A stretch of 64,000 nucleotides of DNA from IMG/VR virus record IMGVR_UViG_3300032324_000268. One strand, given 5' to 3'. The position numbers and the translations under genes were made by a program. The notes beneath the pieces are model-generated. The model searched no databases and was not told where the DNA came from. It worked only from the letters and a program-made list of their open reading frames with translations. Shown piece after piece: positions 1 through 64,000 of this stretch (position 1 is its first letter; every line of letters begins with the position of its first letter). Source of the stretch: an uncultured virus (IMG/VR IMGVR_UViG_3300032324_000268) (taxonomy: Duplodnaviria > Heunggongvirae > Uroviricota > Caudoviricetes).

Positions 1-773
1 CGCTTCCAATTAGCGGGTCTGTAGAGACTGGGTTAGCGCAGCCTCTTACTGATACACAACTACGAGCACTTGCCGTTCCTATTAGCGGAACTGTTACTGC
101 GAATACTGGCTTAACTCCACTTACAGACACTCAGTTAAGAGCTTCGTCTGTCGCCGTTTCTCTCGCCTCGGTTCCTTCTCACCCCGTTACTGGACCTTTA
201 ACGGATACGCAGCTTCGAGCGGCTGCAGTTCCAGTTAGCGGAACCGTAACTGCCAATACTGGTCTAACTCAGCCGCTCACGGACACTCAACTTCGAGCCG
301 CCTCTGTCCCGGTTTCGCAAGCAACAGCAGCAAATCTTAATGCTACCGTTGTCGGGTCTGGTTCATTTACCGCGGCTCAAGCAACAGCTTCTTCACTTAA
401 AACTCAAGCACAAATCCTAAATAGCGCAGGGTCACTTATTACCTACGCCGAATCTGGTACTTATGGTAATCCAAGTGTTGACGTAATCAGCGTACAGAAC
501 CCGCAAGGCACATCAGCAACGATCGCCACATTTACAAGTACAACTGCTTCTTCATCTCTTGTTGCAGTCGCTACCTCTAGAAAAACCTTAACAGTCTATA
601 ATTCTGGTCCAGGCGATCTTAATATCTCGCCTACGGCTACTTGTACCACTACCAATTTTCAAATTAGGCTCGCAAGTAATGACTACTGGGAATGCCCAGA
701 TCAACAAGTCACTATGGCACATACGGCTGTTTTTTCATCAGCCGGGACAGCCTACGTGACCACAATAAGTTAA
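1..773 (+). CDS. 5'-truncated virion structural protein with LTDTQLRA repeats
   Basis: Open frame from nt 3 to TAA 771-773 (not in ORF track); four PLTDTQLRA repeats; abuts ATG 775. Confidence 0.75.
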   Translation, partial: LPISGSVETGLAQPLTDTQLRALAVPISGTVTANTGLTPLTDTQLRASSVAVSLASVPSHPVTGPLTDTQLRAAAVPVSGTVTANTGLTQPLTDTQLRAASVPVSQATAANLNATVVGSGSFTAAQATASSLKTQAQILNSAGSLITYAESGTYGNPSVDVISVQNPQGTSATIATFTSTTASSSLVAVATSRKTLTVYNSGPGDLNISPTATCTTTNFQIRLASNDYWECPDQQVTMAHTAVFSSAGTAYVTTIS

Positions 774-774
774 T

Positions 775-1572
775 ATGCCGTCTTTTATTGCTCAGCCGTC
801 ATACGACACGGATGCCTCAACGTTTTTTACAACGGCTGGGGTAACTAGAACAGAAGCTAGACAACAGATCTCTCGTTTTGTCACGGGCATCAAAGACCTT
901 GGCCTTTGGAGTAGTATGGTCTGCTGGCCTTTGCGCTCCTCGCAAAACGCTGGAACGGGAACGACTGTTTACTCTTTGGGTGGATACGGAATCAATAACG
1001 GAACTATGGTCGGCACATTATCTTGGGGAGCAGGAGGAATAGTTTACCCAAACGACGGCACTTTTAAGTATATCAGCACATCTTTTACAATGGCGTTTGA
1101 TTCATCAAATTCTAATTTTGCTGTGGGCGCACTAACTCCAACTGGGTCTACTTACAGAAGGTATATTGGAACACCATCTCAACCAGCTTCTCCTTTGACT
1201 GTAAATGTTCCAGCAAACACAACAACACTACTAACGATAAATAGTTGGTCTGAGTCAGTATCCTCAGACGTAACCTTTTCGAATAGAGACTTAAGCACAT
1301 TTAACTGGTTAGGAGTTTCTTGGAATTACGCAACAAGCACAAACAATGTTAATGCGCAGGTAAATTCAACATTTGGAACTGCTTCGAGAAATTCTAGTGC
1401 AACAGGAAAGAGACCATGGACGATTGGTGGAGGCCAAAGTCTAACTGATAACTTTACTGGCACGATGGCGTTTGCGTGTTACTTCCCAACAAGCGACGTA
1501 TCCCAAGCTAATAAATTGCTTTTATACACCCTCTACAAAACCACCCTCGGCCTCGGGCTAGATCTACCATAG
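775..1572 (+). CDS. LamG/concanavalin-like virion protein
   Basis: T/S/G-rich beta-type sequence; N-terminal DTDASTFF...IKDLGLWSSM helix typical of phage LamG-like proteins. Confidence 0.5.
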   Translation: MPSFIAQPSYDTDASTFFTTAGVTRTEARQQISRFVTGIKDLGLWSSMVCWPLRSSQNAGTGTTVYSLGGYGINNGTMVGTLSWGAGGIVYPNDGTFKYISTSFTMAFDSSNSNFAVGALTPTGSTYRRYIGTPSQPASPLTVNVPANTTTLLTINSWSESVSSDVTFSNRDLSTFNWLGVSWNYATSTNNVNAQVNSTFGTASRNSSATGKRPWTIGGGQSLTDNFTGTMAFACYFPTSDVSQANKLLLYTLYKTTLGLGLDLP

Positions 1573-1581
1573 GAAAAAACC

Positions 1582-2226
1582 ATGGCCGTTTACTACGCAA
1601 GAGATAAGATATTTGGGAATCTAGCTGTGCCTACCGCTAGGTGTGTTGGTCCTATATCTTCGTATGGTTCTAATGCCAACAATCTAACACTTATTAGCTC
1701 TTACGTTTCCTTTACTCCTATTTATACAAACACCGCAAGAACTATTACAACAGCTCAATTTATCGTTACCACACAAGCAACAGCTACTGGTACGCCCTCG
1801 ATACAAATTGCCATGTACAACTGTAGATTAAACCAGCTGGCACCAAGCACCCAAATAGCGAATACTTTAACCACAAACATAGTTGCTACCGCAACTGGCG
1901 TAAAAACAATAACATTCTCCCCAACTTGGGTTCTACCAAAGGGCCTAAGTTTTTTCGGTATGAACATAAAAGCAACTGCAAGTAACAACACTTGTCAAGT
2001 AAGAGGATTAGACGGTTCTGGAAGAGAAGGTTCATTTCTCGGTAACATAGGAGCTGGGTGGGATGGCACAAACCCCACAAATCAGTTTTCTAATGCCGGA
2101 ATACCCTATATCTTCATCGGTGAAAATACAAACCTATCCAGCGACTACAGCTCAACAAGCGTTGATTATTCAAACATAGGAGGTGGTCGAACAGATATCT
2201 CATACGTTGGGATATTTTTAAAATAA
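1582..2226 (+). CDS. putative virion/fibre protein
   Basis: 214 aa T/S/G/N-rich ORF in structural cluster. Confidence 0.5.
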   Translation: MAVYYARDKIFGNLAVPTARCVGPISSYGSNANNLTLISSYVSFTPIYTNTARTITTAQFIVTTQATATGTPSIQIAMYNCRLNQLAPSTQIANTLTTNIVATATGVKTITFSPTWVLPKGLSFFGMNIKATASNNTCQVRGLDGSGREGSFLGNIGAGWDGTNPTNQFSNAGIPYIFIGENTNLSSDYSSTSVDYSNIGGGRTDISYVGIFLK

Positions 2227-2227
2227 T

Positions 2228-2524
2228 ATGCCACGCCAAGAATTCTATCAAAATGGTGAACTCGTAAGAGTTGAGGACACCCGAACATTAGCCGAAGCCA
2301 TTGAGGAGAGAAAAGAGGTGTGGGCGGAGCAAACCACTCGGCTTATACGCACCAAGGTCACAGAGACCGACGAACGTAACTGTGCAAACGGAATCTACGA
2401 TGAAGACAAGAGGGCTCAGATCCTCGGCTGGGTTAACGAGTGCCGTAATAAGTATTTAGCTTGCAAGGCGACCGCACTGGCTTGCAGCACTAACGAAGAA
2501 GTAGACGCAATTCGCTACGAGTAG
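2228..2524 (+). CDS. tail fibre assembly chaperone-like (DUF4376-like)
   Basis: Helical acidic protein ending ACSTNEEVDAIRY, after fibre-like gene. Confidence 0.45.
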   Translation: MPRQEFYQNGELVRVEDTRTLAEAIEERKEVWAEQTTRLIRTKVTETDERNCANGIYDEDKRAQILGWVNECRNKYLACKATALACSTNEEVDAIRYE

Positions 2525-2535
2525 AAATACTCTTA

Positions 2536-3117
2536 ATGCCCACTGTCCTCCCATTAAAGATCCGTAAAGCTCCGACGATTTACGAGGTTAGCGCAGCGAG
2601 CAGAGCAAAGGGTAGAACAGGGAATGGCCTGATGAAGGTGAAGGGACCAAGAGCTGGAACGTTTTACGAGCCACCAGGCGCTACTGACGCCCGAAGGTGG
2701 AACTGCGGAGCTACTGGTTTTGAGTTTGTAAAGCCTTCAAGTGGGACGCCGACGTATAGGTATTATCCAAGTATGAATAGGAATAACTGGAACGACGACT
2801 TCCTTTATGGGACACCCACATATGCTGAGTCGAGCCACTCTAGATATGCTTTTTGGCAGTCCGTGTCCCCAAATCTCTACTCATTCCTCAACACTTACCA
2901 CTCTGGAGGATTGCCCGCCAACAAGCTTATTAGGGTATGGGTTTCTTGGGATAGGCTGATGGTATTTCAAATGGGCAGAGAACCTATTTACTCTCCTCAG
3001 TATCAGCTACCTAACGGCAAAATAGTGGATTGTTACTATACTCAAAAGTCTAGAGCCTATGTATATCTCCCGAACTCTTCCGCTGGTGTTTGTTGTCTGT
3101 ATGCTATCTTTGATTAG
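2536..3117 (+). CDS. hypothetical protein upstream of group I ribozyme
   Basis: 193 aa ORF, Tyr/Trp-rich. Confidence 0.65.
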   Translation: MPTVLPLKIRKAPTIYEVSAASRAKGRTGNGLMKVKGPRAGTFYEPPGATDARRWNCGATGFEFVKPSSGTPTYRYYPSMNRNNWNDDFLYGTPTYAESSHSRYAFWQSVSPNLYSFLNTYHSGGLPANKLIRVWVSWDRLMVFQMGREPIYSPQYQLPNGKIVDCYYTQKSRAYVYLPNSSAGVCCLYAIFD

Positions 3118-3125
3118 TTCTTTAA

Positions 3126-3329
3126 CAGATTATCGGCCCATACTGCTTAAATTCGGTGGAACTCTCGAGAGACTCTCGAGACAATACCGAGCCAAGACAT
3201 GCACACTTGCATGTAAGGTGTAGAGACTACTGGAGGGAAAGGAACCCTTAATGACCAGCACGAACAAGCAGGGTGTCTAACGACATCAAGATATAGTCCA
3301 ATCCACCCGGCGACGGGTTGGTATAAATG
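3126..3329 (+). ncRNA. group I intron/ribozyme catalytic core, ORF-less (5' boundary uncertain)
   Basis: P3 CTGCTT(3143)/AAGCAG(3266); P4 TTCGGT/ACCGAG; P5 TCTCGAGA hairpin; P6a ACATGCA/TGCATGT; R element AAGGTGTAGAGACTA; P7 GACTA/TAGTC; P7.1-type insertion; P8 GGTGTC-TAAC-GACATC; S element AAGATATAGTCC; P9 with GCGA tetraloop; omega-G 3329. Confidence 0.92.
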
Positions 3330-3369
3330 CGTTCCTCATTAGGGAGCGGGTCAAAGCATAGATAAGGTA

Positions 3370-3396
3370 TTGACAGATTCTAAAAGGTATTAGGAT
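3370..3396 (+). promoter_or_regulatory. sigma70-like promoter for capsid operon
   Basis: TTGACA-N15-TAGGAT; same short spacing recurs at other promoters in the window. Confidence 0.55.
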
Positions 3397-3582
3397 TTAG
3401 ATTAGCTGTCTGGAATTGGCATGGGCGTACTCGCGGGCCGCCACCGCGTTAGCTGAGACTGGGTTAGCATCGGGCAATAAAAGCTTCGGGATGCCGCCGA
3501 GGAAACCAAACACAGGAATTGCCGTACTCTTCGAGTATGGGTTTACAATTTCTTAACGTATTTCGAAAGGATATTTAATAAT

Positions 3583-4905
3583 ATGGCTACTGATTATACG
3601 AATATCGAGCAGTTGCTGATTTCTGAAAGTAATCGCATCGGCGAAGATATTTATCGCAAGACGGTTGATACGAGCCCCTGGCTCAAATTGGTTAAACAAG
3701 ATGCTTGGCCGGACGAGATGGGTGACACCGTTTCTGTCTTGGTTTACGAGCGGTCGCTTCCTTATGATGCCTCCGGACCTAAGATCAATTGGTCTGATCT
3801 TACGCAAAACGGTGGTGCTTATGGTGGCACGCTGAGCTACAACGGAACCGGAAACGCCGCCGCTAGCTCGGATTCATTCCCTGCTTCCGGTGGAACGCTT
3901 GACTTCGGTCAGACGCTTCGGACTTACGGACTGCAACACGCAGCCCTTGAATCCCCGAACATCTCGCTGAATGACCTGCGCTTCCCCGTTAAACGGAAAG
4001 AACAGCTCTCCAACATTATGCAGATCATGACTGAATCTACGACTGACGTCTGGATTCAGCGGTATCGTGATCAGTACGTTGACCAAGCCGAAAACAAGCT
4101 CTTGGCTACTTCTGCCACGGATCTTACTGGCTTGACCAACGCTGACACCGCAATCACAGGGACCATTCGCACGTTGAAGACTGGTAACAATAGTCGTGCA
4201 AACGTGTCTCCGGCCGCTGCCGACTCTTCATTCGCACACACGACTGCCGCGAATACTGGAGTTACTCAGCTGACCCAAACCATCCTTGATCGGGTGTACA
4301 TGGATCTTCTCCGTAACGGAGCAGGTGCAAACGCCTACGATCGGGCCAACGGAGCCCCTGTGTTCTTGGCGATTATGTCGCCCGAAACCAGTGATTCCTT
4401 GATTCGCGCTAATGCGGATATCCGTCAGGACTTCCGCTGGAGCGAACGAGTCAGCGAACTCCTCGCACCCCTCGGCGTACAGCGCAGCTACCGCAACTTC
4501 CATCACTTGGTCGATGCGTTTGCTCCCCGCTATAACTTGGTTAGCAACGTTTGGACTCGGATTTATCCGTTTGTCCGCACGACCAACCAGAGCCCCAACA
4601 CGAGCCGTCAAGGATTCAAGTATGAATTGAATTCTAACTACCTCACTGCCACCTACGAAGATACCATCATCTTCGTTCCCGAAGTGTTCACCAGCTTGGT
4701 TCCCAAGCCCTTGAGCATTACGGACGGCATGGAGTTCAACGCTCAGAACTATCGTGGTGAGTTCACTTGGAGGAACATCCTCGATCGCGATAACAATCCG
4801 GACGGGACCCTCGGGTTCTTCCGCGCCATTTTCAGTAACGGCGCGAAACCCATCTTCCCGCACATGGGATATGTTATCCGTCATGCGCGTAACACCATCG
4901 CCTAA
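3583..4905 (+). CDS. major capsid protein
   Basis: 440 aa; AAAGGA RBS; biased codon usage; long structured leader; followed by small decoration-like gene and strong hairpin. Confidence 0.8.
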   Translation: MATDYTNIEQLLISESNRIGEDIYRKTVDTSPWLKLVKQDAWPDEMGDTVSVLVYERSLPYDASGPKINWSDLTQNGGAYGGTLSYNGTGNAAASSDSFPASGGTLDFGQTLRTYGLQHAALESPNISLNDLRFPVKRKEQLSNIMQIMTESTTDVWIQRYRDQYVDQAENKLLATSATDLTGLTNADTAITGTIRTLKTGNNSRANVSPAAADSSFAHTTAANTGVTQLTQTILDRVYMDLLRNGAGANAYDRANGAPVFLAIMSPETSDSLIRANADIRQDFRWSERVSELLAPLGVQRSYRNFHHLVDAFAPRYNLVSNVWTRIYPFVRTTNQSPNTSRQGFKYELNSNYLTATYEDTIIFVPEVFTSLVPKPLSITDGMEFNAQNYRGEFTWRNILDRDNNPDGTLGFFRAIFSNGAKPIFPHMGYVIRHARNTIA

Positions 4906-4927
4906 TTAGGGAAAGGAGAACATATAT

Positions 4928-5221
4928 ATGGCTCTTCCTCTCTCTATTACGACACAAGATCAGGTCTTTGCGGCTGGAGTCCGCAATGTTCTGACCAATG
5001 GTGGTGCGTGGACTAACGTTGTTTCGTTGACCGCAGCCTCGGGCACGGCTTCCAACACCATTACTGGTGTTGCGACTGCTGTGGGTGCGGGTGCAACCGA
5101 CACCACTGCCGCCCTCAAAGCGGACGTGGATGCTCGTCTAGTCACGATCAACACCAACCTCAAGTCGCTAGCGGAAAAGGTTAACGAACTCATTGTTCTC
5201 GTTAACCGAGTCAACGCCTAA
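4928..5221 (+). CDS. putative capsid decoration/head fibre protein
   Basis: AAAGGAG RBS; T/A-rich N-half and C-terminal coiled coil; directly after MCP. Confidence 0.5.
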   Translation: MALPLSITTQDQVFAAGVRNVLTNGGAWTNVVSLTAASGTASNTITGVATAVGAGATDTTAALKADVDARLVTINTNLKSLAEKVNELIVLVNRVNA

Positions 5222-5230
5222 GTAATTAAT

Positions 5231-5265
5231 GGAGGCTCCTAGGGTTCTATCCCCTAGGAGTCTTC
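5231..5265 (+). terminator. 14-bp stem-loop after capsid genes (terminator or processing/stability hairpin)
   Basis: GGAGGCTCCTAGGG-TTCTATC-CCCTAGGAGTCTTC; no U-tract. Confidence 0.5.
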
Positions 5266-5275
5266 ACCTATACTT

Positions 5276-5611
5276 ATGATGTCCAATCAAGTCACAGTCC
5301 AGAAAACCCAGCAAGTAGCCAACGAGACTGGTGCTCGCGAGACCCCAGTGTCCAAGGATCTTGTGGTCTTCCCGATTCCCAATGGATTCGTCCCTCCCGA
5401 TGGTGTTCAACCAGGCCAATCGTTTGATGCGGTTTGCCGAGTTAACTTCCAAAAAGGGCAGATGATCCTTGAGTCAATCGAGGGCAACGAAGTTCGTTTA
5501 GCATCGTCCGTTGCTAAAGCTCCTAAAATCAACAAAGCTGCGTCGTTTGAAGACGCCGTTGAGGAAGGGCTTAGCGAAGACGAGACAGGCGAATATGCGG
5601 GGATGGCTTGA
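5276..5611 (+). CDS. hypothetical protein
   Basis: 111 aa ORF, co-oriented. Confidence 0.6.
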   Translation: MMSNQVTVQKTQQVANETGARETPVSKDLVVFPIPNGFVPPDGVQPGQSFDAVCRVNFQKGQMILESIEGNEVRLASSVAKAPKINKAASFEDAVEEGLSEDETGEYAGMA

Positions 5612-5879
5612 CCTAACTGCGGCTATTGCTGAACAGGCTATTGCAGATCTCGATCTAGCTATATCCCCTTGTAAAGCAAAACGCAAACCAGACTGGGCAT
5701 TTACCCCCGAACACTTCCGTGAATTCTTCGATGCCGCTGAACATTTATATCGTGTCTGTGGCTTCCGTTTGAATCCAGAGGCTGTACGTGATAGGCTTAA
5801 TAGGAAACTAAAAAAACTGGATAAAATATATGCCCCGCAAGGATGTAAACGAAATCTGCGTAAAGCTTGCAAGAATTGA
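5595..5879 (+). CDS. hypothetical protein (LxxAIxxQAxxD family)
   Basis: ATG 5595, MRGWLDLTAAIAEQAIADLD. Confidence 0.5.
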   Translation: MRGWLDLTAAIAEQAIADLDLAISPCKAKRKPDWAFTPEHFREFFDAAEHLYRVCGFRLNPEAVRDRLNRKLKKLDKIYAPQGCKRNLRKACKN

Positions 5880-6060
5880 TACCAAGCTTGATGGCATTGT
5901 TGACCTGATTAAGCGTCACGATGAGACGCTCGAGTCGCAAGATGGTCGTTTGCGTCACGTCGAAAAGCATGTTAATGTTGTTGTTGGTTGGGCAGGTGCA
6001 GTTGGCTTATTTGCTTCACTTGTCGGAACTTGGATTCAAGAGAAGTTAACTGGCCGTTAA
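5830..6060 (+). CDS. coiled-coil plus single-TM protein (holin/XhlA-like)
   Basis: Coiled coil followed by C-terminal hydrophobic segment; start of lysis cluster. Confidence 0.5.
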   Translation: MPRKDVNEICVKLARIDTKLDGIVDLIKRHDETLESQDGRLRHVEKHVNVVVGWAGAVGLFASLVGTWIQEKLTGR

Positions 6061-6082
6061 TTGCTTGCTTATTCACAGCTCT

Positions 6083-6493
6083 ATGACACAATCAGTCATG
6101 GGCTTAGTATTTCTGGTAGCTTTGCTCCTTTGTGGATGCACTACCGTTTCCCAAAGAGGTCTTCCGAATTTCTCCACCACGGAGGCTAGGCTTGATGCGG
6201 CCTCATCAGTTGCTAACCCAGAAGCCAAAGTGCATATAGAGGCCGCTAGGGAGCAATTAAAGGCCGCTAAAGAGGCTTGTTTCGCCAATACCGAACAGCT
6301 TGAGCAAGCCATTAAGGAGAAAAACGAAGCTATCAAGGATGTAGAGGTTTGGAAGGGTAAGCAACGTAAAGCCTTAAAGGAGCTTTGGATCTACCGAGGA
6401 GCTCTTATCGCTTTAGGGCTATGGGTGTTTAGAGGATTCCTTTTCAGTGGCGTAATGTTTATTGCCCGTAAATTTGTGGGAGTTCCTTGGTGA
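6083..6493 (+). CDS. lipoprotein with C-terminal TM, candidate unimolecular spanin
   Basis: Hydrophobic signal plus LCGC lipobox, helical middle, C-terminal hydrophobic segment. Confidence 0.5.
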   Translation: MTQSVMGLVFLVALLLCGCTTVSQRGLPNFSTTEARLDAASSVANPEAKVHIEAAREQLKAAKEACFANTEQLEQAIKEKNEAIKDVEVWKGKQRKALKELWIYRGALIALGLWVFRGFLFSGVMFIARKFVGVPW

Positions 6494-6831
6494 AACGCTG
6501 GTTATTCTCCAATTTCCAAGGACTTCTTGCACTGGCTGTTGCCACGACGATTTTCTTTTTCTTGGGGCCAATACTCCAAGGATTTGACACCACCGCAGGT
6601 ACAGTTGATCTGGGTTCACTACATGTTCTAGCCTTCGGCGGTGTCCGCTTTCTTTTCTGCACATTCTTAGCTTGGTCAGTTCTCCAGATGGACTGGAAGA
6701 TTTTGGATAAATATATTGATCGTGGTCTTTTACAAGATGACTGGAAAGATGCTTTCCCAAAGACAAGATTATATGTTTTCGTAGCCGTTTACGGAATCTT
6801 GCTTTTGGCCGCCATTTTATCATGCCGCTGA
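6487..6831 (+). CDS. putative holin (3 TM)
   Basis: Three hydrophobic segments; overlaps endolysin start. Confidence 0.55.
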   Translation: MVKRWLFSNFQGLLALAVATTIFFFLGPILQGFDTTAGTVDLGSLHVLAFGGVRFLFCTFLAWSVLQMDWKILDKYIDRGLLQDDWKDAFPKTRLYVFVAVYGILLLAAILSCR

Positions 6832-7346
6832 TTTATGTTCTGGTTATTGCGATTCTTACCTACCCGCTGGTTGGTAAAGGAGCTACGTCGCCGAGGGAAC
6901 TCATCGTTGACCAGGCAAGAGCAGCAATCGGGATTCGGGAAGCCACGGGTCGGAACGACGGGGCCGTGGTGGACGAGATCCTTTCATCCGTAGATCTCGA
7001 AGGCACTAAAGCTCCTTGGTGTGCCGCCTTTGTTGTTTGGGTTGGCGATAAAGCTTTAACACGTCCTTTCAACCCTTATCCTAGAACCGCTTGGTCTCCG
7101 ACTATGCTTGTTCGACCTACTTGGGATAGAACTAGGGGTGGCAAGCCCTTACAACCAGCGGATGTGTTTGGCGTCTGGTTCAACAGTATGGGTAGGGTTG
7201 CCCATACGGGTATCGTAGAGAAAAACGAGGGGGAGTGGATCGTGACTATTGAGGGCAATACAAATGGTGGTGGATCTAGGGATGGAGACGGTGTTTATAG
7301 ACGGCGAAGGCTTGCTAGAAACATTCTTGGGAGGTCTTGGCTATGA
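6822..7346 (+). CDS. CHAP-domain endolysin with N-terminal signal
   Basis: PWCAAFV, HTGIV, IEGNT catalytic motifs; hydrophobic N-terminus. Confidence 0.85.
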   Translation: MPLIYVLVIAILTYPLVGKGATSPRELIVDQARAAIGIREATGRNDGAVVDEILSSVDLEGTKAPWCAAFVVWVGDKALTRPFNPYPRTAWSPTMLVRPTWDRTRGGKPLQPADVFGVWFNSMGRVAHTGIVEKNEGEWIVTIEGNTNGGGSRDGDGVYRRRRLARNILGRSWL

Positions 7347-7768
7347 GTTTACGCATTGGAGCTATTGGCGTGCAACGAGTGGCCGCAAAACTCTTAGAGC
7401 AAGGTTTTTTGGTTTGCACACCCGTAATTGACGAAGGGTACGATTTAATAACCGATTGGAGAGGCAAACTCAAAAGAGTCCAAGTTAAGACGACCTCTGG
7501 AGCCTCAGACACAAAGACACGCAACAAGCTTAAATTTTTGGCTGTAAAAGGCCCTGGGTATGGGTACGGAGCTCTTCTTAAAGCTTGCAAGAAAAAGGTG
7601 ATCTACAACAAAACTGACTGCGATATCTTTATTTTCTACCACATCCCACAAGATGCCGTGTTTGTAATCCCACGGGCAAAGCTACCCAAGACGAAGTCTA
7701 TCTACTTCGCCGCAAACTCTGGCTGGAGAGATAACTGGGATGTCTTGCGAAATATAAAGAAGGGTTAA
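7337..7768 (+). CDS. PD-(D/E)XK endonuclease (PDDEXK_5-like)
   Basis: YDLITD...RVQVKT...DIFIFY...VFVIP pattern. Confidence 0.75.
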   Translation: MAMSLRIGAIGVQRVAAKLLEQGFLVCTPVIDEGYDLITDWRGKLKRVQVKTTSGASDTKTRNKLKFLAVKGPGYGYGALLKACKKKVIYNKTDCDIFIFYHIPQDAVFVIPRAKLPKTKSIYFAANSGWRDNWDVLRNIKKG

Positions 7769-7777
7769 ACTCTAAAC

Positions 7778-10144
7778 GTGCTTAATGACGCAACACTTTT
7801 AGTCGACGGGCAAGTCGATTGGTCTGGTGGTATGGACTCCAATATGAGTCCTCAATTGTTATCCGCCGACACAGTTTCCCGTGCGGTTAACGTAACTTTT
7901 CGGAGTGGTAAAGCCACCAATCGCCCGGGGTTTACGCAGTTGAGCCTATCTGACGGAACAAGCCCCGGTCTCGACGCTTTTGCTAGCGGGTACTACCAAG
8001 GCGGAATGCTCTATTCAGAAACTAGGGCTACAGCCGATTCTTCTTTGATTTGTGTTTGTGATGGATATGTGTTCAAGATCAACTTATCGACTGGTACCAC
8101 GGATCGCTTATACCCTCGAACGTCTGCTGGGCTGGATAACACATCGCATCGGCTTGACCCAGTAGCTAGGTGCTATTTTGTACGTGCTGAAAAGTACATG
8201 GTTATCCAAGATGGTGTTAGCACTCCTCTCATATTTGACGGAGACTATCTGTATGAATCTGGCATTGGGCCATCGCTATCGACTGGTTCAATTTCTCAGA
8301 TTCACAATATCGGGCCTGGTTCAATTATGGCTTACGGCCAAGGTCGCCTATTTGTAACAAACGTTGCGAAAACTAAGATTTACGCTGGTGATCTTATCTA
8401 TGGTGGCAGTACCTCTCAAGTTCAAATCACCAGTGGCGTGTTTACTTCCCCTTATTACCGACTAACCACTCTCTCTGATCATAAGCTTGCTATTGGCGAT
8501 GTAATTTCTATTTCTGGCCATTCCTCAGACCAAGTTATCAACGGAACTTGGTCAGTAAAAGCCGTACCAACAAGCACTACATTTGACATTGATTTCGGAA
8601 TAACTACCGCAACAGGCACTGGTGGCTATGTTACCGAGGCAAATCTTGGATCTGATTCGGATCTTCTTCGTTTTACTGAGCTTACCTATTTAAACGAAGG
8701 CGGAGCCCTTCAACCAGCTACGTTTTTGGGCAAGATCACGGGTCTTCAGTTTCTCCCTATGCAAGATACCGCTACGGGTCTCGGTGACTTGCTTGTTATG
8801 TGCGAGCGAGGGATTGTCTCACTTTCCGTTTCAGTAACCAGAACTTCTTGGAAAAACACCTCTGGATTCCAGCGTATCGTTCTAACCGATGTTGGTTGCG
8901 TGGGCCCGACAAGTGTTTGTTCGACTAACGGAGACGTATTCTTTCGAGCTTTCGATGGTCTTCGAACATATCGAAATGCACGAGCAGAAATTGGGCTATA
9001 TGGGCAAGTCCCAATCTCAACCGAGATGGAATACATTTTCAACAGCGACAGTCAAAACTATCTCGACTATGTGAGTGGCATTACCTTTGACAATCGTCTT
9101 CTCGTTACGTGTACTCCTAAGATTGATTATGCTAATAGCGATTACGCAACGACTGGAAAACTTAGGCCAGTTACCTTTGGCGGAATAGTTGCTCTAGACT
9201 TTACGTCAGTCACTGGTATCGGTGCACACAGAACCCCAGCTTACGATGGTGTGTGGACTGGTCTTGATGTTGTGCAGTTACACACAGGTCTTGTTGCCGG
9301 AAAACCAAAAGCTTTTGCTGTTAGTTTAGACTATACGAATTCTGGTTTGCTCGGTGTTTGGGAAATAACACGCTTCAACGAGTTTGATCAGACGTCCGAT
9401 GGAACAGAGTCGCCGATCAGATCTATTGTTGAGACTCGCGCCTTGTCTTGCGGAACCCCTCTCGAACAAAAGAAATTGATCAGAGCCGATATGTGGATTT
9501 CTGGGATTCAAGGTAATGTTGATTTCGAAGTTTATTGGCGTCCAGACGAGTACCCTTGTTGGCGTCCTTGGCACACCTTTACGCGTTGTTCGACTATGGG
9601 TAACTGTATTGTCGGAACTCCAGTCGTGGCAACTTCTTCTGGTTCGTGGACACTGACCTACAACTCCTCTGCGTTGCAACGATACAAGATTGTGGCTGAC
9701 AAGACCGCAACAACCGCACTTCAATTTGCTGACCAAGCCAACGACAGCAGTACTGTTTCTGCCGCACTTACGGCTGCGGGGATTACGCACGCTTCTGTTA
9801 CACGTTCCGGAACCTTCCCGAATTATGTTTATACAATTAACGGTCCAGTCAGCATTAGCGGAACTACGGTCTCCCGTCTAACAGTTACCCCGATTCAAAA
9901 CCCAACAAGTTCACAATGCGACGCCGACTTTGCCCCAAAAAATCTCCTTGCCCAGTACCGACCGCAAATTCGTCTTCCCACGCCTCCAGAGGATACCGAT
10001 CCTATTGTTAATAAACCATATACCTACGGAAACGATTTTCAGCTTAGGTTTGAGTGGGAGGGCAAAGCAACTATCAGTAGGTATCTTATCCTAGTTCAAC
10101 GTATCCTTGAGCAGTACCAAGGTATCGATTTTGTGGAGTTATAA
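7778..10144 (+). CDS. tail nozzle/tail tubular protein B-like
   Basis: 788 aa beta-rich; N-terminal WSGGMDS...AVNV pattern; position in tail module. Confidence 0.6.
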   Translation: MLNDATLLVDGQVDWSGGMDSNMSPQLLSADTVSRAVNVTFRSGKATNRPGFTQLSLSDGTSPGLDAFASGYYQGGMLYSETRATADSSLICVCDGYVFKINLSTGTTDRLYPRTSAGLDNTSHRLDPVARCYFVRAEKYMVIQDGVSTPLIFDGDYLYESGIGPSLSTGSISQIHNIGPGSIMAYGQGRLFVTNVAKTKIYAGDLIYGGSTSQVQITSGVFTSPYYRLTTLSDHKLAIGDVISISGHSSDQVINGTWSVKAVPTSTTFDIDFGITTATGTGGYVTEANLGSDSDLLRFTELTYLNEGGALQPATFLGKITGLQFLPMQDTATGLGDLLVMCERGIVSLSVSVTRTSWKNTSGFQRIVLTDVGCVGPTSVCSTNGDVFFRAFDGLRTYRNARAEIGLYGQVPISTEMEYIFNSDSQNYLDYVSGITFDNRLLVTCTPKIDYANSDYATTGKLRPVTFGGIVALDFTSVTGIGAHRTPAYDGVWTGLDVVQLHTGLVAGKPKAFAVSLDYTNSGLLGVWEITRFNEFDQTSDGTESPIRSIVETRALSCGTPLEQKKLIRADMWISGIQGNVDFEVYWRPDEYPCWRPWHTFTRCSTMGNCIVGTPVVATSSGSWTLTYNSSALQRYKIVADKTATTALQFADQANDSSTVSAALTAAGITHASVTRSGTFPNYVYTINGPVSISGTTVSRLTVTPIQNPTSSQCDADFAPKNLLAQYRPQIRLPTPPEDTDPIVNKPYTYGNDFQLRFEWEGKATISRYLILVQRILEQYQGIDFVEL

Positions 10145-10145
10145 T

Positions 10146-10310
10146 ATGGCTGACGAAACATGCGTAGAACTTGATTGTTGCCCACCACAACTACTTCAAT
10201 TTAGGACGTCCACATCTTCTCTGCTTTTAGCGGAAAATAACACTGGTGTTGGGGTTCCTGTCGACGGCTACACACTGTTGACAGAAGATAGTTTGGAGAT
10301 AAAAACGTAG
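10146..10310 (+). CDS. small tail-associated protein
   Basis: ATG 10146; LLTED motif typical of fibre connectors. Confidence 0.5.
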   Translation: MADETCVELDCCPPQLLQFRTSTSSLLLAENNTGVGVPVDGYTLLTEDSLEIKT

Positions 10311-10320
10311 TACCACCTAT

Positions 10321-12378
10321 ATGGCAGGCGTAAAAATTTCAGCTCTATCGTCTTCTGCTTCCTTTGCGGATACCGATGTTATACCAGTAGTATCTGGTGG
10401 TGTTACCAAAAAAGTCACCGGAGCCATCGTTAAGGCGGCTATTGGTGTTCCTGCGGCTGGAACAGTAGGTTCTACCCAGCTTGCTAACGGATCGGTAACC
10501 ACACCTAAATTTGCAACTGGTGCCGTTAATGCCGCGGCTCTTGGTGCTTTGTCGGTCGAGACAGCCAAAATTAATGATGCCGCGGTTACTACCCCCAAGA
10601 TTGCCGACGCCAACGTAACCCTCGGAAAGCTTGAAAATTCCGTTCAAGCCACTCTTTCACGAGCCAGTCAAGCTAGACCTGGGGGGACAATCCCAACTAC
10701 TGGCTCCGTTAAGGGTATTGTTGTTTTGAATGGCGGCTCTGGGTATACGGCTGGAGCTACTATTACTATTGCCGCTCCCCCTTCTGGAACTACGGCAACC
10801 GCAACCGCAACAATTGTTGGGGGGATAATCACTGCAATTACGATTGTAACCGAAGGTTCTGGGTATATCGATCAAAACCCAACAGTTACGATCACTCCTC
10901 CCACAATTGGAGACCCCGGAGCTGGTGCTCTAGCCGTTGCCTATGCAATGGTTAATCCTCTACTGGAAAGCGACGGTTGCAGATCAAGGACGGCAGCCTA
11001 TTCGTTTTTTGCCATAACCTCAAACGATCACATTGTCGTTGCTGGCGCAAATTACGCAGAGATAAACGCTACTGGACAAGCAAATACAGATTCTGTTACC
11101 CCAGTTAATTTACCTTTGGTTGACTCTTCTGGAAACTTTTACAAGCCTATTAGACTCTATTCTTCTGGCGACTCAGTTTACGCCCTTGCCAATGACGGTT
11201 CTTTATGGAGTGCTGGGTATAATGGGTATGGACAATTGGGTCGTGGATTTACCGGTGCCTCTGCAACATTTACACAAACCAATTCTGTTTTCCGTAAAAT
11301 TACTTTTGGTGCTGGCGGTGTTATAAAGAAGTTTGCGGTTAACGGTACAACTGGTAGCGGCCCAGCAACTTGTCTCGCACTTGCCGAAACTTCTGCTGGT
11401 CAAATTCTTTATGGTTGGGGTTACAATGGTAACGGACAACTTGGGAATGGCGGGACAGCGGACGTTAATACTCCACAAGTTTTATCATGCACCGATGGAG
11501 CTTCTACAATTACTGACATTATGTCAGTGGGGCGAGATACTTATGCTGTTTCTGTCGTACTTTTTTCTTCTGGTAGAGTAAAAGCCTCTGGATACAACGG
11601 GCAAGCTCAATTATCACGGGGTAACACTACCCAACCCGGCACACCAACGTTTGAGTTTGTAAACGTTTCGGCAAGTACTCCCTTAACAAATGTTGTTGAG
11701 ATAGCTGGTGCCGACGCAGCGTATGCCACTCTGTATTTTAGAACAAGTGGCGGTGTGATTTACTCTTGCGGTAATAATGGTGTAGGCGAATTAGGCAACG
11801 GGACTATTGTCAGCACATCAACCTATATGGTTCAAGTATCTGGTGGAGCAATGTTCAGAACAGACGCAACTCCCTCTATTTATGCTACTGGAGCCTATGA
11901 CAGAGGCTTTGTTTTTGCGTTCAAGGCTAACGGAGAACTTGTTGCTTGGGGAACCAACATTCACGGAAACCTTGGTTTGGGTGACGTTGCAAATCGTAAT
12001 ACTCCAAATCTTGTTTCTGGCTTTACTTTTAGTAACGTTTCAAAAATTAAAACAATTACTTTTGAGAACCCCTCTTACTATTACTCTTTGTCAGCAATTC
12101 TAAAAACGGACGGATCGCTCTTTGCTGCTGGGTATAATGGGTATGGAAATCTTGGAATAGGGATCGAATCATCAACAGAGAATGTTTTTAGACAAGTGCC
12201 TTTTCCAAAAACTGCGATCAGAGATGTGTTTTTCGTAGGACGTTTTTCGTACTATCCATATTTAGCTATTGCAACTAATTCGGGCAGCGTATTTACCACT
12301 GGTCTAAACTACGGCGGAAACGGTTTGCGTGGGTCTAACGCAACCTATGTCACAACTCACGTCCAAGGACTTATATAA
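10321..12378 (+). CDS. tail fibre/receptor-binding protein with RCC1-like repeats
   Basis: Repeated xGYNGxGQLG motifs; N-terminal VKISAL and VTTPKIAD repeats. Confidence 0.8.
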   Translation: MAGVKISALSSSASFADTDVIPVVSGGVTKKVTGAIVKAAIGVPAAGTVGSTQLANGSVTTPKFATGAVNAAALGALSVETAKINDAAVTTPKIADANVTLGKLENSVQATLSRASQARPGGTIPTTGSVKGIVVLNGGSGYTAGATITIAAPPSGTTATATATIVGGIITAITIVTEGSGYIDQNPTVTITPPTIGDPGAGALAVAYAMVNPLLESDGCRSRTAAYSFFAITSNDHIVVAGANYAEINATGQANTDSVTPVNLPLVDSSGNFYKPIRLYSSGDSVYALANDGSLWSAGYNGYGQLGRGFTGASATFTQTNSVFRKITFGAGGVIKKFAVNGTTGSGPATCLALAETSAGQILYGWGYNGNGQLGNGGTADVNTPQVLSCTDGASTITDIMSVGRDTYAVSVVLFSSGRVKASGYNGQAQLSRGNTTQPGTPTFEFVNVSASTPLTNVVEIAGADAAYATLYFRTSGGVIYSCGNNGVGELGNGTIVSTSTYMVQVSGGAMFRTDATPSIYATGAYDRGFVFAFKANGELVAWGTNIHGNLGLGDVANRNTPNLVSGFTFSNVSKIKTITFENPSYYYSLSAILKTDGSLFAAGYNGYGNLGIGIESSTENVFRQVPFPKTAIRDVFFVGRFSYYPYLAIATNSGSVFTTGLNYGGNGLRGSNATYVTTHVQGLI

Positions 12379-12836
12379 TGCCTCTTATACCAGGAACACT
12401 TCCTCCAGATACGTGCTACGGAACTCCGCAGTCGTTGCTCGAGTTATTTTCTCAGTATCTGGACGCTATTCCCTCCGCCTCTAATACGTCTGTTCAGTCC
12501 GTTGCTTGGGTTGAATTCGACGTTACCGCAGCTGGTTCAAATCCTCGCACTGTCGCCAACAACGGAATCAAACGCCAGTACAATGTGGCTAGCGTCAACC
12601 GAACTGCCACTGGGGTTTATGCTGTTTCTTTTACAACCTCACTTTCTTCTGCAAACTATACGGTAAACGCCAATATCGGTTTGGCTTCTGGAGCTCCTTC
12701 TGGAACAACTCAGCCAGTCATTTCTTATCACACTAAAACAGCTTCTGGGTTTTCTGTCAGCTTGCTTACTGGTGGGACTGGAACTGCCGCTGACCTTACC
12801 AACGGACTTGTCTCGATCGTGGTATTCGGGAGTTAA
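12378..12836 (+). CDS. tail fibre-associated protein
   Basis: AWVEFD...YNVASVNRTATGVYAVSFT fibre motif. Confidence 0.6.
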   Translation: MPLIPGTLPPDTCYGTPQSLLELFSQYLDAIPSASNTSVQSVAWVEFDVTAAGSNPRTVANNGIKRQYNVASVNRTATGVYAVSFTTSLSSANYTVNANIGLASGAPSGTTQPVISYHTKTASGFSVSLLTGGTGTAADLTNGLVSIVVFGS

Positions 12837-12839
12837 ACT

Positions 12840-14135
12840 ATGGCCATTACTCTTTCAGAGGCCAAAGCTTTTCTAGCACCCTATGTCGACAATGGTATTT
12901 ATCCTGGTGACGATCGGGTAATCGCTCGTATCAATGAAGCCCAACGTCGGCTACATAGTTATCGTGCTTGGCTTGGTGTTATGGCCAAGTTTTCTGTTAA
13001 CGTTGTTGGAAATACTTTCGATCTACCCGCCCCTACTGGTAACTTAAGCACATTTGCTGGATTTGGCCTAGAATCCGCAACACGCATTGCAGAGACTTCT
13101 GTTCCAGTTGGCTTTATGACAAACGATGTCCAAGCCTTTATCGGGGATAGCGGGTCTCTTGTTATGGTAAGGTTTGCAGCAGCTGTCGGGAATTTTAAAA
13201 CATTCGAGCTAATCGGCGACAGCGTGAACGTTGTTCGTGTTGAGGTAACTGGGAAACTGAACTATGTCCCAGCTGTCAACGATACCGACCTATTGGTTAT
13301 TCAAGATTTGGATGCCTTGAAGCTTATGGTTCTAGGCTTGTGGCGCGAACAAGGGGGTCAACTAGATGTTGCAAAAGGGTTTATTGACCAAGCCGTTGAC
13401 AGACTGACTACAAAGACTGACAGAGCCATCGAAGCGGCTAGGCGTGTCAATTTCCAGTCCCAAGTATATTCTAGTATACCAGACTCGCTTGGTGATTACC
13501 GAGCACGCCTTGCTTTAGATTTGGCTGACGGAGTTAAAATCGCAGATGCCGAACTGGTTAATATAATTAACGACGCAGAAGAGACAATCTTTGCTCGCGG
13601 TCGTTGGTACGGAACCATCGAGCGTTATCGGTTCAATGTTACGGAGACGAACGAGATTTTGATTCCCAGTACAATTGGAGCACTACTTCACGTCAGCATG
13701 AACAACGTGCCAACCTATATTTTTGATCGCAACCACGATTTTCACGAGAATGGACGCGGATTTAACGAACGAGACTCTCAAGGCTATAACCTCCTTATTG
13801 ATCGCGGAGAAGTCTTCGCAAACGGTGCTTGGCACCGAAAGTATTTTATTCGTGATGGCGGTAGACCAGAGTGCATTGAAGTTCTTGCCAAAAAACGATG
13901 GTTACCCAAAAATCTTGATTCTGACTTAATGGATATCCGAAACTTTCAAGCTATTAAAGAGATGGTGATGGCAATCCAAGCGGCTAAAGACAAACCAGAA
14001 CTCTCTAAATTTTATGAGGATCGATGCATATCCCTCTTACAAAAGCAACTCACCGAAATGCGTGGTGGGGCTAGAACTATGGTTCAAGTCCAGATGCCAG
14101 CATTCGCCACCAGCGGAATCCCCGCCTTAATTTAA
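12840..14135 (+). CDS. head-tail adaptor (tail tubular protein A-like), internally duplicated
   Basis: INEAQRRL...W and INDAEETI...W repeated halves. Confidence 0.55.
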   Translation: MAITLSEAKAFLAPYVDNGIYPGDDRVIARINEAQRRLHSYRAWLGVMAKFSVNVVGNTFDLPAPTGNLSTFAGFGLESATRIAETSVPVGFMTNDVQAFIGDSGSLVMVRFAAAVGNFKTFELIGDSVNVVRVEVTGKLNYVPAVNDTDLLVIQDLDALKLMVLGLWREQGGQLDVAKGFIDQAVDRLTTKTDRAIEAARRVNFQSQVYSSIPDSLGDYRARLALDLADGVKIADAELVNIINDAEETIFARGRWYGTIERYRFNVTETNEILIPSTIGALLHVSMNNVPTYIFDRNHDFHENGRGFNERDSQGYNLLIDRGEVFANGAWHRKYFIRDGGRPECIEVLAKKRWLPKNLDSDLMDIRNFQAIKEMVMAIQAAKDKPELSKFYEDRCISLLQKQLTEMRGGARTMVQVQMPAFATSGIPALI

Positions 14136-14136
14136 T

Positions 14137-14283
14137 ATGCCAGCCTCAGTAACAACCGAATGTACGTATGATACCTTGGTATACGCCACGGAATGCTTAC
14201 CTGGGGTGTACTATTGGCAAGACTATGATTTAATAGGTGAGAACTGGGAGCAACTAACCGACAACTGGGAGGCATTAGCATGA
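14137..14283 (+). CDS. small acidic Trp-rich protein (48 aa)
   Basis: MPASVTTEC...ENWEQLTDNWEALA; ATGA overlap with next gene; not in ORF track. Confidence 0.6.
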   Translation: MPASVTTECTYDTLVYATECLPGVYYWQDYDLIGENWEQLTDNWEALA

Positions 14284-15965
14284 GTACATTGACAGGACGG
14301 ACAATTGCGGATTCGTATAAGGAGCTGTTAAAAACATCTTCGACAACTGGGCTGTCCTCGTCGCCAGTAACGATCGAAGACGGAGACGCAACAGTTTCAG
14401 CTCTTTCACTTTCTACTACTGGGGTTTATTCCTCCGGGGCTCTTCAAGTTTCTGGTCTTTCTTCTCTAAACAGCTTAAGTGTCTCAAGCACGTCAGTCTT
14501 TTCGGGTTTAGCTACCTTTACGCAAGCTTCTATAGCTTCGGGGAGTATCGCAAATTCGGTCGTCATCAGCAAATCTCCAGTTATCACATTAGCGGGTGAT
14601 TTGTCTGGGAGCGTTACACTGACTGACTTAGGCAGTGGGACTTTGACTGCAACCATATCTTCAAACTCTACTACTTTAGGAACAGATACTACTGGGAACT
14701 ACGTTGCCACTATTGCTGGCACCGCAAACGAAATCTCGGTTGCCGGATCTGGATCAGAAACAGCAAACGTAACACTGTCGTTGCCAGCCACGCTTTCTTT
14801 TGCCAGTAAGACCATTACGGACTTGGGTTCGGTAACTACCGCCCAGATTAATGGCGGAACGATTAACGGAACATCAATTGGTGCCACCACTCCTTCTACC
14901 GCAATTTTTTCTACAGCGACTTTATCCGATCAAGGCCAATTAAGACTTCGTGAACTTACAGCTAACGGGTCTGATTACGTTGCTTTGCAAAGCCCAGCCT
15001 CCCTAGCTTCGAGCTATACTATTACGCTCCCTTCCGCAAACGGCGCAGCTGGTTATGCTTTAATCACGGACGGAGCTGGAAACCTCTCTTGGCAGAACCC
15101 ATATGGTGGTGGAGCCACGAACACGATTGGTGCTGGGGATTCTTCTCTCTCAGTCGCCGACCCAGGCACTGGAACAATCACCGGCTCTATCGATGGGGTC
15201 AATCGAATTGTAGTTAACTCTACTGGTGTTGCCATAACTGGCACACTATCGGTTAGCGGAGCAATTAGCGGAACGGCTTCCAGCGCAAATACGCTTTCGA
15301 CGGGCAGAAACTTCTCGATCACTGGGGACGTCACTGCCTCAGCCGTTTCTTTCAACGGATCTGGAGATGTCGCCCTTGCTTCAACTTTAGCTAGCGGAGT
15401 CGTAAACAACGCAAACGTTGGAGCTTCCGCCGCAATCGCCTTTTCAAAACTTGCTAGTTTGACATCTGGGAATGTCTTAGTCGGAAATGCTTCAAATGTT
15501 CCAACTTCAGTTGCGATGTCTGGTGATGCCACCATATCTAATACTGGTGCCGTAACGATTGCAAACAACGCAATCACGAACGCAAAGGTTTCGTCTTCAG
15601 CCGCGATTGATTTTTCCAAACTCGGGTCGCTAGCTACTGGCCAGATTGTTGTCGGTAACGCTGGAGTTGCCACCGCTACGACTCTCGGTGGTGATGCGAC
15701 GATCGGTGCGACTGGGACTTTGACGATCGCCAACAACGCAATCACTACATCCAAGATACTTGATGGTGCTGTTACTTACGCAAAAATTGATCCAGCTGCG
15801 ATCTCTTTGTTTAATCAGTTCTATGGATTTCGCTTGAGCGGTACCCATCTGATTATGGATTACGGATCTGGAACTTGGGTTAAATCAAACTATATCGACA
15901 GCATGTTTGCACCTTTTACAAACGTGGTGGTTAACGCTTTAGGCCATTTGGTCGGCACGTTTTAA
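14280..15965 (+). CDS. tail fibre protein
   Basis: S/T/G/A-rich; repeats SGDATI..TG..TIANNAIT; LITDGAGNLSW motif. Confidence 0.75.
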   Translation: MSTLTGRTIADSYKELLKTSSTTGLSSSPVTIEDGDATVSALSLSTTGVYSSGALQVSGLSSLNSLSVSSTSVFSGLATFTQASIASGSIANSVVISKSPVITLAGDLSGSVTLTDLGSGTLTATISSNSTTLGTDTTGNYVATIAGTANEISVAGSGSETANVTLSLPATLSFASKTITDLGSVTTAQINGGTINGTSIGATTPSTAIFSTATLSDQGQLRLRELTANGSDYVALQSPASLASSYTITLPSANGAAGYALITDGAGNLSWQNPYGGGATNTIGAGDSSLSVADPGTGTITGSIDGVNRIVVNSTGVAITGTLSVSGAISGTASSANTLSTGRNFSITGDVTASAVSFNGSGDVALASTLASGVVNNANVGASAAIAFSKLASLTSGNVLVGNASNVPTSVAMSGDATISNTGAVTIANNAITNAKVSSSAAIDFSKLGSLATGQIVVGNAGVATATTLGGDATIGATGTLTIANNAITTSKILDGAVTYAKIDPAAISLFNQFYGFRLSGTHLIMDYGSGTWVKSNYIDSMFAPFTNVVVNALGHLVGTF

Positions 15966-16011
15966 GGACTTGACAACAATCTCATAAACATTAACATTCG
16001 AGGAATCAAAT

Positions 16012-18162
16012 ATGGCAACTTTAGATCTTGGTAAAATTAAATTTGTTTGGCGGGGAGCTTATAGCGGTGCGACCGCTTATGAAACTGATGACGTTGTGTC
16101 TTATCAAGGCTCTTCGTATATCTGTATCCTAAACTCTACTGGTAATCTACCAACTAATACGACCTACTGGAATCTTCTGGCTCAAGGCAGTGATCTCACA
16201 ATCCTAAACACCCAAGGTCAAATTTTGTATCGGGGAGCTTCTGGGCTAGAAGTTCTTCCGCCAACTACTTCTGGCTTCATTCTCAGAACCAATGGAAGCG
16301 GAGCTAACCCTTCTTGGGCATCCGCTAGTTCAATTGTTGATCCTGCTTCCAGAATTGCCAAACTTAGGTATCCATCTTGCGGCTTCGGAGCTGGTGGCAC
16401 AAACGGAACTCACGTCGTTTCACAAGACGGACGAGTGTACTATAGTGGAGCTGCGATAAATTTAGCTGGTGTTGGATCAACTAGCGCAACTACAACTGGT
16501 GACTTAAACGCAACATTTGCCTCGGTTCCAGCAAGACAAGCTACGTTACCACGCGGTGCTAAAGCAGTATCGGTTTACGACTTTTTCGATTCCTCTTTTG
16601 TTGTGGATGATAACGGTAGGCTTTATGCGGCTGGAGACAATACCACTGGTAAGCTCGGTCTCGGAATGGTGGCTAACGGAGCTACTAGTACGTCGACTTC
16701 TGACGTAACGGCTCGTTCGAAATACTGCGAAGTAGTTTTCCCAACGCACAACTATCCTTCTTCTGGCTCGACAAATCGTCCAAAGATCGTGCAAGTATTC
16801 AGCTCATGCCAAGACAACACTGTGGCGAGTGGGGCTTGTTTTGCGATCGACTCTTTAGGTTTCCTTTGGGCTTGGGGTGCAAATACAGCTAACAGCGTTC
16901 TTGGAATTGGCACTGGTTTTGGTGCGGCGATTCACAATCCTGTTCGCATACCAACGTTTATGGCTACTGGTTCAGTTGCTCTTAACTCTGGTATCAACCA
17001 GCCAGCCTCTTCTGGAACTCGTCGTAGGATTAAGAAAGTAACTGCGATTGGACCTACTTCTGAATTCTTTGCTCTTGTAGAAGAAGCAGACGTTAGCGTT
17101 GGTTCTGATTCTGGTGTTTGGTATTGGGGAACCAACTCTGGAGCTATGGCTCTTGGCAACAACACTGCTTCTTATGTTTCAACTCCTACTCAGTTTTCTA
17201 GAGGTGCTCTTGGACTGAATGCTGGCGAATACGTTGTAGACATAATCGCAAACGATTCTGGCTCAACTGGTGTCGCAGGAACCTTGACTATTCTTACAAG
17301 CACTGGAAGAATGTTGGCTGGTGGGACAAATAGTTCCGGTGTTCTTGGGCAAGGTGGCATTGTAAACGTCTTTGGAAACTTTGTAGTTATCCCCACAACA
17401 AATATCGCAGCCGGTATTACCTGGGCTATACCAACGACTTGGACAGTGCCAGCTGGAATGACGACCGGCGACTTCAATACGGAATGGACTCCAGAAACGT
17501 ACCAAGCACAATTTGATGCTGTTTTTGACAAAAGCTGGGCTTTCCACGGAGCTATGCGATATGGCAAAGCTTCTACCGGAGTTTGGGCTTTCTGGGGCAC
17601 GCAAATGGCCACTGGTGTTGGCGCAGCTGGCGTCGGAGATTTAGTGGCAGCAAAGTATTCTCCAGTTGCTCTTTCATTTAGAGATTCCCAACACGAAGAC
17701 ACTGCAGATTATAGGACATCTTCAGACGCTTTCTCGTCATTCACTCTTACAACTGGTAACGCCACTCCTGGGTTTACTATCAAGCAGATCGAGGTTGGGG
17801 CATCTTCGGATGGCGTAAAATCAGCAACTATTGTTATTACGTCAAACGATCGTGTTTATGTTGCGGGGGATAACGCCGGTGGAACTGGAGGAACTGGAGA
17901 CTATTTTGTAAATACTGGATTTTTCAGACGAGTCCGAATTGATTCCGCAATCTTGCAAGGGGGTCAAAAAACAATTGTTGATGCTAGATACGTTGGTGGT
18001 CAAGGACTTCTCGCCGCTCGTTTACCAAGTTTTCAGATTCTTCTTAGCAGCGGTGAAGTCTACGCATGGGGTCAATCTACTGTTGGAAGTAGCGGTCTCT
18101 CTGCTACCACACCTACCCCAGCCCGTGTCGCCTATGGGGCAGAAACGAGGAACGCAGCATGA
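16012..18162 (+). CDS. tail fibre/receptor-binding protein with RCC1-like repeats
   Basis: MATLDLGKIKFVWRG N-terminal module; xWGxNxxGxLG repeats; own promoter TTGACA-N16-TAACAT at 15970. Confidence 0.75.
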   Translation: MATLDLGKIKFVWRGAYSGATAYETDDVVSYQGSSYICILNSTGNLPTNTTYWNLLAQGSDLTILNTQGQILYRGASGLEVLPPTTSGFILRTNGSGANPSWASASSIVDPASRIAKLRYPSCGFGAGGTNGTHVVSQDGRVYYSGAAINLAGVGSTSATTTGDLNATFASVPARQATLPRGAKAVSVYDFFDSSFVVDDNGRLYAAGDNTTGKLGLGMVANGATSTSTSDVTARSKYCEVVFPTHNYPSSGSTNRPKIVQVFSSCQDNTVASGACFAIDSLGFLWAWGANTANSVLGIGTGFGAAIHNPVRIPTFMATGSVALNSGINQPASSGTRRRIKKVTAIGPTSEFFALVEEADVSVGSDSGVWYWGTNSGAMALGNNTASYVSTPTQFSRGALGLNAGEYVVDIIANDSGSTGVAGTLTILTSTGRMLAGGTNSSGVLGQGGIVNVFGNFVVIPTTNIAAGITWAIPTTWTVPAGMTTGDFNTEWTPETYQAQFDAVFDKSWAFHGAMRYGKASTGVWAFWGTQMATGVGAAGVGDLVAAKYSPVALSFRDSQHEDTADYRTSSDAFSSFTLTTGNATPGFTIKQIEVGASSDGVKSATIVITSNDRVYVAGDNAGGTGGTGDYFVNTGFFRRVRIDSAILQGGQKTIVDARYVGGQGLLAARLPSFQILLSSGEVYAWGQSTVGSSGLSATTPTPARVAYGAETRNAA

Positions 18163-18509
18163 TCATTGTATCCAGAACAATCCTAAGCCAGCCAGAAAAC
18201 GCAACGCTTGTACACCTTGGGGAAAACGGCCAAGGCTATGTTTATAGGACTAACGATTTAGAATCTGTTACTGCGTCAAACTCCTTAGCCTCTATTTCCG
18301 TAATTCCTCAGAGCGAATACAAGGAACTTCGCAAAGTTCTGTCGTCTTGCATTCAGATTAACCAGAACACCCAATCCAAAATTCGAGCAAAATATTCTAT
18401 TGAAGCCGAGTTAGCGGCTCTTCGTACAAACGACGAGGAATACAGAGACTTCGTTAACGAAGTGATTGCAGAACACAATACCGCTAAAGACGAATTGTTT
18501 TTCGGTTAG
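18159..18509 (+). CDS. tail fibre chaperone-like protein
   Basis: IRAKYSIEAELA motif; ATGA overlap with fibre gene. Confidence 0.45.
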   Translation: MIIVSRTILSQPENATLVHLGENGQGYVYRTNDLESVTASNSLASISVIPQSEYKELRKVLSSCIQINQNTQSKIRAKYSIEAELAALRTNDEEYRDFVNEVIAEHNTAKDELFFG

Positions 18510-18611
18510 TTTGTGCGCCCGTGAATTGGGCAATTCCAAAAACTTTGTGGCTTAACCGCAGAGCTACAACACCTTGACAAAATGGATGCATCAAACAAAA
18601 TAGAGCACCCT

Positions 18612-18926
18612 ATGTTAGAGGCTATTTCCAAGTATCTTGCAAGCAAAATCCCAATGTACAAAGAGGTGGACTCAAAAGCTTTAGTGGTAGACTCACTTAT
18701 GAGCGGTGGTCTTTTTACCAAAGAGGACGGAGTTTTGGGACTATCCAAGATCGAGGAAGGCTTGTGGGAAGTTTTGTTCTTTGCGGCTGAGAGCAAGGAA
18801 GCTCGTAAATCCCTAATTCGTGAGGCCGCCAAAAAATTTGGTAAGATTTCTATTATGTTCTATAGGCCAAAACACGAAGGTCGTGAAAAGACCTATTCCT
18901 ACAAGTACTGGATGAGGCTCGCTTAA
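18612..18926 (+). CDS. hypothetical protein preceding ejection genes
   Basis: Probable start ATG 18612 after TTGACA-N16-CAAAAT; position equivalent to T7 gp13. Confidence 0.5.
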   Translation: MLEAISKYLASKIPMYKEVDSKALVVDSLMSGGLFTKEDGVLGLSKIEEGLWEVLFFAAESKEARKSLIREAAKKFGKISIMFYRPKHEGREKTYSYKYWMRLA

Positions 18927-18927
18927 T

Positions 18928-19851
18928 ATGGCAAGTAAACCTAAAAAACCACAATTAGAGCAATACACGGCTCCAGACATCTCGACATCGCTTGACAAGT
19001 TCATTGCCCAAGGAGCCAAGTTCCCTGGAATACAAGATACGCTGACGGAGTCGGCTCGGGCTTCACTGCAAGCTAAAGAGGAATTATTCCCAGGTTATAC
19101 GGGAACCCTCGGCCAAGCTTGGCGGTTGGCTCAGTCTCGTGGTGAGGGTTTGGTTGACCCAGAGACAGCGAAACGTGTTTCTGAAATGGCGGCTCAATCT
19201 GGGTTTGCAACTGGTACTGGTCCGGGTTCAGAACAAATGGGGTTACAAGCAGCGAAGCAGTATGGGTTGACTGCTCAGCAGTTGCAGGATTCTGGCGTCC
19301 AAATGGGTGCCGGTCTACGGGCTGAGGCAAATGCCATGATGCCGTTTCAAGCCATAAATCTTGCATTTACCCCTCAAGCTATCCGAGCTGAAGACCTTTC
19401 GATTGGTCAGGCCAACACTAACATTCGTAACCAGCAACAGATGGTAAACTATCAATATGACCAGCAGTACGGAGGTAATCCTTTTGCCGCTATTGGTGGT
19501 GGGTTGCTTGGGGGTGGAGCTGGGTTTGCTATTGGAAACGCTATTGCCCCAGGAGTTGGTGGGTTACTTGGCGCAGGGCTTGGCTCACAACTTGGGGGTG
19601 GAATGGGTGGAGTGTTTGGAGGAGCTCAGAGCCAGCAAGTCGGTGGTATGTTTGGCGGTCTTGGCCAGAGCCTTGGAACTCTTGGTGGATTACAGATGTT
19701 ATCTGGAGGAGGAAACAACCCATTCTCGTTGTTTAACTCTCGTACAACCGCAACTCCGGCGCAAGGGGTTTACTACAATAACACTCCTATGTCTGATGCT
19801 AGACTTCGGCAAGTTATGTCGACACCCTCTGGGGTTAAAGCAACGCCATGA
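18928..19851 (+). CDS. internal virion/ejection protein (Gly-rich)
   Basis: Gln-rich helix and glycine-zipper segment; first of three ejection-like genes. Confidence 0.6.
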   Translation: MASKPKKPQLEQYTAPDISTSLDKFIAQGAKFPGIQDTLTESARASLQAKEELFPGYTGTLGQAWRLAQSRGEGLVDPETAKRVSEMAAQSGFATGTGPGSEQMGLQAAKQYGLTAQQLQDSGVQMGAGLRAEANAMMPFQAINLAFTPQAIRAEDLSIGQANTNIRNQQQMVNYQYDQQYGGNPFAAIGGGLLGGGAGFAIGNAIAPGVGGLLGAGLGSQLGGGMGGVFGGAQSQQVGGMFGGLGQSLGTLGGLQMLSGGGNNPFSLFNSRTTATPAQGVYYNNTPMSDARLRQVMSTPSGVKATP

Positions 19852-20972
19852 CGCCAGCCGAATACGGATTTGCAGTAGGCCAGCAAATGGCCGCTACTGG
19901 GGACAAGTACCTCATGGGCATTCGTACTGGTCAAGCCCAGCAAGAGCTGAGCATGAGGCAGAAGGCTTTCGAATACGAGCAAGAGCTCAACAACCGAAAG
20001 TTCCCGCTACTTGAAACACAACTAAGAATCCAAACGGATTCACTCAAACTCCAGCAAGACCAACAAAGACAAGCCTTTGATTTACAGAATGCAAATATGA
20101 AATCAGTTGCGGCTATATCCCCGCATTTGCTTGAATTAGATGCCATCTTTAAAACTGGTGATACCTCTAAACTGCTTAACTACGAGGCTCCGGATGTCCA
20201 AATCAATACTGGCAATCCGCTTCTTGACAGCTACGCCTCAACCCTTGCAAAGCAAAGCGTTGTCAAATATAAAAAACAACTTCTAGAAAATGACCAAATA
20301 TTTAAGGCTTGGAATGATTCCGCAGATAAAGCCTTGTCGGTGGCTGGTCGGTATGACACACCTTCAACCATCAAGATGCAACTTATGGACATGGCTCCCA
20401 GACTGCGTAATGGTGGGTTGGCGGCTCTTACCGATTACGAGAAGACAACTCTATTGCCTTACGCTGATAGAACTGCTTACGCCTATAGCCCGGAGAATAT
20501 GGCAAGGATGAAGCTACAGATGGACATGGATGCAAAAGCCCAAAAAGCGGAAACTGAGTTTCTTGGTGTGGTCGGTAAAACTGCTGGTAACATATTGGCT
20601 CCTCTAGAAATGCAAAAAGCAGGAGCTGAGGTGTTTATTAAGGGTGTTAGAGCTCGCCAAGAAAAAAGAACTATGGGACAGCAAAACACTACGAATCAAT
20701 ACAAACCAACAACGACTGAGCCAAAAGATGAAGAAAAAGAGGCTATTAGGTTGGAATTTAAACAAGCTATGGAAGCTGTTCGAGGTGGGGCAAGTGCTCT
20801 GGAGGCTATTAATAAGCTATCTGAATCTATTTTAAAAATCAATAAAAGCGAAATAACTCCAGAAAGTAGGTTAGGAGCTCAAATACAAATACTTAATGCA
20901 ATGAGACAAAACGGTTTGGAACTCCCATTTACGGCAGAAGATTTATCTGGTACTAGCCAAAACCAAGAATAA
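19848..20972 (+). CDS. internal virion/ejection protein
   Basis: Helical Gln-rich; between Gly-rich and giant virion gene. Confidence 0.55.
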   Translation: MTPAEYGFAVGQQMAATGDKYLMGIRTGQAQQELSMRQKAFEYEQELNNRKFPLLETQLRIQTDSLKLQQDQQRQAFDLQNANMKSVAAISPHLLELDAIFKTGDTSKLLNYEAPDVQINTGNPLLDSYASTLAKQSVVKYKKQLLENDQIFKAWNDSADKALSVAGRYDTPSTIKMQLMDMAPRLRNGGLAALTDYEKTTLLPYADRTAYAYSPENMARMKLQMDMDAKAQKAETEFLGVVGKTAGNILAPLEMQKAGAEVFIKGVRARQEKRTMGQQNTTNQYKPTTTEPKDEEKEAIRLEFKQAMEAVRGGASALEAINKLSESILKINKSEITPESRLGAQIQILNAMRQNGLELPFTAEDLSGTSQNQE

Positions 20973-20989
20973 CGATACAATAGCGTCTC

Positions 20990-23900
20990 ATGGCTCAGAC
21001 GATTCCAACGCCTGGTAGCGACGCAGTAATAGCTTCTCAGCCTCCCGTCAAGGGAGAATTTGATTGGTTGAACGACACTTTGGGGCTAACACCTCAACCC
21101 AAAAAGTTAGTTGGTTTGGAAGATATCGAAGGTTTAGGGGATCCGCTAACTGAAGCTGAGAAAGCTCTTGAAAACCCTTTCTTAAAACTACCTAAAGCCA
21201 ATCCTAAAGATTTCATTGATACTGTTAGAAAGGATTGGGAAATCGGTCAAGAGGGCGTCAATATTGATATGGCCACTGACGATTTCGCAACGCAGGTTTT
21301 AACCTCTGGTCAGCCGGGAGACTACAGCCAGTTACAAAACAAGCGTAAGGCTTTGGCGAAATCACAGTACTTTAACCAAGCCGATAACCTAGTTAGTCGA
21401 GCTGTCCACGGAACTGTGCAGATGTTGCCCCCGATGGCTCAAGGACAATTGTCTGGTATTGAGAAGGGTGTTGAACGTGGGATGCAGATGGGACTTATTG
21501 GGTCTTCTGGATTCGTTGCTGGGCCAGAGGTTGGTGCACCGATGGTTACTGCGTTTACGGGTGTCGGAGTTGCTGGTGGTAACCTAGAGGGCTCTTTCAA
21601 CTACTGGACAAAGCAAGGCCGAGGAGCGTCGTTTGCGGAGTTGGTAGACGCTGGTGTGAACCAAGTCACTGCCGCGAATATCGCCCAATTTGTTGGTCCG
21701 GCTTACGCAGCTATCGAATACGCCCAAGTTGGAAAACTTTTGGACATAGCTGGCGGGAAAGAGCTTAAGCGTGGTTTATTGCGTGGGGCAATGCAACAAC
21801 TTGCGAAGGTTGTCCCCGCTGGTGCTAAAGTTGCCGCAGAGAAAGTAGCTCAAGTTTCGGCTAGGCCACTTGTAAGGGGTGCTGTCGACGTTGCTGGTGA
21901 TATATTGGTACAAGCTGGTGAAGAAGCGGCTCAAGGTGCCGTGTCTCAAGCTGGTACAGAATACGGAAGATCCCAACAACAGCTTATCGCTCAAGGTGCT
22001 CGTGACGGAGCTATGGAAGTGCTCGCAAACCTAGACCTACCAGAAGCGTCTAAACAAGTGTTGTCCCGTGGTTTTGACGAGTTCGCAAGTAGCATTGGGC
22101 CGATGGCAGTTCTTACTGGTGGTGCAAAGGGGACGAACTTCCTTCGTAAAGCCTCATGGGATGGGTTTGTATCCCTAGCGAACGGGGACATCCAGAAAGC
22201 CGCAGATCAGCGTGATGCTGTGGCTAAAGCGGGAGCACCTCAGACTGCACAAGCTTTAGCTGAGACTCTCGAAACGGAGCCAAGTTCGGTTAAGCCGACA
22301 GCAGCGACTGTCACACCGACAGCTCCAGTGGTTGCCCCTATCGACGAGCCAGCCCTTGATGCGGAACTAGAGGCCGCTGGTCAAGCACCAGTGGAAGCCG
22401 AACAGCCCGAAGCTCCTAAGCCTACTGTGGGTCTGCCTGGTGATGAGTTGGGTGCAAGGATCTTCTCAAACATCCGTGCCCGTAAGCCTATTGCAAAGGT
22501 CGATCTAGACCAGGTTGGTGGATTCTCGTTGTCTTCCGATTGGAAGCTAAACGAAGAGACGGGTAACTTCGAATACCAAGGACCAGTTTATGAAAGAAAA
22601 GAAGCTCCGAAAGTTCCAGTCGCAAAAGCAGAAGCCGCCCCAATCGCACAGCCAGAAGTCAAAGCTCCAGAAGCCCAAGCCGTCGCTCCTATCGAAGCCC
22701 CTAAGCCCCAGCCTGCTCAAAAAGGTGCAGAAGCTGTCGCTCCTACATTAACTCCAGAAGTTGACCAGCCGACTCAGACTGCAAATGGCTGGCTTGGAGA
22801 GGTAGACAGAGCCAAGACACAAAAAGAAAAAAGCTCTTTGGTCAGAATGTTCAAAGGCAAGGTTAATTCATTGTCGGCGAACGATCAAAAGGCCGCGGCT
22901 ATTTTCAATGAAAAGCTTTTGCAAAGACAACAAGGAACTGCACCGAAGGTTGAGGCTCCTAAAGTTGAAGCACCCAAGGTCGAGGCTACCGCACTTCCGA
23001 GATGGGAAGAAGTCCAGAAGAACAAGGATCAGATCAAGTTCCTCAAGTCCGTTTTCAAGAAGGCAAACGCCAAGCTTACCAAAGAGCAACAAGTAACCCC
23101 CAAGGTTGGCTGGAAGCGGAAGGATTTCTACTCGGCTCTAGAACGGATGTATGGTCAGCTAACTCAGCTTGAGTTCAAGCAACCTGAGCAAGTTGCACCA
23201 CCAGCACCGAAGGTTGGCGAATCCCCGAAGCCAACTGCGATCAACGAGGCCGAGCAACGCAGAAAGCTCAAGCTTGCTAACCTGCTAAAGGTATTCGGAA
23301 ACAAGGATCTCGATGGTGACCAAACGCTATTCCGTGATATTGCTATGGCTCAAGCTCGGAAAGTTGCTTCACAGATTGCCACACAATTTCAAAACCTAAC
23401 TGACCCAGACGGAGAAATCTACAACGGGTTGATCTCGGCTATTGCCACCCGCCTTAAGAAGTCTTTCGATAACAAGACACCAGTGTTCTTCAACGAAGCT
23501 GGTGAGCCGATTGCTATCAATGACGAGTCAGTAAAGAAGTGGCTGATGAAAGCCGCGGATCGTGCTGGACGAGATACCGCCAGACGCCAATCCGCACAGA
23601 GAGAAATCAACATTGAGTTCGGTGGCAAGCCAGCCGAAGGAGTTGTCACGCAACCCGAAGCCGCCAAAGAAGAAGCCAAGCCCGAGGGCATGCAAGTCAA
23701 AGAGGTTGCCCCAGAGGTCAAGGAAGAGCCCCGTGGAATTCGAGCAATTCGAGAAGCCGCTCAAGCTATTCGGGAACAGAGCAGTCCAGAAGCAAAGCTT
23801 GTTTTGGATTGGGTCGTGTCTCAGTTGGTTGGGGAAGACTCGGCATTGGGCAAGATCAAGACATACAAGGAACTCGCAACCTATCTGTCCAAGGTTGCTA

Positions 23901-26900
23901 AACGGACGATCAGCGACAAACGAGTTGGGTTGACTGTAAACGATGTTGTTAAGAAGCTGGCTGACAATCTTTCGGAAATCGGAATTAAGGTAAACGTCGA
24001 AGCCCTTGAGATGGCACTTAGCCCCGAGGGTCAGAAAGCCAAGGAACGTCTTGCGGCTGAGGAAGCCAAGGCGAAAGCCTCTCGTGACGAGAGAGTGGCT
24101 AAGGCGAACCTATCCGATCGTGCTAGAAATCTTCGTTCTGGTTATGCAGTAAAAGAGAGGCTTGTGGATGCGGTTGCATCAGCAACCCCAGAAAACAGAG
24201 CGAGAATTCAAAACGAAGTCATATCGTTGGCAGAAGAAAATCTTCTAGCCGATGACGACATCAACAACAGACTCGATAACATCGAGAAAGGATTACCGAA
24301 TGAAAAGCCCGCAATTGGACAACCTATTCCCCGGCGTCAACGCCGAGGCGTTAAACAAGCTAAAGAAGGCGAAGTTCTCGGCGGAACTGGAGAAGGCGTC
24401 GAAGGTGCACGGGGGATTACCAGCCCTGTCGCAACTACTGAGGGACAACCCCAACCTGGGGCACGAGGAGCTGAACCAGTCGGTGCACGACCTAGCGGAG
24501 CTGGACAGCAAGTGGGCGGAAAACAGCAAACAGCTACGGGAAATGTTTCCGTTGACGTAAGGCTATCCGAGAATAACAGAAGCCCCGCAGTTAAGACTTT
24601 GGTTCAAACGGCTACCTCCAACGGAGTTCCAGTTACATTACAAGATTCTCCAGAAAGCGGATCGGCTGTTAGTGTAGACACCAATCAAGTCGAAGGACAA
24701 GAAGTCCCAACCATTCGAGTTAACCAGAACAAGCTTAAAGAAGTTCGTCGAACACTTGGGCCAAAGGCTTTTGCCGAATGGTCTTGGAGAGCTATCAACC
24801 AAGAGATTATTCACTTTAGGCATCTCAAGCTTCTTGATCGTCTAGCCAAAGAGGAAGGTACTGATTACAAGAGCTACCTCGAGAAGGAGGCCAAGAGGAT
24901 CGTACAGATCATCAAGAGACAGCGTGGTCTTCGCAAGAGGATCGAGGCTATCTACAACAACGGCGAGAAGATGGATGACTTCAACCTTGCGTTCGAGTTC
25001 ACCCGAATGCTTGTCGAAGAGAAGATGATGGGCGGAATTACAGAGTCCTCCTATATGGACATCGCCAAGGTTCTTAACTCTGTGGATGCCGAAGGCCGAG
25101 GATTTATCTTTAGGTTTATGGAGCTTGTTCGGGATTTGATGTACGGATTGACTGGGCGTACCGCAGCGGAGACCAAGTTCCTTCGTGCAACGGCTGACGC
25201 TATCATCAGCGAGCAACGCAAAGTTATGCGGGACTTATACAACCCGACTGAGAAGCTTCCCGTACAAGTAAATTTCTATACACCAAAGGAAAAGGTTATA
25301 GTTGGATCTGCCGCAGATCGCAAAGCGTCTGAAGAGGAGATCAAACAAGATAGTGGCTTGAACCGAGCCAGTATGCCATTCCTCCGTGAATACGCCAGAG
25401 AGCTTGGGATCAAGGAACCTATGGGCCAGCGGAAGATGGAGGTTCGCGACGAAAAGACTGGCAAAATTAGGGAGCAGAAAGTTTCATTCCCAGTTTGGAA
25501 GAAGCCCGATTATGTAAGGGCGATCAAAGAGAAGCTTAAGGAACTCGGTAAGAAGTCAAAAGAACCGACGGAACTTGGTGCTGCATTACCTACCGATCGG
25601 CCTTACTGGCTGAAAGATGACGGAGAGGTTCTTGATGTCGAAGAGAATGCTCTCGTCGATATGAACTCAATCGGTAGCCACTCCGAAGCCGCGGTTCAGT
25701 TCCTCCAGGAAAACGATCCAGAGAATCCTTTCTTGTTGGAGTGGTCTCTTCTAGACCCGTTGCAGAAGAAGGATCGTCAGCAGTTGCCAGTTCAAGAGAT
25801 GTTCAACAAGGGTTGGCTCCGTGTAATCGGTGACGGGTTTAACTTGTTCTTTGAAGGAACTCCGAACAAGCCGCAGTTAGACAAGCTGTTCGAGGCCGCA
25901 ATCGAGGATGAAGTTAAGTTGATTCACGACAAGACCGGATTGTCGGGTAGGCCAAAATCTAAGCTTCTATACGAGCCACCGCTCGAGGACGAGCTTAACG
26001 CCGCAATGCCTCGGCGTGGATTCTCTTCTAGCGAGCCTAGATTCAGTAAGTCTTGGAAGGCTCTTCCCGACTCTGTAATTGGTTTGACTGAAGTATATAA
26101 AATGAAGCGTGGCACTAACGATGTCCGCCTATACCGAGATGAGATGGGCGATACATTCGTAATTAAGCGTGGTCAGTCACGTGAACAATTCGAAAACGAG
26201 CTTGCGGCAGATAACGTCTACCGAATTCTCAATTATCCAGTTCCACCTTCCAGATTGATTACTGACGAGAATGGGGAAACAGCCAAAATCGCCAATTACG
26301 TGGAGGGCCCGATACTCGCAGATTTCCAAGAGAATATGGCGGAAGCAGACCCAGATGCTGTTAACGCGGTGTTTGAGGAACTTGGTGATGGGCTTCTGAT
26401 TGACGCCTTCTTGTTTAACTATGACGTCCTAGGGGAAGGGTTAGACAACATTGTTGTCGCTCACGAAGAAGTCACAGAAGAAGACGGGCTAGCATTCCCA
26501 GAGCCGTTGATCAAATACACGGCATACCGAATCGATAATGGTGGAACTCTGGACACTCGGGCAATGGGTCTCAAGAGAGATGAGCCATTTTTCTATGACT
26601 CATTCTCTAGGTTAGCCGAAAAGTACCCGCAGTTTAATCTCACAGCCACAGATCTTGTGGCACAGCTTTCCGATATCGTACTCAACAGCGATGCTATTCT
26701 AAACGCAATCCCAGCCAGACTACGGCCTATGATGGCTCAAAGAATCCAATGGATGGCAGATCAGCTAAGTGCGGTTGATACAATCCCTTCAGCAATCGGA
26801 TACTCTGACGAAGATGTTACAGCACATTTCGCCAAATTGGCCAAGGAGATGGATTCCATTAAGGTTGTTCGGAACGCTCAAGGAGAGCTGATAAACGAAA

Positions 26901-29900
26901 AGACTGGTGAGCCTTCTAGGATTTATTTAATCGACATAAACGGGAAAACCACTGGCTTTATCCCGAAGTCCGAATTTAGGTACAAGTTGGAGAGAACTAA
27001 AGCTTTCAAGATGTGGTTTGGGGATTGGGAAAATGCACCAGAAGCATTGGGGACAAGCAAGATTCTTGATGAGGCTGGTGAGCCAATGATGATGTATCAC
27101 GGGACAAACTGGACTACAAAAGAGTCGATGTATATGTTTAAGGACGACATCGATAAAGAAACACAAGGGTTGAATCTATACCGCAGACGTTTCTCCCAGG
27201 GCAACCTATTCCGAGGAACTTGGACATCTTCAAGCCAAAAGTTCTCCGAGGACTGGGCAAACGAAACCTCGGCTGGGGAGTACGCTCAACAAGTTGTCAT
27301 ACCAGTATACGTAAAGAGCACAAACCCATTTGACCCACGCAATCCCGAGCACGCTTCCAGATTGGTAAACTATCTCGAAAACAGGTACTCTGTTGATGCC
27401 GGAATTAACGCCTTCATACCAACTCGGGATATGCGTGTGGCTATGGAGTTTGGTTTTTATGATTGGTCTTACTTTGAAAACACCGCACCAGAGTTTCCAG
27501 CAATGGGTTCCGCTTTTGAGCAGAAGGATGAGGAGGCTCGTCGTAAGGAATTCTTTGCAAAGCACCCGTACCCAATCCTTGAGGCTATTATCAATCTTGG
27601 GTTTGACGGAATGTGGGTAAAAGAAAAGGGGCTTGGTTTCCCAGGATCTATTGAAAGTAGACCAAAAAATTTGGTACAAGAGCTCGAGATAATCCGAAGA
27701 AGTGACGACAAGAGTGTTGAAAAGCAAACTATCGAGAACCTTAAACAAGACATAACGGAATACAACAATAACTCAACCTGGAACCACTTGTCGTTCCGTT
27801 CGGATGGCATCAAGTCATCAGCTAACACGGGTAAGTTTAAAGCGGATAAACGAAAGACGTTTAAGCCAGCTCAAGAAGCACAGCGTTTCGTCAACTACGT
27901 AACTAGAAATCGTAAGACTCTTTGGAACGAATTTCAGAAGGGTGGTAAGACGTATGCTTCTTACGACTCAAGAGAGAATCTAGTAAGTTACGCATATTCC
28001 GATCCAAGGACTTTGGCAAGGGCTAACATCGAGAGGACTGAGATGAAGAACGGGGTTGTGTTCTTTAGTGCTAGGTCGGTTGAGGGTGTGCGTAGTCCAG
28101 ACCGCAAGCCTACCGATATTCTTGGAGCCGCGATGCCTCGCCAGTTCGGAGTTCGCATAAAGGACAAGATGCAGGCTGATGCTTACGACAAGCTTAAGAA
28201 CTTAACTTACGAGCCGATCCCAGATAGCATGGTTCAAGAAGAAGCCGAAGCGTATCTGGAGAAACACGGAATCCGTGGTGCTATGGATGCTACCATTTCC
28301 AAGTCGAGTCCTCTTGAACACGGGTCACGTGAGTTGCTGGCTCAAATGATTATCTTAAAGCTTAACGAGCAGTATAAGAAAACCAAAGATGCTAGAGTCT
28401 TGGAAGAGTTAATCGACTATACCGATACCTTTTTGGCGATCACTTCTGAGGCTGGACGTGCTCTTAGGCAGTTGTCTTTCTGGAGCAAGCTGTCACCCGA
28501 GGGGATGTTGATGCTCTACAAGAAGAAGCTTGATGAGTCAAATCGTGAGACCCGTGACCGATTCAATGAATTCTTTGCGAAGGTAAAGCGTGAGCTTTCG
28601 ACGTTGCCAGCTGGAGCACTAGATCAAGCCTTGAAGAGTATGGAAGGTTTGTTGGGTAAAGCCGATAAAGCCGCAGAAGAATCTCGTAAGAAGCTTGCTA
28701 CCAGCAACACTATGACTTTCTGGGAGAACTTCTCCAAACAGATTGGCGATAGCCTTGTTCAGAAATCTCAAGAGCAACTCAACATTGCAGAGGAAGAGCT
28801 TGCTCGCACTGCTGGTGGAGAGGCAACACCCGAAGGCGAGTTGGCTAGGAATAAGGTCAACAACGCAAAGACGATCAACCAAGCAGCCCAAGAGATGAGC
28901 CGTAATATCAAGCAGATGTTCCTAGCTCTTGCCAAAGAACAAGGTAAGAACATTCGAGATCCTCGGGTTCTCACGGACGAAGAGTTTGCCAATAAGACGG
29001 ACGAAGAGGTTGCAAAGATTCAACAAGCAGAACGGGATTCTAAGCAAGCACAGAAGTTTACGGATATGTTGGCGAGATGGCCGAAAGCCTTGCAAGCTTG
29101 GCAAACAGCGACGGACGCTATTCGTGCTCAGACATCCGTCAATCCTGAACTGGCTACTATGTTCCAGAGTTTTCTAGACCTCACTCTTGAGACCCCATTC
29201 ACGATGCCACAACTCAAACGATTCTTGTCTCTAAGAGGCGTTAAACTAGAAGACCTAATCCGTGAGCATTACCAAGAAGGTAAGCTGGCGAACAACGCTT
29301 ACTCTCTAGCCAAGGAGATGGTCGAGGAGGCTGGTCTTGGGGCATGGGAAGAGGAGACTGGTTCGGAGGTGACAACTCCTCTTGAGCCAGTTGCGGAAGG
29401 TGAAGAGCCAAAACCTTTAACAACGAAACTCCCTAGCCTTTCGGAACGACTAACACAAGCCCTTGCCCTTCAGATCGAGAAGTATGCTGAGACAGAGTCA
29501 GCAAAGAAACTTAATCGATTGATTGATTCTTATGCTGACAAACGTCTTGAACCATCTCTCAAACGCTTTATGAAGCGTATGGTTCAGTATCAAGCCTTGG
29601 GATTATTCAACAACGCCTATGCCTGGAACGAATTTCAGAAGCAAGAAGGGTTGGATAAAGTAAAGCCAGAGGTTGTAAATCAGATTCTTGATATTATGGG
29701 CAAGGCGGAAAAGCTTGTTGGGTTTAGGAAAGAAGAGGCATACGCCGATGCGCTTTCACTTATCTCTTACCACACGAACACAGGCTTTTGGAACTTCACC
29801 AAGTCTTGGTGGTACTTGAGCATATTGTCGGGCTTCACTACTCAAGTCGCTAACATTGCAGGCAATGCATATAACACAATGCTGTTGACTGTACCGACTA

Positions 29901-31765
29901 TCGGGAAACATTTGATTGCTGGAACTATTGACCCCGCCAGAAGCAAGGCAATCTTCAAGCAGATGACCAGAGCAATGTCTCTGTCGTTACAAGATTTAGG
30001 ATACTTGCTTACGACTGGTAGGGTCGGAACTCGCAAGTCAGACAACCCATTCTTCTCGCAAGCAAGCACAGATTACTTCGAAGTTATCGCAAAGAATACC
30101 CCGTATCGAGCCGCAAGGATTTCCTCTACGGCAGCCGCTATGGTGCGTAGAGTTATGTCTGGGGTTGATATGATGTTCTACAACTTCAACAAGGAAGTCT
30201 ATTTGTTTGATTCTGCTTACAATGACGCAAAGAAATCTGGGCTTACTGGGTCGGAGGCTATTGCTAAAGCACTTGACTTGACTTTCAGAAGCTCTGAAGC
30301 ATTGCAGTCTGCTCAAGCTTTGGCCGAAAAGGAAGGTTACGTAATTGAAGCGGAAGGCTTGGTGGAAAGGGCAAAGCAGAAGATAGAGCAATCGATTCGT
30401 ATCCAAGAGATCATCGACGCAAACGTTACGGGGTCTGAGGAGAGTTCAAGGGTGGCTATTGGGGCGCAAGTATATGGAGAAGAGCTTACGTATAACGAGG
30501 AGCCCAAGGGCTTCTTGGGTGCTCTGCATAGATCTATTTCTTCCCTAACGGTTAAGTATGGTTTGGTATCCGTGCCGATCCCTTTCACAAAGATCGTAGC
30601 AAACGTATGGAACCAAGGTCTCGACGCCACTGGTCTCGGGATCTTTAGGTCTGGGAAGTTAGCCCACGGAAAATTGGCTAAAGCGTTCCCCTTCCTTAAA
30701 GTGCTAGAGAGACTCGAGATGAAGGGTCTTAAGGGGTCAGCTGATGAGGTTCAAGCTCAGAAGGATATGATGTTCGTAAGAGGATTTAATGCTCTTGCCG
30801 CAGTAGGTATTATTACCTTGTTGGACAGAGTTCTTTGCGGTCAGTATGAAACTTATGGGTTTGAGCTTTGCGTAAACGGTCCTGGCCCTAAAGAACCAGC
30901 ACAAAAAGAACTGCTTAAGAATCGTTTGGGTTGGAAACCGAATTCGCTTTTCATCCGCACACCAGGTATAGATGGCATCTATCTTAGCTATATGTTGTCA
31001 CCCCTAGCCATTCCGTTGGCTGGTGTCGGACTATTAAAAGATAACGAGATTTATAACTACTACGCCAAGAAGTCACCAAAGGACGCTTCCCTAGCCTTGG
31101 CTCATAGACTTTTGACTGTACCGATGGAGATGAACTTTTTGTCTGGTCTTGGGGACTTGTTTGAAATCTTGAGCCCCAACAACCCAGAGACCGCTCTTGC
31201 TAAAGCCAAGTCATTCCTTTCAAGAATGGGTTCAGCAATGGTTGTCCCGAACTTCTTTAGGGATGTCGACCAGCTTATTGTGTCTAGCCTACCGGGGGTG
31301 CTTAACCCAAGGACGGCTAGAGAAGACATTATACAAGCAGCATTTATTTCCAATACTCCAATCATTCGGCAAATGTACGGAAGTGCTGAGCTTGATATCT
31401 TAGGTCAACCGATTGAGATGACTTCACGAGTTGCGAGCATTGCCGGGAAAGATGCTTTGGTGGATGTGCTTATCCAAAAGAATGCTCTCCCGACTGCTCC
31501 CAAAAAAGACAAATTGCTTGGTCTTGTCCCAATGGACGATACTCAATACGCACAGTATCGTGAATACAGAGCAAAACAACTTGGGGAAGATCTTAACACG
31601 CCAGAAATGATTGAAACCCTATCTAGAATGGAACCTGGAATAGCTCAGATGTATGTTCAGAAATATACCCAGAAAGCTAGCCAATTGGCCAAAGCAAAGA
31701 TTCTGAGGGGAAGCCCAGAGATACTAAAAGAGGCAAGAGAAACAAAAGCTAAACAGATTAAATAG
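20990..31765 (+). CDS. giant polyvalent internal virion protein (sigma-like, zincin-like, HeH, HipA/PI3K-like kinase, ART-PolyVal-like, C-terminal ejection domain)
   Basis: 3591 aa; kinase DAFLFNYD..DN..RIDNGG; ART FKMWFGDW..SKILDEAGEPMMMYHGT; QEIIH; sigma region 2/4 patterns. Confidence 0.8.
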   Translation: MAQTIPTPGSDAVIASQPPVKGEFDWLNDTLGLTPQPKKLVGLEDIEGLGDPLTEAEKALENPFLKLPKANPKDFIDTVRKDWEIGQEGVNIDMATDDFATQVLTSGQPGDYSQLQNKRKALAKSQYFNQADNLVSRAVHGTVQMLPPMAQGQLSGIEKGVERGMQMGLIGSSGFVAGPEVGAPMVTAFTGVGVAGGNLEGSFNYWTKQGRGASFAELVDAGVNQVTAANIAQFVGPAYAAIEYAQVGKLLDIAGGKELKRGLLRGAMQQLAKVVPAGAKVAAEKVAQVSARPLVRGAVDVAGDILVQAGEEAAQGAVSQAGTEYGRSQQQLIAQGARDGAMEVLANLDLPEASKQVLSRGFDEFASSIGPMAVLTGGAKGTNFLRKASWDGFVSLANGDIQKAADQRDAVAKAGAPQTAQALAETLETEPSSVKPTAATVTPTAPVVAPIDEPALDAELEAAGQAPVEAEQPEAPKPTVGLPGDELGARIFSNIRARKPIAKVDLDQVGGFSLSSDWKLNEETGNFEYQGPVYERKEAPKVPVAKAEAAPIAQPEVKAPEAQAVAPIEAPKPQPAQKGAEAVAPTLTPEVDQPTQTANGWLGEVDRAKTQKEKSSLVRMFKGKVNSLSANDQKAAAIFNEKLLQRQQGTAPKVEAPKVEAPKVEATALPRWEEVQKNKDQIKFLKSVFKKANAKLTKEQQVTPKVGWKRKDFYSALERMYGQLTQLEFKQPEQVAPPAPKVGESPKPTAINEAEQRRKLKLANLLKVFGNKDLDGDQTLFRDIAMAQARKVASQIATQFQNLTDPDGEIYNGLISAIATRLKKSFDNKTPVFFNEAGEPIAINDESVKKWLMKAADRAGRDTARRQSAQREINIEFGGKPAEGVVTQPEAAKEEAKPEGMQVKEVAPEVKEEPRGIRAIREAAQAIREQSSPEAKLVLDWVVSQLVGEDSALGKIKTYKELATYLSKVAKRTISDKRVGLTVNDVVKKLADNLSEIGIKVNVEALEMALSPEGQKAKERLAAEEAKAKASRDERVAKANLSDRARNLRSGYAVKERLVDAVASATPENRARIQNEVISLAEENLLADDDINNRLDNIEKGLPNEKPAIGQPIPRRQRRGVKQAKEGEVLGGTGEGVEGARGITSPVATTEGQPQPGARGAEPVGARPSGAGQQVGGKQQTATGNVSVDVRLSENNRSPAVKTLVQTATSNGVPVTLQDSPESGSAVSVDTNQVEGQEVPTIRVNQNKLKEVRRTLGPKAFAEWSWRAINQEIIHFRHLKLLDRLAKEEGTDYKSYLEKEAKRIVQIIKRQRGLRKRIEAIYNNGEKMDDFNLAFEFTRMLVEEKMMGGITESSYMDIAKVLNSVDAEGRGFIFRFMELVRDLMYGLTGRTAAETKFLRATADAIISEQRKVMRDLYNPTEKLPVQVNFYTPKEKVIVGSAADRKASEEEIKQDSGLNRASMPFLREYARELGIKEPMGQRKMEVRDEKTGKIREQKVSFPVWKKPDYVRAIKEKLKELGKKSKEPTELGAALPTDRPYWLKDDGEVLDVEENALVDMNSIGSHSEAAVQFLQENDPENPFLLEWSLLDPLQKKDRQQLPVQEMFNKGWLRVIGDGFNLFFEGTPNKPQLDKLFEAAIEDEVKLIHDKTGLSGRPKSKLLYEPPLEDELNAAMPRRGFSSSEPRFSKSWKALPDSVIGLTEVYKMKRGTNDVRLYRDEMGDTFVIKRGQSREQFENELAADNVYRILNYPVPPSRLITDENGETAKIANYVEGPILADFQENMAEADPDAVNAVFEELGDGLLIDAFLFNYDVLGEGLDNIVVAHEEVTEEDGLAFPEPLIKYTAYRIDNGGTLDTRAMGLKRDEPFFYDSFSRLAEKYPQFNLTATDLVAQLSDIVLNSDAILNAIPARLRPMMAQRIQWMADQLSAVDTIPSAIGYSDEDVTAHFAKLAKEMDSIKVVRNAQGELINEKTGEPSRIYLIDINGKTTGFIPKSEFRYKLERTKAFKMWFGDWENAPEALGTSKILDEAGEPMMMYHGTNWTTKESMYMFKDDIDKETQGLNLYRRRFSQGNLFRGTWTSSSQKFSEDWANETSAGEYAQQVVIPVYVKSTNPFDPRNPEHASRLVNYLENRYSVDAGINAFIPTRDMRVAMEFGFYDWSYFENTAPEFPAMGSAFEQKDEEARRKEFFAKHPYPILEAIINLGFDGMWVKEKGLGFPGSIESRPKNLVQELEIIRRSDDKSVEKQTIENLKQDITEYNNNSTWNHLSFRSDGIKSSANTGKFKADKRKTFKPAQEAQRFVNYVTRNRKTLWNEFQKGGKTYASYDSRENLVSYAYSDPRTLARANIERTEMKNGVVFFSARSVEGVRSPDRKPTDILGAAMPRQFGVRIKDKMQADAYDKLKNLTYEPIPDSMVQEEAEAYLEKHGIRGAMDATISKSSPLEHGSRELLAQMIILKLNEQYKKTKDARVLEELIDYTDTFLAITSEAGRALRQLSFWSKLSPEGMLMLYKKKLDESNRETRDRFNEFFAKVKRELSTLPAGALDQALKSMEGLLGKADKAAEESRKKLATSNTMTFWENFSKQIGDSLVQKSQEQLNIAEEELARTAGGEATPEGELARNKVNNAKTINQAAQEMSRNIKQMFLALAKEQGKNIRDPRVLTDEEFANKTDEEVAKIQQAERDSKQAQKFTDMLARWPKALQAWQTATDAIRAQTSVNPELATMFQSFLDLTLETPFTMPQLKRFLSLRGVKLEDLIREHYQEGKLANNAYSLAKEMVEEAGLGAWEEETGSEVTTPLEPVAEGEEPKPLTTKLPSLSERLTQALALQIEKYAETESAKKLNRLIDSYADKRLEPSLKRFMKRMVQYQALGLFNNAYAWNEFQKQEGLDKVKPEVVNQILDIMGKAEKLVGFRKEEAYADALSLISYHTNTGFWNFTKSWWYLSILSGFTTQVANIAGNAYNTMLLTVPTIGKHLIAGTIDPARSKAIFKQMTRAMSLSLQDLGYLLTTGRVGTRKSDNPFFSQASTDYFEVIAKNTPYRAARISSTAAAMVRRVMSGVDMMFYNFNKEVYLFDSAYNDAKKSGLTGSEAIAKALDLTFRSSEALQSAQALAEKEGYVIEAEGLVERAKQKIEQSIRIQEIIDANVTGSEESSRVAIGAQVYGEELTYNEEPKGFLGALHRSISSLTVKYGLVSVPIPFTKIVANVWNQGLDATGLGIFRSGKLAHGKLAKAFPFLKVLERLEMKGLKGSADEVQAQKDMMFVRGFNALAAVGIITLLDRVLCGQYETYGFELCVNGPGPKEPAQKELLKNRLGWKPNSLFIRTPGIDGIYLSYMLSPLAIPLAGVGLLKDNEIYNYYAKKSPKDASLALAHRLLTVPMEMNFLSGLGDLFEILSPNNPETALAKAKSFLSRMGSAMVVPNFFRDVDQLIVSSLPGVLNPRTAREDIIQAAFISNTPIIRQMYGSAELDILGQPIEMTSRVASIAGKDALVDVLIQKNALPTAPKKDKLLGLVPMDDTQYAQYREYRAKQLGEDLNTPEMIETLSRMEPGIAQMYVQKYTQKASQLAKAKILRGSPEILKEARETKAKQIK

Positions 31766-31950
31766 CTGTCGGACTACAAACCTTAAGAAGTACATAGAGT
31801 ACCCAATCAAGACGAAACTAAACAAAATGGTTATTGAAGCAAAGGCCGCCTCAAAGCAATGCAACGAGAATGACTTGGGGTCATACGAAGGTTTATCTTC
31901 TACCAACTTAGATTGACTTTTCTTTTTCATAATTTAATCTCCTTATAGTT

Positions 31951-32217
31951 ATGCCACTTTCACGAGTCAACAAGGATAAAATGCCTTGCAATAAACCACG
32001 CCGAAGCACACGCCCCGGCAAAAAGATGATGGTCAAAGCTTGTGAAGGTGGCAAAGAAAAACTGATTCATTTCGGGGATAGCTCTATGCAAGACTATCGC
32101 CAACACAAAAGCAAGGCCAGACGCCGAAGCTACTGCGCTAGGTCTGGCGGTATCAAAGGCAAGAACAGCAAGCTGTCCGCAAACTACTGGGCACGCAATA
32201 AACTTTGGAGTTGCTGA
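31951..32217 (+). CDS. small basic protein (DUF6321-like)
   Basis: IHFGD...RRRSYCARS...SANYWA motif. Confidence 0.65.
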   Translation: MPLSRVNKDKMPCNKPRRSTRPGKKMMVKACEGGKEKLIHFGDSSMQDYRQHKSKARRRSYCARSGGIKGKNSKLSANYWARNKLWSC

Positions 32218-32218
32218 T

Positions 32219-32698
32219 ATGGGTTTAGGTACTGCTAATCCTGGGAGTTCGAAACTAGAGGGTATCTTTGGGAAGGGTGCTCTCAAGGGCAAGGCTGGGC
32301 TTGTTGTGGAGTCTGCGGTCAAGGCTGGCATCGATCCTAACTTATTTGCGGCGGTGATTGCCCACGAGACTGGTTCTGGAACGAGCAACGCTATCATCAA
32401 TTACAACAATCCAGCGGGTATTATGGACCCAAAATCCAAGTGGACGAAGCTCAAGAAGTTTGGGAGTCTGGCCGAGGGACTGAGCTATTCAGCCAACAAC
32501 TTGAAAAGGCGGGTCGATCAAGCTGGTGGTGACTTTGCAAAGCTGGCTCAGATCTACGCACCAGTGGGTGCAGAGAACGATCCTAAAGGTCTCAACGCTA
32601 ATTGGACAACTGGGGTTAGCAAATTCTACAACTTGCTTGCAAGCGGCGAAACAGACCAGGGTGCACCCGCAGAAGAACAAACCCCAGAAGCACGATAA
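32219..32698 (+). CDS. glucosaminidase/lysozyme-like peptidoglycan hydrolase
   Basis: IAHETG catalytic Glu, NNPAGI, IYAP..AENDP. Confidence 0.75.
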   Translation: MGLGTANPGSSKLEGIFGKGALKGKAGLVVESAVKAGIDPNLFAAVIAHETGSGTSNAIINYNNPAGIMDPKSKWTKLKKFGSLAEGLSYSANNLKRRVDQAGGDFAKLAQIYAPVGAENDPKGLNANWTTGVSKFYNLLASGETDQGAPAEEQTPEAR

Positions 32699-32749
32699 GA
32701 AGTTTGATTAAGAACACTGGTAAGATTACCAGTAAGATCGGTATGTGCT

Positions 32750-32974
32750 TTAATCGTACCATTCTAATGAGAGATCCATATCATTCTCATCGTTTGGGGT
32801 GGCGATAATTTGGAACCCTTTATGCTTGTGGCACTCATCGGATAGTTCGGCCAAAGCTTTTTTAGATACGTTTAGAATCCCATTGTTATCGATGATTGCC
32901 GAAGCTAAGAAGATACGCAGTAGCTTGTTAGCAACTGAGCCACCCCCATCAATTGAGTAAGTTTCGTGATCCAC
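32750..32974 (-). CDS. hypothetical protein
   Basis: GTG start 6 nt after predicted -10. Confidence 0.55.
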   Translation of the reverse strand: MDHETYSIDGGGSVANKLLRIFLASAIIDNNGILNVSKKALAELSDECHKHKGFQIIATPNDENDMDLSLEWYD

Positions 32975-32978
32975 ATAA

Positions 32979-33013
32979 CCAGCTTGAAAGTATAAGCAAT
33001 TGTGTCAAGCTGG
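32979..33013. promoter_or_regulatory. symmetric bidirectional promoter
   Basis: CCAGCTTGA...TCAAGCTGG inverted repeat gives TTGA(A/C)A-N16-CAAGCT-N6-GTG on both strands. Confidence 0.6.
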
Positions 33014-33017
33014 GTAA

Positions 33018-33356
33018 GTGAAACTAAAAGATAAACTAAAAAAACCACCGATTGGATTTGTGTATCAAGATCCAGATACAAAGCTGGCTATTACGGGTAG
33101 CACGTTTGATGAGTTGGTTAGGAATGTTAATAGACATAGATATTTAAATGGTGTTGGTTTTTACCACGATCAAGAACAGATGATTCAAGATCAGCTATGC
33201 GATAAGCTTGGTGCTGAGTACTGCGAAGGTTATGGGCTAGGCGACGCAGTACATGCAATCGCCCAACCCATAGCCAAAGCAATCGATCGGGTTATCAAAA
33301 CCAACATTAAAGGATGTTCATCATGCGCCCAAAGAAGAGCGAGACTGAATTCCTAA
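33018..33356 (+). CDS. Cys-containing hypothetical protein
   Basis: GLGDAV...CSSCAQRR..LN motif. Confidence 0.65.
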   Translation: MKLKDKLKKPPIGFVYQDPDTKLAITGSTFDELVRNVNRHRYLNGVGFYHDQEQMIQDQLCDKLGAEYCEGYGLGDAVHAIAQPIAKAIDRVIKTNIKGCSSCAQRRARLNS

Positions 33357-33472
33357 TACCACCCAATAGTCCTCTATGGGATGAGTTATCGGAAACGTCC
33401 GATCTTCGAAGGTTGCCCGATGCGATCTGTGATGTTCTATTGATGGCGAGAGCCGCCACTATGGATCTAATA

Positions 33473-33805
33473 TCACTCAAAGATCTCGAACGACATTTGG
33501 ACAGGTTCGAAGACTGGCTGGACAAAATTAACTCTTAGCCCAGCTCCGTAAGTATTCGATACCCCGTAATAAGATTCGGGTGAACCTATTGGGCCGTAAT
33601 CATTTGTGAATGAATAGTACGACTCGGGTGCTCCCCAGGGTCCATAGTCATTGGAGGTTGATAGGTATAGATCTGGATTAGCGGAGATGATTGGTTCACC
33701 AACTCCGACAATCAAGGTCGGCCTAACTTCTGTCAGCAATTGGCTAAAGGCCAACGATGGCAACAGCAAGGCAAGTGCTACAATATGTCTGTATCTTCTT
33801 TCCAT
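33473..33805 (-). CDS. exported protein with NDYGP repeats
   Basis: Signal peptide (…SLAFS); tandem NDYGPxGxPESYY. Confidence 0.6.
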   Translation of the reverse strand: MERRYRHIVALALLLPSLAFSQLLTEVRPTLIVGVGEPIISANPDLYLSTSNDYGPWGAPESYYSFTNDYGPIGSPESYYGVSNTYGAGLRVNFVQPVFEPVQMSFEIFE

Positions 33806-34017
33806 AAGTCTCCTTGTTCTACGGCTGGCATTGAGTTCTTGACTGGGTAGTCTTTATCGACCTCAGTGCCAAGCCATTCCATACATACTCCGCAAGATTC
33901 AACGGCACAACTTTCGTGCCCTTGCTCACAAGTATGTGTGGCTGGTTCATCAGCAGCCCAACTCCAATAGCCATATCGGAGAAGCTTGTCTGATAGATCT
34001 GGTTTATACTGGCTCAT
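33778..34017 (-). CDS. hypothetical Cys-rich protein
   Basis: 79 aa ORF coupled to neighbours. Confidence 0.5.
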   Translation of the reverse strand: MSQYKPDLSDKLLRYGYWSWAADEPATHTCEQGHESCAVESCGVCMEWLGTEVDKDYPVKNSMPAVEQGDLWKEDTDIL

Positions 34018-34387
34018 TAAATAACTCTGGCCGGTACGTCATAAACAAGTTGAGCCACAGCTGTCCGTAGGCGTCGGCCTTGTCTTGCTGGTGATCGCTT
34101 TCAGAAATCTCATCCTTGAAATTTGGATAGGTGATCGAACTTGCAAGCGTTGCAAGTGTTGTACTAAGCTCTTCCTTGGTCTCAAGGTAGATGCGGTACG
34201 GATAGTCTGATTTCGCATATTCATGTATTTGGATATTCCTTTTTAACTTTGGTTGAATGGTTGCGATAAGACGAAAAAGATCATCGTATGTTCTTGTTCG
34301 AACAACAAACAACTTATCACCATTAGGGTGAAGATGATGTTCCTTCTCGACAATTGAATAGAATCCAATCTTTGTAGCTAGCCACAT
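34004..34387 (-). CDS. conserved phage hypothetical protein
   Basis: MWLxTKxGFYSIV...DYPYR...YPNFK. Confidence 0.65.
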   Translation of the reverse strand: MWLATKIGFYSIVEKEHHLHPNGDKLFVVRTRTYDDLFRLIATIQPKLKRNIQIHEYAKSDYPYRIYLETKEELSTTLATLASSITYPNFKDEISESDHQQDKADAYGQLWLNLFMTYRPELFNEPV

Positions 34388-34388
34388 A

Positions 34389-35969
34389 TTATTTATTACC
34401 TTTCACATATTGATCGATACGATTCCCGATCCACTGCATACAAGGAACAGCCATTGAATTGCCAAGGGCTTTGTAGCGTTTACCATCGGGACAATCCTTA
34501 GCGGGTTTTTTCCGCCAAGGAATACGAGTGTGGTCAACTGGGAAGCCTTGAAGCTTCTCGCATTCGGAAGGCATAATTCGCCTAACTGCTGCACGAACAC
34601 GGGTGTCCAGTACACCGCCAGTATGATTGATGTCCGAAGCCGCCGATGATATAGACTGACTTACATCACTGACCGATTGGTTGTAAGCATCAAAGGCTTG
34701 GACAAGCGGGAGATTCCCACCTCCAGTACCATAGCGTGAAACACAACTGGGTGCAATTTCAAGTGGTCCAGTGACACGAGAATCATTGGGGTGATTCTCA
34801 TAGAGCACTGCATGCTTGTCCCCTTTGGTTAGGGTGGGGCAAGGGTCTTCTGGTTTACCTATGCCTAGACCATTACCCTTACCATCCGACTTGTCTCCGT
34901 GTTTACCAGAGTGTCGGGTGGCTTGGTCATGTATAGGTACGACATAGGGTTGCTCGCTTTGCTTTGTAAGCGTTGGTGCAATCTCATGGTTGATTGACGC
35001 ATTAGCTTGTCCGTCACTAGCACAGATAGTTCCTTGGTCTTGAGCCACAAGCAACCGACCAGTGGTCAAGTCTTGGTTACCCATACCCTTGTAATCTCTG
35101 GCAAGCAAAGTATCGCAAGGTAACGTTGGGTCGTTCCAATAGCTGGCAACTATATGCTCCCCTCTACTGCTTGGAGTTCCCCCCTTGCCACCGCTTCTAA
35201 GACAAGCCGCAACTTCTGATGTTGGGATTAAATGCCCAGCCTTTACGCTTTGGTGGCTAAGCTTTCCCGCCCCGCATTCAGTGTCGAGGGCTCCGACACA
35301 ACTTGTGTCAAAGCCTCCTTCAGCCTCGGTGGAAGTTGTTTCCCCCGCTTTTCTGCTCGGCGCAATATCCCTTCGCAACCCTTCAAACTCAAATAGAAGC
35401 GCTGCGGGATCTCCTTGGTCTGGAGTACATGCGACAACAAACACACGCTTGCGTCGTTGGGCCAAGCCGAAATATTGGGCATCGAAGCACCGCCAAGCGA
35501 CTGACCTTTTGGGTCCATACACACAACCAGAGTTCGACCATTTTTTCCCTGACGGCTTGAGCTCACACTCTTCTCCCGACAAGCTTCCCAAAAAGCAACC
35601 GAAGGCGTTGTCTTTAGAGGTGAAGACTCCTGGCACGTTTTCCCAGATAACCCATTTGGGGTTGAAGTGGTCTGCCATTTTGACGTATGTGAGGGTGAGT
35701 CCGCCTCTTGGGTCGTCGAGTCCTTTGCGGACTCCAGCGACGCTAAATGCTTGACACGGTGTTCCTCCGACCAGAACGTCAACTGGTTCTGCGAATTTCC
35801 ATGATTCATATTTTGTCATATCTCCTAGGTTGGGAACCTCTGGCCAGTGGTGCTTCAGCACCGCTGACGGGAATGGTTCGATTTCTGAAAACGCAAGAGG
35901 CTTCCATCCTAGCTTCTCCCAAGCTACGGATGCCGCCTCGATGCCCGAACAAACTGACAGATACTTCAT
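34389..35969 (-). CDS. C5 cytosine DNA methyltransferase
   Basis: Motifs I (SVCSGI), IV (GTPCQ), VI (WENV), VIII (QRRKR), X (KALGNS). Confidence 0.93.
   Translation of the reverse strand: MKYLSVCSGIEAASVAWEKLGWKPLAFSEIEPFPSAVLKHHWPEVPNLGDMTKYESWKFAEPVDVLVGGTPCQAFSVAGVRKGLDDPRGGLTLTYVKMADHFNPKWVIWENVPGVFTSKDNAFGCFLGSLSGEECELKPSGKKWSNSGCVYGPKRSVAWRCFDAQYFGLAQRRKRVFVVACTPDQGDPAALLFEFEGLRRDIAPSRKAGETTSTEAEGGFDTSCVGALDTECGAGKLSHQSVKAGHLIPTSEVAACLRSGGKGGTPSSRGEHIVASYWNDPTLPCDTLLARDYKGMGNQDLTTGRLLVAQDQGTICASDGQANASINHEIAPTLTKQSEQPYVVPIHDQATRHSGKHGDKSDGKGNGLGIGKPEDPCPTLTKGDKHAVLYENHPNDSRVTGPLEIAPSCVSRYGTGGGNLPLVQAFDAYNQSVSDVSQSISSAASDINHTGGVLDTRVRAAVRRIMPSECEKLQGFPVDHTRIPWRKKPAKDCPDGKRYKALGNSMAVPCMQWIGNRIDQYVKGNK
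35243..35809 (-). CDS. out-of-frame nested methyltransferase beta-like polypeptide
   Basis: 188 aa same-strand alternative frame with LSHVLQ..IPQRFYLS.KGCEGILRRAEKRGK.LP motif. Confidence 0.65.
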   Translation of the reverse strand: MNHGNSQNQLTFWSEEHRVKHLASLESAKDSTTQEADSPSHTSKWQTTSTPNGLSGKTCQESSPLKTTPSVAFWEACREKSVSSSRQGKNGRTLVVCMDPKGQSLGGASMPNISAWPNDASVCLLSHVLQTKEIPQRFYLSLKGCEGILRRAEKRGKQLPPRLKEALTQVVSEPSTLNAGRESLATKA

Positions 35970-36691
35970 ACATTAAGTTTCCCTTTCTTTGAGTAACCAG
36001 TCCAGCCTTTCTTCCGCAAGATTTGCAAAGCCTTCGAGGCTTCGCTACCAGCTGGCTGTGTTCCGTGAATTAACAATGCAAATGAATCGCCAGACTTATA
36101 AGCGTGGCTATCGTCGTGGTCAATCTCCAATCCTTTCCGCTCTGCTTCCTCGATACTGAAGACAACTTCAGCAGACTTAAGTTTGTAAGTGCCAATCAAC
36201 CAATCGTGGATACCGCCACGACTAGCGTTCAGTACAAAGTTAGAGGGGATAGAATCTAAACGATCCACCCAAATATGTAGACTCTTGGTGTAGGCATAGA
36301 AGGTACGCAAGGGATTCTTGCGTGCAACTTGCATCCAAGCGTCAAAGTATTGTGGGCTGAAGAAGTCTCCAGAGACGTGGACACGGATAAGGTTGGCCTT
36401 CTTGGGAAGGCTCGCCTCAATCAACTCTGCCATCTCTTCGGTAGATTTACCTTTCAACAAGTCAAAGTTGTGCCATCGCTGTTCACGAGTGTTCTTGTAT
36501 TGAACTTCGTCAGATGCCGCAAAGCATCGGAACTTAGTTTCTAACCCATCTTTGATTCCACTTCCGTGGCGACCAGCACGGGACAAGCATTCCTTTGCAC
36601 CAGGACAAGAGTATCCAGCTGGTAAGCTGAATGTATAAATGTAATTGGCAAGCTTGGCATTACCTTTGTTGAACTTGAGTAGTTGACTCAT
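35966..36691 (-). CDS. GP88-family protein
   Basis: FSLPAG.SCPGA..C, C, RVHVSGDF, FYAYTK. Confidence 0.75.
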   Translation of the reverse strand: MSQLLKFNKGNAKLANYIYTFSLPAGYSCPGAKECLSRAGRHGSGIKDGLETKFRCFAASDEVQYKNTREQRWHNFDLLKGKSTEEMAELIEASLPKKANLIRVHVSGDFFSPQYFDAWMQVARKNPLRTFYAYTKSLHIWVDRLDSIPSNFVLNASRGGIHDWLIGTYKLKSAEVVFSIEEAERKGLEIDHDDSHAYKSGDSFALLIHGTQPAGSEASKALQILRKKGWTGYSKKGKLNV

Positions 36692-36864
36692 TTGATTGTC
36701 TTGCCTTTGCTAGGTAGTTGTAAGATGTGACTGAGTAACCAGCTGGTCAGCATATTCTCAGCACGATTGACGAACTGGTCGCTAACACGTGTGAACTTGT
36801 GATGCCGTTTGCCAGCAATCTCAAGTGCGGTTCGTTTGAACTTAGCTTTGTTTAGTATGCTCAT
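36688..36864 (-). CDS. 58-aa histone-fold-like protein
   Basis: MSILNKAKFKRTAL...TRVSDQF...PSKGKTIK; ATGA overlaps at both ends; below ORF-track cut-off. Confidence 0.6.
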   Translation of the reverse strand: MSILNKAKFKRTALEIAGKRHHKFTRVSDQFVNRAENMLTSWLLSHILQLPSKGKTIK

Positions 36865-37304
36865 AGTTTAATCCTTTTAGTTAGATGCCTTGGGTGTGGT
36901 TCAGCTTTGAATCCCCTACCCTTGGCGTGTTTAAGTGTAGCTTTCGAGACGCCCCATTGAGAGGCAATCTCACCGAGAGGCACACCATTTTCGTATGCCT
37001 CTTTCCAGCGATCCCACCGATTCTTCACGCTGTTGAAGTCTCGGTAATACCCAACGCCACCATCTTTACGGATCTTTAGATACTCCTTAGTTGCCATCTT
37101 CCGCATATCATCAAGTGTGCGTTTGGCTGATATCTCTTTGCTTAGCTTGTCCACTAGCTTGATATGTTCGCTGACATCCTTGGCCATCTTGAAAACAAAG
37201 TTCTCAAGGTATTGCAATGATCGGTGAAGGTTGTCGATGCGATCATCCAAGCGTGGGACTTCTGATGCTTCGATTAACTCTTTGACTTTACTCGTAACAT
37301 TCAC
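36861..37304 (-). CDS. coiled-coil protein with C-terminal HTH
   Basis: GVPLGEIASQWGVSKATL. Confidence 0.6.
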   Translation of the reverse strand: MNVTSKVKELIEASEVPRLDDRIDNLHRSLQYLENFVFKMAKDVSEHIKLVDKLSKEISAKRTLDDMRKMATKEYLKIRKDGGVGYYRDFNSVKNRWDRWKEAYENGVPLGEIASQWGVSKATLKHAKGRGFKAEPHPRHLTKRIKL

Positions 37305-37614
37305 TGGCTTCCCTTTCTGCCTTCTGTTGGGTAGCACTGAACAATGCTTCCTTGGCTGCTTCTAACAGATACTTCGAGGGTTCTTTAACTTCCTCTTGAG
37401 TATCACGATGAGTAAGACTTAAGTCTGAGAACTCGGCTTGAGCATACTCACTGAAGAAGGCAATCTCTGTCTGGCACTCACGAGCACCTTGGTACTCGTA
37501 GTCGCCTATACCTACATCTTCGGATTCAATGTGGTGAACCACTGTGCCACCAACCACATACCACATATTACTGAACTGAAACTTTACGTCGCATTCTTCA
37601 ACTTCGATTTCCAT
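37288..37614 (-). CDS. acidic hypothetical protein
   Basis: AAAGGAGG RBS. Confidence 0.6.
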   Translation of the reverse strand: MEIEVEECDVKFQFSNMWYVVGGTVVHHIESEDVGIGDYEYQGARECQTEIAFFSEYAQAEFSDLSLTHRDTQEEVKEPSKYLLEAAKEALFSATQQKAEREASECYE

Positions 37615-38428
37615 AATGTGCCTCCTTTAGTTTTAGGGTTTAGTGTCTTGCTGTTTATATAGTGATCGTAATCCGATAACAATTCATCCGCCCAACGGAG
37701 TACTTCGTTGGCTGGTATTCTGTTAAGGTCTACGCCTCCGTGTTCATCGAACGCTTCACGGATTGCCTTAACGAATATACCAAGCCTTGCGATAAGCTGG
37801 GCACTCTCGCTCATTGCGTAAACTCAAGGAGTATCCATAGAGCATAGAAGGATGCTGTGGCGAAGAGTATGCCACCGACAAATAAGACTCCAGTCGCTAG
37901 CAGATCTGCGATACGTTTCCAGTTAACATATGTTTTACCATTTCGTTTACGTGTTAGTTTCATTGAGAGTAAACCTCCTTCGCACTTCTTCAGAGACGTG
38001 CCGATAGTATAGTGACTCTTGTTGCTTCTTGGTTTCAAGTTCGTATTGCAACTTGACCAACTGCTCTTTAGACATTTTATTTATTTTCATATAGATAACT
38101 TGAAGGGTGTTCAACTGGGCAGACACACTAACGAAGCCCGTTCGGAAACATCTTCCGACTCTATGCCCCCTCAATTAATTGTTTAGGTTAAACGCCCTCC
38201 ACTGATATGGATGGTGAACCTAAGTCAACTTCTGTGATGTTAAGGAATCCAGGTCCATTACCCTCTTCGTCTTGGTATACCCAAGCCACCGAAGGTTTGC
38301 GATCACTGATTCCAGACTTGAACACTAGCCCGTAGACTGGCTCACCATTGATGCCGTCATCATCTTTAACCACGTCGACAAGAATCTTGCCACGTAGCTT
38401 TAGATACTCTTTGAGATAGGGATCTGAC

Positions 38429-38746
38429 TTAGTCGTTGGCACTGCCGTTCCTCCCATCGCTGATACCAAGTTTGCCCAACGTCATAGCGTAGAACCAACC
38501 AAAGTATTTTTCTCCAAGCAGTGCGATGTCGTCCGCATTACTGGGTTCTTCGTTACGGAGTTTGGCGTAGGCAATAGCACACGCTTGACCGAGCACATAC
38601 TTTCCACGGATGGATTGAAGCAACTCTGTTGCTGCATCTTTCCGTGCTTCATCTGATAGTCTGATGTACTTGCTCTTGTAGTTCTTTGCGTAATCGCTAA
38701 CAAGTTTTCGCTGTGATACTTTCTTTTTCTTAACTGGTTTCTTCAT
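38429..38746 (-). CDS. hypothetical protein
   Basis: AAAGGAG RBS before ATG 38746. Confidence 0.6.
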   Translation of the reverse strand: MKKPVKKKKVSQRKLVSDYAKNYKSKYIRLSDEARKDAATELLQSIRGKYVLGQACAIAYAKLRNEEPSNADDIALLGEKYFGWFYAMTLGKLGISDGRNGSAND

Positions 38747-38762
38747 ATGTTTCTCCTTTTGG

Positions 38763-38969
38763 TTAGACTTGTTCTTCTTCATGTAACCTCTCCGAGCTAT
38801 GGACTCGGCAGTTCTCTTCAATCTCGTCCCACTCGAATCGGTTGTTGTCGGAATCTTGCTCCCACATATGGTAGGCTTTGTCTTGTGCCAGAGTTTCCGA
38901 CTCTGCTTCAATCTCAACTTCGGCGTAGGATTCGATAGTCCTACGCAGTTCAACTAGATACTTTGCCAT
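38763..38969 (-). CDS. small acidic protein
   Basis: AAAGGAGG RBS; VEIEAESE..A motif. Confidence 0.6.
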   Translation of the reverse strand: MAKYLVELRRTIESYAEVEIEAESETLAQDKAYHMWEQDSDNNRFEWDEIEENCRVHSSERLHEEEQV

Positions 38970-39475
38970 ACTTTTTCCTCCTTTGTTGTTGGTTATTTAT
39001 GTTTGTCTTCAGCTAATAGCTTTGTGACAAAATCTGCGTCACGATCAGACATCGATTTAGTAGTGCCGACCACTAGTGGAATATGTCCACCAGAAACACG
39101 GGCAATCATCGCTTCGATACAAGACAAGCCATTGAGAACGCAGTCAGTTATCTCAATGTAGGCGTCGTGCTTTGACTGGCCGTCTCGTCGGTCTTCAATG
39201 TGTTTTAATAATTGGTCATTATCAATCTCGATACTAAGTTTGATCTTCATTTAGTTGTGTCCTTTATTCGTATAGGTTGTGATCGGAACGTGTGGTTATT
39301 GGAACTACACGGAATCCGCCACCAAGAAATTTATTTAAGTCGTCGCATTCTGACAAGGCTTCCTTCTTTGTTTCAAAGAAGTAGTCTTGGTATTCGCCAG
39401 TGTATGTGCCATCGCTTTCGTCCCTCTTGCGAAGATCGCCCCAGCCGAATGTGCATTGTGTCTGTATCTTGTATC

Positions 39476-39682
39476 TCATATTGGTGTTACTTTCTGACCT
39501 AGGAAATCTAAGTTCAATACATTCTGGTTGTGCCTATCGCACCAGACTTGGAAGCCTTTGGTTGTCCATCCAACATTGAGTCTTGCCCAAGTAGCTGGAC
39601 TCTGATCTTCGGGTATCTCTTCCAAGCAGTGTCTACAATGTAGATATGATCTGATGTCTGGAACGTTTGCTTTGGCTTTCAT
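39476..39682 (-). CDS. putative Zn-binding protein
   Basis: HCRHC...WCDRH. Confidence 0.6.
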   Translation of the reverse strand: MKAKANVPDIRSYLHCRHCLEEIPEDQSPATWARLNVGWTTKGFQVWCDRHNQNVLNLDFLGQKVTPI

Positions 39683-40391
39683 TCGACCCCCATAGGTTCG
39701 TGGTCTCGGTATGGTGTGAAGAGATGGATCTCGTCGACGCAACAATCCTCTGGCGAATACCATCCAGACTTGAGTTTGTATTGTCTGGTGTGCATCTTCA
39801 GAGCTTTTGTTAATACGTTGAGTGCTTTCTCTTCGGTTAAAGCAAAAGCCTCGAACTCAAAACTAGACGACTCGTATCTTGCTCTGAACATTATAGTCTC
39901 ACCCCTTCTGACTTTGCCCACAAGTACAACTGCTCATCGTTGGATAACCATAGACGGCGTTCATGATCATTCAGTCTGTGGATATTACCACCACACACAT
40001 CCCGTATGTGCTGATCGATATCGTCTTTGTGTTCTTTAATAAAAGATGAGATCGCTTTTTGTTTCATAGTATTGTTGCTACTCCTTGGTTAATTATTACG
40101 TTGGTTGCCCATCCACGAATGACACATCGTGGTTGAGACTTACGCTCGTGGCTTTCACACGGCGTATTGATCTTGATGTTACGAACTAGATGACAAGCAT
40201 CCTTGTAGTGAAGGGTCATAATCGTATGACCACTACGCCTACTGGCTGGCTTGTTGTAGTGCATAAACCATCTGGTCTTCATTCATCTTTCTTGAGGGCA
40301 ACGATCGCCCTCTTGATATCTTCGAGTCCTTCCCGAATGGTTTCGGTTAGGATGGTGAATTGTCTTTCGTCCATAACAAATACCTCCTTCA

Positions 40392-40784
40392 TTAGATTGA
40401 GTAGAACTTAACGTCCATTAACTTGTCCATCTCCGCCGTCGTAGGAACTGCATCTACCCATTGGACAATCGCCTGGATTTCCTCAATGGTGGAAGCGGGA
40501 GAGATTGTCTCACCTTCCATACCAGTTCCGACAACGAGGGTTCGACCAACAAGATGGGATTGCGTACTACCCTTGAGGGTATAGCAACCAGCCAGTTGCA
40601 TATGCTCGTCGCCCTTCAGCAATCCTTCGTCGTCGCATAGGGCAACGTCGTCGCCTCGTATGCCGAACGATGTGATGCAACTGCAACCAAGCAACGCATA
40701 GATTTCGTGGAGATCAAAGCCAGTAGCAGACTCGACCTCGGTGACCGACTTGGCTTTGGGATCGATGAGGATTCCCTTAATCAT
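40392..40784 (-). CDS. DUF3846-like protein
   Basis: ILIDP...CDDEGLL...LVGRTLVVG. Confidence 0.6.
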   Translation of the reverse strand: MIKGILIDPKAKSVTEVESATGFDLHEIYALLGCSCITSFGIRGDDVALCDDEGLLKGDEHMQLAGCYTLKGSTQSHLVGRTLVVGTGMEGETISPASTIEEIQAIVQWVDAVPTTAEMDKLMDVKFYSI

Positions 40785-40972
40785 AGTAGGACTTTCCAAC
40801 GGTGTTTCCGTTAGTATCGAGGAGCGTATGCTCAACATCGCCAACGCTATGGATAGCATTGACCAAGCCTTGTAAGATGATGGCAATCTGTCCTTCGGGA
40901 TAATCCCCGAATGCTGCGTTGTCTGTACGAATCTCTAACTTAAATGTAGCCATAGTAGTATTACTCCTTTGG

Positions 40973-41359
40973 TTATTGGTTGACCGACATACACTGGTTG
41001 ACTTCATCAAGCCAGTCGAACTTCTCTTCGGGAAGTTTCTCAGTCCGACCCATCCAAGGTTTCGGACTAATGTTTATGAACCAGTCTTGCATCGTTGGGA
41101 TTCTCCCAAGATCTTCTTTGACGTGTTGCTCTGCTACCCATCGTGTAGGGATTCGTCGTCCCTCACTAGTAGTAATCGTATGACCGAAGATACGCTCTGC
41201 CATAAAGCATCCTTCAGCGTGATGCCGTAGTGCTCTATGACGGAAGTCAGCGAACATCATCTTTGACTCATCGAACCAGTCGTGAATCTTCTGGTAGTCC
41301 TCTGGCTTACCGCCCCACTTTCTCGCCGAACTAACTGCGTGGTGGTAAGGGTTAGACAT
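40973..41359 (-). CDS. DUF6915-like protein
   Basis: PYHHAVSSARKWGG..DY..IHDWFD...RHH.EG...EQHV.ED. Confidence 0.75.
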   Translation of the reverse strand: MSNPYHHAVSSARKWGGKPEDYQKIHDWFDESKMMFADFRHRALRHHAEGCFMAERIFGHTITTSEGRRIPTRWVAEQHVKEDLGRIPTMQDWFINISPKPWMGRTEKLPEEKFDWLDEVNQCMSVNQ

Positions 41360-41542
41360 TGGGGAACTCCGAAGTGTTGACCAAACCAAAGGCGTCAAAG
41401 ATCTCGTCGTCCTTAAGGTTCGCTAACCTTGTTCGCATTGCTGTAATGAGTTCTTCCTTTGGCGTATTGTAAAAGTCTTCGTGACTATTCTCTACACAAG
41501 CCACGAGATCGAAGTCGTGTATGAATCTTCGTGGTTTATCCA

Positions 41543-42055
41543 TTAGTAAACCTCGTTGTATTCATCGATTGACTCGACCCGCTCGTTGTATTGCAGAGCG
41601 ATGGAGGATTCTTTCGGTGTACTCCTAACGTTGAACTGGAAGTTGCCACAAGAACCAGAGTTGATTTCCCATCCTCCGTGGTGAGCTTCAAGTAAGTCGT
41701 AACAAATGTGTTCAAGCAACTCGTTGATCGTAGGGATCTTTGTGTGACTAACCCATTCCTCTTTCTTGTCGTCCCAAGTGCTACTCTCGTTAATTAAAGC
41801 ACCAGTAACAAACGACTCGCCGATCTTGGTATCTGCGGAAACATTGATTTCGTTTGCACCCTTGCCACGATAGAAAGCTATGTTGTCTATCTGGCCAGAG
41901 TCACCAGACCCATCGAACTCAACGACAACCTTGTCGATCTCGTATGCAATCAGTGCACTGAACAACAAGGGTTTGTTGAACTTAACTCGTGACTCGCAAG
42001 TCTTCATTCGTTTAGCGATCGTAGCTTTAACTTCTTTCATTATGTCTTTAGGCAT
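41543..42055 (-). CDS. DUF6878-like protein
   Basis: FDGSGDSGQI...GWEINSG. Confidence 0.75.
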   Translation of the reverse strand: MPKDIMKEVKATIAKRMKTCESRVKFNKPLLFSALIAYEIDKVVVEFDGSGDSGQIDNIAFYRGKGANEINVSADTKIGESFVTGALINESSTWDDKKEEWVSHTKIPTINELLEHICYDLLEAHHGGWEINSGSCGNFQFNVRSTPKESSIALQYNERVESIDEYNEVY

Positions 42056-42076
42056 AGTATCAATATCCTTTCTTTG

Positions 42077-43429
42077 TTAGTGAGCAATCGCCCCAATAAG
42101 TTGAGGACCGCATTTGGCTTGTCCTTGTGCAACTTGTTTGAGGTAGGTGATCGCATCTTCAATACGTTTGTACATAACAGCCTTGGCCTTGATGGCTAAC
42201 GCCTTGGCCTCGGCAGTAAGATGTGCGTAGCAACCATCACGCTGACCATCTGTGACTTGGCCGTCGCAGACCCAGAGCACTGGCTCGTTCTGGAAACGCT
42301 TGGCCTTGATCGCCCAGCGTAGAGCTGGTCCGTCAACACCATTACCGCCACCACGACGCTTGGGTAACTTGTCAATCATCTTGCCGTCCTTGGCTAGTAT
42401 CCAGAAGTTGGGTACGTCCTTGGTACCCGGTGCGTGGGAGTAGAGTGCGACAGTAGCCCCAGGTGCTGCGTTAAGTATCTTGAGTACGTCCTCACTCTCG
42501 ACGCCCATAGAACCAGAGCCGTCGATCAATACGACACCGCCAGAGTTACGCTTCGTCCGATCAAAGATCCGACGATACGGGTCAGTCAGCATACGATGGA
42601 TACGCCGAGGGTTGCGACCCGTAGGAGAGGCCAGCTTGATCTTGCCAAGGTTGCCGTTGTGCATCTTGACTAGAGGAGCTGAGCCTTCGCACAAGTCAGC
42701 GAACTTGGCGGTCATATCAGAATTGGCGTGGTCGGATGGCCTACGATTACGGAACGATGGAACTCTGCCAGTCTCCTTGGCAAGCTCGATGCACTTGTCT
42801 AGTAGTATCGCAATTTGTTCACTAATAGCAAAGCCACGGGTCATCATCTTGGAACGTGAACCTTCGATACTCTTATCCGACGTAAGCGAGGACGAGTAGG
42901 TATCGAGAACCTCCTCGATAGACTCGGCAAGATTGCAGACGGACTCGAACATACCGAAGTCGTCGATTTCCGTACACGCTTTCTTGATGCCACCAACCCA
43001 ATCCTTCCAACCAGCAGTACCAATGACGGCGGATGTGCCATATACTAGGCGTGTCATATCCTTGGCTTTCGCACAAGTGTATGCGTTGTTGCCGTCGTTG
43101 ATGTCTGCCAGATGGGTCTCTGGGTCAAAGCCAACCTTCTTCATAGCACGATTGACACGTGCCTCCTCCGCTGCAAGGAGGGAATCGAATGTAGCTCTTC
43201 CTCGTCTGAGCCACGGACGCAAGTCAGATGGACTCAACCGAACGTGCATCAATTCGTGTGCTCGTATGTGACGAGCTGTTTCGTCGGCGTCCAAGGGGAC
43301 GTGCATCGTACTAGTAGCAATGCTTGTCTTGGGAGCACCACGAATGCCAGCACATCGAACGATGTCCCAACACTCATTGACTCCACGTACACCACCACTC
43401 TGTCGTACAAACTCTGGATATACTTTCAT
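42077..43429 (-). CDS. metallopeptidase-like plus vWA protein (CobT-like partner)
   Basis: HELMH motif; MIDAS DGSGSM; CDG. Confidence 0.75.
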   Translation of the reverse strand: MKVYPEFVRQSGGVRGVNECWDIVRCAGIRGAPKTSIATSTMHVPLDADETARHIRAHELMHVRLSPSDLRPWLRRGRATFDSLLAAEEARVNRAMKKVGFDPETHLADINDGNNAYTCAKAKDMTRLVYGTSAVIGTAGWKDWVGGIKKACTEIDDFGMFESVCNLAESIEEVLDTYSSSLTSDKSIEGSRSKMMTRGFAISEQIAILLDKCIELAKETGRVPSFRNRRPSDHANSDMTAKFADLCEGSAPLVKMHNGNLGKIKLASPTGRNPRRIHRMLTDPYRRIFDRTKRNSGGVVLIDGSGSMGVESEDVLKILNAAPGATVALYSHAPGTKDVPNFWILAKDGKMIDKLPKRRGGGNGVDGPALRWAIKAKRFQNEPVLWVCDGQVTDGQRDGCYAHLTAEAKALAIKAKAVMYKRIEDAITYLKQVAQGQAKCGPQLIGAIAH

Positions 43430-43462
43430 CGATCCTCCTTTCAGCGAAGGTTAAGGGTTTAG

Positions 43463-44191
43463 TTAGCTCTTGTTGATCGTGTCGATCTTCGTAGCGTCCA
43501 AGAACTCCTTGGCCGACCCACCGAAGATGAGGTAAGCCGCACGCTCTGCACCGATAGCCTTGCGGAGATTGTCGTAGGCATAGAAGGAACGCAGATCAAT
43601 ACGGCGTTCTCCTAAGTCAGCGGCACGCTCGGCATAGGCACGCAAGTCGGGAGACAAGCGTTGCAAGGCAGTGAAGTGGGGCTTGTTGACACGAACACGA
43701 ATCGGGAAGCGGGAACGAATCGCCTCTGGCAATTCCTCGAGCTGTTCCAGATTCGTAGTCATCACTACGCTGAAGCCTTCAGCGGGAGTCTCGGTCTTAC
43801 CAGTCTGGGGATTCTCCCAACGGCAAGACTCGGGGCTGTCAGTCATAGCAAGCAAGGTGGCGAACACGTCACCACCAGCCTTGTCGATCTCGTCGACAAT
43901 CAGCCGACCACCAGTACGCCAAGCCTTAACAGCTTGACCCTCGTGCCAGCTAAACGTGCCCTTCTCGTTGGGCATCCAAGCACCAGTCACATCGGCATTG
44001 GTCATATCTGGAGTACAGATAAGACGGAATGTCGGGCGGTCTTGCGTAGCCATCGTGAGACCAGCATACGTCTTGCCAGTTCCAGGAGGTCCGTAAAGGA
44101 CTAGGCGATTGACGCCAGCCGATAATGCGGTTTCGATATCCGTCCAACAATCGCTGGACTTCGTAGGTTGTTTCGATTTGGTAGTAGCCAT
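43463..44191 (-). CDS. MoxR/CbbQ/CobS-like AAA+ ATPase
   Basis: GPPGTGKT, LIVDEID, TTN, RSRF. Confidence 0.88.
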   Translation of the reverse strand: MATTKSKQPTKSSDCWTDIETALSAGVNRLVLYGPPGTGKTYAGLTMATQDRPTFRLICTPDMTNADVTGAWMPNEKGTFSWHEGQAVKAWRTGGRLIVDEIDKAGGDVFATLLAMTDSPESCRWENPQTGKTETPAEGFSVVMTTNLEQLEELPEAIRSRFPIRVRVNKPHFTALQRLSPDLRAYAERAADLGERRIDLRSFYAYDNLRKAIGAERAAYLIFGGSAKEFLDATKIDTINKS

Positions 44192-44209
44192 AGTAGTATC
44201 CTCCTTTGT

Positions 44210-44602
44210 TTATTTGTTGTTGTCTGCGTCAGCTTGAGCTTTCCTTTGCTCGAGCTTTAATTCCATCAGCTTTTCCCGCATCTTCACTAACTCCTCGGGA
44301 GCTTCGTGAGTGGGGAACTCGGCATCCGACAATAGGGTCGATGCCATTACTGAAATCATCATACAAGACTTGTGGTACTCCTCTTCGTCCTTGAGGGACA
44401 GCAAGGCCAAGGCAGACAAGACGGCACGGACTTGGTAGCCACGTTGGTCGTTCTTGTGCTCGTTCATTGGTGCAATCTTCTCAAGGATGCTGATGAAAAG
44501 ACGATAGAAACTTGAGTCGTTACCAGTGTCTTTTCCGTGTACCACTGACATCGAGGGTTGTCCCTCGTTGCTGTCTTTGTTGAAGTTGATTCGTCCGCTC
44601 AT
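44210..44602 (-). CDS. hypothetical protein
   Basis: 130 aa ORF in early cluster. Confidence 0.55.
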   Translation of the reverse strand: MSGRINFNKDSNEGQPSMSVVHGKDTGNDSSFYRLFISILEKIAPMNEHKNDQRGYQVRAVLSALALLSLKDEEEYHKSCMMISVMASTLLSDAEFPTHEAPEELVKMREKLMELKLEQRKAQADADNNK

Positions 44603-45117
44603 AGTTAGTTAGCCTTTCTTGTAGGGGTTGGAGTTGTGTGGTTTGTCAGCTTGATGCAAGCCTTCTCGTCCCACTCCCATCCTTGGTTGACAAGGTAGGT
44701 GTAGGCTTGTTTGGCTCGTAGGAATGTTTTAACTAGGACGTGCTTCTTTAGTAGCTTGTCCCAGTAGAACACTCCGAATGGCTGTTGTATCGGCATCAGT
44801 CAATGATGTGCTTCGGAGCGGAAGCAACACTGAAGTTGACGGGAAGGTAAGTCCCATCACTTGCCATCAGTCCCATCTTCGAACCATCGGGGAACTGACT
44901 GATGATGCGTCCCCAATGTAGGAACTCTTGTCGGCAATCGGCGATGTTGTAATGCCGAAGGCCAGACACTGGACGTCCGTTACGCATAACGATCCAGTTG
45001 TGTTTCGTTGCAACCTTGTTCAGAGTAGAACGAAGGTTGTTGTTGTCCCGCCATTGACCGAGGGTTGCTTGTGCCATATTAGTTTGACTCCTTACGTCCT
45101 TCTGTTACAAGTAGTCT

Positions 45118-45720
45118 ATGCCGAAGGACTTGGGCATCGACTGGAAAGTCATTGAGTTGGAATACCTTAAGGGTATGCGTGTAACTCACATTGCATCTAC
45201 GTACAAAATCAAGCAGTCTACTCTTGAAGCTCGTATTCGTAGGATGGGTTGGAAAGACAAACGCCTTGCAATGGAGAGTGCAATAGCCCACAAAGAAGCA
45301 CAGAAAACTATACAAACGCTCGCCACAAAGGCGACCTCGTATCTTGAAAGGGTAGTAAAGGAAGTTGATAAAGGAATGAACGTGCTCGAAACCCAACATC
45401 CAGCCACTGCGAAGGAACTCAACGAGCATTTCGATGCACTTGGTAAGATCGATAAGGTGGCGAGACCAGCCTTGGGGCTTTCGTTGGAAGGAAATGGCGG
45501 AAAAGCGAGCGTAGTGAATGTCGCTGTGCTTCAACAATTTGCGGACATTGAACCTCAAAAAAGCATTGTAGTTGATAATCAACAACTTACTACTGAAGTT
45601 GATGCAATGCCTATTGTGCGACTTATTAAAGAGCCTCATTCCAGTCCCCTTTCCGTTGAACCAAACTCACAACCTTCGCAGAACGAATTGGCTTCAGTGC
45701 CCGATCAGCTTTGCGAGTAG
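45118..45720 (+). CDS. terS: terminase small subunit (HTH)
   Basis: DWKVIELEY..G....IA..Y.I...TL..RIRR.GW N-terminal HTH followed by coiled coil. Confidence 0.65.
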   Translation: MPKDLGIDWKVIELEYLKGMRVTHIASTYKIKQSTLEARIRRMGWKDKRLAMESAIAHKEAQKTIQTLATKATSYLERVVKEVDKGMNVLETQHPATAKELNEHFDALGKIDKVARPALGLSLEGNGGKASVVNVAVLQQFADIEPQKSIVVDNQQLTTEVDAMPIVRLIKEPHSSPLSVEPNSQPSQNELASVPDQLCE

Positions 45721-45976
45721 CTTGGTAGTTAGCTTCGAAGTCCATTGCTCTGACGATGCGAGCCTTACTGATACGTACAAAGCCATAAGAGTAATCACGA
45801 GCCTTGATCGTACGCTTCTTGAGACTCCAGATAGTGGCTCGGTTTTGATACAGCTCGGTCTGGTAGCAAGCGTTCATAGTAGGAGAAGCCTTACCCTCGA
45901 ACGAATTGTTCATCTTGGGAGTCGGAACACCATCGAAACCAACAGCAACCAACTGATCTCGTAGACTTGTATTCAT
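45626..45976 (-). CDS. hypothetical protein
   Basis: GGAGGT RBS; overlaps terS tail-to-tail. Confidence 0.55.
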   Translation of the reverse strand: MNTSLRDQLVAVGFDGVPTPKMNNSFEGKASPTMNACYQTELYQNRATIWSLKKRTIKARDYSYGFVRISKARIVRAMDFEANYQATRKADRALKPIRSAKVVSLVQRKGDWNEAL

Positions 45977-45998
45977 ATACCTCCAGGAATTAAGGGTT

Positions 45999-46037
45999 AA
46001 AAAAAAGAAACACCGAGAGGGATTGAACCTCTCGGTG
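45999..46037 (-). terminator. intrinsic terminator
   Basis: CACCGAGAGG-TTCAATC-CCTCTCGGTG followed by TTTCTTTTTTTT on minus strand. Confidence 0.8.
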
Positions 46038-46054
46038 CTTCGGTGAATCTCTCT

Positions 46055-46354
46055 TTAGAGAGATTCTGTGAAAGTTCCTACCTTGACTGCTTTCTTGGGA
46101 GCAGCAGAAGCTGGAGGAACAGAGATCCCGACTCTCACAAAGTACTTACGATCTGAACCTTGTGGCTGAACCATCTGACCAGCTTTGGACAGAGAGAACG
46201 GAGTGAGGTTTGTCCAACCAGTATCACCAGTTGAACTCTGACTCCGCAGATACTCTCCAGAGAATACCATCACAAAGTAGTCTTTACCATCTACTTCGAT
46301 CTTGGCAGAACTCCAGTTGACCAATGATTTGATTAGGTTTGTGAGTGATTTCAT
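46055..46354 (-). CDS. first gene of early cluster, hypothetical
   Basis: 99 aa ORF with A-rich leader and own terminator. Confidence 0.65.
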   Translation of the reverse strand: MKSLTNLIKSLVNWSSAKIEVDGKDYFVMVFSGEYLRSQSSTGDTGWTNLTPFSLSKAGQMVQPQGSDRKYFVRVGISVPPASAAPKKAVKVGTFTESL

Positions 46355-46639
46355 ATTTAATTACTCTTTCTTTGTTAGTTGTTTTAGTTTTGTTCAGAGG
46401 AACTTCTGTTCCCCTTGCCAACCGAACAACGAAACCGACCGAAAAAAAGCCGACCGACCCCCCGCCAAAAACCCGAAGGGTTTTTGAACCCCAAAGTATA
46501 AGATGATATAAGATAGATAAGATACCCTGGGGGAGTAGTACCCCTCTTTATTATTACAAGGAATCACGGGGGGTGATGTAAAAAATTATTTTTATATTTT
46601 GGCCTCTGGACAAATTGCCCGAATCGATACAATGCTCTT

Positions 46640-46885
46640 ATGCCTCTTGGACGTAACTACGCTATGGAGTACCGCAGGTACCACGGTTCGCGCAAAGCGA
46701 AACAAGACAGAGCGGCTAGAAACGCGGCCAGGCGGAGATTGATAACGAAAGGCCGGGTTCGGAAAGGCGACGGAAAAGACGTCGACCACCGAGACGGCAA
46801 TCCACGCAACAATCGTGCGGGGAACTTGAGGGTTATGTCAAAGGGTGCCAATCGTGGCCGGGACAATAACTCTTGGAGATACTGA
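46640..46885 (+). CDS. small HNH protein
   Basis: KDVDHRDGNPRNN...NL....N. Confidence 0.8.
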   Translation: MPLGRNYAMEYRRYHGSRKAKQDRAARNAARRRLITKGRVRKGDGKDVDHRDGNPRNNRAGNLRVMSKGANRGRDNNSWRY

Positions 46886-47034
46886 TGCCACTAGGACGCC
46901 AAAAGAAAAGCAAACCGAAGGACGCTTGTTACTACAAGGTGAAGTCCCGCTATAAAGTTTGGCCGTCCGCATACGCTTCGGGTGCTTTGGTGAAGTGCCG
47001 CAAGGTCGGGGCAAAGAACTGGGGAAACAAATAA
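46885..47034 (+). CDS. small basic protein (DACY..VK...WPSAYASG family)
   Basis: 49 aa; TGATG/TAATG coupling; not in ORF track. Confidence 0.75.
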   Translation: MPLGRQKKSKPKDACYYKVKSRYKVWPSAYASGALVKCRKVGAKNWGNK

Positions 47035-47267
47035 TGGCTTTCGAATTGGAGAAGAAGTTCGGGTTACACGGATGGTTCAAACGGAATAAGGGCAAGGGTT
47101 GGATCAACTGCAAAACAGGAGGCCCGTGTGGACGGGAAGACTCGAGCAAAGGAAGTTACCCAGCCTGTCGTCCGACCAAGGCAATGTGCAATTCGGCTGC
47201 ACGGAAAAAGAAAAGCTCAAAGCGTATAAGCTGGAAAAACAAGCGTGGGCTTGGCGGAAGAGCTTGA
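47034..47267 (+). CDS. small basic protein (DUF5872-like)
   Basis: WF...W.....G.PCGR......YPACRP. Confidence 0.65.
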   Translation: MAFELEKKFGLHGWFKRNKGKGWINCKTGGPCGREDSSKGSYPACRPTKAMCNSAARKKKSSKRISWKNKRGLGGRA

Positions 47268-47297
47268 CGGGAATTTGACTTAGAATAGGATCTGAAC

Positions 47298-47453
47298 ATG
47301 CCTCTAGGACGTAACGTAGCATCAAACATGCGAGAGCTCTACGCTGACAATAGGAAAAAAGGTAAAGAGCGTGGTGCAAAAGGTAAGGTTCGTTCGAAGA
47401 AGCAGATCATCGCAATCGCTTTGGCTGCGGCTGGTAAATCCAAAAACAAATAA
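47298..47453 (+). CDS. small basic protein (KQxIAIAL motif)
   Basis: 51 aa MPLGRNVASNMREL...KQIIAIAL; ATG 6 nt after -10. Confidence 0.7.
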   Translation: MPLGRNVASNMRELYADNRKKGKERGAKGKVRSKKQIIAIALAAAGKSKNK

Positions 47454-47458
47454 TAATT

Positions 47459-47695
47459 ATGCCACTTGGAAGACTATCTGTCGCAAGTATTGCAAAAGAC
47501 AAGCTTAGACAAGCTCCAGCCACTTTTGAAAACATTTTTGACGAAGAAACGGGAGCTGCGTTGTTGGATGTAACAGATGAAGAAACCGCTAAAAGCGTAA
47601 TATCAAATTGGCCTTCTGGAGCTGATCGTAAAATGAAGGGCTGGAAAAAACTACCAAACGGCGAGTACGAACCTAGCTACTACGTAAAAAAATAA
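47459..47695 (+). CDS. hypothetical protein
   Basis: 78 aa starting MPLGR. Confidence 0.6.
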   Translation: MPLGRLSVASIAKDKLRQAPATFENIFDEETGAALLDVTDEETAKSVISNWPSGADRKMKGWKKLPNGEYEPSYYVKK

Positions 47696-47751
47696 GTTAT
47701 ATCAAGCAGTCGAAGCTGTTGACACCTTGAAATTGTTCCCATCATCTGGGG

Positions 47752-47910
47752 ATGGACAAACACCTAGAAAAACTCAAAGAACAGATTGCCATCGAGGGTT
47801 TCATAAACGCCAGTCAAGTATTCAGCAGGGACCCTCTAGACTTCAAGGATACGGACAAGGATAACATAGACGATCGTGCGGAGCACCCAGACGAAGTAGA
47901 CGAGATCTAA
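47752..47910 (+). CDS. small acidic protein
   Basis: 52 aa; TTGACA-N15-CATCAT-N6-ATG. Confidence 0.5.
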   Translation: MDKHLEKLKEQIAIEGFINASQVFSRDPLDFKDTDKDNIDDRAEHPDEVDEI

Positions 47911-48069
47911 GTGGACACCACCTTAATCGACCTTGCAAAGCAGCTGGCGGCCTTATTAGGCTTGTTTACGGCCATTCTGCTAACCATTGGTCTCGGTACA
48001 ATTGGATGGGTAACAATGGCCTGGTTTGGCGATATTATCTCTAAAGTAATACGTACAAGACTTAAGTAG
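47911..48069 (+). CDS. small membrane protein
   Basis: GTG directly after previous stop; long hydrophobic segment. Confidence 0.45.
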   Translation: MDTTLIDLAKQLAALLGLFTAILLTIGLGTIGWVTMAWFGDIISKVIRTRLK

Positions 48070-48401
48070 TTGTCAGTCAACACTAGTGGGTATGTTTTGG
48101 CTTAGCCGCAACCCACTGACCTAATCCACTTGACCTAAAACCCTATAATAGTAGATACTTATATATACTTTCTTTAAAAAAGTGTATTAAGTGGGTTATA
48201 TTTAGAACGGAGGGACTGGCGTTTATTTTTTATTGCCAGAAAAATAAATATTATAGGTAATGGGTTTTTTCCACGATCCCCAACCCCCTTTCCCACTTTT
48301 CGTATCTAACCCTCGATTATCCAACCATTTACGAAAACTGAACCACAAGTGGGATGAAACCCAAACCACTGAATCAGCTAAAGCCTAGCGCAAGGGTTGA
48401 T

Positions 48402-48614
48402 TTACAACGACTTACGTTTTCGACGTTTCGATCTTGTAACTCGTTTAGGCTTAACGCTTTTCCAAACCTCGAACTTATCGTCTAGGTCGACAGACTTCAG
48501 CATAAGCCATTTGTAGACCTGGTAGCCTACGGTGAACCGCATTAGGAAGGTTCTAGAGACGATGTCTCCAAGCCAGTAAAAAGCTTTGGATGCTAGAAGT
48601 TTAAGGTTGCTCAT
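48402..48614 (-). CDS. hypothetical protein
   Basis: 70 aa ORF. Confidence 0.55.
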   Translation of the reverse strand: MSNLKLLASKAFYWLGDIVSRTFLMRFTVGYQVYKWLMLKSVDLDDKFEVWKSVKPKRVTRSKRRKRKSL

Positions 48615-48647
48615 ATTAGTATTGGCTGGAGATGGTTAGGAGGTTCA

Positions 48648-49061
48648 TCAAGCTGCTGTGAGCGTTGGAGTACTAGCATTATCTGGTTGCCCAAATGTTT
48701 GTGAATAAACAACAGTCCATCCAGTAATGGGTACTGATGTTGATGGTGCGGTGACAGTGGCTATATATTTTATATAAGGGTCATTGTTTTCCCCAGCAGG
48801 AACAACACTCTCATAGTCTATTGTCCAAACACCACCATTAAAGGTAAGGCTACTGCTACTAATATAAAAAATATTATCCCCTACCCAGCCTTGGTATCCA
48901 TACCAACTTGGAGGATTTCCAGCCGATCTTGCAAAAAGAGAAGATTCTGGTCGTGTGCTAAAGTAAACACTTATATTTTCAGTAGAAAGAGGAATGCTGC
49001 TGGGGGCACCACCACCAATCCTAGGAACCGACAAGTTTAAGCCTACGCCGAGTTTCGGCAT
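48648..49061 (-). CDS. putative virion protein
   Basis: MPKLGVGLNL N-terminus; beta-rich. Confidence 0.55.
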   Translation of the reverse strand: MPKLGVGLNLSVPRIGGGAPSSIPLSTENISVYFSTRPESSLFARSAGNPPSWYGYQGWVGDNIFYISSSSLTFNGGVWTIDYESVVPAGENNDPYIKYIATVTAPSTSVPITGWTVVYSQTFGQPDNASTPTLTAA

Positions 49062-49067
49062 TGCGGT

Positions 49068-49373
49068 TTAAGCCTTGTAGGCGATTACTTTGCTACCCGA
49101 GGTCAATGTGAATCCCGTAAACGGTCCGTAAATAACCGTACCGGCCGTAAGAGCCTCGGATGTCAGACCGCCAACAGTAGAGTTTGCAGCTGCCAAAGCA
49201 CTAAACGTTGTTGCACCAGACGCAATAACTTGAATCGCACCAAAGCTCCCAGTTTGGGCAGTTGTGTTGTTCACAAATACAAAGCCATTTTGCCCTAGGG
49301 AAACCTGAGCCAATTCGTTTAGGTTATAGAGAAACTTGTTTTCGTTACCGAATTCACTTGCGTCGTATGGCAT
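49068..49373 (-). CDS. putative virion decoration protein
   Basis: AGTVIYG.FT.FTLTSG.VIAY C-terminus; own promoter TTGACA-N15-TAAATT. Confidence 0.55.
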   Translation of the reverse strand: MPYDASEFGNENKFLYNLNELAQVSLGQNGFVFVNNTTAQTGSFGAIQVIASGATTFSALAAANSTVGGLTSEALTAGTVIYGPFTGFTLTSGSKVIAYKA

Positions 49374-49404
49374 ATAGTCTGAATTTAATCCCTTTTTAGT
49401 TTTG

Positions 49405-51549
49405 TCAACCGTTCTTGGGCAATTCTATCTCCCATTGCGTGATCCCATTCAATAGCAGAAGACGTTTGACACGGGTGTTATCCAGAACGGAAATCGACGC
49501 AAGCAAACGACCGAGCATTCTGGAACTAGGCACGAACATCTTCACGCTCTGGCTGAGCTTTGCATCTTGTTGGAATGCTAGGAGTAGCTCAATCGCAGAT
49601 CCCTTCCAGTGAGTCTCTGCAGGATTGTCTTTCTTGAACTGAAACAAGAACACATCCAAGAATTCCAAGAAGCTATGCACGCTCGAGGATGCTCTGGATT
49701 CGGCCAAGAGGAGAGGGTGGTGGTAGGACTTCACCACGTACCGCTCGCCGCCTAGGATTTCTTTGGGGATCTCCCAGTCACGAAGCCAAGCAGCAAAGTG
49801 TGGGAGTTCCTCCGACAACATCGATGGGATGTCGTTGCGGGAGATTTCCTCAAACATTTTGTGTGCCTTGAATTTAAACAGGCTGATCTTATCTAGGATT
49901 GAGCCGTCCGTGTGTGGAACGGCTTGTACTGATTCTGGATCGTCGTTGAGCGTCTGGATAATACGTCCACGCCAGTCCAGCGTCACTTGATCCATAAACT
50001 TCCGATGATATGCGTGACGAGTGTTGGCCACTCCTTGCTTGATCATTCGGCTGTAGTGGCGGTGAGCCTCGGATGAATCGGCTGAGCTTGCGTCGTCAAC
50101 GTTCCACACTGCGTACTCGAACAACTCGGCATTGAACGAAGATCCTTGTACCAGATAGTCAGAAGCGTTTGCTCCTCCACCCATCAGACGGGCGACGATC
50201 TCGGTGCCAAAGAATGTCTTACCCAGACCGACTGATCCAGCGATGAAGACCGCTTGCCCTGGTGAGAGTTTCCCACGCAGAGCCGATCCGTAGAAATGCT
50301 TGAGCCAGCCCATGAGGAATGGCAAAGATTCATGCGGTTCCATCACTGTGTCGAAGAAGCGAGCCAGCCACGGGAATCCTTCTCCCCATTTGCCGTGATG
50401 CCCATCTGCTGGTTGCATGACTCGGGTGCGTGAGATGTTGAGCATCTTACGTCCGTCTTGGATGACGATGTCTCGCTGGTCATATAGAGCTGGCATCGAG
50501 CCTTGAACTACCTTTAGCTCCCGAACCCTCCGCATAGCCTCGTCAGCGTCGGACAAAGCTCCACGTTCGTCTGGTGCCGAGGATAGTCCGAACATCCCAA
50601 CAATATCGTGGCGGGTATCATCCTTACCCGACGAACGCCAACATCCGTCCAGATCCTTTTTCCAGTACAGCTTGCCGTCGTACCAGAATGTCTGCATTGG
50701 TCCGCCGTAACGATCTTCCTCAAACTCCTTCACCCACGCCGCACCAAAGATATCAGCCCACGTTAAGAACCCCTTTGTGGAACGTGTGGAGTAGCTGATC
50801 ATTCCAGTCTTGGTGACTTGTGCTCCAGTACGTTCGACTCCGTCCTCTAGCCAAAACAGAGGTCCACGCATTCCCTCCTCAAAAGGTCCAGTCCATCTAC
50901 CTGGGAATGTCTCTTGTACCTTTTGGTATATACGCTCAAGCGGGATGGATACCTCTCCCTCACCCCGATACTTCTTCGAACGCTCTACAGCTTCGGACAG
51001 GATGGAGTGAACCGCTTCCGTCCTTACTGGGGCATCTGCGAATCGAACCGCACCAGGCCACCAAGCGTAGTACTGGTCTGGTTTGAAGATGGCGTCATCC
51101 ATCCTCGGGAATAGATTCTTTGCTTTGGTCTCCTTGACCAGCAGACCTAGAAATTCTTTTAGAACGCCGGGAAGAACGTAAACAGGCTCCTCGAACATCC
51201 ACACCACACGAGCACCAGAGCTGAATGTCTTGTGAGCAAACATCGGCTTGAATCCCGGTTTCGACCCACGGGTCAATCCTTCAAGCAACTCCTCGTCTGT
51301 AAGGGGAGTATCGTAATCTGCAATCAGTCCGTGCATCTTGTACGGATCGTTCGACTTGGATACTCGAGCGTGAGGATTGATACCCTCGAACGCAGATACA
51401 AACACCCCGTCAGTTGTGTCTGCCTGCGCCCACTTGCGGAAATCTTCTTTTTCTTTAAACGATGGGATGACCAGAGTCTTCTCCCAAGGCTTTGCTGGCT
51501 CTGCTGTTCTAGACGTTAAATTCGGTATCCTAAATAATGTTGTCTTCAT
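49405..51549 (-). CDS. primase-helicase (prim-pol-like N-terminus, DUF5906/SF3-like NTPase)
   Basis: IADYD and HKTFSSGARV in N-terminus; Walker A GSVGLGKT, Walker B WNVDD. Confidence 0.75.
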   Translation of the reverse strand: MKTTLFRIPNLTSRTAEPAKPWEKTLVIPSFKEKEDFRKWAQADTTDGVFVSAFEGINPHARVSKSNDPYKMHGLIADYDTPLTDEELLEGLTRGSKPGFKPMFAHKTFSSGARVVWMFEEPVYVLPGVLKEFLGLLVKETKAKNLFPRMDDAIFKPDQYYAWWPGAVRFADAPVRTEAVHSILSEAVERSKKYRGEGEVSIPLERIYQKVQETFPGRWTGPFEEGMRGPLFWLEDGVERTGAQVTKTGMISYSTRSTKGFLTWADIFGAAWVKEFEEDRYGGPMQTFWYDGKLYWKKDLDGCWRSSGKDDTRHDIVGMFGLSSAPDERGALSDADEAMRRVRELKVVQGSMPALYDQRDIVIQDGRKMLNISRTRVMQPADGHHGKWGEGFPWLARFFDTVMEPHESLPFLMGWLKHFYGSALRGKLSPGQAVFIAGSVGLGKTFFGTEIVARLMGGGANASDYLVQGSSFNAELFEYAVWNVDDASSADSSEAHRHYSRMIKQGVANTRHAYHRKFMDQVTLDWRGRIIQTLNDDPESVQAVPHTDGSILDKISLFKFKAHKMFEEISRNDIPSMLSEELPHFAAWLRDWEIPKEILGGERYVVKSYHHPLLLAESRASSSVHSFLEFLDVFLFQFKKDNPAETHWKGSAIELLLAFQQDAKLSQSVKMFVPSSRMLGRLLASISVLDNTRVKRLLLLNGITQWEIELPKNG

Positions 51550-51648
51550 TCTTTCTTCTCCCTTTTATTGTTAATGCCAAACTCTTGTAAACCGAGATCC
51601 TAAACGAAAACCAGTATCCGAACAGCTTAAAAGTTAAGGCAGAAGTTT

Positions 51649-51783
51649 TCATTTCTTTTTTCTTGTCCGCTTAACTTTTTTCTGTTTAGCCATTGCCTTT
51701 TCGTCGCATTCCGAGCACATAAGCATTTCCTCGGTAAACATCTTTCCGCACATAAGACACTTCCTGCGTTTCGGTGTTTTCAT
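51649..51783 (-). CDS. small zinc-finger protein
   Basis: CLMC...CSEC, 44 aa. Confidence 0.5.
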   Translation of the reverse strand: MKTPKRRKCLMCGKMFTEEMLMCSECDEKAMAKQKKVKRTRKKK

Positions 51784-52380
51784 CTACGCCGATTCTTCTG
51801 TAACGATATGATCAAAAGGTTGCTCCTCGGCGTGATGAGTCTGGTTCTGTACCCGCAACCAATTCGGCTTGTCCAAACCACCCTTGGTAAACGATGCCTC
51901 CCGCCAGAGGATGTTGTTACCTGGAACGCAAGTGATTCGTCCGTTACTTAGGGCAATGAAATGATGCGCCTTAGTTTGGCTAGGCTCTAGGCTATACGCA
52001 TCTCCGTATGGCTCGGCAGTAAACATATAACTGCCACCTATCCATATTTGCCTGCTGGCGATCCATACATTGCAATCCAACTCGCGCAAGTAATCATATT
52101 CGATGGTTGAGAAGTTGTAGCCAAAGCAATCCCAGCGTTGAGCATCCCTCAACTCCCACTTATTGGAATTTCCCACTTGATCGTGGCAGATGGCTGACAG
52201 CGGTAAGCCTCGGTACAATGCACCGCACTTTAGCAACACAGTGCAACCCCAAGCTCGGTGCGGCACAGATTGCAATCCAAACCAGACCGCATCCTCAAAG
52301 CCTTGAACTTGTCCTTGGCTCATAATCGATTTATCCACTGAAACATACAAGTGGCGTGGTAGATTGCTTACGTGGGTCAT
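51784..52380 (-). CDS. conserved phage hypothetical protein
   Basis: GALYRGLPL...WDCFGY...H...L.NG...VPGN. Confidence 0.65.
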   Translation of the reverse strand: MTHVSNLPRHLYVSVDKSIMSQGQVQGFEDAVWFGLQSVPHRAWGCTVLLKCGALYRGLPLSAICHDQVGNSNKWELRDAQRWDCFGYNFSTIEYDYLRELDCNVWIASRQIWIGGSYMFTAEPYGDAYSLEPSQTKAHHFIALSNGRITCVPGNNILWREASFTKGGLDKPNWLRVQNQTHHAEEQPFDHIVTEESA

Positions 52381-52381
52381 A

Positions 52382-54139
52382 TTATTTCTTGTAGCACTCG
52401 GCATCGTGACTTTCGGCTTCAATCGGACATCCGTCAATCCATTCCGGTGTGATCGCCATAAGTCTGTTAACATCTTCGCACGTAACGTCCTTGTCTACCT
52501 CTAGGATCACCTCGTCGTGAACGTGGGCGAGGATATCCAGACCGGCATCCTCTAGGCGTACCAGACACTCTCCGAACACGTCTCGAGCGGTAGCTTGGAC
52601 AAGATTCTCGCACAGCTTCCCTCCCCAGAATGGGAACTTTGGTCCGCCCATATTCACTGCCGCTCTCCAATCTGGCTTGCCGTGAGCACCCATCTGGCTG
52701 GAGATCCCGAAGTACTTTTGGCTACGACCAGACGGTAGTTCGATGTGGCAGTCTTCGCCTTGGCTCTGTCTAAATGTTCTGTCCAACTGATTCCAGAGAC
52801 CCACGACTTTCGTGTTCCTTCGTCGGTAATCGTCTACGATTTGCTTCGAATGAACCTCATCTAGGTCTAGGCCAGCCATCATCTTTGCGATGAGAACGAA
52901 CTTCTTGAACCCACAACCATACCCGAGACCCAGTACCTGTGCCTTTGCTAGTGCGTACTTGGCTGGGTCACCTTTCTTGAGTGTACCCTTGGCTCCTTTC
53001 CACAACCCCGAAGCCACCGCGAACGCTTCGTAGATACCATAGCCCTTGCGAACTGCGTCTAATAAAACTTCGTCTCCGCTCAACCAAGCGAGAACACGGG
53101 GTTCGATTTGAGCCAAGTCCGAGATGATAAACTTCTTTCCCGGCCTAGGGACAATACACGCACGAAGATCAACTCCGAATACATCACCTCTTGGCAGATT
53201 CTGAAAATTGAACTTTGACTCTCCAGACCAACGTCCAGTCTGTGCTCCAAAGTACTTTAGCCCGAAAGGGACAGTCCCATCTGGACGCCTACGCTTCCAT
53301 AGGATTTCCAGTTTTGCGAATAGCATATTGGACTTTCTCCAATCCCGCATTGCCGCAACCCAAGGGAACTTCTCTCCGAACTCCTCTTCCCATCGAATAC
53401 AAGCTGGGTCATCTTCCGAAGTTGACGGAGGAACTGGAATACCAGCCTCACGACAAGCTCTTGCTAGTTCTGTTACTTTTAGGACATCCCCAGTATGATC
53501 GTCATTTGCCCAAGGAAGCTTTTCATTCGACTTAATCCTAAGCCAATCCAGAGTGTTTAACCCTTTGTCTACAAGCCCAGAGTCAACTTGGAATCCCCTC
53601 CACCCCATTTCAATCGTCTGCCTAGAAAGTCTCTGCTCTATCTCTGGCATCCTATCTAGAAATGTCTTTGCCAGATCCAAGCAATGCTTCGAATCGTTTA
53701 GTGCATACTGCTTAATTTCTTGCTCTTTTCCCAAAGAAACAGCCTCTTCCCAAGTCTTCCCCTTCATAAAGGATCTAGGATCTTTATCCACAGCTACCCC
53801 CAAGAGTTCTCTAGATGCGTTTCCTAGAGCCCTTGGTGCTCCAAGAAATGCCGCCATATTGGCTGTACACGAGAACTTACTCGGCTTGGCCTTAGTCACA
53901 CCCCTTTCCCGCAGTACATCCATTACAGCCCCATCGAAGCTGTAGTTGTGGGCAACCCAGTGTTTCCCGTCAATTTTATCCCAGGGAGCTGTCTCTGGCC
54001 TACCCACGTACTCTATCCCCGGCCCAACGACGGACACCAAGTAGATGTCAGTCGTCGGGTGGCGGAGATAGTGCCACTGCCCCATTCGGTCGATATTTAC
54101 ATCGGACGAATAGGTCGTCTCGAAGTCAATTGCGTACAT
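52382..54139 (-). CDS. polA: family A DNA polymerase with 3'-5' exonuclease
   Basis: IDFET, HN..FD, YALND; DLAQIEPR, KAQVLGLGYG, HVHDE. Confidence 0.93.
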   Translation of the reverse strand: MYAIDFETTYSSDVNIDRMGQWHYLRHPTTDIYLVSVVGPGIEYVGRPETAPWDKIDGKHWVAHNYSFDGAVMDVLRERGVTKAKPSKFSCTANMAAFLGAPRALGNASRELLGVAVDKDPRSFMKGKTWEEAVSLGKEQEIKQYALNDSKHCLDLAKTFLDRMPEIEQRLSRQTIEMGWRGFQVDSGLVDKGLNTLDWLRIKSNEKLPWANDDHTGDVLKVTELARACREAGIPVPPSTSEDDPACIRWEEEFGEKFPWVAAMRDWRKSNMLFAKLEILWKRRRPDGTVPFGLKYFGAQTGRWSGESKFNFQNLPRGDVFGVDLRACIVPRPGKKFIISDLAQIEPRVLAWLSGDEVLLDAVRKGYGIYEAFAVASGLWKGAKGTLKKGDPAKYALAKAQVLGLGYGCGFKKFVLIAKMMAGLDLDEVHSKQIVDDYRRRNTKVVGLWNQLDRTFRQSQGEDCHIELPSGRSQKYFGISSQMGAHGKPDWRAAVNMGGPKFPFWGGKLCENLVQATARDVFGECLVRLEDAGLDILAHVHDEVILEVDKDVTCEDVNRLMAITPEWIDGCPIEAESHDAECYKK

Positions 54140-55624
54140 TTACGGCAATATGATTCGAGAGTCTTGAGCTTCCTGTATCTCTTTATCTCTTTGCGCTGCT
54201 TCGCCTGCGAGACTTTCGAACTTGTCTAGGCACATTCCGATGAACGGCTGAAGCCTTGCTACGATTACTTTTTCCAGCTCTGTTCCGCCTTCTTGTTCTA
54301 GACTTACCTGCATTGATAGTTCCTTCTTCTCTACATTTTCCGTTACCACTACACGCACAGATGCACTCATTGTTTTTTGTCCTCCAGAATGTGTTTGAAT
54401 TATAAGCCCGAATTATCATTCGATGCCTGCGCCGACAGTTGTATAAGATGTGGACGAGCCATCAGTCTTTGCCCAATTACCGACGATTTCAATTGGCTCG
54501 CTCAAAGTTGTTTTAAACTCCAAGCGTTTCAATCTTTGGTTTGTTACGACATATGTTGCTTGAATCCAGTTAAGCTGTTTCTCAAGCTCCTCGATTCGTT
54601 GTTCAGTCGTAAGTTTCATCTATCCCTCCACCAGTCGCGGATAGCTAACCCGACGAGCGTTGCGAGAAAAATTGTTGTACATATGCCCGATAGGACAAAA
54701 GAAACAAGGATTATGTAACGGATTGTTTCCATAATCATTTGTGCCTATTCTTTCTGCTCTTCCTAGCGAAGACCTCTTCGGACTTCTTGAATGGCCAAGG
54801 ATTAGATACCTTAAAATTTTTAGGAAATGTGTACGAGACGTAGCTCGTTTTCCCAGAGTTTGTCGTATACCCAGTTGTAGTGAATGTCACACGATGCTTA
54901 CACCAAATCCACAACCAATGGATTCCATACCCCACCAAAGCTCCTAATAGGAAGCCTTTCATTTCTTCTCCTCCTCTTTCTGTTTTTGATACGCCTTCAA
55001 GTTACGGTTTTCCCGCATCAAGTTTGCGTTCTCGTATTCGAGATCGGCTAGCATCGTCAAGTGCTCCTGGCACAGAGTCATCAAGCCTTCGATTGTTGAG
55101 TGTGTCTCAATCATACGTTTATGGCATTTTTCCATAACGTCTGTCAAGCCACGATAAAAGTCCCGTAATCGCTCTACTTCTCGGTCACTCATACAATGTT
55201 TTCCTTTTTCATCCAGACACACATCTTTTCCACAGTGTAGTATTTTGTAGAGAAGACTACTGTTGCTGCTCTTCCCGTTCTTTGGTCTGTTGTAATCATA
55301 ATATGCTTAAACCACAAGCATCCAAGTTTTACAAATATCCACAATAAAAATCGGTCGATCATTTCTTTTTATGCTCTTTCACTACGTCTGCGATTGCTCT
55401 CTTGATGGCGTAGGCGAACAACTCTTCCCGATCATCCTTGATGAGTTCGAGCCCCATATCCGCCACAAGGTCAACCGTTTCCTCATCTGTGTCCATAACC
55501 ATTTCAACCATATCTACTGGCTTGAATTCTTTTACTACAATCTTACCGATATGCTTTCGGTTTTTTTCTGAGATTTCTGCGTGCTCTTTCTTTACAAACG
55601 CACTGAATTTCTTTTTCTTTTGTT

Positions 55625-55996
55625 TCATTCGATTTTACCTTTCTTTGTTTTGAATAGTAAGAAAGCCGCACGAACTAAGGCACGCTCCAAGTGATCTACC
55701 GCATCTTCGTTATTTTGGTCTGGGCATGGGCGATTCCCGTCCAACTGCATCATTGCTTGGGAGACGTGATTAACTAACCTATCCGAGTTGTAGCGTCGGC
55801 TGTCGGAATGGAACCATTGGCCGAATGTCGATTTATCGCTACCCCTACCCATTATTCTCAAAATTACAGAAGAGGTCATCTCAATCACTTCTTGTATTTT
55901 TGGGCAGTAAAGTTCCGCACTTGTTTCAATGGCCGGGAGGTTAGACAAAACAGCCGCCGCAGGATCTCCCTGCGTACCATGAGTGGGAACTTCCAT
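55625..55996 (-). CDS. possible dNTP diphosphohydrolase-like (DUF5664-like)
   Basis: G..K....W...H...D.....DHL..A pattern, weak. Confidence 0.35.
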   Translation of the reverse strand: MEVPTHGTQGDPAAAVLSNLPAIETSAELYCPKIQEVIEMTSSVILRIMGRGSDKSTFGQWFHSDSRRYNSDRLVNHVSQAMMQLDGNRPCPDQNNEDAVDHLERALVRAAFLLFKTKKGKIE

Positions 55997-56001
55997 TTTT
56001 G

Positions 56002-56736
56002 TTATTTCGACAAGTTACGGACGAACTCGATGAACTTCTCATCGTGTTTCGTACCGAGCTTCACTGTCGGAACGTACCAGCTCCCCATAGAGTTTGTACG
56101 TAGCGAGGAAGTCAGTTCGTAGCTTGCAGTATCGATACCAGCACGCAGAGCCAACTGCGAGTCGGTAAAGATCTTCCGACCAGTCTGCTTGTAAGCCGAC
56201 TTGGTGAGAAGCCACTGGGCAAGAGCGTAGTAGTCCTTGCCATACTGGAACGGAAACAAAGCGTGTTCACCGACTGGGCTTTTGACCAGCACAATGCAGG
56301 TCATGGCCTCGGAGTAGCGATCAACACCCTCTTCCGCATCTTGTTCGTTTGCAAGAGCACCACCAGCAGCACGCACATCACGGATGCTGGAGAAGTTCTT
56401 GGGCATCTCACCAGATCCGAAAGGCAGATCTTGGAGGTAGAATTTTGCAACTCGGGTGAGGGTGATGTGGCAGGGTTTCTTCCCGTCACCGATCACGACT
56501 TCCCGATTGTAGAGGAAGCTTCCAGCTGGGAAGCTGTTGGACAGCTCGCCAGTCTTGTTGACTAGGTTGAGCTTGGGGATGGTCAAATCACTGCGGGAGA
56601 ACTCTCCCTGGATCTGGCCGTCCAACCCTTGCACTGCCATTGCGACTTCCGTGCTGGTAGTCTCTTGGACTGCCAGTTCAGTTGTTTCTTGTTTCATTGG
56701 TTGTTTCGTTGTTGGTTTCGCGAATGATGTTTTCAA
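56002..56736 (-). CDS. single-stranded DNA-binding protein-like
   Basis: DLTIPKLNLV...G pattern, C-terminal NSMGSWYVP; start TTG 56736 or ATG 56697. Confidence 0.55.
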   Translation of the reverse strand: MKTSFAKPTTKQPMKQETTELAVQETTSTEVAMAVQGLDGQIQGEFSRSDLTIPKLNLVNKTGELSNSFPAGSFLYNREVVIGDGKKPCHITLTRVAKFYLQDLPFGSGEMPKNFSSIRDVRAAGGALANEQDAEEGVDRYSEAMTCIVLVKSPVGEHALFPFQYGKDYYALAQWLLTKSAYKQTGRKIFTDSQLALRAGIDTASYELTSSLRTNSMGSWYVPTVKLGTKHDEKFIEFVRNLSK

Positions 56737-56737
56737 T

Positions 56738-57604
56738 TTATTTATTTTCCTTTTTTCGTTGTAGATATTGAATCTCGTTCCCACCTTGCAGAACACCTGC
56801 GTCGTTGAGTCGATCTTCAATCTCCTGTTTTAGCTTCTCCTTAGAACCTCTCGGTGCTTTATCGGAGTATGCTTTCAGAAGTTGTGCGACGGAAACTTCC
56901 GTCACGGAGGCAAACTCTTCTGGAGTCAGCCTATCCTTGACCAGTTCCCACGTGATCTGAGGATCGGAGACACTACGGCGTCCCGCCCTAGATTTCAATT
57001 CAAATCCTGGGATATCTTCACCCGTCTCGAGTGCGTGCTTTAGGTTCTCTTTCTTGACCTTCTCGCACCAAGGCTCAAGCACCCTACGCAGGATTTCGGC
57101 TTTACCTCGAAGGTCTGGAGTCGCCAGTTGCTCTGGGTTGTACAAGTCCAGCAACTCGCCATCTGGTGTGAGGCTGGAGAACTTGCTGGAAATGATGAGA
57201 GCTTTCTTGTGGAGTGCCGTGCATGTGGCTTTTGCTCCGCAGTAAAGACAAGCCCACTCGGTAGGATTAAGTTCTTTAACGTCGTGCTTGGCTCTAGCGA
57301 TGACTGTCGCCACACGCAACTTCATCCGATCCAAATCTACGCTCCTATAGAATGCGTGACGGCTCACCATGTTCAGTCTTGGCTGAGCGAACACCACATC
57401 TACCATTTGGACTTCTGGATATTTTTCGAATACGCCGATTGCGTATGCCCATCCTTGGAGATTATATTCTGCGTCTTCTACCGCAGTCCAACCGAACTTG
57501 GCGTCCCCGATAATTGCTCTGTCACCCTTAACCATTACGATGTCGGCAGTGCCGAACGTCGTTCCGTCTAGGATGGAAAGCTTAAGCTCTTTTTGAATGA
57601 TCAT
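56738..57604 (-). CDS. Cas4-like/DUF2800 PD-(D/E)XK exonuclease, C-terminal part
   Basis: GTAD...DAKFG...Q...Y; CLYC.....C. Confidence 0.8.
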   Translation of the reverse strand: MIIQKELKLSILDGTTFGTADIVMVKGDRAIIGDAKFGWTAVEDAEYNLQGWAYAIGVFEKYPEVQMVDVVFAQPRLNMVSRHAFYRSVDLDRMKLRVATVIARAKHDVKELNPTEWACLYCGAKATCTALHKKALIISSKFSSLTPDGELLDLYNPEQLATPDLRGKAEILRRVLEPWCEKVKKENLKHALETGEDIPGFELKSRAGRRSVSDPQITWELVKDRLTPEEFASVTEVSVAQLLKAYSDKAPRGSKEKLKQEIEDRLNDAGVLQGGNEIQYLQRKKENK

Positions 57605-57851
57605 CTTTTAATTCCTGTTCAAAACTATCGAACAAATCTTTGACCATGTCCACACATCTTTTTTGTTCCTCGTTTAGTTCTGAGTAGTCCCCAGTTTCGA
57701 GAGCCTTGTGCATCATAGTTCCTTCTTCCGCAGCAGCCGAGGAAGGTCCTTCGTCTGGTTGCCACCCAGGGCAAGCCTCTCGATACATTAATTGGGATGG
57801 TGAGAATTTATGATGTGCACTCACTTGTTTGTCGTCTTGTTTTTGTTTCAT
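57582..57851 (-). CDS. Cas4-like/DUF2800 exonuclease, N-terminal part
   Basis: HHKFSPS...CPG...AAEEGT..H. Confidence 0.75.
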   Translation of the reverse strand: MKQKQDDKQVSAHHKFSPSQLMYREACPGWQPDEGPSSAAAEEGTMMHKALETGDYSELNEEQKRCVDMVKDLFDSFEQELKDDHSKRA

Positions 57852-59113
57852 ATTGTTTCAATGTCTCCGTCGTTTAGGGTTTCTATGTTTTTGAGTTTTG
57901 ATCTGACTTTCTTCATTACTTGTTCCTCAATTGAGTCAGCCGCAAAAATGATCTTTTGTACAGCTTTAGATTTTGCTCCCGCCCTGTGGATTCTCCCCAG
58001 TGCTTGTTTTAAATCAACGGCAGAGTAGGTGGGACATATGAGCGAGCTCCGAGGGCGTCCCAATGTATCGTGAAGCGATACCCCTACTCCGCCACTTTGT
58101 ATCTGGCATACCATTACATGATTTGCGTCACATTGAAAGTCTGCAATCATCCCCTCTCGCTGGTCGTCTGGTTGCCCTCCCCAAATATAGCAAGGGTCTT
58201 TAAACTTTGTAAGCAAAGTGTCAATCGTGTTTCTAAAGTTGCAGAAGATAACTACGCTTCTCTCTTCGTCCAAGAGGGCTTCCGCCAAATCAACCAGAAC
58301 TGGTACACGTATTAATTCTGCCTCTTGCCTAGCCCTTAGTATCTCCGTCATTGGGTTTGGTCGATCCGCGGCCTTGCTAGCTTGTAGTTCCGCAAGCTTT
58401 GCTTGGAGGTCGTCGTAAACCCCTTGCACGTTCCCGCAATCATAGGCTTCCGCAAACACTTCGTTATCTGGGAAAGCGTCTCCGAGTTCCGATATACGTA
58501 TTCTGCTAGCTTTTTCCCCCATCGATTTGTGAATGTTTGCTAGCTTTGATTTGCCACCAAAATAAGCCAACGCACCCCACGGGGCTTTCTTCACTCCGTT
58601 TTTGATACACCACGGAAAGAAGTCCACGTATTTGTGGAGCCCTAGAACAAACCCAGTCGACCGCATATCTAGCGGGTTCGATGCGAATGTGGCTGACAAC
58701 ATAAGCGTATAGAACGGACGGCTCGTCACTAGCATTTTCCCATTAAGGCTGTTTGCTCCCTTGCATTTGTGTACTTCGTCCCAGATGAGCAGAGTATCTT
58801 GCGGTATGTTTGACCATACCCACGCACCTTTCACGAAATCACCAAAACCACTGCTACCAGCCCTTAACTTTTCGTAATTCAAAATAAACATCGGCTCAAC
58901 TCCAGCCCTCTTGCACCAATCTTTCCAGCTTGGGATAACGGCTTTTGGGCAAATGATGCCTACTGGTTTTCCTAGAGTTTTTGCAATCCACACTGCTTTA
59001 GCCGTCTTACCAGTGCCCGTATCGCTCCAGTCGGCAGCAACGTGGTGATCACGCAAACTCTTCAACATATTTTCTGCTGAAGGCTTCTGCCAATCGTACA
59101 AACTAAAACTCAT
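57848..59113 (-). CDS. SF2 (SNF2-like) helicase
   Basis: TGTGKT, DEVH, SAT, QALGRIHR. Confidence 0.9.
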   Translation of the reverse strand: MSFSLYDWQKPSAENMLKSLRDHHVAADWSDTGTGKTAKAVWIAKTLGKPVGIICPKAVIPSWKDWCKRAGVEPMFILNYEKLRAGSSGFGDFVKGAWVWSNIPQDTLLIWDEVHKCKGANSLNGKMLVTSRPFYTLMLSATFASNPLDMRSTGFVLGLHKYVDFFPWCIKNGVKKAPWGALAYFGGKSKLANIHKSMGEKASRIRISELGDAFPDNEVFAEAYDCGNVQGVYDDLQAKLAELQASKAADRPNPMTEILRARQEAELIRVPVLVDLAEALLDEERSVVIFCNFRNTIDTLLTKFKDPCYIWGGQPDDQREGMIADFQCDANHVMVCQIQSGGVGVSLHDTLGRPRSSLICPTYSAVDLKQALGRIHRAGAKSKAVQKIIFAADSIEEQVMKKVRSKLKNIETLNDGDIETI

Positions 59114-59568
59114 TCAGTCTTTGCTCCGTATTCCAAGATCAAAAGGGCATCAGCGGTTGAAAGTGTTACTGGTATTGTTGGATACAAGTTTTGAGCTTTT
59201 GCTTTTAGCTTGTTTTTCCATTTAGTTCGGTTTCCTTCGCTTGTCCCCAAGCTTAAGAAGCCTTGCCATTTCTGAGGCCGAACCAAAACTATTCTTGCTC
59301 CCAAGCACGTGAGTACGCCTAAAATGAACCCGAAATTCCTTCCAAAAGTGAACATGGCTGACCCCGGCTGAGGTCTTCCAATGTATCCCCCAACTTCCTC
59401 GATGATCACTGTTGGCTTGTCTAGATGGTAATAAATCTCCTTTAGTTTTACTGAAATATCCGTTTCCGTGGGTGGCATCGCTATTGCTCTTGTCCCGTAA
59501 GCCATTTTCCAAGCTATCCCTCCCGATTTCCCCGGATCGATTGCTATTAGTTCTTTTGTTACATTCAT
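59110..59568 (-). CDS. RuvC-like Holliday junction resolvase
   Basis: IDPGKSGG, IEEV, F.FG..FG, P.KW, DALLI. Confidence 0.8.
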   Translation of the reverse strand: MNVTKELIAIDPGKSGGIAWKMAYGTRAIAMPPTETDISVKLKEIYYHLDKPTVIIEEVGGYIGRPQPGSAMFTFGRNFGFILGVLTCLGARIVLVRPQKWQGFLSLGTSEGNRTKWKNKLKAKAQNLYPTIPVTLSTADALLILEYGAKTE

Positions 59569-59699
59569 CTGTGCCTTTCGATTGTGGTTTAAATTTTCCC
59601 TTCATATTGGGATACGTATGTAAAGACCCACAAGCAGTAGGCAAGAGAAATCTTTTGGGCATGGTTGACTAATTAACTAACCTCCATACCCTTTGGTTT

Positions 59700-61010
59700 G
59701 TGCCAGATGTTTATACTACGCCCACGTATCCCACGTACCAAGACAGCGAGAACCGATCGCTCTACAAAATCAATCGGCTTTTGGAGGATAGTTTTGGGAT
59801 GTCCTCTTCTGGAGCGAGTGCGACTGCTTTCTCAACAGACGCTTTTGGACGTCTTCGTTCGTCTACCCCTTTAACGATTTTTGACTCTTCGCATCGCTAT
59901 GCCGACAACAATCTTTGGGCTACATCTGTAGCCACTAGCGGGACATCTACTTTTAACGCAGATCAAGGTTTAGTTGATCTTGCCGTCACCTCCGCCTCCG
60001 GCTCGCAAGTACTTAGAGAAACAACCAAAGTATTCCCATATCAACCTGGCAAATCTCTGCTCGTGATGACTACCTTTGTTATGGCTCCCGCCAAAACTAA
60101 CCTTCGGCAAAGAGTAGGGTATTTCGGCGCACAGAATGGTTTCTATGTCCAATTAGACGGAAGCACTTTAAGTTTTGTAGAACGCTCTTCTGTTACCGGG
60201 TCTGTTGTTTCAAGTCCCGTCGTGCAGTCAAGCTGGAATGGCGACAAACTTGATGGCACTGGCCCCTCGGGTCTTACCCTCGATATTACTAAATCACAAA
60301 TCCTTTGGATGGATCTCGAGTGGCTTGGGGTTGGGTCTGTTCGTTTAGGATTTGTTATTAACGGTCGTTTCGTTCTTTGCCACACATTCCACCACGCCAA
60401 TCTAGTTGCTTCGACCTATATCACCACAGCCAGTCTACCTCTGCGGTATGAGATTACAAACACGGGTGCTACTTCTGGTTCGAGCACTCTTAAACAAATT
60501 TGTTCGACAGTCATTTCTGAAGGTGGTTACGAATTACGTGGCCTACAACAAGCAGTTGGAGTGCCAGTAGGTACTTCAAGAACACTAGGCGCAACAGATG
60601 TTCAGACCCCAATTGTCTCTCTTCGTCTCAAGGCTACGAGACTGGATGCTGTTGTAATTTTGACCGCTATATCAGTTTTGGGGACTGGCAATGGGACTAA
60701 TTTTAATTGGAATGTAAACGCTTCTGGAACAGTCTCTGGTGGAACTTGGGTTGACGCTGGAGTTAATTCTTCCGTCGAGTACAACCTTGGCGGAACCATT
60801 AGTGGTGGCAGAGTCTTGGCTAGTGGTTATTTGCACTCCTCAAATCAAGGAGCCTCTTCTGTCGATATCCTAAAAGAAGCACTATTGAAATTCCAATTGG
60901 AGCGAAATTCTTTTACCTCGACTCCTTTTAACCTATCTCTGACAGCAGCTGGTGGTGGTGGCGGGCAAGGTATTTTCGGCTCTATGGATTGGGAAGAGAT
61001 CAGTCGCTAG
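59700..61010 (+). CDS. putative virion protein
   Basis: DAFGRLRSS.P.TIFD motif, beta-rich; TTGACT-N16-TACCCT-N7-GTG. Confidence 0.6.
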   Translation: MPDVYTTPTYPTYQDSENRSLYKINRLLEDSFGMSSSGASATAFSTDAFGRLRSSTPLTIFDSSHRYADNNLWATSVATSGTSTFNADQGLVDLAVTSASGSQVLRETTKVFPYQPGKSLLVMTTFVMAPAKTNLRQRVGYFGAQNGFYVQLDGSTLSFVERSSVTGSVVSSPVVQSSWNGDKLDGTGPSGLTLDITKSQILWMDLEWLGVGSVRLGFVINGRFVLCHTFHHANLVASTYITTASLPLRYEITNTGATSGSSTLKQICSTVISEGGYELRGLQQAVGVPVGTSRTLGATDVQTPIVSLRLKATRLDAVVILTAISVLGTGNGTNFNWNVNASGTVSGGTWVDAGVNSSVEYNLGGTISGGRVLASGYLHSSNQGASSVDILKEALLKFQLERNSFTSTPFNLSLTAAGGGGGQGIFGSMDWEEISR

Positions 61011-61059
61011 TTTAAGTTCTTGCTTAAAGCCTTTTTGATTTTACACTCCTAGCTCAATC

Positions 61060-62784
61060 GTGAGCCAAGGTTTTCAAAAGTACGGGATTGTCTGGCCGGA
61101 AGGAACCACGGAAGCCACCATCGAGCTTATTGCGTTTCGTGAGGGCTTTGGCCCAGAACGTGGTGGTCTTGGTAAGTACGGCCACTTTCGCAGAGTAGTC
61201 GAGTTGCTTTGGCCTTACGATAAGAAGAAGAACAAGTCTGGTTTTCAATGGAACCCTTGGGCCGAGCGTATCTTTGAGGAAGCCTGCAAGTGGAACTATC
61301 TCGGCATTTCTGGTCCCAAGTCCTCCAGCAAGACGCATTGTATCGGCATCTGGGGTCTGGTTAACTGGTTGGCTGATCCTTTTAATACACTTGTTCTAGT
61401 AACCACTACTTCAGTTCGGGAGGCTAGAAAGCGGATGTGGGGTGTTATCCGTGAACGGCATCTTCAGATCCCAGGACTACCTGGTCGTATTGTTGATTCG
61501 ATGGGTAAACTTATCTTGGACGAGGCTGGAAGCGATCGGTCGAGTATTACGCTTATTCCTTCCGCCAAAGACAAGGAGAAAGAAGCCACCGAGAAGTTGA
61601 TCGGATTAAAGAATAAGAGAGTTCTTTTGCTTGTAGACGAGGCGACAGATGTTTCACCCGCCATCTTCGAAGCCATCCATAACCTAGATTCCAACCCCTA
61701 CTTCCAGTGTATCGCACTTGGGAACTTTGCTTCGGCTTACGACCCATTTGGGCAGTATATCACACCGAAGAATACTTGGAACAGCGTAAATACAGACATG
61801 GAGGGGTGGGAGACTTCCCGAGGATACTGCGTCCATTTAGACGGGGAGAAGTCACCTAATCTATCCGCTGACGATGAATGGCCATTCTTGCTCACAAGCA
61901 AACAGCTTTACGAGGCTCGAGAGTACCAAGGTGAGAATAGTTTGTCGTATTGGCGGTTTATTAGGTCTTTCCCCGCACCAGTCGGTGCCGAACAAAACAT
62001 CTACTCCGAAGCGGAAATCCGAAAGTCTGACGGGGAAGCTATGCCGATATGGGAGAAAGCAGTTCCAACCAAGGTGGCTGGGTTCGATCCTGCGTTTACC
62101 AATGGTGGAGACAGATCGGTCTTGTATATCGGCAGTTTTGGTAAGAGTAATTTGGGATTGCCCACGATTGCGTTTACGAAGTCCTACATTGTCCGTGAAG
62201 ACGCAACAAAAGCTAACGAGCCCAGAAACTTTCAAATTGCTAGGCAAGTAAAAGAGATATGTGAGAAAGAGGGCGTGAGACCAGAGCATCTCGCAATCGA
62301 CGCTACTGGGGCGGGAGATCCGTTCTGCGATATCTTAAGTGAACTTTGGAGCAGTCGAATCTTCCGAGTTAAGTTCGGCGAAAAGCCTACCGAGCTTCCG
62401 ATTAGCGTTATGTCACCCGTTAAGGGCAACGAGAAGTTTGCCAATAGGGTGACCGAGCTTTGGTACGTTGGTGTTGAGTATCTCCGAGGTCAACAACTCA
62501 AAGGCATTACGGCTGAGCTAGCCAGAGAATTGTGTGCTAGAAAGTACAGCACTATGGCTGGTGGTCGACTTGTGGTAGAGCCCAAAAGAGATATGAAGTC
62601 TAGAATGGGAAGATCACCCGATTTGGCCGACGCCGCCCTTCTCTTAGTTGACTTATGTCGTCAAAGGCTTGGTGCTTTGGCTGGTGGCAAATATGCGGCC
62701 GCAAAGAGCGATAGCTGGTTAAAGACTGCCAAGAAGATGGATGTGGCTTCTTTTGGCGATAACCACGTACTAAGTAACTCTTGA
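61060..62784 (+). CDS. terL: terminase large subunit
   Basis: Walker A-like GPKSSSKT, Walker B LLVDEA, GFDP, SPDLADA. Confidence 0.9.
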   Translation: MSQGFQKYGIVWPEGTTEATIELIAFREGFGPERGGLGKYGHFRRVVELLWPYDKKKNKSGFQWNPWAERIFEEACKWNYLGISGPKSSSKTHCIGIWGLVNWLADPFNTLVLVTTTSVREARKRMWGVIRERHLQIPGLPGRIVDSMGKLILDEAGSDRSSITLIPSAKDKEKEATEKLIGLKNKRVLLLVDEATDVSPAIFEAIHNLDSNPYFQCIALGNFASAYDPFGQYITPKNTWNSVNTDMEGWETSRGYCVHLDGEKSPNLSADDEWPFLLTSKQLYEAREYQGENSLSYWRFIRSFPAPVGAEQNIYSEAEIRKSDGEAMPIWEKAVPTKVAGFDPAFTNGGDRSVLYIGSFGKSNLGLPTIAFTKSYIVREDATKANEPRNFQIARQVKEICEKEGVRPEHLAIDATGAGDPFCDILSELWSSRIFRVKFGEKPTELPISVMSPVKGNEKFANRVTELWYVGVEYLRGQQLKGITAELARELCARKYSTMAGGRLVVEPKRDMKSRMGRSPDLADAALLLVDLCRQRLGALAGGKYAAAKSDSWLKTAKKMDVASFGDNHVLSNS

Positions 62785-62816
62785 CGAATATTACGGAGTG
62801 TTAGAGTTAAGAAGCC

Positions 62817-64000
62817 GTGTCAATTGACCTAGAGACAATCTCAGAGTCGGGGAAAGCTCCACGCACTCGAATTAAAGACGCCCGAAGTGCTCACGCCATC
62901 TTTACGGCTATCCGTAATGCTGACGACGCCTCGGCTATTGATCGCCGCAAAATCCAGTCAATGTTGGACGGCGAACCACCCTTTTCTAACTCTCAGCTCA
63001 AAGCTCTTGGCCAAGGATACCGAGCCAATCTAAACTTCGGTGAAGCAGCTGGAGCTATGGAAGTAGCTCTTTCCGCTTATTCGGATCTCGTTAATTCTGT
63101 CGATAAGCTCGCTCAAGTTAAGACGTCCTTTGGTGACGCTTCCGAACGTGTCGAGTGGGAAAACATTATCTCCGAAGAGTTCCATCGCACTTTGACCGAT
63201 TGGGACGAGTTCTTCTACAAACAACAGCTCTTGGCTCACCAGTTCGTAGCCTACGGAGTTGGGTTTGCGTACTTTGACGATAACCGCAACTGGCAGTGGG
63301 GTGTTAGCGGTCTTCGTGATTTCCGTGTTCCCCGTGGAACAGCCGCCTCAGATACCAAGTTTGAAATTGCGACTGTCGAACGAAACTATATGGCCGGGGA
63401 GTTGTATCAGTTTATTGAGAACCCCAAGGTAGCCGCTGAACTCGGTTGGAACGTTGAGGAGACTCGGCGCGCATTGTTGCACTCGGTTGAGATTGGCAAC
63501 GCTACTGGTAGGGATTGGGAGAGACTACAAGAAGAACTCAAAAATAACGATTTGATGTATTCTCACGCTCGGTCGAAAGTTATCCGTTGCGTGCACTATT
63601 TTGTTAAAGAGTTTGACGGAACCATCTCCCACTATATCGGAACCCGAGCTGGAGATACCGACGATTTCTTGTTTAAGAAACCAAGCCGATTCCAACACGC
63701 TAATGAAGCGTTTGTGTTGTTCTCTTACGGAATTGGGTCAAACGGATTACTTCATAGTATCCGTGGTCTTGGCTACAAACTCTTCCCTTTCATTCAGCTT
63801 TCCAATCGTCTTCGTAATGCCGTTGTAGACGGAGCAATGCTCTCGTCTGCGTTGATGATCCAGCCTACGACTGGCGAGGACATCAGCAACTTGACCTTGA
63901 TGTATAACGGTCCTCTTTCTGTTCTTCCCCCAGGACTAAATGTAGTTGACCGAGCCGCTCCTAATCTTGCTGGCAATGTGTTGCCCATCGTCCGTGATCT
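62817..64000 (+). CDS. portal protein (3'-truncated)
   Basis: Open frame from GTG 62817 towards window end, directly after terL; not in ORF track. Confidence 0.7.
   Translation, partial: MSIDLETISESGKAPRTRIKDARSAHAIFTAIRNADDASAIDRRKIQSMLDGEPPFSNSQLKALGQGYRANLNFGEAAGAMEVALSAYSDLVNSVDKLAQVKTSFGDASERVEWENIISEEFHRTLTDWDEFFYKQQLLAHQFVAYGVGFAYFDDNRNWQWGVSGLRDFRVPRGTAASDTKFEIATVERNYMAGELYQFIENPKVAAELGWNVEETRRALLHSVEIGNATGRDWERLQEELKNNDLMYSHARSKVIRCVHYFVKEFDGTISHYIGTRAGDTDDFLFKKPSRFQHANEAFVLFSYGIGSNGLLHSIRGLGYKLFPFIQLSNRLRNAVVDGAMLSSALMIQPTTGEDISNLTLMYNGPLSVLPPGLNVVDRAAPNLAGNVLPIVRD

Follow-up and report, generated by a model that had tools for sequence, protein, structure and literature searches.

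The window, i.e. the whole stretch of 64,000 nucleotides that was analysed, is phage-like and stems from a lake; an ORF of 3591 aa was noticed at 20990-31765 within its run of structural genes. The locus described here has all its features on the plus strand and starts with an ORF of 193 aa at 2536-3117, the last gene before a ribozyme. The encoded protein has 26 homologues with lengths of 153-195 aa. It had no match in PHROG, Pfam or NCBIfam, and Atlas and fold searches, the latter with a model of pLDDT 54, gave no clear match; a known homing endonuclease was not recognised in these searches, and the protein may also occur in a fused or split form. A query with this protein returned 7 loci, and the ribozyme follows the ORF in all of them. 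The ORF, the ribozyme and a short exon lie in a segment (2524-3350) that is missing from the nearest relative: L001 and G001 match 2200-2523 and 3351-3800, the two matches being separated by 3 nt. A hairpin GAGTA-GAAA-TACTC (2519-2532) is located at the left edge of this segment; it was not seen ahead of the ORF in five relatives inspected.

Downstream of the ribozyme, 3583-4905 encodes a protein of 440 aa, which is probably the major capsid protein. In a Foldseek search with a low-confidence model (pLDDT 49) the best ten rows were all phage capsids with a best E of 0.014, while family searches were without a match and a PDB sequence search returned only DARPin noise. The capsid query yielded 32 loci, two of which carry the ribozyme. 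A promoter-like element with TTGACA (3370-3396) precedes the capsid gene in 32/32 loci at a distance of 210-258 nt from the capsid start. A scan of the window for consensus sigma-70 promoters made no call at 3370-3396 because the best second hexamer is only 15-16 nt off. Further features of the capsid leader are a conserved, ribozyme-independent motif at 3472-3498 without an Rfam match, and a hairpin at 3522-3540 whose arms co-vary in relatives. Blastn matched the 3472-3498 motif even where the capsids are just 42-44% identical. The long leader (3395-3582) is itself a candidate for a separate regulatory RNA.

Group I core, guide and predicted splice sites

The Rfam model RF00028 matched 3089-3320 with 55.6 bits at a cut-off of 50; there was no other Rfam match in the window. 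The catalytic core spans 3143-3299 with P3 (3143-3148/3266-3271), P7 (3223-3229/3294-3299) including the G-binding pair G3225-C3298, and P4, P5, P6/6a, P7.1, P7.2 and P8 in between, so that the complete set of helices can be drawn. In an alignment of 19 related cores 95.6% of the cells were paired and 29 of 52 pairs had changed on both sides; P3 is among the covarying helices, and P7 including the G-binding pair is invariant (19/19). Helices P7.1 and P7.2 between P7 and P3, a mark of the IA2/IA3 subgroup, were found at 3230-3258. The core is followed by P9.0 (3301-3302/3327-3328), P9 with a GNRA loop and the omega-G 3329 as 3' splice site (3300-3329). The alignment shows two-sided changes for each of the two P9.0 pairs, and P9.0 takes five different pair types over 39 loci, which fixes the position of the omega-G. 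The P3-P9 core, the P7 G-C pair and the omega-G with P9.0 that characterize group I introns are all present, and family comparison adds a P1 with a U.G pair at the 5' splice site (G3136.U3351).

The original prediction had combined a guide, an omega-G and natural back-splicing in a self-targeting geometry. These elements were supported by the comparison with relatives, whereas the splice coordinates were not. The proposed guide GCCCATACT is found at 3136-3144, its target GTATGGGTTT at 2935-2944 and 3535-3544, and CG at 3134-3135 as well as G3329 followed by CG are present. The family supports a shorter guide, GGCCC at 3135-3139, in which G3136 forms the wobble pair and CCC the remainder of P1; G3135 would pair with C3352 first and with C3330 afterwards (P10). 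Only a 3-nt joiner (3140-3142) connects P1 to P3, without a P2, and most permuted loci share the distance from this G to P3. The predicted 5' splice site lies 3' of the omega-G: GGGU/C at 3348-3352, with the cut at 3351/3352, is present in 7/7 loci of the ORF family; the original prediction did not include this third site. Between the two splice sites remains an exon of 22 nt (3330-3351), the predicted circle. It folds into a hairpin of -9.1 kcal/mol with both-sides changes in 3 of 6 stem pairs among 5 sequences, and is read in differing frames among relatives. In 39 family loci the predicted exons are 18-93 nt long.

Within the window the near site at 3348-3352 lacks an energetic advantage. 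Its duplex with the guide was calculated at -6.5 kcal/mol as compared to -9.2 kcal/mol for the 8-nt guide on either of the other two sites, and opening it costs 6.2 kcal/mol (4.0 without G3348) versus 3.3 kcal/mol for the upstream site. An additional helix 3100-3112/3352-3360, which would close L1, was unsupported in the window, where 18 of 100 shuffles were equally stable. Inside the window's own subfamily P1 is invariant; thus its covariation stems from distant members. On the basis of comparison, the core, the omega-G at 3329 and P1 of 3135-3139 with 3348-3352 are shown.

The motif AGTTCTTT is located at 3116-3123, and a similar motif was found in 18 of 42 permuted loci and in 0 of 99 other cores. 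A weaker local P1 (3115 with 3128) that had been proposed as an alternative is unneeded, and the stretch it borders is this separate family motif. Directly upstream, ATAAATA was noticed in 16/42 permuted loci and 7/99 others; it resembles a T4 late promoter, and transcription of the ribozyme may begin separately at this point. Beside the motif, within 3086-3123, the final ten codons of the 193-aa ORF contain 3 of its 5 invariant four-fold sites.

Guide and site in the wider family

Searches with core-only patterns gave 31, 118, 82 and 118 matches, where two of the four numbers are to be read as "at least", and flanks were taken for 80 loci per search. Among the matches listed 142 distinct cores were kept, 82 of them with P7.1/P7.2. 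The core annotation overlooked variant P4 starts; L065 and L069 are among these and were added by hand to the set of 39 loci described below. Judged from the flanks by eye, a large number of the cores belong to ordinary introns, which interrupt tRNA genes, nrd-like genes and others. The remaining type is intergenic, lying a few tens of bases past a stop codon, and lacks P2; such cores are described by the following features: a guide of the G-CCC type just 5' of P3 and a complementary site 3' of the omega-G. Matches in bacterial genomes were never permuted (0/5); the permuted forms were in phage and metagenome contigs. We rejected the view that a single protein family is tied to all permuted ribozymes, the upstream proteins falling into several unrelated groups. 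The 193-aa protein has a weak likeness to those of L054, L235 and L242 (E 0.003-0.01) and none to the other groups.

The pairing was assessed in a blind test with the guide defined by position only. Enough flank and a G in register were available for 65 of the 82 cores, and we counted complementary 5-nt sites 35-160 nt downstream and in an upstream window of equal size against dinucleotide shuffles. A downstream site was found in 35/65 cores (16.2 expected, p 1e-7), an upstream site in 14/65 (11.5 expected, p 0.24). The downstream excess persisted with one representative per cluster (15/33; 8.0 expected, p 0.004) and with the strictest clustering (8/19; 3.9 expected, p 0.023), although three of these eight matches (L048, L210, L244) look non-permuted. 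The signal is diluted because ordinary introns were kept in the set. When the cores were filtered for absence of P2, downstream sites occurred in 27/37 (10.2 expected) and upstream sites in 6/37 (6.6 expected).

For a closer view 39 loci were picked by eye with close kin included and sites assigned by best pairing, so the counts from this set favour the model. Guide and site were GCCC/GGGU in 27 loci, GCCA/UGGU, GCCU/AGGU and GUCC/GGAU in 2 each, and GGCC/GGCU and GCCG/CGGU in 1 each; 4 of 6 GCCU guides had a mismatch at the fourth pair. Perfect guide-site pairing was seen in 33/39, while shuffling gave 15.6 with a maximum of 25 in 20000. Immediately 5' of the guide G stands a nucleotide that pairs with the one following the cut in 38/39 loci (G-C 26, U-A 10, C-G 1, G-U 1); its pairing with the first nucleotide of the exon holds in 36/39. 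From these sequences, guide and site change jointly in several lineages. In the MAFFT alignment A3 of the cores the variable exons were misaligned, and P1 was left uncounted there.

Five loci (L046, L049, L202, L233, L251) are organised differently. The guide before P3 is missing and a full P1 hairpin consisting of GGGU, a loop and UGCCC is situated 3' of the exon. The strand after this hairpin pairs with the 5' flank at -10 to -32 kcal/mol; equally stable shuffles numbered 0, 0, 0, 1 and 6 per 200, respectively. In these loci P2 thus appears to be rebuilt by long-range pairing, which points to L2 as a second permutation point. Because they share guide, site and register with the window in an intact hairpin, they lend separate support to its P1. 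In L230, with a guide GGGUC and GGCCU downstream, the ribozyme may be permuted and yet have retained P2.

A permuted ribozyme was also found in a cultured phage, Flavobacterium phage vB_FspM_immuto_2-6A (MW353175; 2450-2712 of L396). It has the guide GUCC, the site GGAU, a predicted circle of 18 nt, a longer joiner to P3 and a terminator after the element, and is placed after a tail-fibre gene and one small ORF. Its core is annotated as a hypothetical CDS of 44 codons. As an observation on other loci, six introns (L110, L135, L207, L236, L245, L300) by eye seemed to split tRNA-Leu(UAA) before the anticodon loop, and their 5' exons apparently end in A rather than U.

Competing explanations of the locus

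The element could be an ordinary intron with a long L1 that is cut at 2942/2943 and loses 2943-3329. The original prediction had offered this as an alternative isoform and, as far as coordinates go, a join of 2942 to 3330 would indeed encode 139 aa. The upstream site offers the longest complementarity (8 nt), is the most open match in the window, and retains its GTA codon in 6/7 loci, where merely 5 of 40 four-fold sites are invariant; in addition, nrd-like introns with the same type of core have long upstream ORFs. The complementarity itself persists as GTATGGGT in 5 of 6 relatives, and breaks down in L229, where GTCTGGGT costs one pair without compensation. Yet three of the eight pairs would need bases of J1/3 and P3, so the 3' half of the long guide cannot pair in the folded core, and loci whose upstream genes are unrelated share this half unchanged. 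In 4 of 7 loci the nucleotide behind the cut is unable to pair with G3135. The extra pairing of 2950-2958 with 3126-3134, which holds at 8/9 positions in the window, drops to 6, 5, 6, 1, 6 and 5 of 9 in six relatives and is thus not a conserved feature. The site at 2935-2943 corresponds to codons of V134-W135-V136 in a VWVSWD motif that is invariant in 27 proteins, as are the residues past the cut (S137, W138, D139, GVCC, YAIF). Behind the omega-G follows the covarying hairpin in a frame that varies among relatives, no allele with joined exons was seen, and in 4 of 35 members of the family an upstream copy of the site is lacking altogether. The usual layout of an intron is further contradicted by the absence of upstream site enrichment, the intergenic position and a nearest relative that lacks ORF and ribozyme together. 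The 139-aa isoform is therefore unsupported, and we hold an ordinary intron to be improbable; the upstream site is at most secondary, and a side reaction at 2942 may occur.

Still less credible, indeed nearly negligible, is back-splicing of 3542 to 3330, from which a circle of 213 nt and a shortened capsid mRNA would result. The match in the leader is exact and rare: the 10-mer GTATGGGTTT has two copies only on both strands of the 64 kb, with 0.083 copies expected on one strand by an order-2 model. However, none of six distinct relatives with ORF and ribozyme conserves the site at 3534-3542, and among 32 capsid leaders it recurred once, in L001, the nearest relative, which has neither ORF nor ribozyme. 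Opening 3535-3543 has the highest cost (9.8 kcal/mol), and the site is separated from the ribozyme by the conserved promoter-like element. The 213-nt circle was rejected since the leader match is missing in relatives with the ribozyme and forms the 3' arm of the capsid-leader hairpin; the conserved position is 3351/3352, which would give 22 nt. For an action in trans on capsid transcripts, also suggested earlier, the comparison provided no support.

Two further readings accept the near site or the fold and dispute the product. Possibly just the GTP-driven downstream cut matters by freeing or silencing the next message, and a circle does not accumulate. An ORF begins 0-10 nt past the cut in 16/39 loci, as expected for this case, but there is no ORF after the cut in the window, a terminator follows within about 35 nt in 3 loci, and both conservation and covariation are seen at the omega-G, in P9.0 and at the P10 pair; we consider this reading unlikely, if less so than an intron. 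An inactive relic, or a structured RNA that has the group I fold yet lacks catalysis, would agree with the patchy presence (2/32 capsid loci) and with RNA contigs of relatives that show no joint at the proposed sites. Small shares of the stretch were contained in three lake metatranscriptomes. The RNA contigs, which derive from relatives, span the core (3092-3299, 3103-3253 and 3132-3299), with gaps at 2702-3036 and 3305-3371. Four joints were listed, none of them at a proposed site, and contigs cannot reveal a 22-nt circle. RNA coverage ended at 3299 in two studies, which may reflect an assembly branch. Against a relic stand the invariance of P7 and the G site in 19/19 cores, the covarying helices and the splice-site pairings retained over unrelated gene contexts, and we rate it about as improbable as the ordinary intron.

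Proposed reaction, role and related systems

We favor the view, with a probability of roughly 0.7, that a circularly permuted group I ribozyme occurs here naturally as a free-standing element whose opening lies in loop L1, with the order guide, core, omega-G, 22-nt exon and 5' splice site. By analogy to group I chemistry, free guanosine bound at G3225-C3298 would attack after U3351 and release the downstream RNA tagged with G. The 3'-OH of U3351 would then attack after G3329 and close 3330-3351 to a circle. A third product would be the upstream message terminating in the folded ribozyme.

As to its role, we tentatively prefer transcript processing at the end of a gene cluster, where the ribozyme would sever the downstream RNA, at somewhat less than even odds. 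In the window the cut would separate read-through into the capsid promoter, and the circle would be a by-product that renders the cut hard to reverse. Of the 39 loci, 16 have an ORF start after the predicted cut, 7 (the group of the window) have TTGACA and 3 have a terminator, whereas no feature was recognised there in the other 13. This variation does not support a single downstream purpose; common to the permuted loci is the placement right behind a gene. We judge the processing role more probable than the other readings, among them an active selfish element, which is doubtful. Equally doubtful is that phages independently opened L1 and L2 to obtain a widespread class of circularising ribozymes whose products act during infection, either with the circle as effector RNA or with the spent ribozyme as an RNA endonuclease in trans; such a spent ribozyme, with free guide and 3' G, would cut GGGU-like sites including 2942 in its own message.

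Our literature searches, for the most part of openly accessible papers, did not turn up a permuted group I ribozyme of natural origin in phages or in free-standing form, and term searches of PMC10085705, PMC11878797 and bioRxiv 10.64898/2026.10.21.760802 gave no mention of one. In print this layout appears to be restricted to engineered constructs and one coral mitochondrial intron. The latter, the ND5-717 intron of corallimorpharian mitochondria, is a case of natural group I back-splicing (Chi et al. 2019, PMC6545197); its exons encode ND5, and most of the genome lies between the two parts of the intron, which are separated in P8. The phage element is unlike it in being compact, free-standing and opened in L1 or L2, and instead of coding exons of a host gene it would splice a tiny non-coding hairpin exon, 22 nt here and of variable length elsewhere.

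With the IA phage introns (T4 td, Twort; RF00028) the element shares the core, P7.1/P7.2, P9.0 and the omega-G, and near-identical cores from the same search set interrupt tRNA and protein genes. Unlike these introns, the element of the window interrupts no gene and has neither P2 nor an upstream splice site. Its order of guide and core first and target last resembles engineered self-targeting circularisation (STS), for which it is reported that this geometry works in vitro and that P1 alone is sufficient (Lee et al. 2023, PMC10457212). Loci opened in L2 are similar to PIE, the mechanism of which is outlined in a review (PMC4344496). Differences to STS and PIE are the natural origin, a guide of 4-5 bp and a phage-type core with P7.1/P7.2. 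CP group II ribozymes, reported to be of unknown role, form circles of 15-86 nt (Roth et al. 2021, PMC8637638). Like them, the group I loci are predicted to have splice sites in reversed order that are separated by less than 100 nt, and a small circle, here of 18-93 nt; unlike them, they have a group I core and guanosine chemistry, no branch and no D1-D6. If our reading is correct, the element corresponds on the group I side to the CP group II ribozymes and represents in nature what has been engineered for making circular RNA; its compact cores and the two permutation points would then be available as parts, and the cultured phage immuto_2-6A makes the cellular role of permuted splicing ribozymes testable.

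What the first reader, a model, noticed from the sequence alone, without database searches (positions are those of the whole stretch)
3126..3329. Complete group I ribozyme with no evident host gene
Seen: every core helix P3-P9 pairs, with AAATTCGG, CCGAGCCAAG, AAGGTGTAGAGACTA and AAGATATAGTCCA, closely resembling the Azoarcus/Anabaena tRNA intron cores. It also has a P7.1-type insertion, a GNRA L9 loop, P9.0 (AT/AT) and omega-G 3329. The core starts ~25 nt after a stop codon, lacks an obvious P2 and has no ORF. The 3' exon hits a stop within 12 codons in all three frames and is not a tRNA. Known phage group I introns interrupt genes. Inference: an intact ribozyme kept in front of the capsid promoter may be a domesticated regulatory or processing RNA.
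Basis: partly seen in the sequence, partly recalled or inferred. Interest (0 to 1): 0.9.

Follow-up and report, generated by a model that had tools for sequence, protein, structure and literature searches.

The report
Group I ribozyme trailing mobile gene
A complete group I RNA enzyme sits directly behind a small gene of unknown function in a lake-water phage, interrupts no gene, and looks built to cut the RNA a few bases downstream of itself instead of splicing, which would be an unusual use of this kind of ribozyme.

Summary
The ribozyme is real: Rfam RF00028 gives 55.6 bits, and helices P3-P9 are supported by covariation. It interrupts no gene.

- **Cassette.** With the ORF just upstream (2536-3117, 193 aa, no known family) it forms an ~825-bp cassette. 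A 96-97% identical phage lacks it, as do 30 of 32 loci with relatives of the downstream gene.
- **Family.** The same ribozyme family includes ordinary introns: LAGLIDADG-bearing introns in ribonucleotide reductase genes and, by my reading, one tRNA-gene intron. These place the guide sequence directly 5' of P3 and omega-G at the G homologous to window G3329.
- **Guide pairing.** In the window and 23 other sequences I picked, the guide pairs with no conserved upstream exon. It pairs with a site downstream of omega-G through an invariant G.U wobble (window G3136.U3351). The flanking pair covaries through all four Watson-Crick types.

This topology matches engineered "self-targeting and splicing" ribozymes. 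My best reading is G-dependent cutting at U3351|C3352, and possibly release of a 22-nt circle. All chemistry is inferred. The main rivals are an ordinary selfish intron, a 5' splice site inside the ORF (U2942), and a non-catalytic RNA.

The parts
2525..3350 (+). Cassette (ORF193 plus ribozyme) that is absent from the nearest relative G001. The left edge is good to about 2 nt and the right edge lies between 3348 and 3351.
   Evidence: window 2200-2523 and 3351-4000 match G001 19488-19811 and 19815-20464 at 96-97%, with 3 nt between them. One search gives the junction sequence; no RF00028 match in G001.
2536..3117 (+). ORF193, a 193-aa protein of unknown function. It is always followed by the ribozyme. 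Its C-terminal codons overlap the 5' end of the Rfam match.
   Evidence: 26 homologues of 153-195 aa at 55-93% identity; 25 of 26 cover at least 95% of the query. One search is the alignment; no family match and only one distant relative (P0029); a ribozyme follows every homologue whose 3' flank I scanned.
2934..2942 (+). GGTATGGGT (codons of R/K-V-W-V). This is a 9-nt complement of the guide region and the rival 5' splice site after U2942.
   Evidence: 9 contiguous pairs in 5 of the 6 family members scanned and 5 pairs in L011. L014 carries the same GTATGGGT, so 6 of 7 members in all; the 9-mer class occurs 5 times in 64,000 nt.
3135..3139 (+). Guide sequence GGCCC directly 5' of P3. G3136 forms the G.U wobble. 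G3135 pairs with the base after the cut.
   Evidence: calibrate the position on the ribonucleotide reductase introns. Searches support the pairing.
3143..3321 (+). Catalytic core. P3 3143-3148/3266-3271; P4 3153-3158/3185-3190; P5 3163-3169/3175-3181; P6 3191-3192/3218-3219; P6a 3197-3203/3208-3214; P7 3225-3229/3294-3298; P7.1-type hairpin 3230-3258; P8 3272-3277/3282-3287; P9 3303-3309/3314-3321 with GNRA loop 3310-3313.
   Evidence: Rfam alignment. One search gives per-helix covariation: pairs changed on both sides are 4 of 6 in P3, 6 of 7 in P5, 7 of 7 in P6a, 6 of 6 in P8 and 6 of 7 in P9. P7 and the outer part of P7.1 are invariant.
3329..3329 (+). Omega-G (inferred).
   Evidence: It aligns with the G of ..CATTAATG| that precedes the 3' exon in the ribonucleotide reductase introns.
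3330..3348 (+). 7-bp hairpin between omega-G and the downstream target. It is the body of the predicted 22-nt excised or circular piece (3330-3351).
   Evidence: three of the seven pairs change on both sides among the 7 family members.
3348..3352 (+). GGGUC, the downstream partner of the guide. The predicted cut is between U3351 and C3352.
   Evidence: a site is present in 23 of the 24 picked members, 46-109 nt after P7'; the +1 pair is kept in 22 of 24; the helix is in the minimum-free-energy and centroid folds. helix 1: 91% of cells paired.
3370..3375 (+). Conserved TTGACA (promoter-like), outside the cassette.
   Evidence: conserved in relatives with and without the cassette; the scan does not call it a sigma-70 promoter.
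3583..4905 (+). Downstream 440-aa ORF, a putative major capsid protein. The label is weak.
   Evidence: no family; model pLDDT 47; no match at E <= 0.001, but many of the top 50 weak matches are named capsid proteins.

Best explanation
Window 3135-3352 is a catalytically intact group I ribozyme without P2. It is not an intron of a split gene. It is the 3' half of a mobile two-part cassette (ORF193 plus ribozyme) lying between the tail-fibre-like genes and the promoter and leader of the putative capsid gene.

Its guide sequence (G3135-G3136-C-C-C3139) sits directly before P3. It pairs with G3348-G-G-U3351-C3352, which lies 22 nt downstream of omega-G3329, and not with an upstream exon.

Inferred mechanism:
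1. Free guanosine or GTP bound in the P7 site attacks the bond after U3351, which is held in the G3136.U3351 wobble. This severs the read-through transcript into an ORF193-ribozyme RNA and a downstream RNA that starts at C3352.
2. In a possible second step, the new 3'-OH of U3351 attacks the bond after omega-G3329. This would release 3330-3351 as a 22-nt hairpin circle and leave the ORF193 mRNA ending in the folded ribozyme.

The net effect is self-made RNA ends at a gene boundary.

Shown here: the ribozyme fold, the cassette indel, the downstream pairing and its covariation across the family. Inferred: every chemical step and the biological benefit.
For: - **Real, selected ribozyme.** RF00028 scores 55.6 bits. 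92.4% of cells are paired with 38 of 65 covarying pairs. Across 7 family members the ribozyme is 89% identical and the ORF 71%.
- **No split gene.** ORF193 homologues are full length and end at the same place. Arginine codons AGG, AGA and CGG alternate in the conserved C-terminus, so that part is translated. Homology among four different upstream contexts starts at the ATG. No sequence at the left junction complements the guide (my reading).
- **Cassette.** It is absent from G001 at 96-97% flank identity. ORF193 and the core motifs occur together in 2 of 32 loci with relatives of the downstream gene and in none of the other 30.
- **Calibration on true introns.** In six family members (L020, L021, L026, L028, L038, L040) a LAGLIDADG ORF lies between a 5' exon ending AGACGU| and the guide GCGUCU directly before P3. 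The 3' exon follows ..AAUG|. The two exons match contiguous parts of solved ribonucleotide reductases.
- **Downstream target.** In 23 of 24 members picked from 95 non-identical family sequences, a U-ending complement of the guide (at least 4 pairs) lies 46-109 nt after P7'; L204's first such site lies at +222.
- **The G.U wobble is invariant.** The next pair, base after U with base 5' of the guide G, is kept in 22 of 24 (19 of 21 distinct) as G-C, C-G, A-U and U-A. At other occurrences of the same 4-mer it is kept in 95 of 218 (Fisher p 3.5e-6). The sequences are related, so this p is only a guide.
- **Position -5 covaries in the immuto-like subfamily.** It is U-A, A-U or G-C in 9 of 9 rows (8 distinct sequences).
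- **Thermodynamics.** The minimum-free-energy and centroid folds of 3128-3358 contain the GGCCC/GGGUC helix (z -4.3).
- **P1/P10 exchange is possible.** The base after the assigned omega-G can pair with the same guide-flanking base in 21 of 24. I assigned omega-G by eye.
- **Consistent setting.** In 24 of 26 such ribozymes an open frame of at least 142 codons ends 18-59 nt before P3.
- **Chemistry is feasible.** An engineered Tetrahymena ribozyme with the target placed after the cargo cleaves the target and joins the cargo's ends, and P1 alone sufficed (PMC10457212, abstract and section 7 read).
Against: - No RNA evidence exists. The three metatranscriptome contig sets show no joints or ends that bear on this.
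- In the window the helix has only 4-5 pairs, and position -5 is A x C.
- Such 4-mers occur by chance about once per 200 nt, and one search lists other sites.
- Within the window's own family the helix never varies. All covariation comes from sister subfamilies.
- I picked the 24 members by eye. The other 71 sequences were not classified.
- A native-versus-foreign duplex-energy test could not separate signal from background.
- A 22-nt circle is very small.
- A 9-bp complement of the guide inside ORF193 could be a conventional 5' splice site.
- In four lineages the GGGU lies 2-3 nt before the next gene's ATG. There it could also be read as a ribosome-binding-like motif.
- The benefit to phage or cassette is unknown.
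Confidence: 0.5

Rival explanations
1. It is an ordinary selfish group I intron that landed in a non-coding intercistronic site. ORF193 is its intron-encoded mobility protein, occupying the same slot (between the 5' splice site and the guide) as the LAGLIDADG genes of the ribonucleotide reductase introns. It splices conventionally from a 5' splice site near 2524 to a 3' site near 3350.
For: - The presence/absence difference against G001 spans ORF plus ribozyme cleanly.
- The distribution is sporadic.
- The ribonucleotide reductase introns of the same family carry their endonuclease ORF in that position.
Against: - Nothing at the left junction complements the guide in the window or in the three other upstream contexts, and homology starts at the ATG.
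- ORF193 matches no homing-endonuclease family or any other family.
- This reading does not explain the invariant G.U and the covarying pairing with the downstream site.
Confidence: 0.15
2. It is a conventional intron inside ORF193. The 5' splice site is after U2942 (GGUAUGGGU pairs with the guide over up to 9 bp) and the 3' splice site is after G3329. Splicing would replace the last 58 codons by a short tail, giving two forms of the protein or switching it off. This could coexist with the main explanation as an alternative 5' site.
For: - The complement is kept in 6 of 7 family members.
- From the window's own frequency, about 0.045 such sites are expected in a 582-nt ORF.
- In the ribonucleotide reductase introns the 5' splice site also lies far upstream of the guide.
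Against: - TGGGT is forced by the invariant V-W-V codons.
- The last 2-3 pairs would unwind P3.
- L011 has a mismatch.
- The C-terminal 58 codons are under protein-level selection.
- The predicted spliced tails differ in length and sequence between relatives (my translation of the sequences).
- No equivalent upstream site is shared within the sister subfamilies.
- The second copy at 3535 is simply one strand of a conserved leader hairpin.
Confidence: 0.15
3. It is a non-catalytic or decaying ribozyme. It would be kept only as a stable structure at the 3' end of the ORF193 message (a block to exonucleases, or a substitute terminator), or it would be a recent relic. The 5'-3' helix would just close the fold.
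For: - The location is intergenic, so there is no need to restore a reading frame.
- No terminator-like site was found in 2400-3700.
- There are no activity data.
Against: - The 20-nt J6/7-P7 core is identical to that of introns whose exons are intact.
- J8/7 matches the Rfam consensus.
- Changes are compensatory.
- The ribozyme is more conserved than the ORF.
- A plain closing helix would not be expected to keep a G.U wobble in every one of 24 sequences while its neighbour covaries.
Confidence: 0.15

Closest known systems
Phage group I introns with a LAGLIDADG gene in ribonucleotide reductase genes
   Same: They share the ribozyme family: identical 20-nt J6/7-P7 core, no P2, guide directly 5' of P3, a P7.1-type hairpin, and an ORF lying 5' of the core.
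   Different: They split a gene whose exons match solved reductases contiguously. Their guide pairs with an upstream exon end. Their ORF is a recognisable endonuclease that reads into the core. The window's element has none of these.
Unannotated ribozyme of Flavobacterium phage vB_FspM_immuto (MW353175), overlain by CDS immuto26A_226
   Same: RF00028 scores 76.9 bits. It starts just after the stop of a small ORF that follows a tail fibre gene. Its guide GGUCC pairs with a downstream GGAUC. It is the only cultured-phage match found.
   Different: The upstream ORF is unrelated. A terminator-like hairpin follows the ribozyme. It belongs to a different subfamily (guide GUCC, not GCCC).
[quoted passage not shown]
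   Same: The order of parts is the same: guide, core, omega-G, cargo, then a target ending in U. P1 alone suffices for circularising the cargo.
   Different: They are man-made and their cargo is a whole gene. Here the cargo is 17-80 nt (22 nt in the window), and the reaction is only predicted.
c-di-GMP-dependent allosteric group I ribozyme in a Clostridioides difficile 5' UTR (as described in the review PMC3984707; passages read)
   Same: It is a group I ribozyme in non-coding mRNA that interrupts no reading frame. The choice of GTP attack site decides whether the downstream gene keeps its ribosome-binding site.
   Different: It has an upstream riboswitch aptamer and a conventional upstream 5' exon. 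No riboswitch family reached Rfam threshold in the window.
Lariat-capping (GIR1) ribozyme (as described in PMC8637638; passage read)
   Same: It is a group I descendant that has become an RNA-end-making device beside an ORF. That its 5' and 3' strands pair to close the fold is recalled, not checked here.
   Different: GIR1 performs a branching reaction, has a diverged core and has its own Rfam family. The window matches only RF00028 and keeps the canonical core.
Back-splicing giant group I intron ND5-717 of mushroom-coral mitochondria (PMC6545197, search listing only; described in a passage of PMC8637638)
   Same: It is a natural group I RNA whose exon order requires back-splicing to a circle.
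   Different: It is organellar, restores a protein-coding gene and is of giant size.
IStrons (PMC4227781, abstract seen in the search listing)
   Same: A group I ribozyme travels with a mobility-type ORF as one element.
   Different: That the IS genes lie 3' within the intron is recalled, not checked here. IStrons still splice from a host gene. No transposase family was found near the window's element.

Membership tests
Group I catalytic intron (Rfam RF00028) | Covariance-model score at or above the gathering threshold | tested here: met
   55.6 bits against 50. Relatives score 48.1-76.9 bits. Three sequences fall just under 50: L003 and L009 at 48.6 bits and L011 at 48.1 bits.
Group I catalytic intron (Rfam RF00028) | Core helices P3-P9 with the P3/P7 pseudoknot, supported by covariation | tested here: met
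   92.4% of cells paired, 38 of 65 pairs with changes on both sides, slid controls 32-42%.
Group I catalytic intron (Rfam RF00028) | P1 helix with a U.G wobble formed by the guide and the end of an upstream 5' exon | tested here: not met
   No complement lies at the cassette's left junction in any of four contexts. The only upstream candidate is inside ORF193 (2934-2942). The conserved U.G partner lies downstream.
Group I catalytic intron (Rfam RF00028) | Interrupts a gene (protein, tRNA or rRNA) that splicing restores | tested here: not met
   ORF193 homologues are complete. All frames close after 3329. The relative without the element has no gene there.
Group I catalytic intron (Rfam RF00028) | Omega-G at the 3' splice site | tested here: met
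   G3329 aligns with the G before the 3' exon of the ribonucleotide reductase introns. This is by homology only.
Group I catalytic intron (Rfam RF00028) | Guanosine-dependent self-splicing activity | not testable with these tools
   Only contigs of three RNA libraries were available, and they showed no joints over the element.
Mobile intron with homing endonuclease | ORF of a known homing-endonuclease family | tested here: not met
   No match in Pfam, PHROGs or the Atlas. The profile search of 1.84 billion proteins found only the family itself, one unannotated distant relative and one spurious repeat protein. The model had pLDDT 48 and was not usable.
Mobile intron with homing endonuclease | Presence/absence polymorphism at one site among close relatives | tested here: met
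Self-targeting (substrate 3' of omega-G) group I topology, so far known to me only from engineered constructs | The guide 5' of the core pairs with a U-ending site downstream of omega-G, with a G.U wobble and a covarying flanking pair | tested here: met
   (helix 1).
Self-targeting (substrate 3' of omega-G) group I topology, so far known to me only from engineered constructs | Cleavage at the target and joining of the cargo's ends into a circle | not testable with these tools
   This needs in vitro transcription or read-level RNA data.
Lariat-capping ribozyme (GIR1) | Match to its own Rfam model | tested here: not met
   The whole-library scan at gathering thresholds returned only RF00028.
Riboswitch-controlled allosteric group I ribozyme | Ligand-binding aptamer adjoining the ribozyme | tested here: not met
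   No riboswitch family reached gathering threshold in the window.

The most novel reading that the evidence does not exclude
The window's element and at least ten other phage lineages may carry a natural class of self-targeting group I ribozymes, meaning introns that have turned into intercistronic RNA-processing devices. Each starts right after the stop codon of one gene. Each uses its guide sequence on a site downstream of its own omega-G. Each would cut the polycistronic late transcript there, in four lineages 2-3 nt before the next gene's AUG. Each could back-splice the short intervening hairpin (17-80 nt) into a tiny circular RNA. In the window's lineage the device travels with a cargo gene as a mobile cassette.
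Probability: 0.35. Interest if true: 0.9.

Novelty: new variant of a known kind. Interest (0 to 1): 0.75.

Why it matters
In the accounts I read, group I ribozymes in bacteria and phages are introns of protein, tRNA or rRNA genes. The one domesticated exception described there is the c-di-GMP ribozyme (review PMC3984707, passages read).

A conserved, widespread phage variant would be a second natural re-use of the fold. Its guide sequence is aimed at a site behind its own 3' end, always at a gene boundary. The topology is one that RNA engineers arrived at independently for making circular RNA.

If the variant is active, three things follow:
- Phage operons would be cut into separate messages without host RNases.
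- A source of very small natural circular RNAs would exist.
- Compact natural scaffolds of about 215 nt would be available for circular-RNA production.

My six literature searches listed no description of such phage elements. That covers only the open-access library searched.

There is also a practical point for annotation. These ribozymes are currently overlain by spurious ORF calls, for example immuto26A_226.

Tried and rejected
1. **Local P1 candidates near the ORF end.** The hairpin 3095-3100/3125-3130 and the CTTTGAT(3108)/GTCAAAG(3350) pairing are not kept in relatives.
2. **The second GTATGGGT at 3535.** I considered it as a guide target. It is the 3' strand of a leader hairpin that reads GCAATGGG in relatives.
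3. **Structure of ORF193.** AlphaFold2 gave pLDDT 48 and was unusable. The Atlas gave no usable hit.
4. **Structure of the 440-aa ORF.** The model had pLDDT 47. The BFVD search gave no match at E <= 0.001.
5. **Duplex-energy test.** Comparing native and foreign 3' flanks over 92 loci gave no separation, because short GC helices are too common.
7. **Long antisense arms like those of L022, L025 and L029.** In the window they are not above shuffles, with 40 of 200 shuffles as good.
8. **RNA libraries.** Three lake-water metatranscriptome runs held small shares (0.06-0.14). Their contigs cover parts of ORF193 and positions 3092-3299 of the ribozyme at 85-97% likeness. No joint crosses the element. 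Two contigs stop at 3299, which is probably an assembly break in the conserved core. DNA carry-over cannot be excluded.
9. **ARAGORN.** It did not call the intron-bearing tRNA genes. It found only neighbouring tRNAs in 4 of 8 loci, so the tRNA reading of L024 is my own from its sequence.
11. **P10 through 3' exon TCAAAG.** I found no covariation for it.
12. **A helix between the segment 5' of the guide and the segment before omega-G.** It is 7 bp in the ribonucleotide reductase introns but could not be established in the window.
Full report

Yes. A scan of the whole 64-kb window against Rfam 15 at gathering thresholds returned a single match: RF00028 (group I catalytic intron) at 3089-3320 on the + strand, with 55.6 bits against a threshold of 50 and E 2.1e-11.

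I wrote out the helices in window coordinates (see parts) and counted them on a MAFFT alignment of 14 related sequences.
- 92.4% of cells form standard pairs. The figure is 73.9% after shuffling and 32-42% when every 3' partner is slid by 1-3 columns.
- 38 of 65 pairs show changes on both sides.
- 0 of 500 shuffles reach the observed pairing or covariation score.
- P3, P5, P6a, P8 and P9 covary richly. P7 and the outer stem of the inserted P7.1-type hairpin never vary.
- L9 is a GNRA loop in all 14.

The Rfam alignment of its P1 and P2 positions onto 3089-3134 is full of non-standard pairs. I give it no weight. There is no P2.

**2. What surrounds it?**

The ribozyme begins 25 nt after the TAG (3115-3117) of ORF 2536-3117. 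This 193-aa protein has no Pfam or PHROGs match.
- It has 26 homologues of 153-195 aa at 55-93% identity, and 25 of the 26 cover at least 95% of it.
- All of them end in the same ...GVCC(R/L)YAIF(S/D).
- A profile search over 1.84 billion representatives found only the family itself, one unannotated distant relative (P0029) and a spurious repeat protein.
- The AlphaFold2 model was unusable at pLDDT 48.

Every homologue whose 3' flank I scanned is followed by the ribozyme.
- In one search, 5 of 5 loci had it. L005 and L006 share L004's length, match coordinates and identity, and I did not give them to the scan.
- In one search, L011 and L014 had it.
- Scores ran from 48.1 to 66.9 bits, and three of the seven are just under the threshold of 50.

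**3. The ORF and ribozyme are one indel.**

The nearest held virus record is G001 (68,260 bp, complete with terminal repeats).
- It matches window 2200-2523 at 96% and 3351-4000 at 97%, with three bases between the two matches.
- It has no RF00028 match.
- Its sequence runs from the stop codon of the 98-aa ORF straight into ...GCTCAAAATATAGATTAGGTATTGACAG.

Among 32 viral loci encoding relatives (42-98% identity) of the downstream 440-aa protein, ORF193 and the ribozyme's core motifs occur together in 2 and in none of the other 30.

The cassette has four different upstream neighbours, and homology begins at the ORF's ATG. Downstream it always abuts GGGTCAA(A/C)GCATA...GGTATTGACA.

ORF and ribozyme identities are discordant between members, which suggests recombination between the two halves. 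For example, L003 against L011 gives 68% for the ORF and 95% for the ribozyme. On average the ribozyme is 89% identical and the ORF 71% (21 pairs of 7 sequences). Substitutions in the ribozyme are largely compensatory.

**4. Is there a host gene?**

I found none.
- The ORF is complete. Its conserved C-terminus is selected as protein, because arginine is encoded by AGG, AGA or CGG in different members.
- All three frames close within 12 codons after 3329.
- The relative without the element has no gene at the site.
- A conventional 5' splice site at the cassette's left edge would need a complement of the guide sequence there. There is none in any of the four contexts.

**5. Calibrating guide and omega-G on true introns.**

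The exact 20-mer of J6/7-P7 (window 3218-3237) occurs in 26 viral contigs. Pooled with the earlier loci, this gave 109 sequences, 95 of them non-identical.

Six of these (L020, L021, L026, L028, L038, L040) are ordinary introns.
- An ORF with LAGLIDADG domains (checked for L021; PF14528, E 4.9e-13) lies 5' of the core and reads into it.
- In all five I examined, the upstream reading frame ends ...G-R-R. In the three whose DNA at that point I read (L021, L028, L038) it is encoded ...AGACGT|. That complements GCGTCT, which sits directly before P3.
- The sequence after ...CATTAATG| continues the protein.
- For L021 the two exon translations match solved ribonucleotide reductases over adjoining residues. 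In 6cgl, the 5' exon's residues 71-150 align to 150-228, and the 3' exon aligns from its residue 4 to 252.

So in this P2-less family the guide is the segment immediately 5' of P3, and omega-G is the G that aligns with window G3329.

By my reading of its flanks, L024 is a tRNA gene carrying the same ribozyme with P1 and P2. ARAGORN did not call it.

**6. Where does the window's guide point?**

The guide is G3136-C-C-C, preceded by G3135. Its only partner kept across lineages lies downstream of omega-G: G3348-G-G-U3351, followed by C3352.

From the 95 sequences I picked, by eye, the 24 that have a G(C/U)C(C/U) guide directly before P3 and no P2. They are:
- the window and six family members;
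- L019, L033, L037 and L044;
- L029, L036, L204 and L258;
- the immuto-like L039, L042, L207, L223, L236, L237, L240, L243 and L263.

The other 71 were not classified. Many of them visibly have P1-P2 hairpins or lie in tRNA or protein genes.

Results for the 24:
- In 23 of 24, a U-ending complement of at least four pairs lies 46-109 nt after P7'. In L204 the first such site lies at +222.
- To avoid choosing sites by their pairing, I took the first downstream occurrence of the 4-mer complementary to the guide and then scored the neighbouring positions.
- The base after the U pairs with the base 5' of the guide G in 22 of 24 (19 of 21 distinct combinations). All four Watson-Crick types occur: G-C in the window type, C-G in L019 and L223/L236, A-U in L207, L240 and L243, and U-A in L237, L204 and L258.
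- At all other occurrences of the same 4-mers in the same loci the figure is 95 of 218 (Fisher p 3.5e-6). The sequences are related, so the p-value is only a guide.
- Position -5 pairs in 17 of 24 against 108 of 218. Within the nine rows (eight distinct sequences) of the immuto-like subfamily it is always Watson-Crick, with three pair types.
- The G.U wobble itself never changes. An invariant wobble beside a covarying neighbour is what I recall of a group I splice-site helix, not of a plain closing stem.

The minimum-free-energy and centroid folds of 3128-3358 both contain the GGCCC/GGGUC helix (-77.5 kcal/mol, z -4.3, 0 of 200 shuffles as stable).

Between omega-G and the target lies a 7-bp hairpin (3330-3348). 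Three of its pairs change on both sides among the seven family members.

The base after the assigned omega-G can pair with the same guide-flanking base in 21 of 24. I assigned omega-G by eye from the sequences. This is what a P1-to-P10 exchange would need.

**7. How it most likely works.**

The order of parts is guide, core, omega-G, short insert, then a target ending in U. [quoted passage not shown] There the ribozyme cleaves the 3' target and joins it to the first base after omega-G, circularising the cargo, and P1 alone sufficed (PMC10457212, abstract and section 7).

By analogy I propose two steps:
1. Guanosine attacks at U3351|C3352, cutting the read-through transcript.
2. U3351 possibly then attacks behind G3329, releasing a 22-nt hairpin circle.

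All of this is inferred.

The setting is consistent. In 24 of 26 such ribozymes (the 24 plus L022 and L025), an open frame of at least 142 codons ends 18-59 nt before P3, and another ORF follows. The two exceptions are L029, whose 96-codon frame is cut by the locus edge, and L022.

In L019, L033, L037 and L044 the conserved downstream protein is a virion structural protein (phrog_5838). It starts at an ATG 2-3 nt after the predicted cut.

L022 and L025 extend the guide-target helix to 16-28 bp. They have a TATAAATA motif just upstream, which I recall as the T4 late-promoter consensus, and in L025 a T4-type portal gene lies downstream.

**8. What argues against this.**

- There is no RNA-level evidence. 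Three lake-water metatranscriptome contig sets cover parts of the ORF and positions 3092-3299 of the ribozyme but show no joints there.
- The window's helix is short, and it is invariant inside its own family.
- Four-base complements occur by chance about once per 200 nt.
- A duplex-energy test could not separate native from foreign flanks.
- A 9-nt complement of the guide lies in the V-W-V codons of ORF193 (2934-2942) in 6 of 7 members, where about 0.045 such sites are expected per ORF. It could be a conventional or alternative 5' splice site. However, five of the nine bases are forced by the codons, the pairing would invade P3, and the spliced tails are not conserved.

The rivals are set out with odds in their own section.

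**9. Comparison and novelty.**

The element is a member of RF00028 by sequence and fold. It fails two defining features of an intron: an upstream 5' exon helix, and a gene restored by splicing.

It works most like the engineered self-targeting ribozymes. In biological role it resembles the two known re-used group I RNAs: the c-di-GMP ribozyme of C. difficile (review PMC3984707, passages read) and the lariat-capping ribozyme (passage in PMC8637638).

Natural back-splicing by a group I intron is reported for coral mitochondria (PMC6545197, search listing only, plus the passage).

Six full-text searches listed nothing describing phage group I ribozymes with a downstream target. The library holds open-access papers only.

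I rate the finding a new variant of a known kind.

**10. Context notes.**

The downstream 440-aa ORF is only weakly supported as a capsid protein. Its roughly 205-nt leader is a conserved structured RNA in its own right.

Noticed in passing
window 3376-3582: The leader between the conserved TTGACA and the ATG of the 440-aa ORF is conserved in 13 of 13 relatives aligned, down to 54% protein identity. RNAalifold predicts 31 pairs, 9 of them with compensatory changes (for example hairpins near 3434-3452, 3484-3503 and 3519-3545). There is no Rfam match at E <= 1. It may be an undescribed cis-regulatory leader of the putative capsid gene.
   Followed up: partly
L022 and L025 (oriented on the ribozyme; about -100 to +230 around the core), and L029: The segment just 5' of P3 pairs with a region 100-200 nt downstream of the core over 16-28 bp in L022 and L025 and 9 bp in L029. 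This resembles the antisense arms of engineered circularising ribozymes. A TATAAATA motif lies just upstream in L025, L029 and L036, which I recall as the T4 late-promoter consensus. L025 has a T4-type portal gene (PF07230) downstream.
   Followed up: partly
L019, L033, L037, L044 (3' end of the ribozyme): The conserved downstream protein (phrog_5838, virion structural protein) begins at an ATG 2-3 nt after the predicted cut GGGT|(C/G)A. Cutting would leave an almost leaderless message. Alternatively, the (A)GGGT could act as a ribosome-binding-like motif masked by the guide.
   Followed up: partly
L010 2386-2641 (MW353175 about 144975-145230): In the cultured Flavobacterium phage vB_FspM_immuto a 76.9-bit group I ribozyme is unannotated. 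It is overlain by a 44-codon 'hypothetical protein' CDS (immuto26A_226), which is probably spurious. A terminator-like hairpin with a T run follows it.
   Followed up: partly
L169 and L178 leaders, against window 3347-3359: The 13-mer CGGGTCAAAGCAT at the ribozyme's 3' junction in the window recurs inside the capsid-gene leader of two cassette-free relatives. In the window's own leader the corresponding place reads CTGGGTTAGCAT. This may be a trace of recombination or of an ancestral target site.
   Followed up: no
window 7337-7768: A 143-aa PD-(D/E)XK endonuclease-family ORF (PF11645, E 2.5e-12; phrog_5018) overlaps the end of a CHAP-domain endolysin gene (6822-7346). It may be a free-standing nuclease.
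   Followed up: no
window 3092-3299: Contigs from two different lake-water RNA libraries both end at 3299 without loose ends. This is probably an assembly break where related ribozymes diverge. It is not evidence of an RNA end.
   Followed up: no
ORF193 family loci (window, L003, L004, L007, L008, L011, L014): ORF and ribozyme similarities disagree between pairs. Window against L011 gives ORF 82% and ribozyme 86%. L003 against L011 gives ORF 68% and ribozyme 95%. This suggests the two halves of the cassette recombine.
   Followed up: no

Follow-up and report, generated by a model that had tools for sequence, protein, structure and literature searches.

A sigma2/sigma4-like module predicted within a giant polyvalent protein of an uncultured phage

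Introduction

To our knowledge, the known phage sigma factors are all made after infection, and the known virion-borne transcription tools are either polymerases or modifying enzymes. The locus described here raises the question of whether a phage might deliver a ready-made sigma factor to its host inside a giant virion protein. The window, i.e. the whole stretch of 64,000 nucleotides analysed, comes from an IMG/VR record of an uncultured Caudoviricetes virus (IMGVR_UViG_3300032324_000268), which represents a complete virus of 67.1 kb. A sequence-only reading of this DNA had proposed that an ECF sigma-like domain is embedded in a giant ejected protein. The interpretation we tentatively prefer is that residues 773-998 of this protein are a diverged ECF-derived module which would be delivered together with the DNA and would engage the host RNA polymerase for early transcription.

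The giant polyvalent protein

ORF 20990..31765 on the plus strand is the last of the large structural-block genes and codes for a giant polyvalent protein of 3591 aa. By analogy, its product is likely an internal or ejected virion protein, as suggested by the gene position and by the precedent of polyvalent proteins; the match to the PHROG family "internal virion protein" is weak (E 0.012), and hydrophobic stretches begin near aa 3260-3266 and 3330. Phage polyvalent proteins have been proposed in the text of Iyer 2017 (PMC5512222) to be packaged and able to jump-start transcription. The phage belongs to the portal-terminase phages in the sense of that work, possessing a terL gene (phrog_2, E 1.7e-9), and also carries a terS-like gene (phrog_1206, E 7.9e-6).

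Several disparate effector domains are found in this one large protein, as is characteristic of polyvalent proteins: an ART-PolyVal domain and, by eye, zincin-like and kinase-like motifs. The ART-PolyVal domain (ADP-ribosyltransferase of polyvalent proteins; 27068..27349, plus strand) matches PF18760 over the cut-off (E 1.4e-8, or 2.6e-7 when the whole protein is searched) and was detected at E<=3.1e-5 in all 10 relatives scanned, reaching or exceeding the cut-off in six. The zincin-like metallopeptidase remnant (24557..25249, plus strand) has a QEIIH motif at 24800-24814, read by eye; two of the 11 aligned homologues have HETVH and the other nine EExxH or QExxH, with the first histidine lost, and Pfam and PHROG searches gave no match to this segment. 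The lost histidine counts against the preferred interpretation. The kinase-like domain (26087..26779, plus strand) was assigned by eye from the motifs IKRG...ENE, D..GE..DN and IDNG; it has no match in Pfam, PHROG or NCBIfam, and tblastn gives weak matches alone, to hypothetical phage proteins. No Pfam match to LPD38 or MPTase was obtained for the 3591-aa protein.

A module-boundary motif, L[GN]AA[ML]P, occurs on the plus strand at 25574..25591, 25994..26011 and 28121..28138, and in relatives a cassette of about 300-620 aa is inserted at the first of these sites, with one copy of the motif on each side. The protein may be partially released by cleavage at these motifs. As none of them flanks the sigma-like module, the latter would stay in the N-terminal fragment, some 1530 aa long.

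Predicted architecture of the module

All the peptides quoted in the sequence-only reading are in frame within ORF 20990-31765: SVKKW...ARRQ at aa 847-867 (23528-23590), AIREQ...LDW at aa 926-941, TYKELATYL at aa 958-966, SDKRV at aa 975-979 and VVKKL...IGI at aa 986-999. The gap between the first two, put at about 55 aa, is 58 aa. Two details need revision: the module starts some nine residues earlier than proposed, at a GDQ..F motif aligning with ECF "Gd..Af", and the tryptophan of the "KKWL" cue is not conserved, the alignment having W, F, Y or I at this position.

In the AlphaFold2 model built from a 7-row alignment (pLDDT 78.5), aa 773-998 form two predicted helical domains separated by a disordered linker of about 35-40 residues, with helices at model residues 21-42, 51-72 and 90-122 and, after the linker, 160-173, 178-192, 204-215 and 221-241. 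The sigma2-like three-helix domain (aa 773-872; 23306..23605, plus strand, as are all the following parts) would comprise a region 1.2-like GDQ..F motif and regions 2.1, 2.2 and 2.3-2.4. It has an acidic patch (aa 805-809; 23402..23416) which in the hhalign register falls on the core-binding DAED position of ECFs. According to the model and alignment, a beta-hairpin is also inserted (23480..23512) in the loop that connects helix 2.2 to helix 2.3 and corresponds in position to the ECF specificity loop L3; the insertion is shorter in the L015/L017 lineage. The sigma2-like domain is followed by an acidic disordered linker (aa 873-912; 23606..23725; pLDDT<50 at model residues 122-156) with a conserved TQ.E core and by a sigma4-like four-helix domain with a helix-turn-helix (aa 913-998; 23726..23983).

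VIA-align against 48,161 chains matched the N-terminal domain with sigma2 of 5uxx_C (Z 7.3, rmsd 3.1, 85 residues aligned), 1h3l_B (Z 7.1), 8b3z (Z 6.3) and 3ugo (Z 6.1, rmsd 2.0), and the C-terminal domain with sigma4 of 2h27_D (Z 7.0, rmsd 3.0, 69 residues aligned), 5wuq_A (Z 7.0) and 6dxo_A (Z 6.7, rmsd 1.8). M. tuberculosis SigL (6dv9_F) was aligned over both domains (154 residues), with a different domain orientation and an rmsd of 23.6. In Foldseek, ranks 1-16 in the PDB were sigma-family chains (best E 0.086) and the top BFVD match was a phage sigma (E 8.7e-3, prob 0.99); neither database gave a match at E<=0.001. The predicted model of aa 773-998 matches sigma2 and then sigma4 in VIA-align, the outcome that the earlier reading had anticipated, and shows both folds of the ECF family, at middling Z. 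ECF factors have been defined as possessing sigma2 and sigma4 only, with a linker of <50 residues (PMC8103513), and the 35-40 disordered residues of the model are within this limit.

Conservation of the module

Down to 29% identity, every relative covering the region has both domains and a sub-50-residue linker, and the full-length relatives all carry the module inside a protein of about 3500-4300 aa. The patch at aa 805-809 has two or three D/E residues in all 10 covering rows (the 11th row is a fragment without the region), DAED itself being found in none of them, and Y/F-x stands where ECFs have the conserved Q-E downstream of DAED. The sigma2-like domain is conserved at 38-44% (19% in the distant lineage) versus 51-58% (35%) for the sigma4-like one, and is also less conserved than the kinase-like or C-terminal parts and than the rest of the protein; core binding usually imposes the opposite pattern. 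Of the 25 columns invariant in alignment A3, 16 belong to the sigma4-like domain, which keeps the scaffold positions of ECF "Lp...R.vl.L....Glsy.EiA..l", with K invariably where ECFs have R, and has an invariant, basic-faced helix-turn-helix (S.K.V).

Since the region 2.2 signature is degenerate and sigma2 conservation is weak, a DNA-binding-only or decayed role has to be weighed. The module would then be sigma-derived but no longer working with RNA polymerase, its sigma4 helix-turn-helix binding DNA and its sigma2 half being a decayed scaffold; such a role, for example at the leading genome end during ejection, in protection or in anchoring, is in our opinion rather unlikely, yet deserves serious attention. 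The excess of invariant columns in sigma4 and the lack of a processing motif that would free the module agree with it, whereas the persistence of the two domains with their short linker in every covering relative, and of an acidic patch at the core-binding position in every covering row, argues against it.

The patch could also be kept in a sigma mimic, which would fill the sigma sites on the host core RNA polymerase and displace sigmas or block stress-response holoenzymes with no initiation of its own. The variable DNA-melting aromatic of region 2.3 (W/F/Y/I), the enlarged loop and the presence of ART and kinase-like effector domains on the same polypeptide are all consistent with such a competitor; nevertheless, the invariant helix-turn-helix suggests DNA reading, and in a phage with no detectable RNA polymerase of its own blanket inhibition would block the phage genes as well, so we regard this explanation as improbable.

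Returning to the preferred interpretation of a delivered module engaging the polymerase, the beta' clamp helices would be the putative docking site of the acidic region 2.2 patch and the beta flap that of sigma4, and the ART and kinase-like parts of the giant protein would plausibly assist by modifying host proteins, like T4 Alt. Its most far-reaching form, that of a working sigma injected within the polyprotein, with which the host core would start at a phage-specific early promoter on the leading genome end before any phage expression, possibly switched on by the kinase-like domain of the same polypeptide, is plausible but, in our opinion, less likely than not.

Profile and sequence searches

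The ECF profile consisted of 26 sequences, 9 of the 35 sigma loci having been dropped (eight judged to be group 1-3 or similar and one too short). Global profile-profile comparison with these ECFs peaked at the module windows (18.4 and 18.8) among 56 forward windows, the best non-overlapping forward window scoring 8.9 and the best of 56 reversed windows 9.9. The full segment scored above 131/131 block shuffles, as did sigma4 (score 14.2, hhalign), whereas sigma2 alone (E 0.026 to ECF sigma2 in global hhalign) was exceeded by at least 5 of the 131. The cross pairs were unmatched in hhalign (N-terminal domain versus sigma4, E 0.78; C-terminal domain versus sigma2, E 0.61), and co-linear motif matches to the ECF profile span GDQ..F through the final helix. 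The HHalign probability to this profile was about 4-6%, with a shallow module alignment (Neff 2.3). The local-mode comparison was discarded as evidence, the score of 23.1 being equalled by a reversed window (23.0). In the ESM Atlas, the nearest named clusters were Sigma70_r2/r4 for the window segment (0.94) and a Sigma70_r2 cluster (48% of members) for the 29%-identical relative, likewise at 0.94, with 144-146 of 256 features shared compared to typically 170 for same-family matches.

A further rival explanation is that the module is not sigma-derived and the long helical protein simply has two generic elements in succession, a three-helix bundle and then a helix-turn-helix domain, which resemble sigma by their common arrangement. 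A Z of about 7 is within the chance range for helical models: two DUF1048 helical proteins were tied on top in VIA-align (Z 7.7 and 7.3, none reaching Z 8), and non-sigma helix-turn-helix proteins were close behind (terS of G20C, Z 5.9; KorA, Z 5.4-5.6). The reversed window in local mode and the shallow alignment point the same way. Against this, each half selects its own sigma domain, in the right order, the module scores in global mode roughly double what any forward window outside it or any of the 56 reversed windows reaches, and more than all the block shuffles, the motifs are co-linear, and the language-model search agrees in two lineages; we regard this explanation, too, as improbable. 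The sigma-like resemblance claimed from the sequence is thus beyond chance, though remote, in fold matches and global profile scores. Of the sigma-factor reading as a whole it is the predicted architecture, sigma2 with a short linker and sigma4, that is supported by the structure prediction, the two fold searches, the language-model search and the controlled profile comparison.

Pfam gave no sigma family at E<=1 for any of the seven alignment members and none for the window segment, and NCBIfam, PHROG and PDB sequence searches gave no sigma-family match to the module. No stand-alone (102-464 aa, 7995 candidates) or mid-sized (465-2000 aa, 7985 candidates) homologue was detected, each being weak evidence given the word index, and a stand-alone Sigma70_r2 is absent in 5/5 relatives. 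Phmmer over 1.84 billion representatives returned five matches, every one a giant-protein relative. No prophage or host-linked copy was found in GTDB contigs queried with the sigma alignment or terL, and no tRNA in 18/18 relative stretches; the phage collection searched contained no closely related cultured phage.

Early gene block and promoters

A non-coding block at 46355..46639 (minus strand), conserved in 4/4 phages compared, lies upstream of a minus-strand block of small, likely early, genes. It is a candidate early promoter region and/or packaging end, and a putative phage-specific (non-host) promoter within it, read by the module, would direct transcription of the early block. The conserved block is near the terS-like gene (45118-45720) and adjoins an HNH-like gene (46640-46885), and may simply be a packaging end.

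The late-type genes carry TTGAC-N15/16-TAnnnT sites; the spacers of 30 non-coding sites in five phages are 15 (16 sites), 16 (8), 14 (4), 18 (2) and 17 (0), and that of E. coli sigma70 is 17. For Verrucomicrobia, considered as a possible host phylum, no paper on promoter spacing was found, and none of the 60 rpoC-bearing records listed, out of 65, belonged to the phylum. In front of the early block and in its sense, a TTGAC-N14-18-TAnnnT site is absent from 4/4 phages, in line with the preferred interpretation. Such an absence is not specific to the early genes, because the replication block has no TTGAC-type site in its sense either (5/5 relatives' loci). A sigma70 consensus scan of the early region gave 18 sites versus 22.3 expected, a repeat scan was likewise not above shuffles, and no phage-specific promoter motif was seen to recur, the conserved block being single-copy. 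The multisubunit RNA polymerase catalytic domain PF00623 is absent in 4/4 phages (control positive in 14/14); PF00940 had no match in the four phages, its control being likewise silent, and an RNA polymerase motif scan, which very divergent polymerases could escape, found one unconserved DxDGD in one of four proteins.

A late role of the module inside the cell that produces the virions, in which it would read these short-spaced sites before structural genes, is very improbable despite their spacers being mostly 15/16, as its recognition helix (S-D/E/A-K-R/K/A-V) is without the residues that read TTGACA in sigma70 (R584/E585/R588), the giant-protein gene itself is downstream of TTGAC-type sites, these sites are orthologous and not independent, and the spacing may be simply that of the housekeeping sigma of the host.

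Comparison with known systems

The ECF (group 4) sigma70 factors compared were E. coli RpoE (2h27, 2mao), B. quintana RpoE (5uxx), S. coelicolor SigR (1h3l, 5fgm), B. subtilis SigW (5wuq) and M. tuberculosis SigL (6dv9). Like these, the module is predicted to have sigma2, a linker of <50 aa and sigma4 with no sigma3, co-linear motifs and an acidic patch at the DAED position. Unlike them, it is not stand-alone but embedded in 3591 aa, preceded by about 770 aa and followed by about 2590 aa; it is below all family HMM thresholds, its DAED-xx-QE is degenerate, its loop L3 has the beta-hairpin, its helix-turn-helix carries insertions, and no anti-sigma partner was seen.

The protein resembles the phage polyvalent proteins described by Iyer 2017 (PMC5512222) in being giant and multidomain, in its portal-terminase phage context, and in its ART-PolyVal domain, zincin-like motif and swappable cassettes. 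The word "sigma" does not occur in the main text of that article. One example of such polyvalent proteins, phi24B gp47 (2811 aa), was found in virions by proteomics and proposed to be an ejection protein (bioRxiv 10.64898/2026.04.10.717836).

In its proposed purpose, the start of early transcription by an injected protein, the module is comparable to N4 vRNAP and the T4 Alt ART. The vRNAPs of crAss-like phages and phiKZ are likewise injected and start early transcription. All these systems deliver a polymerase or a modifying enzyme, whereas here a promoter-specificity subunit is proposed and no RNA polymerase catalytic domain was found. T4 gp55 and SPO1 gp28 are phage sigmas made after infection. 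The nearest BFVD matches of the module are phage-encoded sigmas, but the latter are stand-alone, newly made middle or late factors, and the module has no stand-alone homologue among the 102-464 aa proteins. The group 2 jumbo phage sigmas are described as recruiting the host core RNA polymerase after infection (PMC7824862). Our literature search gave no precedent for such a sigma module.

If the preferred interpretation is correct, a pre-made sigma delivered by the particle would enable a 67-kb phage to start its programme with neither host sigmas nor a packaged polymerase, a third route of early transcription in addition to promoters of host sigmas and to virion RNA polymerases, and promoter-specificity subunits would join the cargo of polyvalent proteins. 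Such a sigma, active inside a polyprotein and with its specificity loop enlarged, would also be informative on the minimality and plasticity of the sigma70 fold. Both the fragment, small and defined (230 aa), and the candidate DNA region (285 bp) are accessible to in vitro work with no need to culture the phage.

Elsewhere in the window, a small helix-turn-helix protein is encoded at 36861-37337, for which the single-sequence fold was poor (pLDDT 63.5).

The phage and the gene carrying the segment

The complete virus record contains 67,100 bases, bases 1-64000 of which make up the window, and no close cultured relative was found in the phage collection searched. The phage genes seen include those for the terminase large subunit, tail fibres, a family A DNA polymerase and a helicase, together with a match to an SU10-type adaptor below the cut-off. 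Since none of the 29 large ORFs scanned gave a clear tape-measure, tube or sheath match, the gene content suggests a short-tailed phage. The final large gene in the structural block, preceded by three ORFs of 114, 307 and 374 aa, is ORF 20990-31765 (+), coding for a giant protein of 3591 aa whose sole Pfam match over the cut-off is ART-PolyVal (aa 2027-2120). Downstream of the sigma-like segment (aa 773-998) there are a kinase-like domain, assigned from motifs alone, and a zincin-like motif, which reads HETVH in two of the 11 homologous giant proteins aligned and EExxH or QExxH in nine.

Phage polyvalent proteins were proposed by Iyer (2017; PMC5512222) to be packaged, maybe self-processed by zincins and maybe jump-starting transcription, the word “sigma” occurring nowhere in the main text of that article, and the phi24B preprint describes a polyvalent protein of 2811 aa found in virions. 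By analogy with these precedents, and from the gene order, we infer that the giant protein would be packaged in the virion. No precedent for a virion-borne or ejected sigma was found among the openly accessible main articles searched, nor in the sections of PMC7824862 dealing with phage sigma factors.

The motif L[GN]AA[ML]P recurs at aa 1529, 1669 and 2378 of the giant protein, and in several relatives a cassette insertion is flanked by two copies of it. Because the motif recurs and bounds inserted cassettes, its sequence pattern suggests cleavage or recombination joints. No copy flanks the sigma module, so the module would remain in an N-terminal piece of ~1530 aa. At the first motif (25574-25591) a cassette of ~300-620 aa without any Pfam family is present or absent among the relatives' giant proteins (P0004, P0005, P0007, P0009, P0010).

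The sigma-like segment and its predicted structure

The sequence-only reading had reported peptides resembling sigma regions 2 and 4 in this protein. They are real, being located at aa 847-867 and 926-999, which confirms the observation of a sigma-like segment; the tryptophan that drew attention to it is not conserved. In sequence searches these peptides showed no connection to sigma factors. Every homologue of the segment that was found sits inside a giant protein or a fragment of one: 10 have 46-100% identity, a search of 1.84 billion representatives gave five with identities as low as 33%, and loci reach down to 29%. No stand-alone form was among the hits.

The AlphaFold2 model, produced from a 7-row alignment, has a mean pLDDT of 78.5 and shows two helical domains of good confidence joined by a disordered linker (model residues 122-156). 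A Foldseek search, suggested earlier as a check, spoke for the sigma fold by rank, with sigma70-family chains or models taking all of ranks 1-16 in the PDB, but less so by score, the best E being 0.086; the top BFVD match is a phage sigma subunit (E 8.7e-3). In a VIA-align search of 48,161 chains the N-domain matched sigma2 (5uxx, Z 7.3; 1h3l, Z 7.1) and the C-domain sigma4 (2h27, Z 7.0; 5wuq, Z 7.0; 6dxo, Z 6.7), while two DUF1048 proteins shared the top ranks and all Z values stayed below 8, a range common for helical models according to the tool. ESM Atlas ranked unnamed clusters first (0.95-0.96), the nearest named ones being Sigma70_r2/r4 clusters at 0.94, which share 144-146 of 256 features with the segment, below typical same-family matches. 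For the 29%-identical relative the first cluster was of identical size, and a Sigma70_r2 cluster stood at 0.94 beside HTH clusters. The segment as modelled probably has a sigma-type fold.

Features of the two domains

ECF (group 4) sigma factors are defined in PMC8103513 as sigma2 plus sigma4 with a linker of <50 residues, the acidic DAED motif being a key contact with the beta' clamp, its charge restored in some ECFs by phosphorylation. Exact DAED is absent from the segment rows; two or three acidic residues are kept at the five corresponding positions (aa 805-809) in 10 of 10 rows, in some of which S or T adjoins them, and the ECF consensus Q-E that follows is replaced by Y/F-x. Where ECFs have specificity loop L3, the loop of most rows carries a beta-hairpin; that of the distant lineage is shorter. 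The sigma4-like domain (aa 913-998) retains the ECF scaffold pattern, its recognition helix opens with an invariant S.K.V, and it is 51-58% conserved to four relatives and 35% to the most distant one; the values for the sigma2-like domain (aa 773-872) are 38-44% and 19%. The latter ranks with the less conserved stretches of the giant protein, which counts against a canonical sigma.

We tentatively favour a delivered sigma that would engage host RNA polymerase for early transcription. A decayed DNA-binding module, for which the retained sigma4 pattern speaks and against which the kept acidic positions do, is a weaker candidate, and a sigma mimic acting without initiation appears unlikely.

Profile comparison with ECF sigma factors

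For the ECF profile, 35 sigma loci were drawn from E. coli and four records of the plasmid collection, and 26 of them were used. Global HHalign against the alignment of segment homologues gave a co-linear match of 182 columns that runs from GDQ..F through the final helix (E 0.003, probability 4%). When 240-aa windows were slid over the 11-row giant-protein alignment, those on the segment scored 18.4 and 18.8 globally, as against ≤8.9 for non-overlapping forward windows and ≤9.9 for 56 reversed control windows; in local mode the segment (23.1) was equalled by a reversed window (23.0). Against shuffles in 7-column blocks, the whole segment (18.0) and sigma4 (14.2) each outscored 131 of 131, while for sigma2 alone (11.7) at least 5 of the 131 shuffles scored higher. 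Comparing each segment domain with the opposite ECF sigma domain gave null results. Descent from the sigma70 family is likely in our judgement; convergence, in which the segment is not sigma-derived, is improbable. Compared with ECF sigmas the segment is at best similar in working, and it is not placed in their family because it falls short of the family models and is not a stand-alone subunit.

Promoter-like sites and the early region

TTGAC-N-TAnnnT sites in five phages lie mostly at non-coding positions and largely precede late-type genes. The spacers of the 30 non-coding sites are 15 (16 sites), 16 (8), 14 (4) and 18 (2), with none of 17, and whole records hold 20, 13 and 1 sites with spacers 15, 16 and 17 and 2-16 for other spacers from 10 to 22, all these counts being non-independent as the sites are orthologous across the phages. 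TTGAC(N)-N15/16-TAnnnT sites conserved in relatives are located at 3370, 15970, 31913, 59665 and 62781 (+), 49408 (-) and about 46606 (+), and may reflect either housekeeping promoters of the host or late promoters of the phage. A late sigma is a very remote prospect beside the early role favoured here. Searches of these phages turned up neither an RNA polymerase beta' catalytic domain nor a sigma2 standing alone.

No such site stands in the early sense before the minus-strand small genes in four of four phages, and likewise none of the TTGAC type before the replication block. The region before the small genes instead holds a conserved TTGAC-type site on the opposite strand and a conserved non-consensus block (46355-46639), a pattern that fits a phage-supplied specificity factor. 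The lack of such a site before the replication block as well speaks against that reading, and the conserved block may alternatively be a packaging end, as it adjoins terS-like and HNH-like genes. The terS-like gene (45118-45720, +) lies on the opposite strand within the small-gene block, distant from terL (61060), with the HNH-like gene (46640-46885, +) nearby, an arrangement kept in relatives.

A single-copy palindrome at 46467-46485 has equivalents in the relatives G002, G003 and G005, consisting of A5-6, a short G/C stem, a 3-nt GAA/TTC loop and T5-6; the stem varies among the four phages with pairing retained, and GGTCGG repeats around a T-tract follow it. It could be a terminator, a DNA hairpin or a packaging signal.

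Other loci

Hairpins at 46007-46041 (-) and about 5230-5262 (+) have loops like the tRNA T-loop (GGTTCAATCC and GGTTCTATCC), and are retained with stem changes in G002, G003, G004 and G005; the former is a strong terminator-like site merely ~30 nt upstream of gene 45976. The small protein encoded at 36861-37337 (-), with a coiled coil and an HTH, is kept in four of four relatives and is a candidate late activator; its Sigma70_r4_2 score is weak (E 0.01) and its single-sequence fold poor. The AAA+ ATPase at 42077-44191 (-), which adjoins a 450-aa protein (phrog_33218) with an HELMH motif, is 83-98% identical across five relatives, a conservation unusual within its block.
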